This document shows, piece after piece, positions 1-6,709 of a stretch of DNA of 6,709 nucleotides. Origin of the DNA: a virus (Duplodnaviria > Heunggongvirae > Uroviricota > Caudoviricetes); the IMG/VR virus record IMGVR_UViG_2802429221_000016, positions 1-6,709 of that record; one strand, given 5' to 3'. The position numbers and the translations under genes were made by a program. How positions within the stretch are numbered: position 1 is the first letter of the stretch; every line of letters begins with the position of its first letter. The notes under the pieces were generated by a model that saw nothing but the letters and a program-made list of their open reading frames with translations, did no database searches and had not been told where the DNA came from.

Positions 1-996
1 TTAACCCACTAGCCAGATCAACATCACAATGATGACGACGAATAATATCCACAGGCTGGGGCGCATTGACATTTCTTTCATCGTGTCAATTAATGGGGTA
101 AATGGATTGAGCAGCGGTTGAATATCACGCGGTTCAATGCCTTTCACCCGCCGCTGATAGAGCTGGTTAAGGATATCTTCGGCCTGTGCAGACGTCAGGG
201 CTGATTGTGTTGAAAGCCCATACTTTTGCTCAACATACGTCGATAATACCGTCAACTCGCTTGCATCCAGTGGCTGCTTTAGCGCCATCTGGAGTGACTC
301 CAGCGTCGGAGTGTGTTGCTGACTTAACGCCTGACGGGCCTGTAACCAGGTGACCAGATGGTTAAACAGTTTCGCCGGAATCAACTCGCCATCTTTCACC
401 CCTGAAAGTTCCAGCATCGATTGCCAAATCTGTTTGCTGGGTTCCCCTGTTGCCGCCGCGAGTTTGGTGACCAGTTGCTTGAGCGTATTGTGTTCCGCTG
501 GTAATAAAGGTCGGTCGGTCGCCTGGCGCTGTTGCGGCTGCGGGATAACCATCTTCCCTTCCTGTAGTAGCGTCAGGACGGTTTTTAATTGCTCTGGTGA
601 GAGTTGATTTAGCGGCGTCTGACCAAAGTTATGCCGGATATAATCCGTGACGGCCTGACGATTATTCCCCAGACGTAAATACTCCCCCAATTGGGCCAAA
701 AGTTGGCGGACAGAATAACTTTTTTGCGCAGACAGCAAACGTTGCGCAAGGTTTTGTTCTGCTGCCGGGAAATGGCGTGAAAGCAAAGGTGAATCACCCG
801 GCAGACCGATGTCGTGCTTTATATTGGCCCACAACTCTGCGCTCTGCTGTTGCGTCAGCGAAGTCACTTTGATCATCAAACTTTCCAACGCGGTACGTTG
901 CAAGCTGGATAAAGGCTGATTGCCTGCGCCAGACGACAGGTTATCCCCCTGACCTGGTGGTTGCGCAGGAGGAGGGCCTGAAAGAGGTTGTATCAT
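1..996 (-). CDS. flk: Flk-like tail-anchored inner-membrane protein (flagellar regulator Flk), complete
   Basis: 331-aa ORF. ATG at 996..994 with AAGGA Shine-Dalgarno 7 nt upstream (plus coords 1004-1008, read on minus strand). Pro/Gln-rich N-terminus MIQPLSGPPPAQPPGQGDNL and a single hydrophobic anchor SLWILFVVIIVMLIWLVG directly before the stop. Length, C-terminal anchor and position next to pdxB match enterobacterial Flk as I remember it; not verified by search. Confidence 0.7.
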   Translation of the reverse strand: MIQPLSGPPPAQPPGQGDNLSSGAGNQPLSSLQRTALESLMIKVTSLTQQQSAELWANIKHDIGLPGDSPLLSRHFPAAEQNLAQRLLSAQKSYSVRQLLAQLGEYLRLGNNRQAVTDYIRHNFGQTPLNQLSPEQLKTVLTLLQEGKMVIPQPQQRQATDRPLLPAEHNTLKQLVTKLAAATGEPSKQIWQSMLELSGVKDGELIPAKLFNHLVTWLQARQALSQQHTPTLESLQMALKQPLDASELTVLSTYVEQKYGLSTQSALTSAQAEDILNQLYQRRVKGIEPRDIQPLLNPFTPLIDTMKEMSMRPSLWILFVVIIVMLIWLVG

Positions 997-1095
997 TACG
1001 TATCCTTATACCTGAAATCATCGCAAGTATGCCTGGCCGCGAGATTATGGCACACTTGTCCGGTTAACTCTCGTTCTCATACAGGTAGCACAAAC

Positions 1096-1140
1096 GTGAA
1101 AATCCTTGTTGATGAAAAAGATGATCGGTTAATTTATTGA
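1096..1140 (+). pseudogene. pdxB: 5' remnant of pdxB (erythronate-4-phosphate dehydrogenase): native start plus 7 codons, then foreign sequence and a stop
   Basis: GTG at 1096 preceded by AGGT (1083-1086) reads M-K-I-L-V-D-E, identical to the PdxB N-terminus as I recall it (MKILVDENMPYA...). It then reads K-D-D-R-L-I-Y-stop (TGA 1138-1140) instead of N-M-P-Y-A. It is divergent from flk, as pdxB is in E. coli/Salmonella. The match is only 7 residues, so this rests on context and needs alignment to a reference. Confidence 0.4.
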
Positions 1141-1160
1141 TATAAAAGGATTTATATCAA
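1137..1160. repeat. Perfect 10-bp inverted repeat TTGATATAAA-agga-TTTATATCAA just inside the junction
   Basis: Read directly: 1137-1146 is the reverse complement of 1151-1160, with a 4-bp spacer. It overlaps the stop of the pdxB remnant. Candidate recombinase/regulator binding site or element-terminal structure; function not established. Confidence 0.5.
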
Positions 1161-1199
1161 CGTATGTCCACGCAGTGACCACATTTTCGAGATATAGTT

Positions 1200-1230
1200 A
1201 AAGCCCGTAAAATATGCGGGCTTTATAATT
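1200..1230 (+). terminator. Intrinsic-terminator-like hairpin followed by a U-rich tract
   Basis: AAAGCCCG (1200-1207) pairs with CGGGCTTT (1217-1224) around a 9-nt loop, followed by TATAATTCTTGCTTT. It would stop read-through from the native pdxB promoter into the element. The stem is flanked by A and T runs, so it could also act weakly on the minus strand. Confidence 0.4.
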
Positions 1231-1231
1231 C

Positions 1232-1261
1232 TTGCTTTGCCCTCTTTTCAAACCATAAAAT
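1232..1261 (+). promoter_or_regulatory. Candidate sigma70 promoter for the moron gene
   Basis: TTGCTT (1232-1237), 18-bp spacer, TAAAAT (1256-1261); predicted start about 1268, roughly 49 nt upstream of the ATG. Hexamer match only, AT-rich background, so weak. Confidence 0.3.
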
Positions 1262-1316
1262 TTGTGTGCCTTTTTGGGGTGGTTAGTTTTATCTTTGATA
1301 TTATGGAGAATTATTC

Positions 1317-2057
1317 ATGCTTCATTGGGTTTGTACAAAATGTCAGTCTAAAAATTCTACGAAGGAATCAGTGTGTCCTGCGTGTGGAACTTCTTTTTGG
1401 TCGACGCAGAAAAAAGAAAGGAGAGGGTGTTTATTGTTGGTTGTAATGTTCTTCGTTGTGTTTTGGGTTATTGGGCAATTATCCGGAAACGAATCCGATT
1501 CACAGGTAAATAATATTCCATCGAAAGATCATATTAGCGATGAACTTGCTTTATCTGGAGTAGACAAGGCGAAACCGTATTCTTTTGTGCGTTATGATGA
1601 CATAAGTTATGCGGGACGAAAGAGATTTAAGGTTTTTATAGTGTCGCCTGAGTCTCAAGATTTAGAATCAAGAGCTTCGACAGCAATGGCCGCGGCTATT
1701 GAGTGGCAGAAAGAGAAGAGAGCTGACTTTGTATCTGTGTTGCTTCTACCTACAGAAAATTCTGAAGGTAGTTATCGGTTGGCAATGGTTGATTATTCTC
1801 CGGATGGTTGCGGAACTGGTGCTGTATGTGATAATAAAAAATGGACTATATTGTCTAGTGACGTAATATTAACGAAATCGCAACTTCAATCTATATCCTT
1901 GTGGAATGAGTATAAGAAAAAGTTTGCGGGTAATGATGGAATTTTGGATTTAAAGGAAGAAAAGAAATTGAAGCAGTTTATTAGTAAACAGCTAAATATT
2001 CCTGTTAAGGATGTATTTGCTCCAGATATTTTTCCTTTAAAGAAAATCGAAGATTAA
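1317..2057 (+). CDS. Moron-like membrane protein: N-terminal Cys4 zinc ribbon, one TM helix, about 190-aa C-terminal domain; function unknown
   Basis: 246-aa ORF with GGAG (1305-1308) 8 nt before the ATG. CxxC-x10-CxxC (C6, C9, C20, C23), basic stretch QKKERRG, hydrophobic segment CLLLVVMFFVVFWVIGQL (about residues 38-55), then a hydrophilic domain containing a CGTGAVC cysteine pair. Positive-inside rule suggests N-in/C-out. Visibly AT-rich relative to flanks (by eye, not computed). Followed by a terminator. I do not recognise the C-terminal domain. Confidence 0.8.
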   Translation: MLHWVCTKCQSKNSTKESVCPACGTSFWSTQKKERRGCLLLVVMFFVVFWVIGQLSGNESDSQVNNIPSKDHISDELALSGVDKAKPYSFVRYDDISYAGRKRFKVFIVSPESQDLESRASTAMAAAIEWQKEKRADFVSVLLLPTENSEGSYRLAMVDYSPDGCGTGAVCDNKKWTILSSDVILTKSQLQSISLWNEYKKKFAGNDGILDLKEEKKLKQFISKQLNIPVKDVFAPDIFPLKKIED

Positions 2058-2128
2058 CAAAATAAATAGACGAGACTGAATTAGTATTATTGTAATCTTT
2101 AACTGGTACCCTCACTTGTGAGGGCACC

Positions 2129-2172
2129 AAAAAGAAAACCCGCAGTTTTTACGCTGCGGGTTTCTGCTTTGG
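2129..2172. terminator. Bidirectional intrinsic terminator between the convergent moron and hok transcripts
   Basis: Hairpin CCCGCAG (2139-2145) / CTGCGGG (2154-2160) with an 8-nt loop. Plus strand: followed by TTTCTGCTTT (2161-2170). Minus strand: followed by UUUUCUUUUU (complement of 2129-2138). A second imperfect hairpin (2105-2128, CCCTCA...TGAGGG) sits immediately next to it. Confidence 0.6.
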
Positions 2173-2216
2173 GATGTGTATAGGGTGCCTTATCGACCTT
2201 ACCCTGGCAACCGATT

Positions 2217-2251
2217 GACGGGGAAGTTGCCTTCCCCGTCGCGGTTTTCTT
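2217..2251. other. Perfect 10-bp palindromic hairpin abutting the hok stop codon
   Basis: GACGGGGAAG (2217-2226), loop TTGC, CTTCCCCGTC (2231-2240), then GCGG + TTTTCTT on the plus strand. It could be a second plus-strand terminator, or, read on the minus strand, a structured element in the hok 3' UTR. Confidence 0.4.
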
Positions 2252-2393
2252 ACTGTCTACACTGTAAGAACGCCGCAAACTCCGCTCCCCAGAAGCTCAT
2301 CCGTATCTCGCAGAGCGAACCCTGCAACATCCAGATGATGAGGATTGCCGTCACGCACAGTGTGGTGATGGCGATTAGCGATTTTTGCGACAT
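2250..2393 (-). CDS. hok: Hok/Gef-family type I toxin (small membrane-depolarising peptide), 47 aa
   Basis: Not in the ORF track (below its length cut-off). Minus-strand ATG at 2393..2391 with AGGAG 8 nt upstream; stop TAA at 2252..2250. Translation: MSQKSLIAITTLCVTAILIIWMLQGSLCEIRMSFWGAEFAAFLQCRQ. It shares the family layout (N-terminal TM helix, then W-M-x-x-x-S-L-C-E-I/L, then E-x-A-A-F-L-x-C) with E. coli HokA (...FTWMIRDSLCELHIKQESYELAAFLACKLKE) and R1 Hok (...[25 protein letters not shown]), both quoted from memory. Confidence 0.8.
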   Translation of the reverse strand: MSQKSLIAITTLCVTAILIIWMLQGSLCEIRMSFWGAEFAAFLQCRQ

Positions 2394-2496
2394 AGCGCTT
2401 GCTCCTTTTTCGGGGAGGCGCTAACCTACGACTTGCGAAGGTTGTATGGCTAGGGCCTCGGGTTAACGTTAAAGTTGACTCGGGGCCTTTCCACAT
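2257..2496 (-). CDS. mok: mok-like overlapping reading frame (modulator of hok translation)
   Basis: 79-codon ORF in a different frame that begins upstream of hok and overlaps nearly all of it, ending 7 nt from the hok stop. ATG at 2496 with GAAGG upstream. The protein is low-complexity and basic, as expected for a frame that exists for translational coupling rather than for its product. The true start could be internal. Confidence 0.4.
   Translation of the reverse strand: MWKGPESTLTLTRGPSHTTFASRRLAPPRKRSKRYVAKIANRHHHTVRDGNPHHLDVAGFALRDTDELLGSGVCGVLTV
2454..2487 (+). other. Strand-specific RNA hairpin (14 bp with three G-U pairs) antisense to the mok 5' region
   Basis: GGCCTCGGGTTAAC (2454-2467) pairs with GTTGACTCGGGGCC (2474-2487) around loop GTTAAA. 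All three non-Watson-Crick positions are G-U/U-G on the plus-strand RNA and would be C-A mismatches on the minus-strand RNA. Candidate part of a Sok-like antisense RNA; only TTT follows, so it is not a convincing terminator on its own. Confidence 0.3.
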
Positions 2497-2546
2497 TCGG
2501 CCTTCGGGTTTACCCTCCAGCCATCAGCCGAAAGGCACCCGCGCGA

Positions 2547-2576
2547 ATTCTAGCCTGGTTTTTTCCCTTGTTTCAA
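2547..2576 (-). promoter_or_regulatory. Candidate sigma70 promoter for the hok/mok mRNA
   Basis: On the minus strand: TTGAAA (plus coords 2576..2571), 18-bp spacer, TAGAAT (2552..2547); predicted start about 2540, giving a transcript of about 410 nt to the terminator at about 2130. Hexamer match only. Confidence 0.3.
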
Positions 2577-2580
2577 TCCG

Positions 2581-2610
2581 TTGAGACTTATCAGCCTTCT
2601 GATGTAAAAT
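2581..2610 (+). promoter_or_regulatory. Near-consensus sigma70 promoter of the candidate sRNA
   Basis: TTGAGA (2581-2586), 18-bp spacer, TAAAAT (2605-2610). It is back-to-back with the candidate hok promoter; the two -35 elements are 4 bp apart. Confidence 0.45.
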
Positions 2611-2616
2611 TCCCGA

Positions 2617-2681
2617 CCGCAGACATTATTCAGTCACGCATTTGATACATGCTTCCGCCGGCGTTCGCGCCGGTTTTTTTT
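2617..2681 (+). ncRNA. Candidate small RNA, about 65 nt, from promoter to intrinsic terminator
   Basis: Predicted start about 2616-2619, 7-9 nt after the -10. The 3' end is a hairpin CCGGCG (2658-2663), loop TTCG, CGCCGG (2668-2673) followed by eight T (2674-2681). No plausible ORF inside (the only ATG frame runs through the terminator). Sok-like antitoxin RNAs are about this size, but this unit overlaps the hok mRNA only if that mRNA starts to the right of 2681; identity unresolved. Confidence 0.4.
2656..2681 (+). terminator. Textbook Rho-independent terminator (GC stem, UUCG tetraloop, U8)
   Basis: Read directly: perfect 6-bp GC stem, extendable by one G-U pair, UUCG loop, eight consecutive T. 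Plus-strand specific (no U-run on the other side). Confidence 0.7.
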
Positions 2682-2915
2682 CGTCCTGTTGCTGCATAGA
2701 TCGTCATGCGCGATCGAGGCGCGGTATTGATCCTTTTTCAGTTTAATTTTGACTCTCAATTTTACGCATGCCGCGCCGCGTCTGGCTTCGTTGTTTGACG
2801 ATTTTTTGATGCGATCCTTTCGTGATCGTTTCCCGTCTCGCGTAAAATGCAAAAACTCTTTTAATATCATGCGGTTTTATTGCCCCTGCCATTTATGCGA
2901 TCGTAAAAACCACTC

Positions 2916-3020
2916 TGAAAACTGAAAAAAATTTCAAAGCGTGAAATTTCAGATCTTCGCTTTTCCCTCAGTTGCTGCGCGGGCTGGCGGTCATTTTTGC
3001 ACGGCAGAAAACTGAAAAAC
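2916..3020. repeat. A-tract repeat cluster: two copies of GAAAACTGAAAAA plus TGAAA/TTTCA palindromes
   Basis: GAAAACTGAAAAA at 2917-2929 and again at 3007-3019 (13/13). TGAAA-aaaa-TTTCA at 2923-2936 and the perfect 10-bp palindrome TGAAATTTCA at 2942-2951. Non-coding; candidate regulator or nucleoid-protein binding sites. Confidence 0.5.
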
Positions 3021-3033
3021 TGTTTCGACACAA

Positions 3034-3100
3034 AACCCGCGGGTTGGAGGGGGTAGCGCGGTTTACGTCACCTCACGCTTTACGTCACACCGTTTACGTG
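3034..3100. repeat. 12-bp perfect palindrome followed by three direct repeats of TTTACGT(C/G)
   Basis: AACCCGCGGGTT (3034-3045) is self-complementary. TTTACGTCA at 3062-3070 and 3079-3087, and TTTACGTG at 3093-3100, spaced 17 and 14 bp. Lies just downstream of the terminator-like hairpin that follows the 565-aa gene. Candidate operator / iteron / arm-type protein-binding array. Confidence 0.5.
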
Positions 3101-3149
3101 GTGTGCGCATACAGCGCCGGAATGGCACGCAGAACGCATTAATCATGTG

Positions 3150-3184
3150 GCAGATATGAAAACGCACGACCGGAGCCGTGCGTT
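3150..3184 (-). terminator. Candidate intrinsic terminator of the minus-strand structural operon
   Basis: AACGCACG (3161-3168) pairs with CGTGCGTT (3177-3184) around an 8-nt loop, about 40 nt after the stop at 3222-3224. On the minus-strand RNA it is followed by UUUUCAUAUCU. Confidence 0.4.
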
Positions 3185-3221
3185 GCGTGATGGGCGTTTA
3201 TGGGGGTTTTATGCCCGGTGA

Positions 3222-4919
3222 TCAGGCGATAAGGTCACCGTATTTTTCGCGCAGGCTCGTAGCCTGTTTGGCGTCTGCGGCAAGTTCGCTGCTGTTTGTT
3301 GGTGCGCCGGTGTTGCTGTGGGTGTGGTTTGCAGTGTGTGTGGCCAGCAACTGAACCAGATCCAGAATATCAATCAACAACGTCAGCAGATTAAGTCCGG
3401 ATTTTTCCCGTGAGCCACCGCGACCAATAAATACTGTCGGGGCTGTAAACTCCAGACCGCCGTCCGCCCGGCATGTTCTGCGGCCTCCCACGTTTTCAGT
3501 AAGGTCGCGCTCAATCGTGGATGTCGCCCCTTTGAGTTTAGTCAGCAAATCCTGCGCTACCATCTGGATATGCTCACCGGCTGCGATCGCATAATGACCA
3601 GTAGTAATGTGTTCTGTCTGGCCTGTCATCAGCTTGCTGGTTCCCAGAACGCTGGTTATGTCGTTTGCCTGTACTGTTGTTGTTCTGGTTGTTGTTGTGC
3701 GTTCTTCCTGATCGCTGTTAATGGTTCGCCTGGCTGAATGCTCCCTGATTTGCTGATCGGTTTCTCTGTGCCAGCTTCCGTCAGTCGTGACGCGCTGAAA
3801 CACTTCTGCGCGCTGTTGCTGCAGCTGTTCGCCGGGCTTTACATCAGGCAGGTTATGGCCAGCGGGTAAGATTTGCCTGATGACAGGTTTATCCGGTCGT
3901 CCTTCAATGTTGGATATTTCCACGATGGTGCCAGCCGGCGGGTAGGCAAAACATCCCGCCTCACTGCCAGCCATGGGGACGGGGAGCGGTACTGCCGGGT
4001 AAACGGGCGTATCGCTTTTATCGTTGCCGTTCTCATCAAGCAACTGCACATCGACGGCGTAGCGTGGGCGGAAACTGTCGGCCACATCGCCCAGGGTGGC
4101 GGGCTCCGTTGGTGCAATGACGCGCGCCAGCCGGGTATGTAGCGTACCGCTGGCCAGTTCCGGGAACTGTGTTTCCATTTGTCTGCGTAATGGTGATTTG
4201 GAAACAGGGCTGCCCGTGGCGGTAAGGCGCTCCCATGTCAGGGTCATTTTCTCGTTGTTGAGGGCTACACGGGTAATGCGCCCGGCCGGAAGGTTCACGC
4301 CCGGTCGCACAGTTTCCATAAACATGATGTCGATGCTGTTTCCGCCGCTTTGCCCGAGTGTGTACTGTTGCGGAATATCCGGCATTGTAATACTGGCAAA
4401 TCGTGAATCAGCTGCGCTTCCCACAAATACAGAACCGTCCGGCATTGGATGCCAGACGTAATCGCTGATACTGAATGCTCGCCCCAGTTGGCTGAGCAGT
4501 TGTGCTCCGCTGCCGCTGTGGGTGATGTAGGGAGTTGGTATGCTGACGTAATCCGCATCTGGCGTGGTGAAAACGATGCCGCTTTGTTTGCCCAGATTAT
4601 CGAGTACCCCCCGCAACGTCGGGTGTTGCATGGAGCAAGGGAAATCAAAATCCAGCACAGCAGCTGCTTCACGGATAAAAAGGCGACGTGAGCCATTTTC
4701 AGCAGGTTGATCGCGCTCAATGTAGCCGGAGAAATAGCGCCATGCTTCACCGTCACGGCCGAGATCAATTTGTACCATTGCGCCGGCAAGGCTGTGTTCG
4801 GGTGACAGATTGTTAACAGAAATGAAGCCACGACCGGCAGCATTCAGGGTAAGAACAAGGTTTATATCGGCAATTTCCACCCGTTCGCCATTAATCATGC
4901 AGCGTTGTATCAATTTCAT
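3222..4919 (-). CDS. Phage baseplate hub/central spike protein (fused gp27-like N-terminal region + gp5/gpV-like OB-fold and needle), 565 aa
   Basis: Strong SD GAGGAAGGG upstream; start overlaps the upstream stop (ATGA at 4916-4919). The segment PPAGTIVEISNIEGRPDKPVIRQIL fits the OB-fold signature of phage gp5/gpV and T6SS VgrG (typical VgrG form P-R-I-G-Q-E-V-V-V-D-F-L-E-G-D-P-D-Q-P-I-I, from memory). It is followed by Thr-rich beta-strand-like repeats (TTTTRTTTV, HITTGHYAIAAGEHI) and a His-rich apex THTANHTHSNTG resembling the metal-binding tip of P2 gpV-type spikes. The N-terminal 320 aa is unassigned and the hub call is inference. Confidence 0.55.
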   Translation of the reverse strand: MKLIQRCMINGERVEIADINLVLTLNAAGRGFISVNNLSPEHSLAGAMVQIDLGRDGEAWRYFSGYIERDQPAENGSRRLFIREAAAVLDFDFPCSMQHPTLRGVLDNLGKQSGIVFTTPDADYVSIPTPYITHSGSGAQLLSQLGRAFSISDYVWHPMPDGSVFVGSAADSRFASITMPDIPQQYTLGQSGGNSIDIMFMETVRPGVNLPAGRITRVALNNEKMTLTWERLTATGSPVSKSPLRRQMETQFPELASGTLHTRLARVIAPTEPATLGDVADSFRPRYAVDVQLLDENGNDKSDTPVYPAVPLPVPMAGSEAGCFAYPPAGTIVEISNIEGRPDKPVIRQILPAGHNLPDVKPGEQLQQQRAEVFQRVTTDGSWHRETDQQIREHSARRTINSDQEERTTTTRTTTVQANDITSVLGTSKLMTGQTEHITTGHYAIAAGEHIQMVAQDLLTKLKGATSTIERDLTENVGGRRTCRADGGLEFTAPTVFIGRGGSREKSGLNLLTLLIDILDLVQLLATHTANHTHSNTGAPTNSSELAADAKQATSLREKYGDLIA

Positions 4920-5491
4920 GTTTTCCCTTCCTCTTTCACACTCCCAATGCCAACAGCATCCAGACCAGAGCCAACGGCATCATTGATTTTTTTCCAGAAC
5001 GAACTTTGCGTATTCATGCCTTTGTCTGGTGCCTGTTCGCTGCCATTCTGGGTCTGCTGTCTGGCGATGGTTTTTTGTGAACCGCTACGTGCTGATGCTT
5101 TCTCTGGCACGCTTAATTTTTCCCTGAGAGTAAAGGTGACCTGCCAGTGCATTTTTCCCTGTTGTTCCGTGGCATCAATGCCACCAGAAAATACCCCCTG
5201 TCGCATATTGATTGCCTTCGCGGTAGCGTTAGCAATGCGATATGTTTTTTTAGCACCGTTGCTTTCTGTTGCCTCCGCAAGCTGAAAAATACGGGTCAGA
5301 ATAGCTTCATCGTTAAAATCAATAACCCCCGACACGCGCAGCTCTTTAGCCTTGTTTCCCTGCTGGGCGCTCGTGGTGCTGGTTGACTGTCCGGACATAT
5401 CTTTGTCCGGTAGTTGCATGGTGGCGCTGACGGTGATGTTGCGCAGCAGAATGGCTTCCCCGTCAAGCGCAAGGACAATCATCTGGGTCAT
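4916..5491 (-). CDS. Phage structural-operon protein, 191 aa, function unknown (possibly tail/baseplate-associated)
   Basis: Long ORF in the same operon; its stop overlaps the next start in ATGA, and its start region overlaps the upstream ORF by 29 nt. No motif I can assign; the tail/baseplate guess is from position only. Confidence 0.6.
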   Translation of the reverse strand: MTQMIVLALDGEAILLRNITVSATMQLPDKDMSGQSTSTTSAQQGNKAKELRVSGVIDFNDEAILTRIFQLAEATESNGAKKTYRIANATAKAINMRQGVFSGGIDATEQQGKMHWQVTFTLREKLSVPEKASARSGSQKTIARQQTQNGSEQAPDKGMNTQSSFWKKINDAVGSGLDAVGIGSVKEEGKT

Positions 5492-6176
5492 GTAGTGCTT
5501 CCCTTAGTGATGAGAGATTATCGCCGACGAACAGCATCACAGCTGTAAAAACCCACTCGGGGTGTGGGATGTTTTTTTGTATCAGCACTGCAGCCTGGCT
5601 AAGAGCTCCCTTGTAGCAAAAGCGCCACACCGGGCAAAATTTTTGCCGGAGTGCGGCCTGCTGATCAGCGATTTCCTGTAAGGCTTTATCTCTCGCATTC
5701 ATGAACTGATGCAGCGATGATGACAATGTTTCCGGTGATGTGGCGGCAGGAGTGGCTGCCTGTGCAATGGTTGCCGCCAGCGACATGCTTCGAGTGGTCT
5801 GTGTCGACAGCATTATCGGTTCCGGAAGTGATGTTGCCGGTCTGGCGGGGATTTGCATTCTGCTGATGGCCAGTGAAAGCTGGCTGGAGATCATGCGGGA
5901 CATTCGTCCCACCTCCGGCAACGGAAATGCGCCTGAAAATTGCCTGGCGAGTGATAAAAACTCGCCAGCAGAAGGGGTGCAAAATAACAGCGCCACAATG
6001 TCTTTTTCTGTGCTTTCTTTCAGATAGGGTAAAAGTGCAGATACAGCATTTTCGGGGCTGAGATAACGCCCCGATGGTTTGATGTTTCCGGTATTTTCTG
6101 ACCATGGATGAAGGCAAACCACAGAGCATTTAATGTGCATGGCTGACGGACGCAGAATTGCCTTTTCCCATTTCAT
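5463..6176 (-). CDS. Phage structural-operon protein, 237 aa, function unknown
   Basis: Long ORF; its start overlaps the upstream stop (ATGA at 6173-6176). Ala/Thr/Ser-rich central linker. No recognisable motif. Confidence 0.6.
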   Translation of the reverse strand: MKWEKAILRPSAMHIKCSVVCLHPWSENTGNIKPSGRYLSPENAVSALLPYLKESTEKDIVALLFCTPSAGEFLSLARQFSGAFPLPEVGRMSRMISSQLSLAISRMQIPARPATSLPEPIMLSTQTTRSMSLAATIAQAATPAATSPETLSSSLHQFMNARDKALQEIADQQAALRQKFCPVWRFCYKGALSQAAVLIQKNIPHPEWVFTAVMLFVGDNLSSLREALHDPDDCPCA

Positions 6177-6709
6177 TCTGACTCTCCAGTCTGAAAAGCG
6201 CGGATGTCGGCAAGATTATTCAGGCCATCCAGCACGTCCTTCATCTGTCGCTGACGTCGATAAATTTCATCATTGCGGTTAACCTGCGCCTGCGCCATAG
6301 CTGTAGCCAGCTCCTCAAGCTCTGGCATCGACATCTTCACTTGCTGATTATCGGCATCACCCCATGTCATAACGTCCCGCGCTGTGTCGGATTTTGATGC
6401 CATTACCACCGGATAGATACGGGCCAGTGAGCTGGGGCCAGCATTCCAGCTACGACCGTTCCATTCGAACGTGAACGGCTGCGCCTCCTGTTCTGTGCGC
6501 CACACCTCGATTTCCCGCTTTTTGGCATCCTTCGCCGCGGTGATAAGTTCCGGCGTGACGGTGAACGGGGTTATTTCTCCCCATTTGCCGCTCTGTAACT
6601 CTTCCCAGATGCGCTGGCCTGTCGGGACGCTATCGTCCTGCATGGCGGTATACGGGACGAATTCCGTTTCACCTTCAAATAACACCTCGCAGTCAACCGC
6701 ACCATTTTC
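6173..6709 (-). CDS. Phage structural-operon protein, 5' end outside the window (at least 178 codons visible)
   Basis: The frame stays open from 6709 down to the stop at 6173-6175. The track's start at 6685 is a GTG with no convincing SD, so the gene probably begins upstream of the window. Acidic, coiled C-terminal part. Not assignable. Confidence 0.55.
   Translation of the reverse strand, partial: ENGAVDCEVLFEGETEFVPYTAMQDDSVPTGQRIWEELQSGKWGEITPFTVTPELITAAKDAKKREIEVWRTEQEAQPFTFEWNGRSWNAGPSSLARIYPVVMASKSDTARDVMTWGDADNQQVKMSMPELEELATAMAQAQVNRNDEIYRRQRQMKDVLDGLNNLADIRAFQTGESE

What the first reader, a model, noticed from the sequence alone, without database searches (positions are those of the whole stretch)
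1096..1160. Element junction inside the 5' end of pdxB, next to flk
The reading frame that starts MKILVDE (matching the PdxB N-terminus as I recall it) diverges after codon 7 and stops 7 codons later. From that point the DNA changes composition and carries a perfect 10-bp inverted repeat. This implies integration within the first codons of pdxB. Unless the other end of the element supplies a new promoter and 5' coding end, pdxB (PLP biosynthesis) is inactivated. Integration into the 5' end of a protein-coding gene with replacement of its start is less common than tRNA 3'-end targeting.
Basis: partly seen in the sequence, partly recalled or inferred. Interest (0 to 1): 0.6.

Follow-up and report, generated by a model that had tools for sequence, protein, structure and literature searches.

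The report
Prophage junction inside pdxB start
This is the left end of a P2-family prophage inserted in the first codons of the vitamin-B6 gene pdxB, a published attachment site where the phage's other end supplies a new gene start, so it is real but ordinary.

Summary
Host DNA (flk, the flk-pdxB spacer, pdxB codons 1-7) matches an uninterrupted genome with the same Flk at 1115 of 1118 bases. From base 1119 identity falls to chance, GC drops from about 0.51 to 0.34-0.39, and the frame stops after 14 codons. A perfect 10-bp inverted repeat lies at 1137-1146/1151-1160.

The junction is attL of a PhiSM/P88-type temperate phage (Xuanwuvirus, Peduoviridae). The 20-bp core at 1099-1118 contains the published 17-bp PhiSM att sequence. 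Bases 1119-1191 are the distal arm of the phage attP, about 87% identical to PhiSM and P88_4B11.

About 5.6% of complete E. coli genomes carry both junctions (302 attL, 304 attR). At attR the phage arm supplies AAGGAG plus a TTG start, giving a 385-aa PdxB that begins MSETEKGLKILVDE. Magaziner et al. 2019 (PMC6456863) described this site and showed that lysogens grow on minimal medium.

The window is the end of a draft contig, probably from Escherichia marmotae. Its own attR and integrase could therefore not be seen.

Verdict: already known, low interest.

The parts
1..996 (-). flk (flagella biosynthesis regulator Flk), a host gene
   Evidence: 331-aa ORF; Pfam Flk_N. The identical protein occurs in E. 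marmotae-type genomes and is annotated flk in E. coli.
997..1095 (+). Native flk-pdxB intergenic region. It should hold the native pdxB promoter and ribosome-binding site, now left on the attL side.
   Evidence: Collinear with empty sites in E. coli K-12 and in E. marmotae-type genomes. No promoter was mapped here. The consensus scan found none on the + strand.
1096..1140 (+). Truncated pdxB'-phage fusion ORF (MKILVDEKDDRLIY*), a by-product of integration
   Evidence: Translation. Codons 1-7 are native PdxB; codons 8-14 and the stop come from the phage arm.
1099..1118 (+). att core AAAATCCTTGTTGATGAAAA, the identity segment shared by attB, attP, attL and attR. It contains the published 17-bp PhiSM att site at 1102-1118.
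   Evidence: The same 20-mer is at attL and attR of STEC308 and at empty pdxB sites of many Enterobacterales. attP of phage Chuche carries it exactly; P88_4B11 has one mismatch. The 17-bp site is given in PMC6456863.
1119..1191 (+). Distal (ogr-side) arm of the phage attP, now the phage side of attL
   Evidence: About 87% identical to the attP arms of PhiSM and P88_4B11. 49 attL loci gave 21 distinct versions with conserved blocks separated by variable spacers.
1130..1142 (-). IHF consensus match TATCAATAAATTA (WATCAANNNNTTR), a putative IHF bending site
   Evidence: It is the only match in the 6709-bp window; 0.36 are expected for the whole window. In all 21 arm variants the TTGATW and YAA flanks are kept while the four N positions vary: ttta, tttc, cttt, catt. 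Binding was not tested.
1137..1160 (.). Perfect 10-bp inverted repeat TTGATATAAA-aagg-TTTATATCAA. The left arm overlaps the IHF-like site. The right part belongs to the conserved AAAAGGATTTRTRTC block.
   Evidence: The block is conserved, but the symmetry is imperfect in most relatives.
1165..1182 (+). Direct repeats TGTCCAC-gcag-TGACCAC, 11 bp start to start. Putative arm-type integrase binding sites.
   Evidence: The same 18-mer (TGTCCACGCAGTGWCCAC) lies in the same orientation on the other arm, inside the 3' end of int (L001 39608-39625). It is also present in nearly all attL/attP loci fetched. Binding is inferred by analogy with lambda/P2-type integrases.
1199..1225 (+). Intrinsic-terminator-like hairpin just beyond the att arm
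   Evidence: A GC-rich hairpin sits at this position in all 21 arm variants although its sequence differs. In free phage it lies downstream of int-attP.
1317..2057 (+). Cargo gene: zinc-ribbon plus DUF4875 protein (246 aa), low GC
   Evidence: Pfam PF16175, E 7e-35. The slot between att and the phage genes holds different cargo in other prophages at this site.
2250..2540 (-). hok/sok-type toxin-antitoxin locus (Hok ORF at 2250-2393)
   Evidence: Pfam HOK_GEF, E 6.5e-7. Rfam sok RF01794 hit at 2380-2540: 35.8 bits, below the gathering score of 59, E 7.5e-6.
3222..6709 (-). Distal end of the phage tail/baseplate operon: a 565-aa protein, HP1_ORF34 baseplate protein (4916-5491), a 237-aa protein, and a DUF4376 protein that runs off the window
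   Evidence: Pfam. The same block follows tail-fibre genes at the end of P2/HP1-family prophages in E. coli. The window ends at the contig end.

Best explanation
Window 1099-1191 is attL, the host-phage junction left by site-specific integration of a PhiSM/P88-type temperate phage (Xuanwuvirus, Peduoviridae, P2 family) into codons 2-8 of pdxB.

The phage's tyrosine integrase recombines a 20-bp identity segment (AAAATCCTTGTTGATGAAAA) shared by attP and the 5' end of pdxB. The native promoter, ribosome-binding site and first seven codons stay on the flk side. There they read into the phage arm and stop after 14 codons, and a hairpin terminator follows about 60 bp further on.

The body of pdxB goes to the other end of the prophage (attR). 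The int-proximal attP arm there carries AAGGAG plus a TTG codon in frame. PdxB is then made as a 385-aa protein in which the initiator Met is replaced by MSETEKGL.

The arm in the window carries an IHF-consensus site. It also carries a pair of 11-bp-spaced direct repeats that recur on the other arm. This is the layout expected of a heterobivalent (lambda/P2-type) integrase attP.

Shown here: the breakpoint, the core, arm homology to free-phage attP, and the attR structure in relatives. Published: minimal-medium growth of lysogens. Inferred: protein binding to the arm motifs, use of the TTG start, and that this genome's own attR is intact.
For: Breakpoint at 1118/1119 against an empty site from the same lineage: 3/1118 mismatches, then 26% identity.

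The same attL plus cargo in STEC308 is paired with the core, an integrase and pdxB 18.7 kb away. In STEC711 and STEC719 the pair is about 35 kb apart.

attP of free phages P88_4B11 and Chuche equals the attR arm plus core plus an attL arm like the window's. The window arm is about 87% identical to PhiSM and P88_4B11. The STEC308 integrase gene is 92.6-97.9% identical in nucleotide sequence to those of PhiSM, P88_4B11, PhiR44_2 and Chuche.

302 of 5426 complete E. coli genomes carry attL and 304 carry attR.

The in-frame TTG ORF at attR encodes 385 aa. The chimeric protein is in public collections on at least 1000 contigs. It includes E. marmotae versions such as AUT25725.1 of the 4,671,322-bp genome whose attL is L006.

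Published: the 17-bp att site, the TTG and AAGGAG, and growth of MG1655(PhiSM) on M9 glucose (PMC6456863).

Arm motifs: the IHF consensus match is unique in the window and its variation across relatives fits the consensus. The direct-repeat 18-mer is on both arms.
Against: The attR, integrase and pdxB body of this particular genome are not in the window. The window is the last 6709 bases of a draft contig, so rescue of pdxB here is inferred from relatives.

Some relatives are rearranged. STEC306-308 hold an 18.7-kb deleted remnant with a frameshifted replication gene. In STEC316 attL and attR are 1.7 Mb apart on opposite strands.

Use of the TTG start has not been shown directly. NCBI's pipeline sometimes annotates pdxB from the internal ATG (native codon 9) instead.

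No good sigma-70 promoter was found in the attR arm by consensus scan. The published -10 (TAAAGG) overlaps the Shine-Dalgarno sequence. How pdxB is transcribed in lysogens is therefore open.
Confidence: 0.9

Rival explanations
1. The junction is a true integration, but in this strain pdxB is not rescued. The far end has been lost, rearranged or mutated, so the strain is a vitamin-B6 auxotroph or depends on a bypass.
For: attR is not visible because the contig ends inside the prophage. Elements at this site do decay or rearrange in relatives.
Against: attL and attR counts are almost equal in complete E. coli genomes, 302 against 304. E. marmotae genomes with the chimeric 385-aa PdxB exist. pdxB is needed for growth without pyridoxine, and lysogens grow on minimal medium (PMC6456863). 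Even the 18.7-kb remnant in STEC308 keeps int, attR and pdxB intact.
Confidence: 0.06
2. The mechanism of integration is the same, but pdxB at attR is transcribed mainly by read-through from the prophage's lysogenic C-int operon, not from a promoter in the att arm. In the free phage a terminator follows attP. Integration moves that terminator to attL and puts pdxB directly downstream of int.
For: No terminator-like site lies between int and pdxB at attR. The only + strand promoter-like hit overlaps the TTG codon itself. A hairpin terminator sits just past the distal arm in every attP/attL variant. C, int and pdxB are co-oriented. The published -10 box TAAAGG overlaps the AAGGAG ribosome-binding site, so a transcript started from it would lack that site (sequence).
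Against: There are no transcript data. A 13-bp hairpin without a U-tract lies between int and the TTG and might attenuate read-through. Consensus scans miss weak or activator-dependent promoters. The paper's promoter prediction has not been disproved.
Confidence: 0.3
3. The discontinuity is an assembly chimera, or the end of an IS or transposon whose terminal inverted repeat is the 10-bp palindrome.
For: The window lies at the end of a draft contig. An inverted repeat lies near the breakpoint.
Against: The identical junction is present in 302 closed E. coli genomes and about 45 IMG/VR prophage contigs. The two repeat arms are 4 nt apart within one conserved attP arm that also exists in free phage genomes. 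No transposase is present in the window. A core duplication with an integrase at the far end is seen in relatives.
Confidence: 0.01

Closest known systems
Citrobacter phage PhiSM (Shae_phiSM, OR565851.1) integrated in E. coli K-12 pdxB (Magaziner et al. 2019, J Bacteriol 201:e00638-18, PMC6456863)
   Same: Same att sequence: the 17-bp ATCCTTGTTGATGAAAA, 6 bp inside pdxB. Same attR solution, with a phage TTG and AAGGAG reading into pdxB. The distal att arm is about 87% identical to window 1099-1200. The integrase gene is 96.8% identical to that of the E. coli element sharing this window's attL and cargo.
   Different: The host here is probably E. marmotae. The cargo next to attL differs: DUF4875 plus hok/sok here, against a hypothetical protein plus TagO in PhiSM. 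This genome's integrase and attR were not seen. I read the shared identity as 20 bp rather than 17.
Escherichia phages P88 / P88_4B11, Chuche and PhiR44_2 (Xuanwuvirus, Peduoviridae)
   Same: The free-phage attP has the same order: int 3' end with direct repeats, P arm with AAGGAG-TTG, core, IHF-like site, AAAAGGATTT block, direct repeats, terminator.
   Different: P88_4B11 has one mismatch in the core (TTGAGGAAAA). The spacers and the terminator sequence differ, and so does the cargo beyond the arm.
Bacteriophage P2 attP / Int-IHF-Cox system
   Same: The gene order C-int-attP with cox divergent is the same. So is the tyrosine integrase with repeats on both arms, and an IHF-type site in one arm. 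The P2 layout is recalled from Yu and Haggard-Ljungquist 1993 and is mentioned in PMC3936717.
   Different: P2's preferred site locI is not inside the start of a gene, and no gene 5' end is rebuilt. Core and arm sequences are unrelated. Cox boxes were not identified here.
Phage 21 / e14 integration in icd
   Same: Integration is inside a housekeeping protein-coding gene, and the phage carries a substitute gene end so that function is kept (established knowledge).
   Different: There the 3' end of the gene is replaced. Here the 5' end is replaced, including the start codon and ribosome-binding site and whatever drives transcription.

Membership tests
PhiSM/P88-type (Xuanwuvirus) prophage at the pdxB attachment site | The junction carries the published att sequence ATCCTTGTTGATGAAAA, starting 6 bp inside pdxB | tested here: met
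   Window 1102-1118 is the exact sequence, and GTG is at 1096 (PMC6456863).
PhiSM/P88-type (Xuanwuvirus) prophage at the pdxB attachment site | DNA beyond the core is homologous to the attP arm of sequenced phages of this group | tested here: met
   About 87% identity over roughly 100 bp to PhiSM and P88_4B11. Four-way alignment with Chuche.
PhiSM/P88-type (Xuanwuvirus) prophage at the pdxB attachment site | A PhiSM-type tyrosine integrase gene at the other end of the element | not testable with these tools
   The window and its contig end inside the prophage. The feature is present in E. coli genomes with the same attL and cargo.
PhiSM/P88-type (Xuanwuvirus) prophage at the pdxB attachment site | A second copy of the core at attR, fused in frame to pdxB with a phage TTG and AAGGAG | not testable with these tools
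   Outside the window. Met in STEC308 and in IMG/VR loci L115, L145 and L172. E. marmotae chimeric PdxB proteins exist.
PhiSM/P88-type (Xuanwuvirus) prophage at the pdxB attachment site | P2/HP1-family structural genes within the element | tested here: met
   HP1_ORF34 baseplate protein (E 1e-53) and a DUF4376 protein. In E. coli the block is contiguous with tail-fibre genes.
PhiSM/P88-type (Xuanwuvirus) prophage at the pdxB attachment site | Lysogen remains prototrophic for vitamin B6 | not testable with these tools
   Published for MG1655(PhiSM) on M9 glucose. Not known for this strain.
Heterobivalent tyrosine-integrase attP (lambda/P2 type) | Arm-type repeats on both arms, distinct from the core | tested here: inconclusive
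   TGTCCACGCAGTGWCCAC occurs on both arms in direct orientation and is conserved in 45 loci. This is sequence evidence only; integrase binding was not tested.
Heterobivalent tyrosine-integrase attP (lambda/P2 type) | Binding site for a host bending protein (IHF) between core and arm sites | tested here: inconclusive
   There is a single WATCAANNNNTTR match in the window, at 1130-1142. Conservation across 21 variants follows the consensus. Binding was not tested.

The most novel reading that the evidence does not exclude
Integration does more than preserve pdxB: it rewires it. The terminator that follows attP in the free phage is carried to attL, and pdxB ends up directly downstream of the lysogenic C-int operon with no terminator between them. 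Vitamin-B6 synthesis in lysogens would then be transcribed from the prophage's immunity promoter rather than from the growth-rate-regulated native pdxB promoter. The promoter proposed in the literature cannot coexist with the ribosome-binding site it overlaps.
Probability: 0.3. Interest if true: 0.35.

Novelty: already known. Interest (0 to 1): 0.1.

Why it matters
It matters little beyond annotation. The finding shows that a reader without tools can recognise a 5'-end attachment site correctly. It also adds an instance, probably in E. marmotae, of a phage att site found in about 5.6% of complete E. coli genomes.

Two practical points follow. First, annotation pipelines are inconsistent at this site. 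They call pdxB either as the 385-aa chimeric protein or as a 370-aa protein from an internal ATG that would lack the first beta-strand residues, and the 14-codon pdxB' stub at attL is ignored. Second, how pdxB is transcribed in lysogens is not settled, because the published promoter overlaps the ribosome-binding site. This is a small, directly testable question about how a prophage takes over expression of an essential-pathway gene.

Tried and rejected
1. Fetching the source genome's attR. The DUF4376 ORF of the window is not on record because it runs off the window. Look-up of the 565-aa protein identified the source contig, PTSC01000031.1 of GCA_002965085.1, but that contig ends where the window ends.

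2. A scan of one genome per species for the 20-bp core returned almost only empty pdxB sites and chance matches in unrelated phyla. It returned no attR. The one attL found was on a contig labelled Planococcaceae that is clearly Escherichia DNA. E. marmotae HT073016 was missed at attL because its core is 19/20.

3. Rfam at gathering threshold found nothing in the window. Only a sub-threshold sok hit appeared with the E-value threshold.

4. I looked for divergent integrases that target the same core, to test selection on the TTG and SD. Integrases at 97% identity or more share an almost identical arm, so there is no power. Those at 80% identity or less have other downstream sequences and no core. 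Most IMG/VR prophage contigs are cut at the int stop.

5. Transposon terminal repeat, and terminator, as explanations of the 10-bp palindrome. Both were rejected because the repeat is AT-only, sits inside the conserved attP arm, overlaps the IHF-like site, and is imperfect in most relatives.

6. The P2 arm-site consensus (TGTGGACA, from memory) resembles the reverse complement of the TGTCCAC repeat. I could not verify it in the open papers searched, so it is not used as evidence.

Full report
**What is in the window.** flk occupies 1-996 on the minus strand. A 99-bp spacer follows, and a GTG at 1096 opens MKILVDE.

The window is identical to the last 6709 bases of contig PTSC01000031.1 of assembly GCA_002965085.1. 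It ends where that contig ends. Its Flk protein is identical to that of genomes whose PdxB is named Escherichia marmotae by NCBI. One of these is the 4,671,322-bp chromosome CP025979.1. I therefore take the host to be E. marmotae or a very close relative; this is an inference.

**Checking the observation.** I compared the window with an uninterrupted flk-pdxB region from a genome with the same Flk (L005).
- Window 1-1118 has 3 mismatches.
- The next 100 bases are 26% identical, which is chance.
- The frame reads MKILVDEKDDRLIY*, against native MKILVDENMPYAREL.
- In every one of 5426 complete E. coli genomes, flk-side homology ends at window 1118 unless the element is present.
- GC falls from about 0.51 to 0.28-0.42 between 1101 and 2100.
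- The 10-bp perfect inverted repeat is at 1137-1146/1151-1160. It occurs in 2% of shuffles of the AT-rich region.

**What it is.** E. coli STEC308 carries the same junction and the same 6.6 kb of cargo at 93% identity. There the inserted DNA runs 18.7 kb, to a Cox/C/integrase module that lies directly upstream of pdxB.

The 20-mer AAAATCCTTGTTGATGAAAA is present at both ends of that element and once at empty sites.
- At the flk end it is preceded by native GTG and followed by phage DNA.
- At the pdxB end it is preceded by phage DNA and followed by native ...TATGCCTTATGCC.

This is the signature of conservative site-specific recombination: attL and attR sharing a core with attB.

The integrase gene is 92.6-97.9% identical to those of phages P88_4B11, PhiSM (Shae_phiSM), PhiR44_2 and Chuche. 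Those that are classified belong to Xuanwuvirus, Peduoviridae.

In the free phages P88_4B11 and Chuche, attP lies just after int. It reads attR arm, then core, then an arm like window 1119-1191. The window arm is about 87% identical to those of PhiSM and P88_4B11. Window 1099-1191 is therefore attL, made of the core plus the int-distal attP arm.

**How common it is.** 302 of 5426 complete E. coli genomes have this attL and 304 have the matching int-attR-pdxB junction. IMG/VR holds about 45 further attL junctions.

The exact core is conserved at the pdxB start in many genera of Enterobacterales, where nearly all sites are empty.

**What happens to pdxB.** At attR the phage arm reads ...ATAAAGGAGCCTTAGATTGTCAGAGACTGAAAAAGGGTTA|AAAATCC... 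A TTG seven bases after AAGGAG is in frame with pdxB. It gives a 385-aa protein, MSETEKGL + KILVDENMPYAR....
- The exact STEC308 chimeric protein is on at least 1000 contigs in the public collection.
- E. marmotae versions exist on dozens of contigs. One is AUT25725.1 of CP025979.1, whose attL I read in L006.
- NCBI's pipeline sometimes calls a 370-aa product from native codon 9 instead.

**This is already published.** Magaziner et al. 2019 (PMC6456863) mapped PhiSM integration in E. coli K-12 to a 17-bp site, ATCCTTGTTGATGAAAA, 6 bp inside pdxB. They pointed out the TTG, the AAGGAG and a putative -35/-10. They also showed that MG1655(PhiSM) grows like wild type on M9 glucose, whereas pdxB mutants are auxotrophs.

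This holds at least in relatives.

**Anatomy of the arm in the window.** I compared 49 attL loci, which gave 21 distinct arm sequences. After the core the arm runs as follows.
- A variable stretch of about 10 nt.
- YAA-N4-TTGATW. On the minus strand this is the IHF consensus WATCAANNNNTTR. It is the only match in the window, at 1130-1142. Only the four N positions vary among relatives.
- A conserved AAAAGGATTTRTRTC block.
- A variable stretch of 5-6 nt.
- TGTCCACGCAGTGACCACATTTTCGAG (1165-1191). Its two 7-mers are 11 bp apart. The same 18-mer lies in the same orientation inside the 3' end of int on the other arm.
- A GC-rich hairpin terminator whose sequence differs between variants but whose position is constant (1199-1225 here).

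I interpret these as an IHF site, arm-type integrase sites and a terminator, by analogy with lambda and P2. None was tested for binding.

It is perfect only in some variants. Its symmetry is therefore probably incidental to, or only part of, a protein-binding region.

**An open point on mechanism.** The published -10 (TAAAGG) overlaps the Shine-Dalgarno sequence, so a transcript started from it would lack that ribosome-binding site.

A consensus scan finds no convincing promoter in the attR arm and no terminator between int and pdxB. There is only a 13-bp hairpin without a U-tract.

In the free phage the hairpin terminator lies just beyond attP, and integration moves it to attL. pdxB may therefore be transcribed by read-through from the C-int operon. 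I give this about 0.3. It is the most novel reading that the evidence allows.

**The rest of the element in the window.**
- A low-GC cargo gene encoding a zinc-ribbon/DUF4875 protein (1317-2057).
- A hok/sok-type locus (2250-2540).
- An ORF-poor stretch of about 600 bp containing short repeats.
- The distal end of a P2/HP1-family tail/baseplate operon (3222 to beyond 6709), which includes an HP1_ORF34 homologue.

The same block ends a complete prophage next to serS in E. coli A36. With the same attL-proximal cargo, the element is about 35 kb in STEC711 and STEC719 but an 18.7-kb deleted remnant in STEC306-308. Which state applies here is unknown.

**Limits.** The attR, integrase and pdxB body of this genome could not be retrieved. 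Intactness of pdxB here is therefore inferred, at about 0.9.

**Verdict.** The finding is a correct reading of a real feature. That feature is a further instance of a published and common prophage attachment site. Novelty: already known. Interest: 0.1.

Noticed in passing
window 2600-3220: An ORF-poor stretch of about 600 bp lies between hok/sok and the 565-aa gene. AAACTGAAAAA occurs at 2919-2929 and 3009-3019, with an inverted copy at 2734-2744. CG(G/C)TTTACGTCAC occurs twice at 3059-3088, followed by a third partial copy. There was no Rfam match and the function is unknown.
   Followed up: partly
window 2250-2540 (-): A hok/sok-type toxin-antitoxin locus is carried as prophage cargo. The Hok ORF matches PF01848. 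The sok RNA model scores 35.8 bits, below Rfam's gathering score of 59, so it is a divergent member.
   Followed up: partly
NZ_CP041431.1 (E. coli STEC316): attL at 1.567 Mb (+), attR at 3.286 Mb (-): The two ends of the pdxB prophage are about 1.7 Mb apart on opposite strands. This implies a large inversion, or a misassembly, with one breakpoint inside the prophage.
   Followed up: no
L170 2391-2420 (IMG/VR); L162 6001-6097 (plasmid NZ_LR883008.1): The same integrase/attP also sits at secondary sites. One is in a gene reading ...ILVDEYQDVN..., a UvrD-like helicase motif that mimics pdxB's KILVDE codons. Another is on a 142-kb ETEC plasmid next to a topoisomerase gene fragment, with an ogr/hok/TagO remnant. 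PMC6456863 reports a traF-like gene as the site in C. rodentium.
   Followed up: partly
L001 39839 (STEC308 pdxB annotation); proteins P0016, P0018, P0021: RefSeq annotates pdxB at occupied sites inconsistently. It is called either as the 385-aa TTG-initiated chimera or as a 370-aa product from internal ATG codon 9, which would lack the KILVDE segment.
   Followed up: partly
L001 21100-39820 versus NZ_CP041416.1 1646231-1681249: With identical attL-proximal cargo, the element is a prophage of about 35 kb in STEC711 and STEC719. In STEC306-308 it is an 18.7-kb remnant lacking head and terminase genes, with a frameshifted replication endonuclease and a ParM/partition module.
   Followed up: no
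L028 (contig DEQA01000038.1, labelled Planococcaceae bacterium UBA3378): A 4.2-kb contig in a Planococcaceae MAG carries an Escherichia flk-pdxB attL junction. It is evidently contamination of the bin.
   Followed up: no

What the first reader, a model, noticed from the sequence alone, without database searches (positions are those of the whole stretch)
1119..3221. About 2.1 kb accessory hotspot between the element boundary and the end of the tail-type operon
The interval packs a moron, a bidirectional terminator, a hok-type toxin locus, a candidate sRNA and two repeat arrays, with none of the long structural ORFs. Its composition is patchy. This is the pattern of a variable cargo/defence hotspot at a prophage end, and combinations such as a membrane-protein moron next to a type I toxin may act together.
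Basis: inference. Interest (0 to 1): 0.55.

Follow-up and report, generated by a model that had tools for sequence, protein, structure and literature searches.

The report
Prophage end: cos, hok, swappable cargo
The interval is the last 2.1 kb of an HP1-like prophage inserted in the start of pdxB: only about 0.9 kb of it (a single gene of unknown function, DUF4875) is a real swap-in/swap-out cargo slot, while the "repeat arrays" are most probably the phage's DNA-packaging (cos) site and the rest is a standard hok toxin locus.

Summary
Base 1119 is the first phage-specific base after a 20-bp att core (1099-1118, the 5' end of pdxB). Base 3221 is the last base before the stop of the final tail gene, a homologue of HP1 orf35.

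The interval is a composite, not one accessory island.
- **Cos region (about 2700-3100):** this is conserved backbone. A 36-nt core (3033-3068) is identical in relatives whose neighbouring tail gene is only 53-62% identical. It aligns with the physical genome ends of phages ESSI-2 and SW5, and it sits where HP1 has its annotated cos. The two "repeat arrays" flank it.
- **Hok locus (2128-2576):** a canonical hok-type type I toxin locus, present in most but not all relatives.
- **Cargo slot (1226-2103):** this is the truly variable part. At least 10 different gene contents fill it in related prophages, about six of them at the same pdxB site. Here it holds one low-GC gene for a zinc-ribbon, membrane-anchored periplasmic DUF4875 protein that matches no known defence family.
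- **Independence:** hok and DUF4875 occur independently, so a joint function is not supported.

Verdict: a well-documented new example of a known kind of prophage hotspot. Interest is moderate to low.

The parts
1099..1118 (.). att core (attR copy), AAAATCCTTGTTGATGAAAA. It overlaps the first codons of the original pdxB start (GTG at 1096).
   Evidence: The same 20 bp occur in K-12 attB and at both junctions of the related prophage L001. Empty-site homology ends at 1118.
1119..1225 (.). Phage-side att arm, ending in a hairpin at 1199-1225. It forms the conserved left flank of the cargo slot.
   Evidence: It is shared at 85-87% identity with the P2-like Xuanwuvirus phages Chuche, P884B11, 500465-2 and Shae_phiSM. 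It is also shared with L028, L034 and L035, which carry other cargo. The hairpin folds with z -3.9.
1226..2103 (+). Variable cargo cassette. Here it holds one gene (CDS 1317-2057) for a 246-aa protein with an N-terminal zinc ribbon, one transmembrane helix and a periplasmic DUF4875 domain.
   Evidence: Pfam PF16175 at 7.4e-35 plus Zn_Ribbon_1. GC is 0.31-0.40. The cassette is present in only 7 of 5,426 complete E. coli genomes. The AlphaFold model has pLDDT 88 with a helix at residues 35-58. Homologues carry signal peptides or lipoboxes. There is no PADLOC hit.
2104..2172 (.). Two hairpins: 2104-2129, and 2127-2172 which is the hok mRNA terminator and is bidirectional in shape. Together they form the right flank of the cargo slot and a cluster of recombination breakpoints.
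   Evidence: Terminator scan, minus strand 2164..2135. Folds with z -3.6, -5.6 and -4.8. Homology breakpoints in relatives fall at window 2104-2108, 2116, 2155 and 2180-2182.
2128..2540 (-). hok mRNA, about 410 nt. The 5' GGGUGCCUU (2540-2532) pairs with the 3' AAGGCACCC (complement of 2184-2192), which is fold-back inhibition.
   Evidence: The MFE structure pairs the 5' and 3' ends; z -7.83, 0 of 100 shuffles as stable. Rfam RF01794 matches 2380-2540 at 35.8 bits, E 2.2e-5, below the gathering score.
2250..2393 (-). Hok/Gef-family toxin CDS, 47 aa.
   Evidence: Pfam HOK_GEF at 29.3 bits against a cut-off of 22. phrog_251 'MokW-like host killing' at 2.8e-21. RefSeq annotates the homologues as Hok/Gef.
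2257..2496 (-). mok-like overlapping reading frame, 79 aa, in a different frame from hok.
   Evidence: ORF list.
2547..2576 (-). hok mRNA promoter, TTGAAA-18-TAGAAT.
   Evidence: Promoter scan, 10 of 12 matches. The -35 region is conserved in L034, L029 and L041.
2581..2685 (+). Promoter-like site (2581-2610) plus an intrinsic terminator (2657-2674). This is a candidate RNA of about 65 nt and is indel-polymorphic.
   Evidence: Found by the scan. It is present in L013, L030 and L034, where promoter and stem are kept but the body has diverged. It is absent from L029 and L041. The fold gives z -1.35. There is no Rfam match.
2700..3100 (.). Conserved non-coding cos region. It contains the invariant core 3033-3068 and the predicted cohesive-end segment at about 3043-3056 (GTTGGAGGGGGTAG). 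TTTTTCAGTTT elements lie at 2919-2929(-), 3009-3019(-) and 2734-2744(+). ACGTAAA elements lie at 3062-3068, 3079-3085 and 3093-3099 (-). A GATC cluster spans 2699-2952.
   Evidence: HP1 has cos between orf35 and attP. The ESSI-2 and SW5 record ends align here. The 36-nt core is identical in 6 diverged relatives. The block is 77-79% identical where the spike DNA is 53-62%. Edwardsiella prophages keep window 2918-3068 at 73.5%. Motif counts are above chance.
3160..3184 (-). Terminator of the tail operon: a hairpin followed by UUUUCAU.
   Evidence: Fold z -2.9. L041 shows a compensatory stem change (CACG/CGTG to CATG/CATG).
3222..4919 (-). Last tail gene, a homologue of the HP1 orf35 baseplate/spike protein. 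It lies outside the finding and is used as the anchor.
   Evidence: phrog_2258 at 4.6e-233. tblastn hits HP1 orf35 at 7e-108, and also ESSI-2, SW5 and K139. The neighbouring ORF matches Pfam HP1_ORF34.

Best explanation
Window 1119-3221 is the segment between cos and attR of an HP1-like (family Peduoviridae) prophage integrated into the first codons of pdxB. Reading from the tail gene towards the host, it contains five units.

1. The intrinsic terminator of the tail operon.
2. The cos packaging region. This is a G-rich invariant core where the terminase is inferred to make the staggered cut. It is flanked by ACGTAAA repeats on the tail side and TTTTTCAGTTT repeats on the att side. The repeats are inferred to be recognition or bending sites for the P2-type terminase. 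This unit is essential backbone.
3. A hok-type type I toxin locus. Its stable, folded hok mRNA is expected to be held in check by an antisense Sok RNA. That arrangement would penalise loss of the prophage or act on infection.
4. A cargo slot bounded by two conserved hairpin-containing flanks: the hok terminator and the att arm. Recombination between related phages exchanges cassettes through these flanks. The partners include P2-like Xuanwuvirus phages that share the same hok, att arm and integration site.
5. The att arm and att core.

In this window the slot holds a single low-GC gene. Its product is anchored in the inner membrane by a cytoplasmic zinc ribbon and one helix, and it displays a DUF4875 domain in the periplasm. 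The most likely role is a lysogen-expressed envelope function such as superinfection exclusion or immunity. That role is inferred, not shown.

**Shown:** the boundaries, the gene identities, the conservation pattern, and the variability of the slot.
**Inferred:** the cos cleavage position, terminase binding to the repeats, and the functions of Hok and DUF4875.
For: **Junction.** The empty-site comparison places it at 1118/1119, with a 20-bp core.

**Element type.** Complete relatives carry an integrase next to pdxB and a P2-family head plus an HP1-type tail. Pfam HP1_ORF34 and the orf35 homologue confirm the type.

**Cos.**
- HP1 has an annotated cosL, with cos 192 bp after orf35 and 250 bp before attP.
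- The ESSI-2 record ends 198 bp after the homologous gene and SW5 ends 175 bp after it. ESSI-2 has a 15-nt terminal repeat.
- MAFFT puts those ends on window 3043-3056.
- The 36-nt core 3033-3068 is invariant in six diverged relatives.
- The block is 77-79% identical where the adjacent spike DNA is 53-62%, and 73.5% identical in Edwardsiella where the spike DNA is about 66%.
- TTTTTCAGTTT follows cos at a similar spacing in HP1, ESSI-2 and Edwardsiella.

**Hok.**

**Slot.** At least 10 different contents lie between the same flanks. The DUF4875 cassette is in 7 of the 50 E. coli genomes that carry this cos-spike region.

**DUF4875 topology.**
Against: - No physical ends were determined for this phage. 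The cos position rests on alignment to three sequenced phages, and only HP1 has annotated cohesive ends.
- The simple scan found no Sok promoter, and the Rfam match is below the gathering score.
- No sigma-70-like promoter was found upstream of DUF4875.
- The window shows only 6.7 kb, so this prophage may be defective. The relative in STEC308 is a deletion derivative.
- For four IMG/VR loci (L016, L020, L030, L032) the att site was not seen, so their 'cargo' ORFs could be host genes.
Confidence: 0.8

Rival explanations
1. One reading: the whole 2.1 kb is one variable accessory/defence island, and the repeat arrays and the sRNA are part of the cargo.
For: Composition is patchy. Several small features lie here without structural genes. 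On a deeper time scale hok itself comes and goes: it is present in Edwardsiella L039 but absent from L015, ESSI-2, SW5 and HP1. In some E. coli elements it is replaced by a YafO pair.
Against: In 48 of the 50 E. coli genomes that match the 2600-3700 query, one place covers at least 80% of it. The region from about 2700 to 3100 is kept across genera and is more conserved than the adjacent coding DNA. The repeats sit at the position of known phage genome ends.
Confidence: 0.07
2. The repeats at 2730-3100 are not packaging signals. They are instead binding sites for integrase arms, IHF or Cox, or an origin or partition site.
For: TTTTTCAG also occurs three times in the int-proximal arm of the related prophage (L001 39680-39815). 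HP1 has a similar motif at the start of its attP. The relatives encode ParM/ParR. A GATC cluster, as found at some origins, lies at 2699-2952.
Against: The block is conserved among phages with different integrases and integration sites: pdxB, serS, raiA and tRNA. It lies 1.6-1.9 kb from the att core. It coincides with the physical ends of ESSI-2 and SW5 and with the HP1 cos position.
Confidence: 0.08
3. DUF4875 and hok form one functional two-gene system, a membrane sensor paired with a membrane toxin.
For: They are adjacent and convergent and share a terminator region. Both products act at the inner membrane.
Against: Their distributions are independent. The hok module occurs with many other cargoes or with none. 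DUF4875 occurs next to a YafO pair without hok in L021. Homology breakpoints fall exactly between the two genes.
Confidence: 0.04

Closest known systems
cos-attP interval of Haemophilus phage HP1 (NC_001697) and of Cronobacter phage ESSI-2 / Salmonella phage SW5
   Same: The order is the same: last tail gene (orf35 homologue), terminator, cos about 175-200 bp downstream, then attP and int. A TTTTTCAGTT element follows cos, and the cos core is C/G-rich.
   Different: In those phages the interval is short and nearly gene-free: 250 bp from cos to attP in HP1, and no hok in any of the three. Here about 1.9 kb carrying hok and a cargo gene lies between cos and the att core.
[quoted passage not shown] 2022, PMC9122126; follow-up PMC13586616)
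   Same: A variable slot lies next to cos in a Peduoviridae-type temperate phage. Its flanks are conserved and its contents are diverse, including an OLD/AbiL-like nuclease (HEC-04) in one relative.
   Different: In P2 the slot lies between gpA and the portal gene gpQ. Here cos has the HP1 position, and the slot lies between hok and the att site on the side away from int. Most cargoes here match no known defence family.
ogr-hok-cargo-attP end of P2-like Xuanwuvirus phages (P88, 500465-2, Chuche, Shae_phiSM)
   Same: They share the same hok module, the same att arm and pdxB integration site, and overlapping cargo sets: TagO+zinc ribbon, and Com+methyltransferase.
   Different: Their backbone is different. 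They have a true P2 tail and ogr next to hok, and they show no DNA match to the window's cos-spike region.
hok/sok of plasmid R1 and prophage hok loci ('MokW-like', phrog_251)
   Same: It has a Hok/Gef peptide, an overlapping mok-like frame, a structured mRNA of about 410 nt with 5'-3' fold-back, and a strong promoter.
   Different: The Sok RNA and its promoter were not located. The Rfam score is below the gathering threshold. The location is a prophage, not a plasmid.

Membership tests
hok/sok type I toxin-antitoxin | Small Hok/Gef-family membrane peptide | tested here: met
   PF01848 at 29.3 bits against a cut-off of 22. phrog_251 at 2.8e-21.
hok/sok type I toxin-antitoxin | Overlapping upstream mok reading frame | tested here: met
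   ORF 2257-2496 (-) overlaps hok 2250-2393 in another frame.
hok/sok type I toxin-antitoxin | Long structured mRNA with 5'-3' fold-back pairing | tested here: met
   The MFE structure pairs 2540-2526 with the region near 2184-2200; z -7.83.
hok/sok type I toxin-antitoxin | Antisense Sok RNA with its own promoter | tested here: inconclusive
   The scan found no + strand promoter in 2400-2480. The Rfam RF01794 match scores 35.8 bits against a gathering score of 59.
hok/sok type I toxin-antitoxin | Toxicity and post-segregational killing | not testable with these tools
   This needs an experiment.
cos site of HP1/P2-type phages | Position between the orf35 homologue and attP, as in HP1 | tested here: met
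   HP1 annotation. The window core lies 154-189 bp downstream of the spike stop codon.
cos site of HP1/P2-type phages | Homology to the physical genome ends of sequenced relatives | tested here: met
   The ESSI-2 15-nt terminal repeat and the SW5 ends align to window 3043-3056.
cos site of HP1/P2-type phages | Sequence constraint stronger than in the flanking DNA | tested here: met
   A 36-nt invariant core. The block is 77-79% identical where the spike DNA is 53-62%.
cos site of HP1/P2-type phages | Cohesive single-stranded ends in virion DNA of this phage | not testable with these tools
   No virion data are available.
Prophage accessory/defence hotspot | Conserved flanks with different gene content in related elements | tested here: met
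   At least 10 configurations, about six of them at the same pdxB site.
Prophage accessory/defence hotspot | Cargo belongs to known anti-phage systems | tested here: inconclusive
   HEC-04 at 6e-204 and type II/orphan methyltransferases occur in relatives. There is no PADLOC hit for DUF4875, zinc-ribbon, VasI-like, or the 128-, 145- and 171-aa ORFs.
Prophage accessory/defence hotspot | The whole stated interval (1119-3221) is variable | tested here: not met
   The region from about 2104 to 3221 is conserved in most relatives.
Moron (Hendrix-type) | Deviant composition and presence/absence polymorphism | tested here: met
   GC is 0.31-0.40. It is present in 7 of 50 related E. coli elements.
Moron (Hendrix-type) | Own promoter and terminator | tested here: inconclusive
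   A terminator-shaped hairpin lies downstream. No promoter match was found upstream.
Pfam DUF4875 (PF16175) | Domain match above the gathering score | tested here: met

The most novel reading that the evidence does not exclude
The slot flanked by hok and the att arm, shared by HP1-like and P2-like (Xuanwuvirus) coliphages, may be an unexplored reservoir of envelope-acting exclusion or immunity genes. On this reading, the zinc-ribbon, membrane-anchored periplasmic DUF4875 protein would be a new anti-phage or anti-T6SS determinant. So would the zinc-ribbon+VasI/TagO-like cassettes that replace it. As a second point, the conserved GATC cluster beside cos would make packaging Dam-dependent, as at P1 pac.
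Probability: 0.25. Interest if true: 0.55.

Novelty: new member of a known kind. Interest (0 to 1): 0.3.

Why it matters
It splits a stretch that looked uniformly accessory into an essential packaging site, a common addiction or abortive-infection module, and a small slot that is truly exchangeable. This matters in three ways.
- It gives exact flanks (1119-1225 and 2104-2180) with which the slot can be mined in other genomes.
- It gives a testable cos position for a poorly studied group of HP1-like coliphages, found in about 1% of complete E. coli genomes.
- It extends the published rule that Peduoviridae hotspots lie near cos to a lineage in which cos has a different map position.

The cargo gene itself, DUF4875, has no known function, so any phenotype found for it would be new.

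Tried and rejected
- **PADLOC** scan of the window proteins gave nothing.
- **NCBIfam** gave nothing for DUF4875.
- **Zinc-ribbon comparison.** BLASTP between the DUF4875 protein and the zinc-ribbon protein of the alternative cassette was not significant (E 0.33-0.9), so the N-termini are not demonstrably homologous.
- **Rfam** hits to Thr_leader (2129-2196) and RsmY (5432-5573) have E 0.3-0.8. They are a terminator hairpin and a chance match.
- **Literature search** for 'DUF4875' returned no papers. A search for ESSI-2 cohesive ends returned nothing useful.
- **The look-up of encoding contigs** for P0004 found no record.
- **Direct blastn** of the window against HP1 found no significant DNA match. 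The HP1 comparison therefore rests on gene order and short motifs only.
- **Sok promoter.** I looked by eye for one in 2400-2480 and found no convincing -35/-10 pair, so it is not claimed.
- **Small ORFs in 2600-3200** (34-78 aa) were considered and rejected. They are not annotated in any RefSeq relative. The start codon of the one I checked (2634-2870, minus strand) is not conserved in ESSI-2.

Full report
**What the window is.**
The ORF at 1-996 (-) is flk. The sequence 1000-1118 is the flk-pdxB intergenic region plus the first codons of pdxB, and it matches essentially every complete E. coli genome. That homology stops at 1118. A 20-bp sequence, AAAATCCTTGTTGATGAAAA (1099-1118), is present once in K-12 and at both ends of the related prophage in E. 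coli STEC308.

Complete relatives carry an integrase next to pdxB, a P2-family head module and an HP1-type tail. In the window, ORF 4916-5491 matches Pfam HP1_ORF34. The 565-aa ORF 3222-4919 is the homologue of HP1 orf35. The finding therefore spans the far end of an HP1-like peduovirus prophage, from the last tail gene to attR.

**Check of the observation.**
All listed items are present.
- The only sizeable ORF is 1317-2057 (+). It encodes 246 aa with a DUF4875 domain and an N-terminal zinc ribbon, and its GC is 0.31-0.40, against 0.52-0.55 in the neighbouring DNA.
- The hairpin at 2127-2172 folds well on both strands. Its T run is strong only on the minus strand.
- ORF 2250-2393 (-) is a Hok/Gef peptide.
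- A promoter-like site at 2581-2610 followed by a terminator at 2657-2674 on the + strand is the probable 'candidate sRNA'.
- TTTTTCAGTTT occurs three times exactly, against 0.27 expected. ACGTAAA occurs three times within 38 nt.

**The repeat arrays are the flanks of cos.**
- *HP1.* Its annotated cohesive end lies 192 bp after orf35 and 250 bp before attP.
- *ESSI-2 and SW5.* These are the closest sequenced phages, with 46-47% spike identity. ESSI-2 ends 198 bp after the homologous gene and SW5 ends 175 bp after it. ESSI-2 carries a 15-nt terminal repeat, CTACACCGCACCCGC.
- *Alignment to the window.* MAFFT places those ends on the window's minus-strand CTACCCCCTCCAAC, which is + strand 3043-3056.
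- *Shared flanks.* On the tail side there is ACGTAAACCGCRCTAC. On the att side, at matching spacing, there is TTTTTCAGTTTT, then a GC-rich block and a second TTTTT(G)CAGTTTT. HP1 has TTTTTTCAGTT 35 nt after its cut site, against about 33 nt in the window.
- *Conservation in diverged relatives.* Among six Escherichia-group relatives, a 36-nt core (3033-3068) is invariant. The block 2830-3100 is 77-79% identical, while the adjacent spike DNA is 53-62% and the stretch 3101-3221 is about 55%.
- *Conservation in Edwardsiella.* These prophages have 61% spike protein identity and about 66% coding DNA identity, yet they keep window 2918-3068 at 73.5%.

I conclude with good confidence that about 2700-3100 is the packaging region. 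The repeats are then most likely terminase recognition or bending elements. The cleavage position and the binding are inferred, not shown.

**The hok locus.**
- A strong promoter at 2576..2547 (-) gives a transcript that starts near 2540 and ends at the terminator 2164..2135.
- This 413-nt RNA is far more stable than its shuffles (z -7.8). Its 5' end (GGGUGCCUU) pairs with AAGGCACCC near the 3' end. That is the fold-back arrangement typical of hok mRNAs.
- A mok-like frame (2257-2496) overlaps hok.
- The leader matches Rfam RF01794 below its threshold.
- I could not locate the Sok promoter.

**The variable slot.**
Relatives share the window from about 2104-2182 upwards, and those at the pdxB site also share 1-1225. 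What lies between differs.

At the pdxB/flk site the contents are:
- DUF4875 alone: the window, 7 complete E. coli genomes, and L019, L022, L025, L041 and L042;
- Com+methyltransferase+DUF4875: L034;
- methyltransferase+Com+a 128-aa ORF: L004;
- a 145-aa ORF+Com+methyltransferase: L035;
- zinc-ribbon+VasI/TagO-like proteins: L005 and L028, and also the P2-like prophage L009;
- a YafO toxin pair replacing hok, plus DUF4875: L021.

At other sites the contents are:
- nothing, at serS: L006 and L013;
- Com+methyltransferase, with or without a TM2 protein, at raiA: L007, L017, L018 and L024;
- a YafO pair plus a nuclease matching PADLOC HEC-04 (6e-204): L008.

Four further loci (L016, L020, L030, L032) show other ORFs, but their att sites were not seen.

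The cos-spike region occurs in 50 of 5,426 complete E. coli genomes, and the DUF4875 cassette in 7 of those. The att arm and the hok module are also shared, at 82-87% identity, with P2-like Xuanwuvirus phages that carry some of the same cassettes. So cassettes move between two phage lineages through these flanks.

On a deeper time scale hok is itself an insertion. It is present in one Edwardsiella prophage (L039) and absent from another (L015), and it is absent from ESSI-2, SW5 and HP1.

**The cargo gene.**
- The AlphaFold model is confident (pLDDT 88). It shows a zinc ribbon, a helix at residues 35-58, a disordered linker and an alpha/beta domain.
- Homologues replace the zinc ribbon and helix with signal peptides or lipoprotein boxes, so the DUF4875 domain is periplasmic.
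- Its function is unknown. An envelope role expressed from the lysogen, such as exclusion or immunity, is the most plausible guess.
- Hok and DUF4875 are distributed independently, which argues against a joint system.

**The candidate sRNA.**
The promoter and the terminator stem are kept in L034, although the body has diverged. The whole 130-nt segment is missing from L029 and L041, and the fold is unremarkable. It remains a weak candidate.

**Comparison with what is known.**
Rousset et al. (PMC9122126) showed that P2-like phages and P4 satellites have defence hotspots next to cos, which in P2 means between gpA and gpQ. A 2026 follow-up (PMC13586616) lists minor P2 hotspots between int and att, between int and the primase, and within the tail genes. 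The present slot has the same logic but lies in an HP1-type genome, where cos sits between the last tail gene and attP. I found no description of it in the library. The search was not exhaustive.

**Verdict.**
This is a new example of a known kind of phage hotspot. The main correction is that about a fifth of the interval (about 2700-3100) is the essential packaging site. Interest is 0.3.

Noticed in passing
window 2699-2952: There is a GATC cluster: 7 of the window's 20 GATC sites fall within 254 bp beside cos (Markov simulations give P of about 0.009). Six sites lie at the same place in Edwardsiella prophages, including pairs 11 bp apart. This may mean Dam-dependent control of packaging, as at P1 pac (from memory), or SeqA binding. 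It is unexplained.
   Followed up: partly
L001 39780-39841 (int-proximal junction of the related prophage): Integration removes the native GTG start of pdxB. The phage arm supplies AAAGGAG plus an in-frame TTG 15 codons upstream of the next ATG. pdxB is therefore probably re-expressed with a phage-encoded N-terminus (MSETEKGLKILVDEN...). RefSeq instead annotates a shortened pdxB.
   Followed up: partly
window 2581-2685 (+): A small segment of about 130 nt carries a promoter-like site and an intrinsic terminator. It is present in some relatives and cleanly absent from others (L029, L041). It could be a small mobile or accessory RNA unit, or an insulator against antisense transcription into cos.
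   Followed up: partly
L001 39680-39815; L010 (HP1) 240-262: The TTTTTCAG motif that flanks cos also occurs three times in the int-proximal att arm of the related prophage, and again at the start of HP1 attP. This is either chance in AT-rich DNA or a shared DNA-binding or bending factor.
   Followed up: no
L001 20001-39700 (E. coli STEC308): This relative is a deletion derivative. The tail fibre genes are joined directly to ParM/ParR and to a frameshifted replication gene, and there are no head genes. It still keeps cos, hok, DUF4875 and both att sites.
   Followed up: no
window 3222-4919 (-): RefSeq names the homologue in strain AJ1 a 'type VI secretion system Vgr family protein'. The NCBIfam VgrG match is far below its cut-off (19 bits against 122). 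The protein is the phage HP1 orf35-type baseplate/spike protein.
   Followed up: yes
window 1099-1201: The att core plus arm also matches a plasmid record (NZ_LR883008.1, 87% identity over 103 nt), under a gene annotated as a topoisomerase C-terminal repeat protein (H70).
   Followed up: no
window 2380-2540 (-): Rfam RF01794, named 'sok antitoxin', matches the strand that encodes hok, and its consensus ends in the hok AUG. The model therefore seems to describe the hok mRNA leader and not the antisense RNA.
   Followed up: no
window 3160-3184 (-) versus L041: The tail-operon terminator stem shows a compensatory double change in a diverged relative (CACG/CGTG to CATG/CATG). This supports a real hairpin.
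   Followed up: yes
L039 12538-12690 versus L015: An Edwardsiella HP1-like prophage carries a Hok-family ORF between cos and its tRNA att site. A close relative lacks it. This shows hok gain or loss in the same interval in another genus.
   Followed up: partly

Follow-up and report, generated by a model that had tools for sequence, protein, structure and literature searches.

A mobile cargo gene of a pdxB-integrated prophage encodes a predicted membrane-anchored periplasmic DUF4875 protein

Introduction

What does a single AT-rich gene at the very end of a prophage encode, and what might it do for the cell that carries it? The question is raised by a stretch of 6,709 nucleotides (the whole of which is called 'the window' here), in which the original prediction had singled out a self-contained moron for a zinc-ribbon protein with one membrane-spanning helix and a large C-terminal domain that it did not recognise, and had proposed a role in defence at the level of the cell envelope. 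To our knowledge, catalogues of such exclusion at the envelope are much less complete than those of cytoplasmic defence. By the usual description, a moron is extra DNA that differs in GC content from its surroundings, has a promoter and a terminator of its own and is expressed from the prophage (PMC3594210, after Juhala et al., 2000). We asked how far the locus conforms to this description, what its product looks like, where its relatives reside and which functions are consistent with the answers.

Results and discussion

A P2/HP1-type prophage occupies the 5' end of pdxB

The window runs from host chromosome into a prophage, with the following features (coordinates, strand, description).

1..996, minus strand: flk (NCBIfam equivalog, 487 bits)
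1095..1118, plus strand: remnant of the pdxB 5' end (ATGAAAATCCTTGTTGATGAAAA...) and host/prophage junction, homology to prophage-free E. coli stopping at 1118
1119..1201, no strand assigned: conserved prophage end, common to sibling prophages regardless of their cargo (GC 0.313)
1199..1225, plus strand: terminator-like hairpin with an 11-pair stem (AAAGCCCG-loop-CGGGCTTT), left edge of the cassette
1202..2104, plus strand: variable cargo cassette of about 0.9 kb with the DUF4875 gene, recognised by sibling divergence, a GC content of 0.362 and low dS
1224-1229, plus strand: perfect TATAAT hexamer, the lone candidate -10 element, with no recognisable -35
1305-1308, plus strand: Shine-Dalgarno sequence GGAG, 8 nt 5' of the ATG
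1317..2057, plus strand: coding sequence with an ATG start, 246 aa
2135..2164, minus strand: strong hairpin between convergent genes, terminator-like on the minus strand only (hok transcript)
2250..2393, minus strand: ORF for a Hok/Gef-family toxin (PF01848), prophage backbone

The K-12 locus (L004) aligns to window positions 905-1118 only; position 1118 falls within the first codons of pdxB, and everything rightward of it is prophage. Beyond hok, the prophage part of the window encodes a 565-aa baseplate/spike-like protein (PHROG 2258, E=5e-233), an HP1_ORF34 baseplate protein, an unknown 237-aa protein and a DUF4376 tail-fibre-type protein, and in related genomes the element goes on with tail-fibre genes, Baseplate_J, Tail_P2_I, ParM and a P2 gpA-type replication endonuclease. 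Its gene families are thus of the P2/HP1 type, in tail and replication alike, and the insertion point of the prophage is the 5' end of pdxB. The whole arrangement was found in eight of 5,426 complete E. coli genomes, at about 91-94% identity, and an IMG/VR viral contig encodes a protein identical to the 246-aa product of the window. Searches of the window with Rfam (gathering thresholds) and ARAGORN returned zero RNA genes.

The hairpin at 1199..1225 is kept in two siblings (L003 and L023) and in the cassette alleles, and it may insulate the prophage against read-through from the orphaned pdxB promoter.

The 246-aa ORF is a genuine gene in an exchangeable cassette

The 246-aa ORF reported in the original prediction is no chance feature. 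It lies in a stop-free stretch of 252 codons, whereas 500 shufflings of the cassette gave 73 codons on average and never more than 135. The local composition predicts about one stop codon per 13 codons, and at this composition 246 codons without a stop would arise with a probability of about 3e-9. This length, together with a dN/dS of 0.07-0.26 in the C-terminal domain and with the 319 clusters of relatives described below, establishes the ORF as a genuine gene. The GGAG ribosome-binding site that had been proposed for it is present, is kept in alleles of 85-98% identity and becomes GGAGG in an allele of 57% identity. Its transcription signals are less distinct. The candidate promoter retains its TATAAT hexamer, in a region kept among the close alleles; a sigma-70 consensus scan of the plus strand upstream of the ORF gave no promoter match, and a promoter at this hexamer is possible. 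The bidirectional terminator that had been placed downstream is better described otherwise, the plus-strand tail of the hairpin at 2135-2164 being just partly T-rich. Moreover, siblings that lack the DUF4875 gene have this region as well (H10-H15 align from 2110/2118 and L023 from 2104), so the hairpin belongs to the prophage backbone and not to the cassette. Of the self-contained unit first envisaged, the ORF and its ribosome-binding site thus stand, and a promoter and bidirectional terminator of its own are less certain. The neighbouring hok gene was also considered as the partner of the DUF4875 gene in a two-gene system, and this arrangement was discarded since hok stays in the backbone whatever the cargo.

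The remaining attributes of a moron are plainer. Siblings at the flk/pdxB site have the same sequence as the window up to 1201-1224 (L002 until 1201, L003 and L023 until 1224), diverge from it over the cassette and rejoin it at 2104-2182. Two of them (L002 and L003) have a baseplate protein 97-99% identical to that of the window and yet lack the DUF4875 gene, which is therefore extra DNA missing from near relatives at the same position. The lower GC content that had been judged by eye is borne out by the figures: the ORF has 0.372 and the cassette 0.362, whereas the host flank has 0.504, the hok region 0.532 and the tail genes 0.531. With the junction at about 1118, the absence from siblings and the foreign composition, a moron-type cargo gene inside a prophage, AT-rich as first described, is supported.

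What takes the place of the DUF4875 gene varies: of the siblings with 97-99% identical baseplate proteins, one carries a zinc-ribbon membrane protein and two proteins with a 'CYDK' motif (annotated TagO / type VI secretion protein) and another a com/mom-type methyltransferase pair with a hypothetical gene, while others have a TM2-domain protein. The 57% DUF4875 allele adjoins a com/mom pair within the same slot. As com and mom are DNA modification genes and not host defence, guilt by association is weak for this slot.

The cassette also moves between prophages. One prophage, with a baseplate protein just 68% identical to that of the window, has a DUF4875 domain that is 93% identical, and dS between the two is 0.27 in the cassette compared to 0.79 in flk, 2.37 in the HP1_ORF34 gene and saturation in the baseplate gene. 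A dS so far below that of the neighbouring genes points to horizontal exchange of the cassette between diverged prophages.

The C-terminal domain belongs to DUF4875 and is predicted to be periplasmic

The C-terminal domain that the original prediction could not place turned out to be a catalogued one, DUF4875 (Pfam PF16175), with a score of 120.4 bits against a cut-off of 25 (E=7.4e-35), residues 84-237 spanning positions 2-155 of the 156 positions in the model. PHROG 28655 (function unknown) was matched as well (E=4e-24), and RefSeq labels a 98% identical E. coli protein 'DUF4875 domain-containing protein'. A crystal structure exists for the family (PDB 4lg3, DESPIG_00776 of Desulfovibrio piger, from structural genomics), deposited as 'Uncharacterized protein', and the window domain has the same fold. 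Membership in DUF4875 is thus established by HMM score, fold and motif. The coding sequence is divided as follows.

1332..1385, plus strand: cytoplasmic Cys4 zinc ribbon, C6-x2-C9-x10-C20-x2-C23 (Zn_Ribbon_1 match, relatives and model)
1425..1481, plus strand: single transmembrane (TM) helix, approximately residues 37-55, after the basic patch KKERR (K32, K33, R35 and R36) (hydrophobicity, charge and model)
1482..1565, plus strand: acidic linker, residues 56-83 (pI 4.1; low confidence, pLDDT 55-70)
1566..2027, plus strand: DUF4875 domain, residues 84-237, with the order bb-a-bbb-aa
1809..1829, plus strand: loop with Cys165 and Cys171, a putative periplasmic disulfide (Cys co-variation)

An AlphaFold2 model built with 77 relatives (pLDDT 88.8, pTM 0.70) shows a two-hairpin ribbon, a TM helix at residues 35-55, the linker and the bb-a-bbb-aa domain, the folded C-terminal domain comprising residues 84-240 and including Cys165 and Cys171. 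The ribbon is modelled as two beta-hairpin strands with pLDDT 82-87; its match to Zn_Ribbon_1 (E=4.6e-4, 20.3 bits) falls under the Pfam gathering score of 25. Sequence and model agree in this way on the architecture first proposed, of a Cys4 ribbon, a basic patch, one TM helix and a C-terminal domain with a cysteine pair. Zinc ribbons followed by a TM helix form a recurrent module (Zn_Ribbon_1 / DZR; PHROG 14275) with the same C-x2-C-x10-C-x2-C spacing and the same succession of basic residues and TM helix as the window protein, and one sibling prophage has in this slot another cargo protein that begins with such a ribbon-TM module.

Three observations bear on the side of the membrane at which the domain lies. 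First, residues 1-36 contain seven K/R and two D/E, compared to one K/R and six D/E in the linker, and by the positive-inside rule this asymmetry across the TM helix suggests an N-in/C-out orientation. Second, an exhaustive HMMER search retrieved 319 clusters of DUF4875 proteins (50% identity, E<=1e-3), and in the best 150 of these 319 the domain always follows a signal peptide, a lipobox, one to three TM helices or a zinc ribbon with a TM helix. As all these varied anchors are export or membrane devices, the DUF4875 domain would be extracytoplasmic family-wide. Third, across 77 family sequences the two domain cysteines are both present in 19 and both missing in 57, a single one occurring in just one sequence, and such near-perfect co-variation suggests a structural disulfide and hence an oxidising compartment; the Cys165-Cys171 bond, as read from these sequences, probably stabilises the domain. 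The window copy belongs to the sub-group of the family that has this pair, and its anchor is a zinc ribbon (C-x2-C-x10-C-x2-C) with a TM helix, a combination shared by only about 20 of the 150 relatives that scored best.

The protein is accordingly a predicted bitopic inner-membrane protein, whose single TM helix separates a cytoplasmic ribbon from a DUF4875 domain, about 155 aa long, in the periplasm, and the periplasmic placement made in the original prediction agrees with charge asymmetry, diversity of family anchors and Cys co-variation alike. By the same in silico evidence (TM helix, charges, family export signals and Cys pair) it has the envelope location of superinfection-exclusion proteins. 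That the locus holds a genuine prophage cargo gene for an anchored periplasmic DUF4875 protein is, in our judgement, very probable.

Conservation points to a periplasmic binding domain

Residues that are near-invariant in the alignment of 77 DUF4875 members are all present in the window protein (Y88, R101, R103, T122, A126, A127, A156, Y160, D163, G168 and W176), and the family has a conserved loop of the form P-D-G-x-G-x-G. Neither a catalytic His/Ser/Cys set nor a conserved His/Asp metal-binding set occurs among the near-invariant residues, and the longer relatives carry fusions to Sel1 repeats and a bacterial PH domain only, both of which suggest that the domain binds rather than catalyses. 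These features bear directly on the proposal of a periplasmic enzyme or small-ligand binder, for instance a DHHA2-like phosphoester-binding module whose targets would be nucleotides, polyphosphate or cell-wall precursors. Matches to DHHA2-like domains were partial and non-significant, with TM-scores of ~0.2 and less than half of the domain aligned, while a DHH catalytic domain, the conserved His/Asp metal-binding set and enzyme-domain fusions in the family are all lacking, and we give this proposal very little credence. A BFVD search of viral folds yielded zero matches at E<=0.001, the fold neighbours being uninformative, and homology of the C-terminal domain to a housekeeping function, which had been named at the outset as the finding that would speak against an envelope-defence role, was looked for and not found.

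Selection has acted differently on the two halves of the protein, as dN/dS is 0.07-0.26 in the DUF4875 domain and ~0.5 in residues 1-83. Diversifying selection was not seen in the domain (dN/dS at most 0.26), so that it bears no arms-race signature at the whole-domain level. The constraint on the domain and the interchangeability of the anchors both indicate that the periplasmic domain is the functional core. This distribution matters for a reading in which the protein is an abortive-infection sensor and effector, its ribbon sensing a phage component and its TM segment disrupting the membrane. A cytoplasmic zinc ribbon could indeed bind nucleic acid or protein, a similar ribbon-TM module starts another cargo gene in the slot (L002_ZnR), and single-TM effectors are common among defence systems (Rousset et al., 2022; PMC9122126). 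However, the conserved and selected part is the periplasmic domain, the ribbon and linker evolve faster, and most relatives dispense with the cytoplasmic part altogether, having a signal peptide or a lipobox only, which leaves abortive infection highly improbable.

Relatives reside in accessory slots of temperate phages

The contexts of 11 further family members were looked up, and nine were informative, the contigs of the other two (P0142 and P0020) being too short. All nine are temperate phages, with the gene always at an accessory position. Alleles 85%, 45% and 33% identical to the window copy fill the same slot at the end of prophages of this lineage, at three different chromosomal sites, namely flk/pdxB, beside DUF1131/eut and beside DUF1480/rsmF. 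Repressor and integrase flank the gene in Aeromonas phage LPM4 and in another P2-like prophage, and in one further relative it lies downstream of an S24 repressor; in these three it is on the same strand as the repressor and one or two genes downstream of it, positions that suggest expression during lysogeny. A signal-peptide form (P0011) is found between gpA and the portal gene gpQ, an interval that is the defence hotspot of P2 (Rousset et al., 2022; PMC9122126), and a lipoprotein form lies two genes away from a SocA_Panacea gene in a P2-like prophage. The gene follows the tail module in Vibrio phages MAR and VP585 and, in a temperate T7-like prophage, is inserted on the opposite strand; IMG/VR contigs also carry family members. 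On this small sample of contexts, DUF4875 is a family of exported or membrane-anchored proteins whose genes sit in temperate phages, at accessory positions. Closer to the window protein, scans of GTDB species-representative genomes, with the single protein and with a close alignment as query, found no close relative of its subclade, and neither did tblastn against plasmids.

The slot in the window resembles the P2-like defence hotspots in its fast turnover of cargo between near-identical phages (PMC9122126). It is nonetheless another locus, extending from the attachment site to hok at the tail end of the prophage, and its kinship to HP1 and P2 lies in gene families only. A search of supplementary tables from that study (Rousset et al., 2022; PMC9122126) did not find DUF4875.

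These positions also bear on a role in the phage's own cycle, in which the protein would modulate lysis and release, or would inactivate receptors or entry sites on lysing cells and so spare the progeny. Llp of T5 is the model for such receptor inactivation. The gene stands beside the tail/baseplate module in this lineage and in Vibrio phage MAR, and a periplasmic site is compatible with action on envelope components. Yet the gene is dispensable, as the siblings with near-identical baseplate proteins do without it; in the window it is convergent to the late genes and not co-oriented with them; and the three positions downstream of a repressor point to lysogeny. We regard a role in the phage's own cycle as rather improbable.

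Superinfection exclusion and lysogenic conversion as candidate functions

In light of the topology and the contexts, the best-supported reading of the DUF4875 protein is that of a prophage-borne, inner-membrane-anchored periplasmic binding protein that would benefit the lysogen. As to the nature of the benefit, the homologue positions suggest that the protein is produced in the lysogen, where the domain would act in the periplasm through binding and not catalysis, the zinc-ribbon/TM part serving as a swappable anchor and not as the functional core. The most likely scheme is superinfection exclusion, in which genome delivery by an incoming phage would be hindered after adsorption; the possible target is a tail-tip or ejected phage protein or, alternatively, a host factor of the periplasm or inner membrane on which DNA entry depends.

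The analogies that suggest this scheme are functional. The closest is gp15 of HK97, a moron-encoded inner-membrane protein made from a prophage, which blocks genome entry and leaves the outer-membrane receptor unmasked (PMC3594210). Like the gene of the window, the gp15 gene is an insert of foreign composition near the tail genes of a prophage and encodes an inner-membrane protein; unlike it, gp15 is small and YebO-like and is encoded inside the tail operon, and the two proteins have no relationship in sequence or fold. SieA of P22 is polytopic. This inner-membrane protein blocks the passage of DNA (PMC11436027), and together with Imm and Sp of T4 it exemplifies membrane-anchored proteins that act in the envelope post-adsorption (PMC11436027), as is proposed for the window protein, although Imm and Sp come from a lytic phage and the window gene from a prophage. 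Searches with the window protein detected no homology to SieA, Imm or Sp. Ltp of Streptococcus phage TP-J34 (4eqq), a lipoprotein that confers superinfection exclusion, aligns over 45 residues, which is no evidence of relatedness.

Searches of defence catalogues were likewise empty. The 246-aa protein matched none of the defence families in PADLOC-DB v2.0.0 at E<=0.1 and nothing in NCBIfam, and a literature search found no paper that mentions DUF4875, PF16175 or 4LG3. The protein thus matches no known defence or exclusion family, and its resemblance to gp15 and SieA would be one of function. Drawing as it does on topology and context, an anti-phage exclusion function of the DUF4875 protein is a tentative proposal, which we hold to be possible and somewhat short of an even chance. 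Against a defence role count the lack of a diversifying-selection signal in the domain, the empty search of the defence library and the presence of com/mom genes in the same slot.

The principal alternative is a lysogenic-conversion factor that is not directed against phages and that would protect or alter the envelope, confer immunity to a colicin or a type VI secretion (T6SS) effector, raise stress tolerance or mediate an interaction with the host. Bor and Lom of lambda are envelope factors of lysogenic conversion. A weak similarity to BtpiA hints at toxin immunity, as does the TagO/T6SS annotation of the sibling cargo. On the other hand, an effector gene is never adjacent to the DUF4875 gene, and a BtpiA-like immunity protein would be expected to combine significant fold or sequence similarity with an adjacent cognate effector, a combination that was not found. 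A search of the literature on BtpiA yielded nothing relevant, as did one on superinfection exclusion with a zinc ribbon. Conversion of this kind strikes us as unlikely, if still deserving serious attention.

Returning to exclusion, the proposal can be widened to the family. DUF4875 might constitute a widespread but so far unrecognised family of temperate-phage proteins that serve superinfection exclusion or envelope defence from the periplasm and whose gene moves as a one-gene cassette, a generalisation that we offer with at least as much reserve as the function of the single protein. The surface formed by R101, R103, Y160, D163, the Gly loop and W176 would then bind the tail-tip or ejection protein or the host entry factor, the anchors (zinc ribbon with TM helix, two TM helices, lipobox or signal peptide) would be freely interchangeable, and the cassette would move among accessory slots of unrelated temperate phages, including the P2 defence hotspot.

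The DUF4875 sequence family, its structure and the annotation of this gene are already catalogued. What this analysis adds is that export signals are a family-wide feature, that the two domain cysteines co-vary, that the genes reside consistently in temperate phages at accessory positions and that the cassette is mobile. Should the proposed function be true, a structurally solved DUF would become a new single-gene family of envelope anti-phage or lysogenic-conversion proteins; should no phenotype emerge, the gene would be an ordinary annotated DUF gene of a prophage. The existing crystal structure, the small number of invariant residues and the natural anchor variants make experiments on mechanism feasible. 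The locus itself documents a cargo slot beside the attachment site of a pdxB-integrating prophage lineage, a slot that houses other uncharacterised envelope genes as well.

The prophage end at host pdxB

The first codons of host pdxB are the integration site of the prophage (window 1095-1225). A 14-codon remnant ORF (MKILVDEKDDRLIY*) has kept pdxB's own promoter and start codon at its head and is now oriented into the prophage, towards the gene for the DUF4875 protein. Read-through from the host pdxB promoter could provide lysogen-specific expression. The features of the window on either side of this gene are as follows:

1199-1225: conserved terminator-like hairpin between the pdxB remnant ORF and the DUF4875 gene
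2130-2600, minus strand: hok/mok/sok-type toxin locus (Hok ORF 2250..2393)
2547-2610: two promoter-like sites facing each other
2657-2674: strong terminator-like hairpin with T8 after it
3222-4919, minus strand: 565-aa protein, PHROG 2258 'baseplate protein' (E=5e-233)

A conserved backbone beside a variable slot

The hok/mok/sok-type locus is part of the prophage backbone. It resembles, at 83-88% identity, regions labelled 'MokW-like host killing' in phages of the Xuanwuvirus P88 type and in Stx phages, and despite this resemblance no family reached its gathering score when the region was scanned with Rfam. The ∼620 bp that separate it from the baseplate gene (2601-3221, with the strong hairpin and the two facing promoter-like sites) hold no convincing ORF and are kept in sibling prophages. 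Besides its PHROG match, the 565-aa protein has no more than faint similarity to Phage_base_V, gp5 C-terminal and VgrG. In RefSeq it is listed as hypothetical or, in what appears to be a single record, as 'type VI secretion system Vgr family protein'. It probably serves this phage lineage as tail spike or hub.

In three sibling prophages, the slot occupied in the window by the DUF4875 gene carries other cargo:

L002, 4264-5493: alternative cargo, same slot
L003, 4226-5698: likewise
L023, 2314-3256: likewise

One alternative set (GC 0.36) encodes two 'CYDK'-motif proteins, annotated as TagO / T6SS protein, together with a 110-aa zinc-ribbon membrane protein whose C-x2-C-x10-C-x2-C head is as in the DUF4875 protein of the window. 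A second alternative is a com/mom-type DNA-modification pair, found by itself or adjoining a DUF4875 allele.

Comparison with the E. coli STEC308 locus (L001) showed that flk (window 1-996) is strongly diverged (dS 0.74, 87% protein identity) but that the prophage genes are near-identical (dS 0.07-0.11), indicating that the same prophage resides in clearly diverged host backgrounds. The dS of the cassette, at 0.013, lies below that of the prophage genes. The host from which the window comes is no typical E. coli; most E. coli match the window at 80-90%.

DUF4875 relatives elsewhere

The HMMER search for relatives also returned P0006, a protein of 3179 aa that matches the query solely via 38 repeated zinc-ribbon-like stretches; it is probably an unrelated repeat protein rather than a DUF4875 member. 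A DUF4875 lipoprotein gene was found in a temperate T7-like prophage adjoining prc/proQ (L026/L027, 5648-9271), which encodes a serine recombinase, a T7-type RNA polymerase, DNA polymerase A and a primase-helicase. The gene is an opposite-strand insert flanked by an RPOL_N-matching ORF and the main RNA_pol ORF, and the polymerase gene therefore looks split around it.

What the first reader, a model, noticed from the sequence alone, without database searches (positions are those of the whole stretch)
2250..2496. Unannotated Hok-family type I toxin with a mok-like overlapping frame inside the phage-like element
A 47-codon minus-strand ORF, invisible to the ORF track, encodes MSQKSLIAITTLCVTAILIIWMLQGSLCEIRMSFWGAEFAAFLQCRQ: one TM helix followed by the S-L-C-E-I-R and E-x-A-A-F-L-x-C motifs of Hok/Gef toxins. 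It has an AGGAG RBS, a longer overlapping frame in the mok position, and a U-rich terminator downstream (2129-2160, minus strand). hok/sok is a known family and is not novel in itself; what deserves attention is an apparently intact copy sitting in prophage cargo, where such loci can act as addiction or abortive-infection modules.
Basis: partly seen in the sequence, partly recalled or inferred. Interest (0 to 1): 0.7.

Follow-up and report, generated by a model that had tools for sequence, protein, structure and literature searches.

The report
Prophage-borne Hok/Sok toxin-antitoxin locus
The small minus-strand gene is a genuine, sequence-intact Hok-family membrane toxin with its antisense-RNA antidote, carried as cargo at the end of a P2-type prophage; this exact protein and this arrangement are already catalogued, so it is ordinary.

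Summary
The 47-codon ORF at 2250-2393(-) passes Pfam HOK_GEF (29.3 bits, cut-off 22) and matches PHROG 251 over its full length (E 2.8e-21). The exact protein is already in NCBI as "Hok/Gef family protein" on 99 contigs.

Around the ORF lies a complete hok/sok-type unit:
- a promoter at 2576-2547;
- a 5' tac element that pairs with a 3' fbi element;
- ucb, GAGG and dcb elements that form the Sok-target hairpin once fbi is removed in silico;
- an anti-SD/SD hairpin, a 3' stem-loop and a terminator;
- a conserved antisense promoter and hairpin for a ~60-nt Sok RNA.

The structure is backed by covariation over 18 copies (98% of cells paired versus 36-44% when slid). The locus lies ~1 kb inside a P2-family prophage integrated at pdxB/flk (att core ~1099-1118).

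The subfamily is "cluster 72" of a 2025-26 Hok survey. By my reading of that paper's text, an 89%-identical representative was toxic, and the survey shows hok is enriched in prophages.

One caveat. The mok-like frame is intact here, but it starts 5' of the Sok-target hairpin, not after the GAGG as in R1, and it is broken or lacks a start in 23 of 42 relatives.

Verdict: already known, low interest.

The parts
2547..2576 (-). hok promoter: TTGAAA, 18-nt spacer, TAGAAT; predicted transcription start about 2540
   Evidence: Consensus scan gives 10 of 12 matches. The -10 hexamer lies at a fixed distance from the tac motif GGGTGCC in 17 of the 18 aligned copies; S. diarizonae has a 13-nt insertion there.
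2129..2540 (-). predicted full-length hok mRNA (~412 nt)
   Evidence: MFE -181.4 kcal/mol, z = -8.6 against shuffles. The consensus structure is 98.1% paired over 18 copies, against 36-44% when the 3' partners are slid.
2526..2540 (-). tac (translational activator) element, mRNA nt 1-15 (GGGUGCCUUUCGGCU)
   Evidence: Pairs with 2183-2198 in the full-length MFE. The core GGGUGCC is invariant. All 5 pairs of the extension have changes on both sides.
2257..2496 (-). mok-like overlapping ORF (79 codons; ATG at mRNA nt 45, with GAAGG upstream)
   Evidence: The frame is open in 19 of 42 distinct related leaders, from ATG45 or the overlapping GTG47, and is broken or lacks a start in 23. Stops are depleted in this frame: 28 against 101 and 111.
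2454..2487 (-). hairpin formed by ucb (nt 54-57) with the GAGG arm (nt 84-87) in the full-length mRNA; the same DNA encodes the Sok terminator hairpin on the + strand
   Evidence: The hairpin is more stable in the Sok sense than in the mRNA sense in 18 of 18 copies, by 8.4 kcal/mol on average.
2415..2459 (-). Sok-target hairpin of the 3'-trimmed mRNA (nt 82-126), closed by GAGGC:GCCUC (the equivalent of the R1 'mok SD'/dcb stem); loop at nt 101-108 contains UUCG
   Evidence: Predicted MFE after in silico removal of fbi. All 42 distinct leaders fold the same way. L021 carries a three-way compensatory change, C56U/G85A/C123U.
2399..2427 (+). Sok promoter: -35 TTGCTC (2399-2404), 17-nt spacer, -10 TAACCT (2422-2427)
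   Evidence: Read directly from the sequence. The -10 is TAACCT in 17 of 18 copies and TATCCT in one, and the -35 is TTGCTC, TTGACT or TTTACT. The stringent consensus scan did not call this promoter.
2434..2495 (+). predicted Sok antisense RNA (~60 nt): 5' tail, then a hairpin at 2452-2489, then UUUCC
   Evidence: Fold of -37.4 kcal/mol, z = -6.1. Rfam sok RF01794 matches the leader at 2540-2380 with E 2.2e-5 and 35.8 bits, below the gathering score of 59. The model's orientation was verified on an R1-type locus. The RNA ends are predicted, not mapped.
2394..2424 (-). anti-SD/SD hairpin UAGCGC..GCGCUA, enclosing CCUCC (anti-SD) and the hok SD AGGAG (2406-2402)
   Evidence: Centroid fold. Helix 7 is 98% paired over 18 copies.
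2250..2393 (-). hok toxin CDS (47 aa)
   Evidence: Pfam PF01848, 29.3 bits against a cut-off of 22. PHROG 251, E 2.8e-21. The identical protein is in nr. 89% identical to the cloned representative 72_1621.
2209..2246 (-). 3'-UTR stem-loop, the likely protective 3' end of the trimmed mRNA
   Evidence: Helices 13 and 14 are 99% paired, and 3 pairs have changes on both sides (GC to CG, GC to AU).
2183..2198 (-). fbi (fold-back inhibition) element; core GGCACCC at 2189-2183
   Evidence: Pairs with tac. The core is conserved in all 18 copies, with one G-C to G-U change.
2125..2164 (-). intrinsic terminator of hok
   Evidence: 4 of its 8 pairs have changes on both sides among the copies.
1099..1118 (.). 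approximate att core, the prophage/chromosome junction
   Evidence: K-12 homology (flk, the intergenic region and the first ~23 nt of pdxB) ends at 1118. Homology to the integrase-proximal region of phage Chuche and to the start of the Shae_phiSM genome begins at 1099-1102.
1317..2057 (+). neighbouring cargo gene: zinc-ribbon + DUF4875 protein, in the variable slot between att and hok
   Evidence: Pfam DUF4875, E 7e-35. Other phages carry com/mom, TagO or a TM2-domain protein in this slot.

Best explanation
This is a sequence-intact hok/sok-type type I toxin-antitoxin module carried as cargo (a moron) about 1 kb inside the att-proximal end of a P2-family prophage.

The proposed mechanism is inferred by homology to plasmid R1 hok/sok. 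It rests on the anatomy found here, not on experiments on this locus.
1. A constitutive promoter makes a stable ~410-nt hok mRNA. This mRNA is held inert because its 5' tac element pairs with the 3' fbi element.
2. Slow 3' trimming back to the 2209-2246 stem-loop removes fbi. Tac then pairs with ucb. The released GAGGC pairs with the dcb GCCUC, which forms the Sok-target hairpin and unmasks translation signals.
3. A short, unstable antisense RNA (Sok, ~2434-2495 on the + strand) is made from its own promoter. It docks on the hairpin loop, covers mRNA nt ~46-107 including the mok-like start codon, and blocks translation and/or triggers decay of the duplex.
4. When Sok synthesis stops, the mRNA pool is translated into a 47-aa inner-membrane toxin that kills or arrests the cell. 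Sok synthesis would stop on loss of the prophage, on transcription shut-off by an infecting phage, or on prophage induction.

The benefit to the prophage is not resolved. It could be stabilisation, abortive infection or help with lysis.
For: Toxin. Pfam HOK_GEF scores above its gathering cut-off. PHROG 251 matches over the full length. The best NCBIfam model is HokA. The residues the Hok survey reports as conserved (C16, T18, L30, C31, E32, E41 in its numbering) are present here as C13, T15, L27, C28, E29 and E38. The protein is 89% identical to cluster-72 representative 72_1621. That representative and 72_1589 were cloned, and the survey text names only three other sequences as non-toxic.

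RNA. The hok promoter and terminator were found by scan. The tac/fbi helix closes the MFE structure, z = -8.6. Over 18 copies, 98.1% of cells are paired against 36-44% when slid, and 18 pairs have two-sided changes against 2-6, including all 5 pairs of the tac/fbi extension. In silico trimming gave tac:ucb and GAGGC:GCCUC pairing at 3 of the 4 endpoints tried. The Sok-target hairpin folds the same way in 42 of 42 distinct leaders, and one lineage carries a three-way compensatory change. The Sok promoter boxes are conserved, and the Sok-sense hairpin is the more stable in 18 of 18 copies. Rfam sok matches the right place and strand at E 2.2e-5, and one subfamily member reaches the gathering score.

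Context. The element is a P2-family prophage. The att junction is at ~1099-1118. The same module is the last gene in P88, Chuche, Shae_phiSM and many ~35-37 kb IMG/VR contigs.
Against: There is no expression or toxicity data for this locus. All RNA ends are predictions. The window's Rfam sok score (35.8) is below the gathering score (59). The Sok -10 hexamer TAACCT matches the consensus at only 3 of 6 positions, and the consensus scan did not call the promoter. The Sok terminator has a poor U-tract. No start codon follows the GAGG as in R1. The mok-like ORF that replaces it is missing from 23 of 42 related leaders, so the coupling step of the R1 model may not apply. Predicted accessibility of the hok SD hardly changes between the full-length and trimmed folds. 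At one of the four trimming endpoints tried (2205), tac paired locally instead of with ucb.
Confidence: 0.88

Rival explanations
1. Same locus, but regulated without mok. In this Hok subfamily the conserved GAGG is no longer a ribosome-binding site. It is purely a structural element that, after 3' trimming, pairs with GCCUC (the anti-SD/dcb) and so frees the hok SD directly. Sok blocks that pairing and targets the mRNA for decay. Under this reading the 79-codon frame in the window is dispensable.
For: No start codon follows GAGG in any of the 42 leaders. 23 of 42 distinct leaders have no ORF that reads through the hok SD; these include P88, Chuche, STEC316, the Stx-phage copy and all Salmonella-type copies. 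The frame was broken at four or more independent sites. GAGGC:GCCUC is fully conserved and has one compensatory double change. The authors of the Hok survey state that they did not analyse Mok.
Against: Stops are about four-fold depleted in the mok frame (28 against 101 and 111), and 21 of 42 leaders have none, against 1 and 4 for the other frames. The motif GAAGG-N4-ATGTG supplies a start in the mok frame under both indel states. In R1, premature mok stops abolish Hok translation (PMC9841398), so relatives with a broken frame may simply be silenced copies. Predicted SD accessibility does not change in the trimmed fold.
Confidence: 0.25
2. A silenced or decaying hok relic. The ORF and RNA motifs are retained by descent, but the locus no longer produces toxin, as with most K-12 chromosomal hok loci.
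For: K-12 hokA/mokA/sokA is disrupted by IS150. In STEC316 the related prophage has frameshifted terminase and portal genes. The Sok -10 is weak.
Against: Here every element is intact: both promoters, tac, fbi, ucb, dcb, the SD, the ORF, the 3' stem-loop and the terminator, with no IS or frameshift. Compensatory changes across copies show continuing selection on the RNA structure. Cluster-72 toxins tested in the survey were toxic according to its text. The identical protein recurs on 99 contigs.
Confidence: 0.08
3. Its main biological role is to help the prophage lyse the host on induction, as reported for hokW-sokW of Stx2 prophage Sp5, rather than addiction or abortive infection.
For: For hokW-sokW, mitomycin C depletes sokW, HokW accumulates in a RecA-dependent way, and deleting the locus halves phage release (PMC8621323). 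The window's module also occurs in Stx phages, next to lom.
Against: HokW belongs to a different Hok subfamily; its N-terminus is MKQQKAM according to the cloning primer. Nothing in the sequence separates this role from post-segregational killing or phage exclusion. R1 hok/sok is reported to reduce T4 plating (cited in PMC8621323). There are no PADLOC hits for this protein or its neighbours.
Confidence: 0.2
4. A chance small ORF with a hydrophobic stretch that only resembles Hok.
For: None beyond its small size.
Against: Pfam, NCBIfam and PHROG all match. The Rfam leader model matches. The RNA structure covaries. There are hundreds of annotated homologues.
Confidence: 0.005

Closest known systems
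Hok 'cluster 72' of Escalera-Maurer et al. (bioRxiv 10.1101/2025.08.07.668861); representatives 72_1621 and 72_1589
   Same: Same subfamily: MSQKSL...GAEFAAFLQCKQ, 46-47 aa. The window's toxin is 89% identical to 72_1621, whose sequence equals the Chuche and STEC316 copies, and 70% identical to 72_1589, which equals the Stx-phage phi346 copy. Both were cloned for toxicity assays, and the text lists only three other sequences as non-toxic.
   Different: The window allele has one extra residue (ITTL in place of ITF) and ends in RQ rather than KQ. The survey analysed only the coding sequences, not mok, Sok or the mRNA structure.
hok/sok (parB) of plasmid R1
   Same: The toxin family is the same. 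The locus has tac/fbi 5'-3' closure, a ucb:GAGG hairpin with the same internal C·A mismatch, a GAGG:dcb stem in the trimmed form, and a cis-antisense Sok with its -35 box over the hok SD and its -10 box about 20 nt upstream. The Rfam sok model matches both loci.
   Different: Toxin identity is only 32%. In R1, mok starts at nt 116-118, just after the GAGG. Here no start codon follows the GAGG, and the mok-like ORF starts at nt 45, 5' of the hairpin. The locus is carried by a prophage, not a plasmid.
hokA/sokA of E. coli K-12
   Same: HokA is the best-scoring curated NCBIfam model (E 2e-8). Both proteins share the MxQK N-terminus and the AAFLxC C-terminus.
   Different: Identity is 38%. The score of 34 bits is far below the equivalog cut-off of 89, so this is not a HokA orthologue. 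K-12 hokA is inactivated by IS150.
hokW-sokW of Stx2 prophage Sp5 (Takada et al. 2021, PMC8621323)
   Same: A prophage-borne hok/sok pair shown experimentally to be a type I TA system. The PHROG family label 'MokW-like host killing' covers both proteins.
   Different: HokW is 51 aa and starts MKQQKAM, so it is HokC/D-like and belongs to a different subfamily. The Stx-phage copy examined here (phi346) carries the window's subfamily at a separate place, next to lom.

Membership tests
Hok/Gef toxin family (Pfam PF01848) | Match to the family HMM above the curated gathering score | tested here: met
   29.3 bits against a cut-off of 22, E 6.5e-7, profile positions 4-42 of 42. PHROG 251 matches over the full length at E 2.8e-21.
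Hok/Gef toxin family (Pfam PF01848) | A ~50-aa peptide with an N-terminal hydrophobic helix and the residues the Hok survey reports as conserved (C16, T18, L30, C31, E32, E41 in its logo) | tested here: met
   47 aa. C13, T15, L27, C28, E29 and E38 occupy the equivalent positions (translation; logo description).
Hok/Gef toxin family (Pfam PF01848) | Kills or arrests the cell through the inner membrane when expressed | not testable with these tools
   Indirect only. Representatives of the same 60%-identity cluster (72_1621, 72_1589) were cloned, and the survey text names only three other sequences as non-toxic.
hok/sok type I TA locus (R1 paradigm) | Long-range tac (5') / fbi (3') pairing that closes the full-length mRNA | tested here: met
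   nt 1-15 pair with nt 343-358 in the MFE structure. The core is invariant, and all 5 extension pairs have changes on both sides over 18 copies.
hok/sok type I TA locus (R1 paradigm) | Alternative tac:ucb and SD:dcb pairings in the 3'-trimmed mRNA, forming the Sok-target hairpin | tested here: met
   Thermodynamic prediction only. Three of four trimmed endpoints gave tac nt 1-10 pairing with nt 51-59, and GAGGC 82-86 pairing with GCCUC 122-126. The same hairpin forms in 42 of 42 leaders, with one three-way compensatory change.
hok/sok type I TA locus (R1 paradigm) | A cis-encoded antisense Sok RNA with its own promoter and terminator hairpin, complementary to the leader | tested here: met
   In silico only. 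The -35 and -10 boxes are conserved in position (17 of 18 copies have TAACCT). The hairpin is more stable in the Sok sense in 18 of 18 copies. No transcript data exist.
hok/sok type I TA locus (R1 paradigm) | Rfam sok (RF01794) match at the gathering score | tested here: not met
   35.8 bits against 59, though E is 2.2e-5 and the place and strand are correct. Relatives in the subfamily score 35.6-59.7, and the R1-type locus scores 87.
hok/sok type I TA locus (R1 paradigm) | A mok ORF that starts just after the GAGG within the Sok-target region, overlaps hok and is required for its translation | tested here: inconclusive
   No start codon follows the GAGG in any copy. A 79-codon ORF in the mok frame does start at nt 45 and reads through the hok SD in the window, but only in 19 of 42 related leaders. 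Stops are depleted in that frame. Coupling cannot be tested here.
hok/sok type I TA locus (R1 paradigm) | 3' exonucleolytic processing of the mRNA and RNase III cleavage of the Sok:mRNA duplex | not testable with these tools
   This needs RNA work. A conserved 3' stem-loop that could stop trimming is present at 2209-2246.
HokA equivalog (NCBIfam NF007290) | Score above the curated equivalog cut-off | tested here: not met
   34.1 bits against 89. 38% identity to K-12 HokA.
HokW (Sp5 prophage) | Close sequence identity to HokW (51 aa, N-terminus MKQQKAM) | tested here: not met
   Only the N-terminus of HokW could be compared (MKQQKAM, read from cloning primer YO-357; the full sequence is in a figure that is not held). 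It differs from MSQKSLI, and the lengths are 51 and 47 aa.
Hok cluster 72 (60%-identity cluster of the 2025-26 survey) | At least 60% identity to cluster members | tested here: met
   89% to the sequence of 72_1621 and 70% to that of 72_1589.

The most novel reading that the evidence does not exclude
In this prophage-associated Hok subfamily (cluster 72) the regulatory logic may have diverged from R1. The GAGG that serves as the mok ribosome-binding site in R1 would survive only as a structural element: the partner of ucb in the closed form and of dcb in the open form. The leader ORF has either moved to an ATGTG motif 5' of the Sok-target hairpin or been lost altogether. Hok translation in many members would then be controlled directly by an RNA switch plus Sok, without translational coupling to mok.
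Probability: 0.25. Interest if true: 0.35.

Novelty: already known. Interest (0 to 1): 0.13.

Why it matters
It matters little beyond correct annotation. The window contains a complete and apparently functional type I toxin-antitoxin module that a length-filtered ORF track missed. Such modules can stabilise the prophage, interfere with other phages or affect lysis, so they should be annotated when prophage cargo is interpreted. The one point of wider interest is comparative. This common prophage-borne Hok subfamily keeps every RNA element of the R1 paradigm but treats mok as movable or dispensable. The largest Hok survey left the mok question open, and simple mutagenesis could settle it.

Tried and rejected
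With the alignment A1, the species-representative genomes gave only 6 loci, three of them probably enterobacterial contamination in unrelated assemblies.
- Equating the locus with hokW-sokW was rejected. The 'MokW-like' label is only a generic PHROG name, and the HokW primer shows a different N-terminus.
- Calling it a HokA orthologue was rejected, because the score is far below the equivalog cut-off.
- My first conclusion, that the mok-like frame is fortuitous, was revised. With 42 leaders, ATG45 or GTG47 gives an ORF in the mok frame in 19 of them, and stops are depleted in that frame. The question stays open.
- Rebuilding the K-12 hokA leader by removing IS150, to locate mokA, was uninformative because the leader is disrupted.
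- PADLOC models gave nothing for Hok, the DUF4875 protein or the neighbouring proteins.
- The P2/P4 defence-hotspot papers do not mention hok, and their hotspot is the cos-adjacent one. I therefore do not claim that this att-proximal slot is an established defence hotspot.
- The weak Rfam hits to Thr_leader (E 0.8, which is just the terminator) and RsmY (E 0.3) are treated as chance.
- The + strand promoter/terminator pair at 2581-2674 shows no special structure (z = -1.1).
Full report
**1. Observation**

- A 47-codon ORF lies at 2250-2393. It encodes MSQKSLIAITTLCVTAILIIWMLQGSLCEIRMSFWGAEFAAFLQCRQ.
- AGGAG lies at 2406-2402, 8 nt upstream of the ATG.
- A 79-codon ORF in another frame spans 2257-2496.
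- A G+C-rich hairpin with a T-run lies at 2164-2125.

**2. Is it a Hok toxin?**

Yes.
- Pfam HOK_GEF scores 29.3 bits against a gathering score of 22 (E 6.5e-7). The 79-aa frame matches no family.
- The best NCBIfam model is the HokA equivalog, at 34 bits. That is far below its cut-off of 89, so this is a Hok but not HokA.
- PHROG 251 ('MokW-like host killing') matches over the full length at E 2.8e-21.
- The protein search found 43 relatives. All are 26-81 aa, and those that carry a source name are called Hok/Gef, from E. coli, Shigella or Salmonella.
- The exact sequence is in NCBI as 'MULTISPECIES: Hok/Gef family protein [Enterobacteriaceae]' and is seen on 99 contigs.
- PGAP annotates the homologous ORF in the related E. 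coli genomes inspected. DNA of the 2000-2800 stretch, which also takes in flanking sequence, matches 1561 of 5426 complete E. coli genomes.
- Identity is 38% to K-12 HokA and 32% to an R1-type Hok.

**3. Which Hok?**

A 2025-26 survey (bioRxiv 10.1101/2025.08.07.668861) clustered 1264 Hok peptides at 60% identity. Its supplementary files list the MSQKSL...GAEFAAFLQCKQ peptides as cluster 72. They also list two constructs, 72_1621 and 72_1589.
- 72_1621 is identical to the copies in phage Chuche and E. coli STEC316, and 89% identical to the window's toxin.
- 72_1589 is identical to the copy in Stx phage phi346.
- The text states that 42 of 45 tested homologues were toxic, and it names three other sequences as the non-toxic ones.

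The experimentally characterised prophage pair hokW-sokW of Sp5 (PMC8621323) is not this subfamily. Its cloning primer encodes MKQQKAM and the protein is 51 aa.

**4. RNA anatomy**

*Promoter, fold and long-range closure.*
- A promoter, TTGAAA-18 nt-TAGAAT, lies at 2576-2547(-) and places the transcription start near 2540.
- The predicted 412-nt transcript (2540 to 2129) folds at -181.4 kcal/mol, z = -8.6. It is closed by nt 1-15 pairing with nt 343-358, that is 2540-2526 with 2198-2183. This is the tac/fbi hallmark of hok mRNAs.

*Rfam.*
- The Rfam sok model matches 2540-2380(-) at E 2.2e-5, but at 35.8 bits it is below the gathering score of 59.
- The model also lies on the hok-sense strand just upstream of hok in an R1-type plasmid locus (87 bits). 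One subfamily member reaches 59.7 bits.

*Comparative structure.* I aligned 18 distinct copies from E. coli, E. albertii, Salmonella, phages P88, Chuche, Shae_phiSM and phi346, and assemblies. For the RNAalifold consensus:
- 98.1% of cells are paired, against 36-44% when the 3' partners are slid by 1-3 columns.
- 18 pairs have changes on both sides, against 2-6 when slid.
- No shuffle out of 500 reached the observed values for four of the five measures. For the number of further pair types, 239 of 500 did.
- The tac and fbi cores are conserved in all 18 copies, with a single G-C to G-U change. All five pairs of the tac/fbi extension covary. The 3'-UTR stem-loop (2209-2246) and the terminator also carry compensatory changes.

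*The conformational switch.*
- I removed fbi in silico at four endpoints. At three of them the MFE structure pairs tac nt 1-10 with nt 51-59 (AAAGGCCCC, the ucb equivalent). The released GAGGC (nt 82-86) then pairs with GCCUC (nt 122-126).
- This is the 'tac/ucb stem and mok SD/dcb stem' rearrangement described for R1 (PMC9841398).
- All 42 distinct leaders obtained from 98 loci fold nt 82-126 into the same hairpin. The upper stem is allele-specific but re-forms in each.
- One lineage carries a three-way compensatory change, C56U/G85A/C123U. It preserves both mutually exclusive pairings.

*The antisense RNA.*
- On the + strand there is a -35 box TTGCTC (2399-2404), a 17-nt spacer and a -10 box TAACCT (2422-2427). 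These are followed by a 5' tail and a strong hairpin at 2452-2489 (-37.4 kcal/mol, z = -6.1).
- The boxes are conserved in position. The -10 is TAACCT in 17 of 18 copies and TATCCT in the other one.
- The hairpin is more stable in the Sok sense than in the mRNA sense in 18 of 18 copies, by 8.4 kcal/mol on average. G·U pairs in Sok become C·A mismatches in the mRNA.
- The predicted Sok 5' end (~2434) faces the loop of the target hairpin, which contains UUCG.
- No transcript data exist, so the RNA ends are predictions.

**5. The mok question**

In R1 the mok SD is the GAGG at nt 104-107 and the AUG is at nt 116-118. Translation of mok up to the hok SD is required for Hok (PMC9841398). My ORF-finding procedure recovered that start in an R1-type locus.

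In the window the homologous GAGG is kept, but no start codon follows it, in this copy or any other. The 79-codon frame instead starts at nt 45, within the conserved motif GAAGG-N4-ATGTG.
- Depending on a 1-nt indel in the hairpin loop, either ATG45 or the overlapping GTG47 is in the mok frame.
- An ORF that reads through the hok SD exists in 19 of 42 distinct leaders (64 of 98 loci). It is absent from 23, including P88, Chuche, STEC316, phi346 and all Salmonella-type copies.
- Stops are about four-fold depleted in that frame (28 against 101 and 111), and 21 leaders have none, against 1 and 4 for the other frames. The sequences are related, so these counts are not independent.
- The frame has been broken at four or more separate sites.

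So the mok-like frame is present and plausibly functional here, but it is positioned differently from R1 and is not universal. The Hok survey explicitly left Mok unanalysed.

**6. Context**

- Window 1-996(-) is flk. K-12 homology runs to 1118 and includes the first ~23 nt of pdxB.
- Window 1099-1224 matches the integrase-proximal region of phage Chuche and the start of the Shae_phiSM genome. This puts the att core at ~1099-1118.
- In the syntenic STEC316 genome the element is a ~36 kb P2-family prophage. It has an integrase, a replication endonuclease, ogr/Delta, portal, terminase, GPO scaffold, P2-family capsid, tape measure, baseplate J and tail fibres.
- The window's 3222-6685 genes are baseplate and tail proteins: PHROG 2258, Pfam HP1_ORF34 and DUF4376.
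- hok is the last gene on the tail side. A variable slot follows before att, filled here by a zinc-ribbon/DUF4875 protein. Elsewhere the slot holds com/mom, TagO or a TM2-domain protein, and in E. coli A36 it is empty.
- DNA of the hok unit alone (window ~2126-2552) accounts for all the listed phage matches but two, which fall in the tail-fibre region. In all, 201 phage records match the query.
- 264 IMG/VR contigs encode a relative. In many of the 80 that were kept, hok is the terminal gene of a ~35-37 kb contig.
- The survey reports that 23% of hok genes lie in prophages where 5% would be expected.

**7. Function**

The molecular mechanism is inferred by homology and anatomy. A stable but inert toxin mRNA is activated by 3' trimming and kept in check by an unstable antisense RNA. 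Toxin appears when Sok synthesis stops.

Three benefits to the prophage are possible, and the sequence cannot separate them:
- post-segregational stabilisation;
- exclusion of infecting phages (R1 hok/sok reduces T4 plating, as cited in PMC8621323);
- accelerated lysis on induction (hokW-sokW, PMC8621323).

PADLOC has no model that matches Hok or its neighbours. The P2 defence-hotspot papers do not mention hok.

**8. Verdict**

However, the protein, the subfamily, its probable toxicity and its prophage association are already on record. The only mildly new point is that mok is displaced and facultative in this subfamily. That rests on comparative sequence analysis alone.

Noticed in passing
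window 1099-1224: This is the prophage/chromosome junction. K-12 homology (flk, the intergenic region and the first ~23 nt of pdxB) ends at 1118. Homology to the integrase-proximal region of phage Chuche and to the start of the Shae_phiSM genome starts at 1099-1102. The P2-family prophage is therefore integrated at the 5' end of pdxB.
   Followed up: partly
window 1317-2057 (+): A 246-aa protein with an N-terminal zinc ribbon and a DUF4875 domain fills the variable cargo slot between att and hok. Related phages and prophages carry com/mom, TagO plus a hypothetical protein, or a TM2-domain protein there. It matches PHROG 28655 (function unknown) and has no PADLOC hit.
   Followed up: partly
L023 (E. 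coli STEC316, NZ_CP041431.1 1566000-1612000): The syntenic prophage is flanked by flk on the hok side but by dmsA on the integrase side. These genes lie in distant regions of the K-12 chromosome. In E. coli A36 the same hok-tail end abuts serS. This suggests a large inversion by recombination between two P2-like prophages at the pdxB/flk and serS/dmsA sites. The terminase and portal genes there are frameshifted.
   Followed up: no
window 2581-2682 (+): A sigma-70-like promoter (TTGAGA-18 nt-TAAAAT, 2581-2610) lies divergent from hok. A clean intrinsic terminator follows it (GCCGGCGTTCGCGCCGG plus T8, 2657-2682). Together they could give a ~65-nt transcript. Apart from the terminator the fold is unremarkable (z = -1.1), and there is no Rfam hit.
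   Followed up: partly
window 2584-3221: About 640 bp between the hok promoter and the baseplate gene has no annotated gene in related genomes. It holds only short, basic, low-confidence ORFs; the 78-aa one matches no Pfam family.
   Followed up: partly
window 2263-2310 (hok codons 29-44); alignment A3 columns 323-364: The 3' third of the hok CDS (GGAGCGGAGTTTGCGGCGTTCTTACA...) is almost invariant at the nucleotide level across 18 copies, third codon positions included. It pairs with the first codons of hok (A3 columns 217-230 with 323-336, 100% paired). This points to an RNA-level constraint inside the coding region.
   Followed up: partly
L014 (plasmid pMTY1886_IncFII, NZ_CP128973.1): In this R1-type locus the ATG after the GAGG is in frame with hok, giving a 71-codon N-terminally extended Hok ORF rather than an overlapping mok. 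PGAP calls only a 33-aa CDS there.
   Followed up: no
L004, L005, L007: Hok loci of this enterobacterial subfamily occur in assemblies labelled Planococcaceae MAG, Vagococcus sp. and Xanthomonas pisi. These are most likely contaminating enterobacterial contigs.
   Followed up: no
window 1-996 (-): flk is only ~85% identical to K-12 flk, and across the whole window nearly all E. coli genomes match best at 80-90%. The prophage part is 94-97% identical to E. coli A36 and E. albertii. The host may be a divergent Escherichia lineage.
   Followed up: no

Follow-up and report, generated by a model that had tools for sequence, protein, structure and literature searches.

The window, i.e., the whole 6,709-nt stretch of DNA analyzed here, comes from a virus of the Caudoviricetes and carries, where a P2-like prophage ends, a hok/sok cassette. 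The toxin gene, its leader and its promoter are read from the minus strand, and the predicted antitoxin RNA, Sok, from the plus strand. A preliminary description of this DNA named three plus-strand candidates for the antitoxin RNA, referred to below as (a), (b), and (c). The elements on which it drew (the T6 run, the hairpin, the promoter and terminator of (c), the minus-strand promoter and the ATG at 2496) are all present where it placed them. The features of the region are as follows:

2128-2540, minus strand: predicted hok mRNA, 5′ end at G2540, 3′ end placed past the terminator at 2164-2135
2135-2164, minus strand: intrinsic terminator past the hok fbi element (terminator scan)
2183-2198, minus strand: fbi-like 3′ element, GGUCGAUAAGGCACCC, partner of 2540-2526
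2250-2393, minus strand: hok coding sequence, 47 aa (PF01848, HOK_GEF)
2257-2496, minus strand: leader open reading frame (ORF) in the role of mok, 79 codons, in the +1 frame relative to hok and overlapping it (ORF list)
2399-2427, plus strand: predicted Sok promoter, TTGCTC (2399-2404), N17, TAACCT (2422-2427) (layout and sokW alignment)
2434-2497, plus strand: predicted Sok RNA, about 63 nt (alignment to annotated sokC and sokW)
2452-2489, plus strand: predicted Sok stem-loop, candidate (b), 16 bp with four G-U pairs and loop GUUAAA (RNAfold)
2526-2540, minus strand: tac-like 5′ element, GGGUGCCUUUCGGCU, pairing with 2198-2183 in the minimum-free-energy fold
2547-2576, minus strand: hok promoter, TTGAAA (2576-2571), N18, TAGAAT (2552-2547) (consensus scan, 10/12)
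2581-2610, plus strand: promoter-like site of candidate (c), TTGAGA-N18-TAAAAT (scan, 10/12)
2616-2682, plus strand: putative transcript of (c), about 65 nt if the promoter fires
2657-2681, plus strand: intrinsic terminator of (c), GCCGGCG-TTCG-CGCCGGT followed by T8 (terminator scan)

The earlier assignment of the locus to hok is borne out by homology to hok/sok cassettes and by a match of the product to Pfam PF01848 (HOK_GEF; 29.3 bits, cut-off 22). In E. coli genome annotation the product of 2250-2393 is a Hok/Gef family protein. Phage records call this Hok "MokW-like," but the Hok here is a different paralogue. Related loci were sought with the mok-frame translation as the query. The cassette is present in 1753 of 5426 E. 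coli genomes. Similarity to the cassettes of other phages breaks off at 2552-2568, the cassette edge, and similarity to Stx-phage cassettes runs out at 2180-2183. Stx phages have a closer copy of the cassette, about 83% identical, at a second site. Homology, promoter layout, fold and distribution are established for the cassette.

The hok promoter is the TTGAAA-N18-TAGAAT pair, as had been proposed conditionally. In 68 of 69 distinct related cassettes, a pair of the form TTGnnn-N17/18-TA(G/A)A(A/T)T ends exactly 6 nt before GGGTGCC, and the hexamer geometry is kept across at least five unrelated upstream sequence contexts. Homology between cassettes of differing contexts starts at GGGTGCC, that is, exactly at 2540. 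Position 1 of the Rfam sok model (RF01794) also aligns to 2540; in K-12 this model extends over the whole hokC leader, from the 5′ end as far as the AUG of hok. The pairing of the tac-like element (2540-2526) with the fbi-like element (2198-2183) is present in the minimum-free-energy fold of the 358-nt RNA, and both partners are conserved in relatives. The model position, the promoter, the start of homology and the tac-fbi pairing together place the predicted 5′ end of the hok mRNA at 2540. A terminator corresponding to 2135-2164 likewise lies downstream of hok in ECL27977.

These observations bear on an unusual layout that had been contemplated, with the start of the hok mRNA rightward of 2681 and candidate (c) as a cis-antisense Sok. 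The scan gave no minus-strand terminator for the stretch from the tail operon to hok, so read-through could overlap (c). The layout is nevertheless opposed by the four lines of evidence that agree on 2540, by the lack of similarity of (c) to any Sok, and by the absence of (c) from more than 97% of cassette-carrying genomes; we regard it as exceedingly improbable. What is found is the usual hok/sok arrangement, and since the hok promoter lies at 2547-2576, (c) is divergent from hok and is not Sok, as had been surmised.

The covariance scan for Sok families that had been suggested did reach the locus, with a match of RF01794 (model positions 1-157) to 2540-2380 on the minus strand (E = 2.4e-6), but the score of 35.8 bits is below the gathering score of 59. 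No Rfam family matched the window at gathering thresholds; at E up to 10, the sub-threshold sok match was accompanied by chance-level matches only. The strand of the match has a simple explanation. On K-12 hokC, RF01794 matches 654-502 on the minus strand at 118 bits, and the annotated sokC is at 553-611 on the plus strand. Because model and gene lie on opposite strands, RF01794 is a model of the hok leader, whose middle part is complementary to Sok. A match to the "sok" model therefore flags the leader on the hok-mRNA strand, not the strand of the antitoxin gene.

The annotated sokC (NC_000913.3, 16952-17010) and sokW (AF125520.1, 58664-58734) served as references for the antitoxin. Both alignments put the stem-loop on 2452-2489 and the -10 hexamer on TAACCT at 2422-2427. 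Homology to these two genes, with a promoter at the right distance, identifies candidate (b) as the predicted Sok; the three candidates, previously held to be inseparable from sequence, are thereby separated. The promoter layout is identical in 64 of the 69 distinct cassettes and aligns with TTGCCT-N17-TAACCT of sokW in 933W and Sp5. It agrees with the sigma-70 consensus at only six of 12 positions, which is why it is absent from the output of the consensus scan. Mutation of the sokW promoter abolished antitoxin activity, and the substituted bases, as read here from primers YO-421 and YO-597, fall in the -10 region of TTGCCT-N17-TAACC (PMC8621323). The annotated start of sokW in 933W is the seventh nucleotide past the -10, equivalent to 2434/2435 here. 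The predicted Sok would thus start at 2434/2435 and end at about 2493-2497, each end being uncertain by a few nucleotides, and would consist of a single-stranded 5′ tail (2434-2451), the hairpin (2452-2489) and a 3′ tail, CUUUCCACAU.

The hairpin was originally described as 14 bp at 2454-2487 and specific to the plus strand. The strand specificity stands, and RNAfold lengthens the stem, pairing 2452-2467 with 2474-2489 to give 16 bp. The folding energy is -30.1 kcal/mol on the plus strand (z = -5.06) and -17.2 kcal/mol on the minus strand (z = -2.51), and by these z values the hairpin is strand specific and beyond chance. The hairpin folds with one architecture in all variants, and its stability on the Sok (plus) strand exceeds that on the other strand by 5-14 kcal/mol. 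The upper stems were not brought into register by MAFFT alignment, and folds of each variant together with an arm-swap test were used instead. Native pairs of arms averaged -20.4 kcal/mol in this test, compared to -16.8 kcal/mol for chimeric pairs. Formal covariation in the lower stem is weak, with one double change that does not exceed shuffles, there being too little variation.

The ATG at 2496 had been taken as the start of mok. It opens the leader ORF, is preceded by an SD-like GAAGG at 2508-2504 and is invariant in relatives. The reading frame that follows the AUG varies from 1 to 79 codons; it is intact in only 39 of the 69 relatives, from AUG+45 or GUG+47. In many relatives the ORF has 1-24 codons. 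Since no leader ORF extends to hok in 27 of the 69 related cassettes, the translational coupling step is uncertain for this subfamily. As judged by alignment, the mokC/mokW start codon has its counterpart not in the ATG at 2496 but in an AUA at 2447-2445, replaced by AUC or other codons in relatives, and the ATG is not a canonical mok start. Candidate (a) had been proposed from the sokC/mokC geometry, anchored on this ATG. When the K-12 geometry is measured from 2496, Sok is set about 50 nt too far to the right, the ATG being non-homologous. The apparent puzzle of where Sok lies can be traced to this anchoring.

Candidate (a), 2488-2564 on the plus strand, is the complement of hok leader positions +1 to +53 plus the promoter spacer, and was rejected as an RNA unit. 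It had been noted to have no good promoter or terminator stem, and this is upheld: the scan made no promoter or terminator call for it, and 2488-2566 has no significant structure (z = -0.45). Its T6 (2559-2564) is the A-run in the spacer of the hok promoter, and the predicted start of hok transcription is downstream of it.

As a U-tract, the 3′ tail of the predicted Sok (CUUUCC) is poor and may let transcription read through. This raises the question of a longer Sok, running from the Sok promoter through the hairpin to T6 (~2564) or to the terminator of (c) (~2681). Such an RNA would span the entire hok 5′ leader, including the GAAGG of AUG 2496, which the short Sok misses. In contrast, the annotated sokC (59 nt) and sokW (71 nt) both stop about 10 nt past the homologous hairpin. 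An end at T6 would have no preceding stem, and T6, being part of the hok promoter spacer, is replaced by other sequence in other contexts. We consider a longer Sok improbable.

Overall, region 2128-2576 is very probably an ordinary hok/sok type I toxin-antitoxin cassette with Sok built on the 2452-2489 hairpin. The transcript ends, expression and mechanism of hok and Sok are deduced from the sequence. The hok mRNA would be made from the 2576-2547 promoter, and its tac-like 5′ end can close on the fbi-like 2198-2183. Sok would be made from the 2399-2427 promoter and would be antisense to the hok leader from about +44 to +107. By analogy to R1, sokC and sokW, its single-stranded 5′ tail would pair with the leader. 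The duplex would span the first ~20 codons of the leader ORF, up to AUG 2496. Again by analogy to these systems, it would block the translation to which hok is coupled and make a substrate for RNase III. Annotation of the locus as a standard hok/sok cassette, with Sok placed at about 2434-2497, can be made with confidence; the value of the result is mainly one of clean-up.

Candidate (c) is placed by the sequence comparisons outside the cassette, divergent from hok, at the junction of the cassette with the P2-like backbone. Its promoter-like site is back to back with the hok -35, with 4 bp between them. In the main lineage the hexamers are TTGAGA, TTGAGG or TTGGGG with TAAAAT or TAGAAT. The putative transcript would have a weakly structured 5′ part of ~40 nt followed by the terminator hairpin (-17.1 kcal/mol, z = -1.96), the latter at 2657-2674 with the T8 run at 2674-2681. 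As a small ORF (c) was rejected: its sole ATG (2650) lacks an SD, and the frame that it opens runs on through the terminator. Relatives carry com and a methyltransferase, and three GATC sites lie just to the right of (c). A reading of (c) as a Dam-regulated promoter region of the Mu mom type was also rejected; com is directly preceded by a 3x GATCGAT cluster of its own.

The distribution of (c) is narrow. It is present in 41 of the 5426 E. coli genomes and, among 185,579 species genomes, in one further species, E. albertii. All matches in metagenome and viral data are to the same prophage with hok adjoining, and no homologues of (c) or the spacer were found in phages and plasmids. (c) is always in one P2-like prophage lineage; carriers of this prophage include E. 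coli STEC316, E. coli A36 and E. albertii NBRC 107761. Backbone relatives without hok also lack the (c) segment, which fits equally the two readings of (c) discussed below.

(c) may be an sRNA of ~65 nt or a terminator that shields the tail operon, and the two readings may both hold. The first reading, in which (c) is a genuine independent sRNA acting in trans on host or phage mRNAs, an sRNA "moron" of the prophage lineage, is compatible with Sok being built on the 2452-2489 hairpin. A strong terminator with a U8 tail follows the 10/12 promoter at a distance of 46 nt. A scan of both strands of 341 kb of related DNA yielded no second promoter (10/12 or better) with a terminator within 150 nt; chance would give about 0.4 such pairs over the scan and about 0.015 per window-sized stretch. 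Where the -10 has changed from TAAAAT to TAGAAT, as in one copy, it is still consensus-like. Two changes in the L096 terminator (G-C to G-U and G-U to A-U) preserve pairing on the plus strand. Hfq-binding sRNAs have an A/U-rich stretch ahead of the hairpin and a long U tail, and the putative RNA of (c) would have both. Set against this, an acceptable -10 is missing from the L005-type lineage (8 of the 41 E. coli genomes), even though its RNA body is identical and the terminator is kept. The RNA body is also conserved no better (0.85-0.98) than the non-coding flank (0.82-1.0). No Rfam family includes (c); a match to rseX is at chance level (19.8 bits, E = 9.5) and rests mainly on the terminator hairpin and U-tail. 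The sequence was not found in the indexed literature. None of 46 prophage translation start regions stands out as a target (best z -2.3, chance level), and the restriction to E. coli and E. albertii, in a single prophage type, is a further point against an sRNA. Complementarity to Sok or the hok leader gave duplex energies no better than shuffles (z ~ +1), and a duplex with the whole hok mRNA (p ~0.05) has implausible loops; a role for (c) in the hok/sok circuit is not detectable by complementarity. We consider an independent sRNA a real possibility that falls short of an even chance.

The second reading, to which we attach much the same credence, is that the functional part of (c) is the terminator alone and that the promoter-like hexamers are fortuitous or incidental. 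The terminator would halt Sok read-through or stray rightward transcription before it entered the tail operon in the antisense direction. All 24 distinct copies retain the terminator, but not all retain the -10. The weak U-tract of the Sok tail and the nature of the rightward neighbor, a convergent late tail operon with its 3′ end nearest, also fit this reading, as does the unidirectionality of the terminator, whose minus strand has no T-run. On the other hand, in other genomic contexts a Sok-strand terminator past the hok promoter is usually lacking, so a fail-safe stop is not a general requirement of the cassette. In addition, a given terminator has a <1% chance of having a 10/12 promoter in the 135 nt upstream of it. 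The fuller proposal, that (c) is an undescribed, ORF-less sRNA "moron" of ~65 nt in an E. coli/E. albertii P2-like lineage, encoded back to back with the hok promoter, is somewhat doubtful and is offered tentatively. If it is true, the -35 boxes 4 bp apart suggest that expression of the toxin and of the sRNA could be linked via a shared upstream region. (c) is a candidate sRNA that is cheap to test, and the P2-like prophage lineage occurs in some STEC and ETEC strains.

Among known sRNAs, (c) can be likened by description to the Pas sRNAs of pathogenic E. coli, which have been detected experimentally and are linked to Stx-type lambdoid phages (bioRxiv 10.64898/2026.05.13.724894). They are likewise short, prophage-borne and patchy among strains, with an intrinsic terminator and a U tail. 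(c), as a predicted RNA, differs in belonging to a P2-like prophage and in having no Rfam match.

The cassette itself has close counterparts. In hokC/mokC/sokC of K-12 (NC_000913.3, 16751-17010), the hok promoter, leader, Sok promoter, hairpin and hok have the same order and spacing as here. RF01794 covers both leaders end to end, with 35.8 bits here and 118 bits in K-12 hokC. The lower stem of sokC, GCCUCGGG/CUCGGGGC, is nearly identical to that of the predicted Sok, whereas the upper stem differs. The position of the mokC AUG is AUA here, and the Hok here is HokA-like (MSQKSL...), only distantly related to HokC (MKQHKAM...). K-12 hokA was set aside as a closer reference; its leader is interrupted by IS150.

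The hokW/mokW/sokW locus of 933W and Sp5 (AF125520.1, 58460-58734) is also prophage-borne, and the antitoxin function of sokW has been demonstrated experimentally (PMC8621323). The sokW promoter, TTGCCT-N17-TAACCT, compares with TTGCTC-N17-TAACCT here, and transcription starts at the seventh nucleotide past the -10 in sokW and, as predicted, here alike. HokW, unlike the Hok here, is HokC/D-like, and the sokW hairpin is longer (71 nt). The mokW AUG lies under the 5′ tail of Sok, whereas the sole upstream AUG here is at the 3′ end of the predicted Sok.

Toxicity of the Hok protein and its rescue by Sok are on record in the literature only for sokW and R1. In R1, Sok covers both the SD and the AUG of mok. 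The predicted Sok here, in contrast, adjoins AUG 2496 only, leaves the SD (2508-2504) uncovered, and covers the ORF just downstream of the AUG; the leader ORF, moreover, is not conserved in the subfamily. The hok/sok (parB) system of R1 is the template for the mechanism proposed for the cassette here, with its tac/fbi closure, 3′ processing, mok-coupled translation, Sok binding and RNase III cleavage (PMC9841398).

The Sok antitoxin RNA of this hok locus had been sought among three plus-strand candidates: (a) at 2488-2564, (b) the hairpin at 2454-2487 and (c) at 2581-2681. The elements named in the preliminary description (T6 run, hairpin, promoter pairs, terminator, ATG at 2496 and hok) are all present where it had put them. 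It held that the choice could not be made from sequence; alignment with sokC and sokW answers it, with Sok predicted to be the RNA that contains hairpin (b). The locus, for which an unusual layout had been considered, is by its sequence a standard hok/sok cassette.

Features of the hok/sok region and its flanks
1-996, minus strand: chromosomal flk, left part of the window
1317-2057, plus: DUF4875/zinc-ribbon gene, left part of the window
2164-2135, minus: intrinsic terminator downstream of hok (terminator call)
2250-2393, minus: hok coding sequence, 47 aa (Pfam HOK_GEF 29.3 bits, cut-off 22)
~2434-2497, plus: predicted Sok RNA: 18-nt unpaired 5' tail, then a 16-bp hairpin containing four G-U pairs (alignment, fold)
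2454-2487, plus: candidate (b) hairpin as first described (sequence)
G2540, minus: predicted hok mRNA 5' end (RF01794 model position 1; seven nt past the TAGAAT box)
2559-2564, plus: T6 run (sequence)
2576-2547, minus: hok promoter-like pair TTGAAA-N18-TAGAAT (consensus scan)
2581-2610, plus: candidate (c) promoter-like pair TTGAGA-N18-TAAAAT (consensus scan, 10/12)
2657-2674, plus: candidate (c) terminator, a 7-bp GC-rich hairpin followed by a T8 run (terminator call)
3222-4919, minus: 565-aa last protein of the tail operon, following an HP1 ORF34-type baseplate protein

When K-12 sokC and the sokW of Stx phage 933W (AF125520.1 58664-58734) are aligned to the window, both stem-loops fall on 2452-2489 and both -10 boxes on TAACCT at 2422-2427. 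The promoter reads TTGCTC-N17-TAACCT in the window versus TTGCCT-N17-TAACCT in 933W; the window's layout is identical in 64 of the 69 distinct related cassettes aligned (from the window, 80 viral-contig loci and 8 E. coli loci). Mutations in the sokW promoter ended protection against HokW, and sokW supplied in trans restored it (Takada et al., PMC8621323); a comparison of primers YO-421 and YO-597 (PMC8621323) locates the base substitutions in this -10. The annotated sokW start is the seventh base past the -10 (2434/2435 in the window), and sokC and sokW end ~10 nt beyond the hairpin (~2497), and Sok is therefore predicted to span ~2434-2497, some 63 nt. It folds at -30.1 kcal/mol (z = -5.06) on the plus strand versus -17.2 kcal/mol (z = -2.51) on the other. 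Within the cassette, sequence varies most in the hairpin region (pairwise identity 0.54-0.62 versus 0.8-0.96 elsewhere), and all its variants keep the same folded shape, with the Sok strand 5-14 kcal/mol more stable; swapping arms between variants costs a mean of 3.6 kcal/mol. Formal pair counting in the lower stem was not significant, because this stem scarcely varies. Alignment, promoter, fold and arm swaps together identify candidate (b) as the predicted body of Sok.

Conservation within the cassette is lowest in the hairpin and 5' tail (2438-2483), and genomes hold up to 9 places matching a 2150-2900 query. Such variability would be consistent with copies diversifying so as to avoid cross-talk with one another; PMC9841398 reports none between R1 Sok and the chromosomal copies.

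The hok mRNA was placed with RF01794 ('sok'), which matches from 2540 to 2380 on the minus strand over the full model length (E = 2.4e-6; 35.8 bits, under the gathering score of 59). This Sok-family scan, suggested in the preliminary description, located the hok leader and left Sok itself unmarked. On the K-12 hokC/mokC/sokC locus (L002) the model matches 654 to 502, minus strand, with 118 bits, and RefSeq sokC occupies 553-611 on the plus strand. Because model match and annotated sokC lie on opposite strands, RF01794 represents the hok leader over its whole length, 5' end to hok AUG, with Sok complementary to the middle portion. Under its name 'sok antitoxin', the model thus returns the wrong strand at ~2.5 times the Sok length (tested at 2380-2540 of the window and 502-654 of L002). 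Upstream of GGGTGCC the 69 cassettes stand in at least five unrelated contexts, despite which TTGnnn-N17/18-TA(G/A)A(A/T)T precedes it by exactly 6 nt in 68. Homology shared with cassettes of other phages runs from 2180/2183 up to 2552/2568.

Candidate (c), already suspected of being an independent element, is not Sok: all of it lies upstream of the predicted start of hok transcription, beyond the edge of the mobile cassette, and it is a neighbour rather than part of the hok/sok system. Of 5426 complete E. coli genomes, 1753 have matches to the cassette and 41 to (c); outside E. coli, (c) was found only in E. albertii among 185,579 species genomes, and the 22 other copies, from metagenomes and viruses, all stand beside hok in the same prophage. 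Only at (c), across 341 kb of related DNA, does a 10/12 promoter stand <=150 nt upstream of a strong terminator, a pairing that favours a real sRNA of ~65 nt. Against this, the divergent L005-type sub-lineage, found in 8 of the 41 genomes, has a -35, TTGACT, and an intact terminator, but no acceptable -10, and the promoter scan is empty there. It diverges across 2180-2618 and is near-identical from ~2620 onward, which puts the promoter half and the terminator half of (c) on different segments of the mosaic. For the putative RNA body, conservation does not exceed that of the non-coding flank. It matches no Rfam family and does not occur in indexed papers, and neither Sok nor the hok leader nor 46 prophage start regions are meaningfully complementary to it. 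Alternatively, (c) is a terminator that keeps plus-strand transcription leaving the cassette from entering the convergent tail operon in antisense. All 24 distinct copies retain the terminator, even as the L005-type -10 is lost, and two substitutions in one copy preserve plus-strand pairing; a fail-safe terminator is, however, not general for this cassette in other contexts. We therefore keep both overlapping readings at roughly equal weight; experiments on (c) would be inexpensive.

The promoter spacer of (c) contains a small inverted repeat (ATCAG-CCTT-CTGAT, 2590-2603); two variants have G for A in its 5' arm, which makes a G-U on the plus strand. The L005 locus has a different one, CAACA-CTC-TGTTG, in the same place (~1216-1230). 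Both could be chance.

The (c)-bearing prophage is P2-like (integrase, Cox, gpA-type replication endonuclease, Ogr, portal, terminase, P2-family capsid), with hok at its right end, past the tail genes. Homology with the serS-adjacent copy in STEC316 and with E. albertii starts at 2118-2150, which marks the prophage end; that end stands beside flk, serS or raiA, depending on the genome. At one end the 'Escherichia phage 500465-2' record (NC_049343.1 / CP025901.1) takes in host genes, namely mnmC, fabB, an MFS transporter and flk, so its boundary overshoots the prophage. Backbone relatives with other cargo (YafO-family toxin, nuclease) lose homology left of 2729. The 565-aa tail-operon protein, called a T6SS Vgr family protein in the annotation of one genome, lacks any Pfam domain. 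Between its gene and (c), a 540-nt non-coding spacer (2682-3221) is 82-100% conserved and holds 7 GATC sites versus 2.1 expected (P ~0.005), three of them within 34 bp (2699-2732); relatives carry a com and DNA-methyltransferase pair beyond hok, with its own 3x GATCGAT cluster. Three ~12-nt direct repeats in the spacer, C(A/G)C(G/C)(G/C)TTTACGT(CAC) at 3057-3099 (spacing 17 and 14 nt), could be a protein-binding array.

The ATG at 2496, at leader position +45, starts an ORF of 79 codons that overlaps hok, in the +1 frame relative to it. Where hokC and hokW have their canonical mok start, the window reads AUA (2447-2445) and then a stop; at this homologous position relatives have AUC or other codons. 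Candidate (a) had seemed plausible because the K-12/933W geometry was applied to ATG 2496, which is not the homologous codon. Segment 2488-2564 is complementary to hok leader nt 1-53 plus the promoter spacer, with no promoter call, no stem ahead of T6 and z = -0.45. AUG+45 and the GAAGG box (SD) are invariant in 69/69 cassettes, and the ORF behind the AUG spans 1-79 codons, the shortest being AUG-UAA or AUG-UGA. A long leader ORF starts at AUG+45 in 14 cassettes, at the overlapping GUG+47 in 25, whose hairpin is one base shorter, and elsewhere in 3; in 27 none reaches hok. The window is of the intact class. AUGUGG contains both an AUG and, in another frame, a GUG, and the long ORF changes frame when the hairpin length shifts by one base. 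Sok would cover codons 2 to ~21 of the leader ORF and not its SD, and we infer from this coverage that a block of its initiation is plausible. The Sok 5' tail covers the mok AUG in K-12 and 933W, whereas the window's only upstream AUG lies at the Sok 3' end. In the minimum-free-energy fold of the 358-nt hok RNA, the 5' 15 nt (2540-2526) pair with 2198-2183, the same arrangement as that of tac and fbi, the 5' and 3' elements of hok mRNA whose mechanism is known from plasmid R1 (PMC9841398).

What the first reader, a model, noticed from the sequence alone, without database searches (positions are those of the whole stretch)
2581..2681. Compact sRNA-like gene: near-consensus promoter, about 65 nt, UUCG-tetraloop terminator
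TTGAGA-N18-TAAAAT followed about 7 nt later by a roughly 65-nt segment ending in a perfect GC stem with a UUCG loop and U8. That is an unusually canonical stand-alone transcription unit in a stretch with no plausible ORF. It lies between the hok locus and the repeat arrays, and could be an antitoxin, a trans-acting phage sRNA, or a regulator of the adjacent operon end.
Basis: seen in the sequence. Interest (0 to 1): 0.55.

Follow-up and report, generated by a model that had tools for sequence, protein, structure and literature searches.

The report
Orphan small-RNA unit beside prophage cos
A promoter-like site, about 65 non-coding bases and a strong terminator really do sit together between a hok/sok toxin cassette and the DNA-packaging (cos) site of an HP1-like prophage; it is a plausible but unproven accessory small-RNA gene, is not the hok antitoxin, and is fairly ordinary for a prophage.

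Summary
TTGAGA-N18-TAAAAT (2581-2610, +) lies 46 nt upstream of a CCGGCG-UUCG-CGCCGG hairpin with a T8 tail (2657-2681, +). No ORF is conserved through it.

Context, corrected:
- The element is an HP1/ESSI-2-like (Peduoviridae) prophage.
- The unit sits in a variable moron zone between cos and a hok/sok cassette, whose own promoter (2576-2547, -) diverges from it.

Comparative evidence:
- The unit occurs only in this prophage lineage (41 of 5426 E. coli genomes, plus viral and metagenome contigs).
- It is deleted or replaced in sister phages.
- One diverged homologue (L037) keeps a promoter (TTGAAT-N17-TAAAAT) and the same terminator stem, while the roughly 50-nt body is only about 52% identical.
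- One sub-lineage has lost the -10.
- There is no Rfam family, and no above-chance complementarity to hok mRNA, the Sok side or the prophage.

Best reading (about 0.5): a real stand-alone transcription unit making a 63-66-nt non-coding RNA. Selection appears to act on the promoter and terminator rather than the RNA sequence, and the target is unknown.

Main rival (about 0.3): only the terminator matters, as a barrier to rightward transcription into cos and the antisense of the late operon.

The antitoxin reading is rejected. Interest is modest.

The parts
2581..2586 (+). -35-like hexamer TTGAGA of the candidate unit
   Evidence: Variants among relatives are TTGAGG, TTGGGG and TTGACT. It sits 4 bp from the -35 of the divergent hok promoter.
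2605..2610 (+). -10-like hexamer TAAAAT
   Evidence: It is the same in all 24 unique window-type sequences except one TAGAAT (L027). The 18-nt spacer varies at 9 of 18 sites without any indel. It is identical (6/6) in the diverged homologue L037. It is replaced by GTGCATATC in the STEC313-type sub-lineage.
2617..2681 (+). Predicted non-coding transcript of about 63-66 nt. The start is inferred from the -10 position, the end from the terminator.
   Evidence: Inference. There is no conserved ORF. No Rfam match reaches threshold; the best is rseX at 19.8 bits against a cut-off of 50.
2657..2681 (+). Intrinsic terminator: 6-7 bp G+C stem, UUCG loop, T8 tail
   Evidence: 23 of 25 positions are kept in L037, where the loop changes and the stem gains a pair (CCGGCGT-ATT-ACGCCGG). 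L043 carries only structure-preserving changes, G-C to G-U and G.U to A-U.
2547..2576 (-). hok promoter (TTGAAA-N18-TAGAAT), divergent from the unit
   Evidence: The same pair of hexamers is found in L037. The Rfam sok/hok-leader alignment starts at 2540.
2135..2540 (-). hok mRNA (Hok CDS 2250-2393), ending at a bidirectional terminator at 2135-2164
   Evidence: Hok is annotated in relatives and matches phrog_251. Homology to hok cassettes of many other phages stops at about 2564-2568, short of the unit.
2428..2493 (+). Inferred position of the real antitoxin, Sok RNA (antisense to the hok leader; hairpin 2455-2490 followed by a weak TTTCC tail)
   Evidence: Inferred from the known hok/sok architecture (own knowledge), the sub-threshold RF01794 hit at 2380-2540, and reading of the sequence. 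Not tested further.
2734..3100 (.). The cohesive-end site is equivalent to about 3038-3058. It also holds AAACTGAAAAA x3, TTTACGT x3 and a GATC cluster.
   Evidence: The ends of the phage ESSI-2, SW5, ESSI2_ev015 and HP2 records fall at the homologous point. Repeats are and GATC sites. The block is conserved in Edwardsiella prophages whose tail gene is only 61% identical.
3160..3190 (-). Hairpin ending the late (tail) operon
   Evidence: Reading. The L037 equivalent was called a 10-bp terminator by the scan. Edwardsiella carries a compensatory change, CGCACG/CGTGCG to CGCACA/TGTGCG.
3222..4919 (-). Last late gene: baseplate protein, homologue of HP1/HP2 orf35
   Evidence: phrog_2258, E = 4.6e-233. 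tblastn hits to HP2 orf35, ESSI-2, SW5 and phiO18P.

Best explanation
The segment is a genuine, self-contained accessory ('moron-like') transcription unit of an HP1/ESSI-2-like temperate phage. It lies in the variable zone between the cos packaging site and a hok/sok cassette.

A sigma-70 promoter (TTGAGA-N18-TAAAAT) would start an RNA at about 2616-2619. A very strong intrinsic terminator stops it at about 2681, giving a 63-66-nt non-coding RNA with an unstructured 5' part and a hairpin-U8 3' end of the type that Hfq-binding sRNAs carry.

Shown:
- The elements exist.
- Their joint occurrence is rare by chance.
- The unit is non-coding.
- Promoter and terminator are retained in a lineage whose RNA body has drifted to about 52% identity.
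- It is not part of hok/sok.

Inferred:
- That it is transcribed, probably constitutively in lysogens.
- That what is selected is the promoter-terminator pair, i.e. production of a short terminated transcript, rather than a long conserved seed.

Its terminator will in any case also stop all rightward transcription before it enters cos and runs antisense into the late operon. That includes Sok read-through, moron transcripts and, in the circular phage, int transcripts. The RNA's own target is unknown. If it acts in trans, it does so through a short and fast-evolving seed on host mRNAs.
For: - The promoter-like site and the terminator are on the same strand, 46 nt apart. Such a pair arises in 0.5% of random 1.3-kb sequences.
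- In L037, hok is 84% and cos plus tail genes are 78.8% identical to the window, and the unit region is too diverged for BLAST. There the only two promoter-like sites in 1.2 kb are the hok promoter and TTGAAT-N17-TAAAAT, which lies 51 nt upstream of a CCGGCGT-ATT-ACGCCGG-T8 terminator.
- Segment identities, window against L037: -10 6/6, terminator 23/25, body 24/46, downstream flank 18/31.
- Within 24 unique window-type sequences, the spacer varies at 9 of 18 sites with no indel, while the -10 varies once, to TAGAAT.
- Stem substitutions preserve pairing.
- No ORF survives the T-run length variation.
- The unit is present, absent or replaced among sister phages, as morons are.
- A covariance model of the unit finds only window-type copies (92-99 bits) and L037 (61.8 bits).
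Against: - There are no expression data of any kind.
- The promoter match (10/12, 18-nt spacer) is not exceptional on its own.
- The STEC313-type sub-lineage keeps body and terminator unchanged but has no recognisable promoter.
- The RNA body is the least conserved part. L034 alone carries 8 substitutions in the 39-nt body. That is the opposite of what a seed-driven trans-acting sRNA usually shows.
- The unit is dispensable: it is deleted in L035/L042 and replaced in L030/L036/L040.
- The -35 hexamers of the window and L037 are not at orthologous positions in the pairwise alignment.
- Only one truly diverged homologue exists, so the comparative evidence rests on few independent events.
Confidence: 0.5

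Rival explanations
1. Terminator only. The functional element is the strong plus-strand intrinsic terminator. It acts as a barrier at the left edge of the cos region against transcription coming from the int/attP/moron/Sok side, protecting cos and preventing antisense transcription of the late operon. The upstream hexamers are incidental or too weak to matter, so there is no dedicated RNA product.
For: - The terminator is by far the best conserved part (23/25 against L037).
- The STEC313-type lineage keeps it without a promoter.
- Other lineages have non-homologous plus-orientation terminators at the analogous place. SW5 has a bidirectional terminator between int and the cos arm. ESSI2_ev015 has one after its last plus-strand moron. 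Edwardsiella has an extended hairpin plus T-run (-23.7 kcal/mol, z = -4.9) next to attR.
- The inferred Sok terminator upstream has only a TTTCC tail, so read-through is plausible.
- The body is effectively unconstrained.
Against: - The -10 hexamer is conserved 6/6 in a background of about 55% identity, and a correctly spaced -35 is present in both diverged lineages.
- The spacer varies freely in sequence but never in length.
- Edwardsiella also has its only promoter-like site in 1.2 kb (TTGCCA-N18-TACTAT) just upstream of its hairpin.
- Phages lacking any terminator here exist (L035/L042, L030-type, ESSI-2), so a barrier is not obligatory.
Confidence: 0.3
2. Evolutionary debris. The unit is what remains of a larger moron whose coding part was deleted when cassettes such as hok were exchanged: a promoter or 5' UTR fused to a 3' terminator. 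It may be transcribed but has no selected function.
For: - The unit lies exactly at a recombination junction. hok homology to other phages ends at about 2568. The window-type and STEC313-type alleles switch at about 2618.
- This zone is the most mosaic part of the locus.
- The body evolves at about the same rate as the flanking spacer.
Against: The same arguments for purifying selection on the -10 and the terminator as above. A neutral relic would not keep 23/25 terminator positions and 6/6 of the -10 while its interior drops to 52%.
Confidence: 0.15
3. Part of the hok/sok system: a second antitoxin or regulator RNA that pairs with hok mRNA or Sok.
For: It is adjacent to hok, has a Sok-like size of about 65 nt, and in this sample occurs only in phages that also carry hok.
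Against: - It lies outside the hok transcript and upstream of its promoter.
- Duplex energies against hok mRNA and against the Sok side are within the shuffle distributions in both the window and L037. In 200 shuffles, the observed value was reached 27 times (window, hok mRNA), 182 (window, Sok side), 69 (L037, hok mRNA) and 195 (L037, Sok side).
- hok cassettes in more than 200 phage records, and in about 1500 further E. coli genomes, lack it.
- hok occurs without it next to the same cos block (L035, L030-type).
Confidence: 0.03

Closest known systems
Prophage-encoded 'moron' sRNAs of enterobacteria (e.g. DicF, IpeX, AsxR/AgvB); comparison from own knowledge
   Same: A short non-coding unit with its own sigma-70-type promoter and a Rho-independent terminator with a long U tail. 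It lies in an accessory, mosaic region of a temperate phage and is present or absent among related phages.
   Different: There is no sequence or Rfam relationship to any of them. There is no expression, Hfq or target evidence. The putative seed region is not conserved. The location next to cos in an HP1-like phage is not one I know to be described.
Sok antisense RNA of hok/sok (Rfam RF01794)
   Same: About 65 nt, with its own promoter and terminator, and physically next to a hok gene.
   Different: It is not antisense to the hok/mok leader and has no complementarity to it. The sok-family signal lies at 2380-2540, not in the unit.
RseX Hfq-binding sRNA (Rfam RF01401)
   Same: It is the top sub-threshold Rfam hit for both the window unit (19.8 bits) and L037 (23.1 bits). 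The terminators are nearly the same: GCCGGC-loop-GCCGG plus a U tail.
   Different: The scores are far below the gathering score of 50. With the terminator removed, similarity to E. coli K-12 rseX is no better than shuffles (z = 1.3, 1.2, -0.1 and -0.1). The resemblance is terminator-driven, so I do not treat it as homology.
Boundary terminators beyond attP, such as lambda tI/sib (own knowledge)
   Same: A terminator oriented to stop int-side transcription after it has crossed attP, before the next functional block. In Edwardsiella relatives the equivalent hairpin lies directly next to attR.
   Different: Here a hok cassette and other morons separate it from attP, and it has its own promoter. 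An RNase III or retroregulatory role is untested.
cos site of HP1/HP2-type phages (for the neighbouring 'repeat arrays')
   Same: It lies between the orf35-type baseplate gene and the int/attP end. A G-rich cohesive-end sequence is preceded by AACTGAAAAA and followed by TTT(T)ACGT/TTTCCGT repeats. The record ends of HP2, ESSI-2, SW5 and ev015 map to this point.
   Different: The cleavage positions in this prophage are inferred by homology and have not been determined.

Membership tests
Sok antitoxin RNA (hok/sok type I toxin-antitoxin, RF01794) | Encoded antisense to, and overlapping, the hok/mok mRNA leader | tested here: not met
   The unit (2581-2681, +) lies upstream of the hok promoter (2576-2547, -) and outside the hok mRNA.
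Sok antitoxin RNA (hok/sok type I toxin-antitoxin, RF01794) | Extended complementarity to hok mRNA | tested here: not met
   RNAduplex energies are within the shuffle range for the window and L037. No complementary run of 9 nt or more lies in the hok locus.
Sok antitoxin RNA (hok/sok type I toxin-antitoxin, RF01794) | Match to the Rfam covariance model | tested here: not met
   The only RF01794 signal is at 2380-2540 (35.8 bits, below the cut-off of 59). Nothing falls in 2581-2681.
Hfq-dependent trans-acting sRNA (class, not a homology family) | Own promoter and Rho-independent terminator with a U tail of at least 6-7 | tested here: met
   The T-run is 5-9 among relatives. These are predictions only, not transcripts.
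Hfq-dependent trans-acting sRNA (class, not a homology family) | Conserved single-stranded seed region | tested here: not met
   The body is 24/46 identical to L037. L034 has 8 changes in 39 nt. The body is less conserved than the promoter and terminator.
Hfq-dependent trans-acting sRNA (class, not a homology family) | Binding to Hfq and base-pairing with target mRNAs | not testable with these tools
   This needs RIP-seq, RIL-seq or a whole-host-genome target scan. There was no above-chance pairing to the 47.5-kb prophage locus.
Phage moron (autonomous promoter-insert-terminator cassette) | Flanked by its own promoter and terminator between conserved phage blocks | tested here: met
   It lies between the hok cassette and the cos block.
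Phage moron (autonomous promoter-insert-terminator cassette) | Present in some and absent from other closely related phages | tested here: met
   Absent in L035/L042, replaced in L030/L036/L040 and L033/L045, present in window-type and L037.
Phage moron (autonomous promoter-insert-terminator cassette) | Expressed from the repressed prophage | not testable with these tools
   No transcript data are available.
RseX (RF01401) | Score at or above the family's gathering threshold, with similarity outside the terminator | tested here: not met
   19.8 and 23.1 bits against 50. Body-only local alignments to K-12 rseX are at shuffle level.
HP1-type cos site (neighbouring block 2734-3100) | Homologous to the physical ends of virion DNA of related phages, and located between the orf35-type gene and int/attP | tested here: met
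   ESSI-2 has a 15-nt terminal redundancy. The SW5 break, the ev015 break (followed by adapter sequence) and the HP2 ends all align to window 3007-3070. The gene-stop-to-end distance is 196-236 bp in HP2, ESSI-2 and ev015, against about 165-185 bp here.

The most novel reading that the evidence does not exclude
The unit is a new kind of small phage regulatory cassette in which the act of making a short terminated transcript next to cos is what is selected, not the RNA sequence. Possibilities include:
- a promoter-terminator pair that insulates the packaging site;
- one that sets local supercoiling or RNA polymerase occupancy for the back-to-back hok promoter;
- an RNA that acts in cis as antisense to leftward read-through from the late operon, which would explain why promoter and terminator are conserved while the body drifts.

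Alternatively, it is a previously undescribed Hfq-type sRNA of HP1-like phages that reprogrammes host mRNAs through a short seed.
Probability: 0.2. Interest if true: 0.55.

Novelty: new member of a known kind. Interest (0 to 1): 0.3.

Why it matters
If transcribed, this would be an unannotated small RNA carried by a widespread group of HP1-like prophages of Escherichia, including STEC, ETEC and E. albertii strains. It would add to the still short list of sRNA 'morons' outside lambdoid phages.

The conservation pattern (promoter and terminator kept, body free) makes it a convenient test case. It could show whether some orphan promoter-terminator units are selected as insulators rather than as regulators.

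The practical gain from this check is the corrected map of the locus:
- the 'repeat arrays' are the cos site;
- hok/sok and the unit are cargo inserted between cos and attP;
- the unit is not the antitoxin.

None of this would surprise a specialist much.

Tried and rejected
1. Rfam. No family reaches threshold on the unit in the window or in L037. The recurrent weak rseX and OmrA-B hits are terminator-driven. A direct comparison with K-12 rseX, terminator removed, is at shuffle level.

2. Coding potential. ORFs on both strands cross the T-run, whose length varies. A 56-65-aa plus-strand ORF across cos is open in most lineages but broken in L037. I treated it as non-coding.

3. Antitoxin or hok regulator. 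Rejected.

4. Trans target inside the prophage. There is no complementary run longer than in shuffles: 10 nt at most, against 9-12 nt in shuffles. A first attempt with exhaustive RNAduplex timed out.

5. An internal hairpin GCAU/AUGC (2638-2651). The substitutions in L034 do not compensate, so it is not supported.

6. Homology of the body motif CAGTCACGC to Edwardsiella and ESSI-2 sequences. The multiple alignment places the ESSI-2 copy elsewhere, and the covariance model finds nothing in Edwardsiella, ESSI-2, SW5 or HP2. I treated it as coincidence or unresolved.

7. My early ideas that the element is Mu-like, or that cos lies next to the portal gene as in P2. Both were abandoned after the full prophage map and the HP1-type relatives were seen.

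8. A search for further diverged homologues. Three viral scans, one metagenome scan, one genome scan and BLAST of the L037 unit against E. coli and phage collections gave no further diverged version of the unit beyond L034, the STEC313-type and L037.

9. Two literature searches found nothing on sRNAs next to cos in P2- or HP1-like phages.

Full report
**The observation**

- TTGAGA lies at 2581-2586 and TAAAAT at 2605-2610, with an 18-nt spacer (10 of 12 consensus positions).
- 46 nt further on the same strand is a hairpin CCGGCG-TTCG-CGCCGG (2658-2673, extendable by a G.T pair), followed by eight T (2674-2681).

The promoter match alone is unremarkable. The scan finds 2 such sites in 1.3 kb, against 1.4 +/- 1.4 in shuffles. 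A promoter-like site followed within 20-150 nt by a strong terminator on the same strand arose in only 10 of 2000 random sequences of the same length and dinucleotide content.

The predicted 63-66-nt RNA folds as a largely open 5' part plus the terminator hairpin (-17.1 kcal/mol, z = -2.2).

No ORF is credible. All ORFs that cross the unit run through the T-run, whose length ranges from 5 to 9 in relatives.

**What the surroundings are**

From left to right the window holds:
- the host gene flk (1-996, -);
- a DUF4875 cargo gene (1317-2057, +);
- a hok cassette (Hok CDS 2250-2393, -);
- the unit;
- about 540 bp of non-coding DNA with repeats;
- four late genes on the minus strand.

The hok promoter (TTGAAA-N18-TAGAAT, 2576-2547, -) is back to back with the candidate promoter. 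The hok mRNA runs from about 2540 to a bidirectional terminator at 2135-2164. Homology to the hok cassettes of more than 200 phage records stops at about 2564-2568, just short of the unit.

The complete element, seen in E. coli A36, runs from an integrase through gpA-type replication, ogr, and P2-family head and tail genes. It ends with a 565-aa baseplate protein, the non-coding stretch and hok. That baseplate protein is the homologue of orf35, the last gene of Haemophilus phages HP1/HP2, and of the terminal gene of ESSI-2, SW5 and phiO18P. The element is therefore an HP1/ESSI-2-like member of the Peduoviridae.

The host is not E. coli proper. flk is only 87.5% identical to every E. coli genome. 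The closest prophage copy in the species-representative set is in E. albertii.

**The 'repeat arrays' are the cos site**

The non-coding block (about 2705-3190) is conserved in Edwardsiella prophages whose baseplate protein is only 61% identical. It is also recognisable in ESSI-2 and SW5. The physical ends of related phage records all fall at one homologous point:
- The ESSI-2 record ends '...AAAACTGAAAAAATTTTGCGATCCAAAACTTGCAGGCGGGTGCGGTGTAG' and begins 'GCGGGTGCGGTGTAG...'. That is a 15-nt terminal redundancy.
- The SW5 record is broken at the same point.
- The ESSI2_ev015 record breaks there too, followed by sequencing-adapter sequence.
- HP2, whose record I believe runs from cos end to cos end (own knowledge), shows the same layout. 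AACTGAAAAA is followed by a G-rich end (AGGAAG on both termini) and then by TTT(T)ACGT/TTTCCGT repeats, 196 bp from the orf35 stop.

These align with window 3007-3100 (AAAACTGAAAAA ... AAACCCGCGGGTTGGAGGGGGTAGCGCGG, then three TTTACGT repeats).

So cos cleavage is inferred at about 3038-3058. The unit lies 360-420 bp to its left, on the arm of the virion DNA that carries hok, attP and int.

**Distribution and variation of the unit**

A 176-nt query across the unit finds it in 41 of 5426 E. coli genomes, always unannotated and in this prophage type wherever I fetched the context. The hok part alone occurs in about 1560 genomes. Viral and metagenome scans add about 25 more copies.

What lies between hok and the cos block differs between lineages:
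- a. Window-type: promoter, body and terminator.
- b. STEC313-type: another hok allele. The sequence switches at about 2618, the -10 is replaced by GTGCATATC, the scan finds no promoter, and body and terminator are unchanged.
- c. L037: a diverged homologue (see below).
- d. L035/L042: the unit is deleted.
- e. L030/L036/L040: replaced by unrelated sequence with extra TTTACGTC repeats.
- f. L033/L045: no hok, other sequence.
- g. Edwardsiella: no hok. Next to attR is a promoter-like site (TTGCCA-N18-TACTAT, the only one in 1.2 kb), followed by an extended hairpin with a T-run (-23.7 kcal/mol, z = -4.9).

A covariance model of the unit recovers only the window-type copies (92-99 bits) and L037 (61.8 bits). 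It finds nothing in Edwardsiella, ESSI-2, SW5 or HP2.

**Evidence on selection**

L037 is 84% identical to the window across hok and 78.8% across cos and the tail genes. The 130 bp containing the unit are too diverged to be aligned by BLAST. Yet the scan of L037 finds exactly two promoter-like sites in 1.2 kb. One is the hok promoter. The other is TTGAAT-N17-TAAAAT, 51 nt upstream of a terminator CCGGCGT-ATT-ACGCCGG-T8.

In a pairwise alignment of the window and L037:

| Segment | Identical positions |
|---|---|
| -10 hexamer | 6/6 |
| Terminator | 23/25 |
| Body | 24/46 |
| Downstream flank | 18/31 |

Among 24 unique window-type sequences, the 18-nt spacer varies at 9 sites with no length change. 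The -10 varies once, to TAGAAT, which is still a good -10. Stem substitutions are structure-preserving (L043: G-C to G-U, and G.U to A-U).

Promoter and terminator therefore look constrained, while the RNA body looks close to neutral. L034 has 8 changes in 39 nt.

Caveats:
- Only one really diverged homologue exists.
- The -35 hexamers of the two lineages are not orthologous in the alignment.
- One sub-lineage has no promoter.

**What it is not**

It is not Sok.
- The sub-threshold RF01794 signal lies within the hok leader (2380-2540). That is where an antisense RNA of Sok size can be read on the plus strand (about 2428-2493; inferred).
- The unit's body has no above-chance pairing to hok mRNA or to the Sok side, in either lineage.
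- It has none to anything else in the 47.5-kb prophage locus.

It belongs to no Rfam family. The repeated weak hits to rseX (19.8 and 23.1 bits; cut-off 50) and OmrA-B come from the similar terminator. Without the terminator, similarity to K-12 rseX equals that of shuffles.

**Most likely mechanism**

I favour a real but accessory transcription unit, at about 0.5. A sigma-70 promoter fires away from the hok promoter, and the strong terminator releases a roughly 65-nt non-coding RNA. The hairpin-U8 3' end is of the kind bound by Hfq (own knowledge of that class).

The unusual point is that the sequence between promoter and terminator is not conserved. Either a very short seed suffices, or what matters is the short terminated transcription event itself, together with the barrier that the terminator imposes. 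The terminator will stop Sok read-through, moron transcripts and, in the circular phage, int transcripts before they cross cos and run antisense into the late operon.

The main rival (about 0.3) is that only this barrier function is real. In its favour:
- analogous but non-homologous plus-orientation terminators in SW5, ev015 and Edwardsiella;
- the promoter-less STEC313-type.

Against it:
- the conserved -10 and the fixed spacer length;
- the existence of sister phages with no terminator at all.

A neutral relic of cassette exchange (about 0.15) fits the position at a recombination junction. It does not fit the differential conservation.

**Verdict**

This is a candidate new prophage sRNA-type moron without relatives in Rfam. 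It sits in a context now resolved as hok/sok cargo next to the cos site of an HP1-like prophage. Without transcript data it remains a prediction. It is of modest interest, and its most interesting aspect is the promoter/terminator-only conservation.

Noticed in passing
window 2734-3100 (core about 3007-3100): The conserved non-coding 'repeat array' block is the phage cos region. AAACTGAAAAA occurs three times (2734 inverted, 2919, 3009). A palindromic, G-rich cohesive-end equivalent lies at about 3033-3058. Three TTTACGT repeats lie at 3062, 3079 and 3092. The record ends of ESSI-2, SW5, ev015 and HP2 map here.
   Followed up: yes
window 2699-2955: 7 of the window's 20 GATC sites are clustered in 257 bp of the left cos arm, mostly as (C/T)GATC(C/G). 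Most are conserved in Edwardsiella relatives, and a GATC cluster is also present at the same side of HP2 cos. This is reminiscent of the Dam-dependent P1 pac site (own knowledge). Some relatives carry com plus DNA-methyltransferase cargo nearby.
   Followed up: partly
window 2851-2876: The motif AAAACTCTTTTAATATCATGCGGTTT is strongly conserved. In Edwardsiella the equivalent is TATATCAACTAGTTT, a near-perfect IHF consensus (WATCAANNNNTTR). It is probably an IHF bend site within cos rather than a promoter.
   Followed up: no
window 3160-3190 (- strand): This hairpin ends the late operon. It shows a compensatory double change in Edwardsiella (CGCACG/CGTGCG to CGCACA/TGTGCG). The scan tool called its L037 equivalent a 10-bp terminator, but did not call it in the window because the T-run is short.
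   Followed up: partly
window 2590-2603: The promoter spacer contains the dyad ATCAG-CCTT-CTGAT. In the STEC313-type allele the same position carries a different dyad, CAAC-ACTCT-GTTG. It may be an operator or hairpin. It is absent in L037.
   Followed up: no
L062 (NC_049395.1, Escherichia phage ESSI2_ev015) about 15-48: The RefSeq record begins with what I recognise (own knowledge) as Illumina Nextera transposase adapter sequence (TCGTCGGCAGCGTCAGATGTGTATAAGAGACAG), directly at the cos break. This is an assembly artefact in a public record.
   Followed up: no
L059 (Cronobacter phage ESSI-2) about 530-550 bp after the int stop: A perfect LexA box (CTGTATATAAACACAG) sits between attP and cos, upstream of an unannotated minus-strand ORF of about 87 aa. 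It may be an SOS-controlled gene at the place where the window carries hok and the unit. This recalls the LexA-controlled tum of phage 186 (own knowledge).
   Followed up: no
L004, L005, L007-L009 (E. coli relatives), left of hok: Cargo between hok and attR varies between relatives: Com-family regulator plus DNA methyltransferase (Mu com/mom-like), a TM2-domain protein, serine acetyltransferase, or DUF4875 as in the window (1317-2057). The same prophage type sits at different chromosomal sites (serS-dmsA in A36, next to flk here and in STEC316).
   Followed up: partly
L012 6388-6470 (Edwardsiella anguillarum, - strand): Three TGGCAGCA direct repeats lie next to the tRNA-Gly/Cys/Leu cluster and are likely Int arm sites. 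They are followed by the only promoter-like site of the region and an extended hairpin whose U-tract pairs with an upstream A/G-rich run, forming a bidirectional terminator-like structure.
   Followed up: partly
window 2944-3139 (+ strand): A 56-65-aa ORF spanning the cos core (…LLRGLAVIFARQKTEKLFRHKTRGLEGVARFTSP…) stays open in most lineages, including Edwardsiella, with some conservative replacements, but it is broken in L037. This is probably a by-product of DNA-level conservation.
   Followed up: partly
window 5432-5573 (+) and 2129-2196 (-): There are weak Rfam hits to RsmY (18.7 bits) and to the Thr leader (22.6 bits). Both are far below threshold. The second is just the hok terminator. 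I treated both as chance.
   Followed up: no

What the first reader, a model, noticed from the sequence alone, without database searches (positions are those of the whole stretch)
3222..4919. Terminal gene of the structural operon encodes a fused hub-spike (VgrG-like) protein
The 565-aa protein has a gp5/gpV-type OB-fold motif (PPAGTIVEISNIEGRPDKPVIRQIL), a Thr-rich needle-like segment and a His-rich apex (THTANHTHSNTG), and is preceded by about 320 aa that could be a gp27-like hub. It is the last gene of the operon, followed by non-coding DNA, which is atypical for contractile-tail clusters where wedge and fibre genes follow the spike. So the gene order here is unusual, or the cluster is a remnant or a tailocin-like derivative.
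Basis: partly seen in the sequence, partly recalled or inferred. Interest (0 to 1): 0.45.

Follow-up and report, generated by a model that had tools for sequence, protein, structure and literature searches.

The report
Phage tail hub-spike fusion protein
The gene encodes the membrane-piercing tip of a phage tail, with plug, needle and metal-binding point in one protein, and its place at the end of the tail operon is normal for the HP1 group of P2-like phages, so the finding is correct but ordinary.

Summary
It is the ortholog of Haemophilus phage HP1 orf35 (phrog_2258, E 4.6e-233; 42% identity to HP1 orf35).

The "fused hub-spike" reading holds:
- An AlphaFold2 model best matches single-chain hub-spike proteins (Alg8, Pvc8, Afp8, VgrG; Foldseek E 1e-16 to 1e-11) and stand-alone hubs (Mu gp44, P1, E217, pyocin R2, T4 gp27).
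- 21 of 24 homologs hit the gp5/VgrG OB-domain model.
- An HxH motif (H532, H534) is invariant.
- Many relatives encode the two halves as adjacent genes.

That split puts the fusion point at residues 230-243, not about 320, so the hub is compact (about 235 aa).

The "unusual order, remnant or tailocin" reading does not hold. HP1 has the same order: tape measure, W, J, I, fibre, orf33, orf34, orf35, genome end. Near-identical E. coli loci lie in complete prophages with head genes. The neighbouring orf34-like protein has a tube fold, so the central-hub module sits last in this phage group. A conserved terminator, a hok/sok locus and the prophage-host junction follow.

Verdict: a new member of a known kind; low interest.

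The parts
3222..4919 (-). Whole gene: 565-aa hub-spike-tip protein, ortholog of HP1 orf35, last gene of the late (tail) operon
   Evidence: ORF. phrog_2258 E 4.6e-233 over 1-565. tblastn to HP1 orf35: 42% identity, E 7e-108. Foldseek to Alg8, Pvc8, Afp8 and VgrG at E 1e-16 to 1e-11.
4215..4919 (-). Residues 1-235: compact gp27/gpD/gp44-like baseplate hub module
   Evidence: AF2 pLDDT 80-92. Foldseek hub-only hits: Mu gp44 1wru E 3.9e-10 TMt 0.52, MuSo2 3cdd, E217 8eon_E, phiCD508 9g8s_q TMt 0.58, pyocin R2 6u5h, T4 gp27. BFVD gpD / '43 kDa tail protein' hits, best a 243-aa protein with TMt 0.76. 31 stand-alone homologs of 223-244 aa. Vibrio phage gp40 (229 aa) aligns to residues 2-229. No hit to the Pfam Phage_GPD model.
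4134..4214 (-). Residues 236-262: linker and N-terminal helices of the spike module; the fusion point is at residues 230-243
   Evidence: Stand-alone C modules start at profile positions 238-243. Vibrio phage gp41 aligns from residue 244. Helices 243-257 in the model.
3870..4133 (-). Residues 263-350: gp5/gpV/VgrG-type OB-fold domain
   Evidence: Five predicted strands. PF04717 E 0.02 for this protein (below cut-off), but hit by 21 of 24 homologs, best 4.1e-5. TIGR01646 VgrG E 4.9e-4 over residues 314-363. Aligns to the VgrG1 OB motif at 414-447.
3735..3869 (-). Residues 351-395: connector holding the most conserved stretch of the family (PDVKPGEQLQQQR); role unknown
   Evidence: Invariant columns P362-R370 in alignment A1. 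Low model confidence.
3405..3734 (-). Residues 396-505: Thr/Ser/Gly-rich segment, probably a triple-stranded beta-helix needle
   Evidence: T+S 24% and G 11%. Gp5_trimer_C E 0.057 here; hit by 4 of 24 homologs, best 5.2e-5. T4 gp5 beta-helix chains at E 0.07-0.1 with the family profile. The monomer model is unreliable here (pLDDT 26-48), so the fold is inferred.
3225..3404 (-). Residues 506-565: apex, predicted as helix 511-530, HxH motif (H532-T-H534, nt 3318-3326), helix 543-561
   Evidence: H532 and H534 invariant in 24 sequences. Same motif in HP1 orf35 (LATHTHRG) and P2 gpV (LHTHKH). A C-terminal HxH marks iron-loaded, tip-less spikes (PMC12407873, citing Browning et al. 2012). Helices at pLDDT 71-79.
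3155..3184 (-). Intrinsic terminator of the late operon: 10-bp stem, UCCG loop, U tract
   Evidence: RNA fold -26 kcal/mol, z -2.9. Compensatory change in the stem in E. coli AJ1.
4916..5491 (-). HP1 orf34-like 191-aa protein: tube-fold baseplate protein, probably the tube-to-hub adaptor/initiator (the role of P2 gpU)
   Evidence: PF25759 HP1_ORF34 E 9.7e-54. AF2 core pLDDT 85-91. Weak but consistent Foldseek hits (E 1.6e-3 to 3e-2, prob 0.97-1.0) to baseplate tube-initiator chains of Bas63, A-1(L), E217, Pa193, Pam3 and diffocin, and to tail-tube proteins. No sequence similarity to P2 gpU.
5463..6176 (-). HP1 orf33-like 237-aa protein, function unknown
   Evidence: phrog_31292 and phrog_1677, both 'unknown function'. 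No Pfam, NCBIfam, PDB or PADLOC hit. Absent from the Vibrio Canoevirus module.
6173..6709 (-). DUF4376 tail-fibre-associated gene, cut by the window end; shows that fibre genes lie upstream of the hub-spike gene
   Evidence: PF14301 E 6e-16. phrog_1141 'tail fiber protein' E 9.4e-75. Gene called to the contig end in L006.

Best explanation
The gene encodes the central membrane-piercing device of the contractile tail of an HP1-group (Peduoviridae) temperate phage integrated next to flk in E. coli.

One polypeptide carries three functions that P2 and Mu split over two proteins and T4 over three:
- a compact gp27/gpD-like hub (residues 1 to about 235);
- a gp5/gpV-like spike, made of an OB fold (about 263-350) and a Thr/Gly-rich beta-helix (about 396-505);
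- a built-in apex with an HxH motif (H532, H534).

Inferred mechanism, by analogy with solved systems. Three copies form a trimer. The hub domains make a pseudo-hexameric ring that plugs the tube end through the tube-fold orf34-like adaptor. This ring nucleates the W/J/I wedges. The three C-terminal parts intertwine into a needle whose tip is stiffened by a metal ion held by three HxH motifs. On sheath contraction the needle is driven through the outer membrane and then leaves the tube so that DNA can exit.

The gene is last in the late operon because HP1-group phages place the central-hub module (orf33, orf34, orf35) after the fibre genes. A terminator follows, then a conserved non-coding stretch, a hok/sok module and the prophage end.

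Shown here: homology, synteny, fold similarity of the hub, motif conservation and the existence of split relatives. Inferred: trimer formation, the beta-helix fold, metal binding and the piercing role.
For: - Orthology with HP1 orf35 and its family.
- Identical gene order in HP1, where orf35 ends 192 bp from the genome end.
- Complete prophages around 91-97% identical loci in E. coli A36 and AJ1, with no separate gpV, gpD or gpU genes annotated.
- Foldseek on PDB: Alg8 7aef_q 6.5e-16, Pvc8 9qgm 1.2e-15, AnCIS 7b5h 1.4e-15, VgrG 9jg9 6.6e-15, Afp8 6rbk 5.9e-14. Hubs: Mu gp44 3.9e-10, P1 1.4e-8, E217 2.3e-8, pyocin R2 5e-5, T4 gp27 5.9e-5.
- Foldseek on BFVD: gpD / 43 kDa tail protein hubs.
- OB domain PF04717 in 21 of 24 homologs, and gp5 beta-helix models in 4 of 24.
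- Sub-threshold VgrG TIGRFAM and PDB VgrG/gp5 hits at the expected positions.
- Invariant HxH, shared with HP1 orf35 and P2 gpV. Its meaning is taken from PMC12407873.
- Split relatives. Among the top 150 representatives there are 13 fused proteins, 31 hub-only proteins of 223-244 aa, and 61 classed as stand-alone spike modules (a few of them short fragments), starting at profile positions 238-243. One concrete case is the pair of adjacent, overlapping genes gp40 and gp41 in Vibrio phage 1.202.O.
- The orf34-like neighbour has a tube fold like baseplate initiators.
- Published HHpred annotation of HP1-group homologs as 'cell-puncturing device' and 'P2 gpU' (PMC10612066).
- Terminator with a compensatory change.
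Against: - This protein itself is below the curated cut-off of every OB, gp5 and VgrG model: 15.7 bits against 23.8 for PF04717, and 19 bits against 122 for TIGR01646.
- It has no hit to the Phage_GPD hub model.
- hhalign of the family profile against single P2 gpV and gpD sequences finds nothing.
- The C-terminal 210 residues of the monomer model have pLDDT below 50, so the beta-helix is not shown structurally.
- Global TM-scores to VgrG-type targets are only about 0.3.
- The hub is 50-150 residues shorter than characterised hubs.
- The predicted helix-HxH-helix apex differs from the gpV apex.
- No virion, mutant or metal data exist for this family.
Confidence: 0.85

Rival explanations
1. The cluster is a decayed prophage remnant or a tailocin (headless killing particle), and the terminal position of the spike gene reflects loss or rearrangement of downstream wedge and fibre genes.
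For: For this exact genome the upstream DNA cannot be seen. The only long contig that carries the identical protein ends inside the fibre-associated gene. Downstream of the gene there is only non-coding DNA and a hok/sok module.
Against: The same order, with the gene last, is found in the viable phages HP1, HP2, K139, Kappa, phiO18P and ESSI-2. Loci 91-97% identical in E. coli A36 and AJ1 belong to full prophages with portal, terminase, scaffold, capsid, sheath, tube, tape measure, W/J/I wedge and fibre genes, all upstream. All four genes in the window are intact, their ends overlap, and a conserved terminator follows.
Confidence: 0.04
2. It is a type VI secretion VgrG (TssI) spike, as NCBI's PGAP names one ortholog, delivering effectors from the bacterium rather than serving a phage tail.
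For: PGAP calls the AJ1 ortholog 'type VI secretion system Vgr family protein'. The best fold matches include VgrG structures. There are weak TIGR01646 and TIGR03361 hits.
Against: The TIGRFAM scores are 16-19 bits against cut-offs of 122 and 186. The gene sits in a phage late operon between fibre genes and the prophage end, with no Hcp or TssA-M genes nearby. Its orthologs are in phage genomes. There is no effector or adaptor domain. The HxH apex implies no PAAR tip.
Confidence: 0.02
3. Only the C-terminal module (from about residue 240) is the spike. The N-terminal 235 residues are not the hub but another baseplate or assembly domain. The true hub would then be orf33 or orf34, or would be missing.
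For: There is no Phage_GPD sequence hit. The module is 50-150 residues shorter than known hubs. TM-scores to hubs are moderate (TMt 0.5-0.6). orf33 is unassigned.
Against: Foldseek probabilities are 1.00 for more than 20 independent hub structures from phages, pyocin, eCIS and T6SS. No non-hub family appears among the significant hits. The module has a high-confidence model (pLDDT 80-92). It sits directly N-terminal to the OB fold, as in VgrG, Pvc8 and Afp8. When split, its gene immediately precedes the spike gene. orf34 has a tube fold, not a hub fold. No other hub candidate is annotated in the complete prophages.
Confidence: 0.07

Closest known systems
Haemophilus phage HP1 orf35, with the orthologs HP2 orf35, K139 orf39, Kappa kp45 and the ESSI-2 / phiO18P 'baseplate protein' (phrog_2258)
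   Same: Direct ortholog: a full-length profile match, and 42% identity to HP1 orf35 over residues 1-441. It occupies the same position as last gene of the late operon, after the orf33 and orf34 homologs. It has the same helix-HxH-helix C-terminus.
   Different: The host is E. coli and the sequence has diverged. The middle needle segment varies in length among members. No member of the family has been characterised experimentally, as far as the searched literature shows.
P2 gpD (hub) plus gpV (spike with built-in iron-loaded apex); likewise Mu gp44 plus gp45
   Same: It belongs to the same virus family as P2 (Peduoviridae). The inferred functions are the same: a hub fold (Mu gp44 E 3.9e-10), an OB fold, a needle, and an HxH near the C-terminus as in gpV.
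   Different: Here there is one polypeptide instead of two genes in two operons. No sequence similarity to P2 gpV or gpD is detectable by profile-sequence comparison. The hub is about 235 aa against 387 (gpD). The apex is predicted to be helical, with 31 residues after the HxH against 12-14 in gpV. The gene sits after the fibre genes, whereas in P2 gene V comes before W-J-I and gene D after T-U.
VgrG (T6SS) and Pvc8 / Afp8 / Alg8 (extracellular contractile injection systems)
   Same: The single-chain architecture is the same: gp27-like hub, then OB fold, then beta-helix. These are the best structural matches, aligned over the full length.
   Different: It is not a sequence-level member (TIGRFAM scores are far below the cut-offs). 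It is about 90-100 residues shorter before the OB motif (motif at 316-347 here against 414-447 in VgrG1). It has its own HxH apex rather than a PAAR-capped blunt end. The context is a phage tail.
Split hub and spike genes of other HP1-group phages, for example gp40 and gp41 of Vibrio phage 1.202.O (Canoevirus)
   Same: gp40 (229 aa) aligns with residues 2-229 at 31% identity. gp41 (231 aa) aligns with residues 244-434 at 39% identity. The position after the fibre and orf34-like genes is the same.
   Different: There are two overlapping genes instead of one. The Vibrio spike ends in a Cys/His-containing tail without the helix-HxH-helix apex. No orf33 homolog is present.

Membership tests
HP1 orf35 family (phrog_2258), terminal baseplate gene of HP1-group Peduoviridae | Full-length sequence match to the family profile | tested here: met
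   E 4.6e-233, residues 1-565 against profile 1-544 of 544. HP1 orf35 42% identity, E 7e-108.
HP1 orf35 family (phrog_2258), terminal baseplate gene of HP1-group Peduoviridae | Synteny: follows the orf33 and orf34 homologs after the fibre genes, as last gene before the genome or prophage end | tested here: met
   PF25759 HP1_ORF34 in the upstream gene. The HP1 map. E. coli prophages.
gp27 / gpD / Mu gp44 baseplate hub (Pfam Phage_GPD, PF05954) | Sequence match to the family model | tested here: not met
   No hit at E <= 0.1 for this protein, and none at E <= 0.01 in 24 homologs. hhalign against P2 gpD: probability 0.2%.
gp27 / gpD / Mu gp44 baseplate hub (Pfam Phage_GPD, PF05954) | Hub fold | tested here: met
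   Foldseek probability 1.00 to Mu gp44, MuSo2, P1, E217, Pa193, PhiTE, phiCD508, pyocin R2 and T4 gp27, and to BFVD gpD-type proteins. The model has pLDDT 80-92 over residues 1-235.
gp27 / gpD / Mu gp44 baseplate hub (Pfam Phage_GPD, PF05954) | Trimer forming a pseudo-hexameric ring under the tube | not testable with these tools
   Only single-chain prediction was available.
gp5 / gpV / VgrG OB-fold spike (Pfam Phage_base_V, PF04717) | OB-domain model above the gathering score | tested here: inconclusive
   This protein scores 15.7 bits against a 23.8 cut-off, E 0.02. 21 of 24 homologs hit at E <= 0.01, best 4.1e-5. The model shows five strands at 263-350.
gp5 / gpV / VgrG OB-fold spike (Pfam Phage_base_V, PF04717) | Triple-stranded beta-helix after the OB fold | tested here: inconclusive
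   Gp5_trimer_C E 0.057 here; 4 of 24 homologs, best 5.2e-5. gp5 helix fragments at E 0.07-0.1. The monomer model is unreliable in this region.
Iron-loaded, tip-less spikes (P2 gpV / phi92 gp138 type) | HxH motif near the C-terminus | tested here: met
   H532-T-H534, 31 residues from the end, invariant in 24 sequences. The criterion is from PMC12407873.
Iron-loaded, tip-less spikes (P2 gpV / phi92 gp138 type) | Buried Fe ion coordinated by six His residues in the trimer; gpV-like apex fold | not testable with these tools
   The predicted helix-HxH-helix arrangement differs from what is recalled of the gpV apex. No trimer model or metal analysis was possible.
T6SS VgrG / TssI (TIGR03361, TIGR01646) | Score above the curated cut-off | tested here: not met
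   16.1 bits against 186.35, and 19.2 bits against 121.8.
T6SS VgrG / TssI (TIGR03361, TIGR01646) | T6SS gene neighbourhood | tested here: not met
   The neighbours are phage tail genes on one side, and hok/sok followed by the host gene flk on the other.

The most novel reading that the evidence does not exclude
HP1-group phages may build the most condensed central piercing device known for a myophage. It would be a single chain with a hub of only about 235 aa, a spike, and an apex of a different design from P2 gpV: a coiled-coil helix, an HxH metal site at the turn, and a back-folding C-terminal helix. Repeated fusion and fission at one precise point (residues 230-243) within the lineage would make it a natural system for asking why hub and spike are separate or joined.
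Probability: 0.3. Interest if true: 0.4.

Novelty: new member of a known kind. Interest (0 to 1): 0.15.

Why it matters
The practical value is mostly in annotation. Genes of this family in E. coli and many other Enterobacterales are labelled 'hypothetical', 'baseplate protein', 'head completion protein' or, misleadingly, 'type VI secretion Vgr family protein'. This analysis supports one consistent label, central hub-spike of the HP1-group phage tail, with domain boundaries.

It also explains why no gpV, gpD or gpU genes are found in these prophages. That matters for prophage-completeness calls, because such elements should not be scored as defective or as tailocins for lacking them.

Two structural points have modest interest: the compact hub and the possibly helical HxH apex. 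The coexistence of fused and split forms may interest people who engineer contractile injection systems.

Tried and rejected
- Direct profile-sequence comparison of the family with P2 gpV, gpD and gpU (hhalign) gave nothing. A single-sequence template is too weak, so this is not evidence of absence.
- A sequence search of PDB with the protein and with the family profile gave only sub-threshold VgrG, Pvc8 and gp5 hits, at the expected positions.
- I tested whether Vibrio phage XM1, Pam3 or MMNM ('minimal myophages') are the same tail type. XM1 has separate hub and spike genes in a different order and is not HP1-like. XM1 gp11 was only a weak match to the orf34-like model (E 0.13).
- I tested whether the small gene after the split Vibrio spike (gp42, 65 aa) corresponds to the apex of the fused protein. 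No similarity was found.
- Rfam at gathering thresholds and tRNA/tmRNA scans of the window found nothing, so the non-coding stretch is not a known RNA gene or a tRNA attachment site.
- The 669-nt intergenic region has no match in the phage collection.
- PADLOC found no defence family for the DUF4875 cargo protein, orf33 or the spike.
- PDB sequence searches for the orf33-like and orf34-like proteins found nothing meaningful.
- Literature searches found no experimental study of HP1 orf35.
Full report
**The observation**

The window holds a 565-aa ORF at 3222-4919 on the minus strand.

The ORF is the last of four co-directional genes on the minus strand whose ends overlap: 6173-6685, 5463-6176, 4916-5491 and 3222-4919. 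It is a real, widespread gene:
- It matches PHROG family phrog_2258 ('baseplate protein') end to end at E 4.6e-233.
- At least 1108 homologs turned up in the large protein database, mostly from Enterobacterales.
- The exhaustive search of representative clusters found 850.

**Where the window comes from**

- Residues 1-996 (minus strand) encode the host gene flk.
- 1317-2057 encodes a low-GC DUF4875/zinc-ribbon cargo gene.
- 2129-2552 is a hok/sok-type toxin-antitoxin locus.
- From about 2118 rightwards the DNA is the end of a prophage.

The identical protein lies on a draft E. coli contig with the host genes flk-yfcJ-fabB-mnmC on one side. That contig ends inside the fibre-associated gene on the other side.

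Two complete E. coli genomes carry loci 97.5% (strain A36) and 91% (isolate AJ1) identical to the window. In both, the locus is the end of a complete P2-family prophage. The gene order is portal, terminase, scaffold, P2-type capsid, head completion, tail completion, sheath (DUF2586), tube, holin, endolysin, chaperones, tape measure, gpW-like (DUF2590), gpJ, gpI, two fibre/assembly pairs, and then the three terminal genes. No separate gpV, gpD or gpU gene is annotated in either prophage.

**Gene order**

Haemophilus phage HP1 has exactly this order: orf27 (tape measure), orf28, orf29, orf30, orf31 (fibre), orf32 (assembly), orf33, orf34, orf35. In HP1, orf35 ends 192 bp before the right end of the genome.

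The window protein is 42% identical to HP1 orf35 (E 7e-108). It has orthologs at the same terminal position in HP2, K139, Kappa, phiO18P, F108, ESSI-2 and about 70 other phage records. The upstream gene is a clear HP1_ORF34 family member (PF25759, E 9.7e-54).

A published comparison divides Peduoviridae into an HP1 group and a P2 subgroup on the basis of their tail modules. It reports HHpred assignments of 'P2 gpU' and 'cell-puncturing device' in an HP1-group phage (PMC10612066).

So the terminal position is the norm for a large group of viable phages. It is not a sign of decay or of a tailocin. The wedge and fibre genes are upstream of the spike gene rather than downstream, as P2's own map shows by contrast.

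**What the protein is**

Sequence models alone are weak for this particular protein:
- PF04717 (OB domain): E 0.02.
- Gp5_trimer_C: E 0.057.
- TIGR01646 (VgrG): E 4.9e-4.
- All are below the curated cut-offs.
- PDB sequence searches give only marginal VgrG, Pvc8 and gp5 hits, though always at the expected positions.

Across 24 family members, however, 21 hit the OB-domain model (best 4.1e-5) and 4 hit the gp5 beta-helix model (best 5.2e-5).

An AlphaFold2 model built on the family alignment is confident for residues 1-235 (pLDDT 80-92). It is moderate for the OB region and poor for residues 353-507. A poor result there is expected for a chain that can only fold as an intertwined trimer.

Foldseek against the PDB returns as top hits the single-chain hub-spike proteins of contractile injection systems and T6SS, aligned over the full length:
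- Alg8 7aef_q, 6.5e-16
- Pvc8 9qgm, 1.2e-15
- Anabaena CIS 7b5h, 1.4e-15
- VgrG 9jg9, 6.6e-15
- Afp8 6rbk, 5.9e-14

Stand-alone hubs follow: PhiTE, E. coli c3393, Mu gp44 (3.9e-10, TMt 0.52), MuSo2, P1, Bas63, E217, phiCD508 (TMt 0.58), pyocin R2 and T4 gp27. The viral library gives gpD, '43 kDa tail protein' and XkdQ hubs. The best of these is a 243-aa protein with TMt 0.76.

**Domain boundaries and the fusion**

The exhaustive HMM search shows that the family exists in two states. Among the best 150 representative clusters:
- 13 are full-length fusions.
- 31 are stand-alone N modules of 223-244 aa that cover profile positions 1-227.
- 61 were classed as stand-alone C modules that begin at profile positions 238-243. 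A few of these are short fragments, and most run to the C-terminus.

A concrete case is Vibrio phage 1.202.O (Canoevirus). There gp40 (229 aa) aligns with residues 2-229, and the overlapping next gene gp41 (231 aa) aligns with residues 244-434. Both follow the orf34 homolog.

The OB fold (five predicted strands, 263-350) and the helices before it belong to the spike module. The hub is compact: about 235 aa, against 285-390 aa in characterised hubs. The OB motif lies about 100 residues closer to the N-terminus than in VgrG1 (316-347 against 414-447).

**The apex**

Of the 'His-rich' stretch, only H532 and H534 are invariant. The same HxH occurs in HP1 orf35 (LATHTHRG) and in P2 gpV (LHTHKH).

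According to PMC12407873 (citing Browning et al. 2012), an HxH near the C-terminus marks spikes with a built-in apex. In those spikes a buried Fe ion is held by three HxH motifs, and no separate tip protein is needed. The protein is thus best described as hub, spike and tip in one chain.

The model places the HxH between two helices (511-530 and 543-561, pLDDT 71-79). If that is right, the apex design differs from gpV. This rests on a monomer model and is only an inference.

**The neighbours**

The orf34-like protein (4916-5491) has a confidently modelled core. Its Foldseek hits are weak (E 1.6e-3 to 3e-2) but uniformly to tube-fold baseplate chains and tail-tube proteins: Bas63, A-1(L) 'baseplate initiators', E217, Pa193, Streptomyces CIS, Pam3, diffocin, GTA and monocin tube. 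It is probably the tube-to-hub adaptor, the role of P2 gpU, although no sequence similarity to gpU is detectable.

The orf33-like protein (5463-6176) remains unassigned. It is absent from the Vibrio module.

Together the terminal genes form the central-hub module of the baseplate. HP1-group phages place this module after the fibre genes.

**Downstream of the gene**

A 10-bp hairpin followed by a U tract lies 37 nt after the stop codon (-26 kcal/mol for the 91-nt stretch, z -2.9). In the AJ1 prophage two stem positions differ in a compensatory way, which supports a functional terminator.

The remaining approximately 600 nt up to hok/sok have no ORF with homologs and no match in the phage collection. 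They are nevertheless 96% conserved among three E. coli prophages and contain short direct repeats. By analogy with HP1, where cos lies just after orf35, this may be the cos/packaging region. That was not tested.

**Verdict**

The suggestion of an unusual order, a remnant or a tailocin is not supported.

The protein is a new E. coli member of the known HP1 orf35 family, whose role as puncturing device is already inferred in annotation and literature. Residual interest lies in three things: the compact hub, the possibly helical HxH apex, and the natural fused/split polymorphism. Interest is low (0.15).

Noticed in passing
window 2129-2552 (Hok ORF 2250-2393, minus strand): A hok/sok-type type I toxin-antitoxin locus sits between the phage late operon and the prophage end. 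The 47-aa Hok/Gef peptide is intact. The Rfam sok model matches below its gathering score (35.8 bits against 59, E 4e-6). The same module is shared at 83-88% identity with hundreds of Stx and P2-like phages.
   Followed up: partly
window 997-2118 (gene 1317-2057, plus strand): Low-GC (35-40%) cargo lies between host flk and the prophage end. It encodes a 246-aa protein with an N-terminal zinc ribbon and DUF4875. Other E. coli strains carry different genes at this spot (TagO plus a zinc-ribbon protein, Com plus a DNA methyltransferase, a TM2-domain protein), so it looks like a variable moron hotspot. There is no PADLOC defence hit.
   Followed up: partly
window 2553-3160: About 600 nt of non-coding DNA have no match in the phage collection. 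They are still 96% conserved among three E. coli prophages, more than the flanking coding DNA in AJ1. The stretch holds GTGACGTAAA twice (3059-3088) and AAACTGAAAAA / TTTTTCAGTTT three times. It may be the cos/packaging or a regulatory region.
   Followed up: partly
window 5463-6176, minus strand: The HP1 orf33-like protein is 237 aa and Cys-rich at both ends. It has no Pfam, NCBIfam, PDB or PADLOC hit, and its PHROG families are of unknown function. It overlaps the next gene by 29 nt and is absent from the equivalent module of Vibrio Canoevirus, so it is not a universal part of the hub module.
   Followed up: partly
window 3810-3848 (residues 358-370 of the 565-aa protein): The most conserved stretch of the whole family is PDVKPGEQLQQQR, just after the OB fold. 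Residues P362-R370 are invariant in 24 sequences that are only 48-86% identical overall. It has no counterpart in the weak gp5/VgrG alignments and no assigned role; it could be an interface with the tape measure or the hub.
   Followed up: no
L001 (E. coli A36) and L002 (E. coli AJ1): Near-identical prophages are integrated at different chromosomal sites: next to serS in A36, and next to flk in AJ1 and in the window. Both carry ParM and partition-family genes near the other end, which is unusual cargo for an integrated P2-family prophage.
   Followed up: no
L002 23189-24886, and phage records H41 and H47: Annotation of this family is inconsistent. Public records call it 'type VI secretion system Vgr family protein', 'head completion protein', 'baseplate assembly protein V', 'baseplate hub subunit and tail lysozyme' or 'hypothetical protein'. 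The orf34 homolog is labelled 'adenine glycosylase' or 'nucleoid DNA-binding protein' in some phage records.
   Followed up: no
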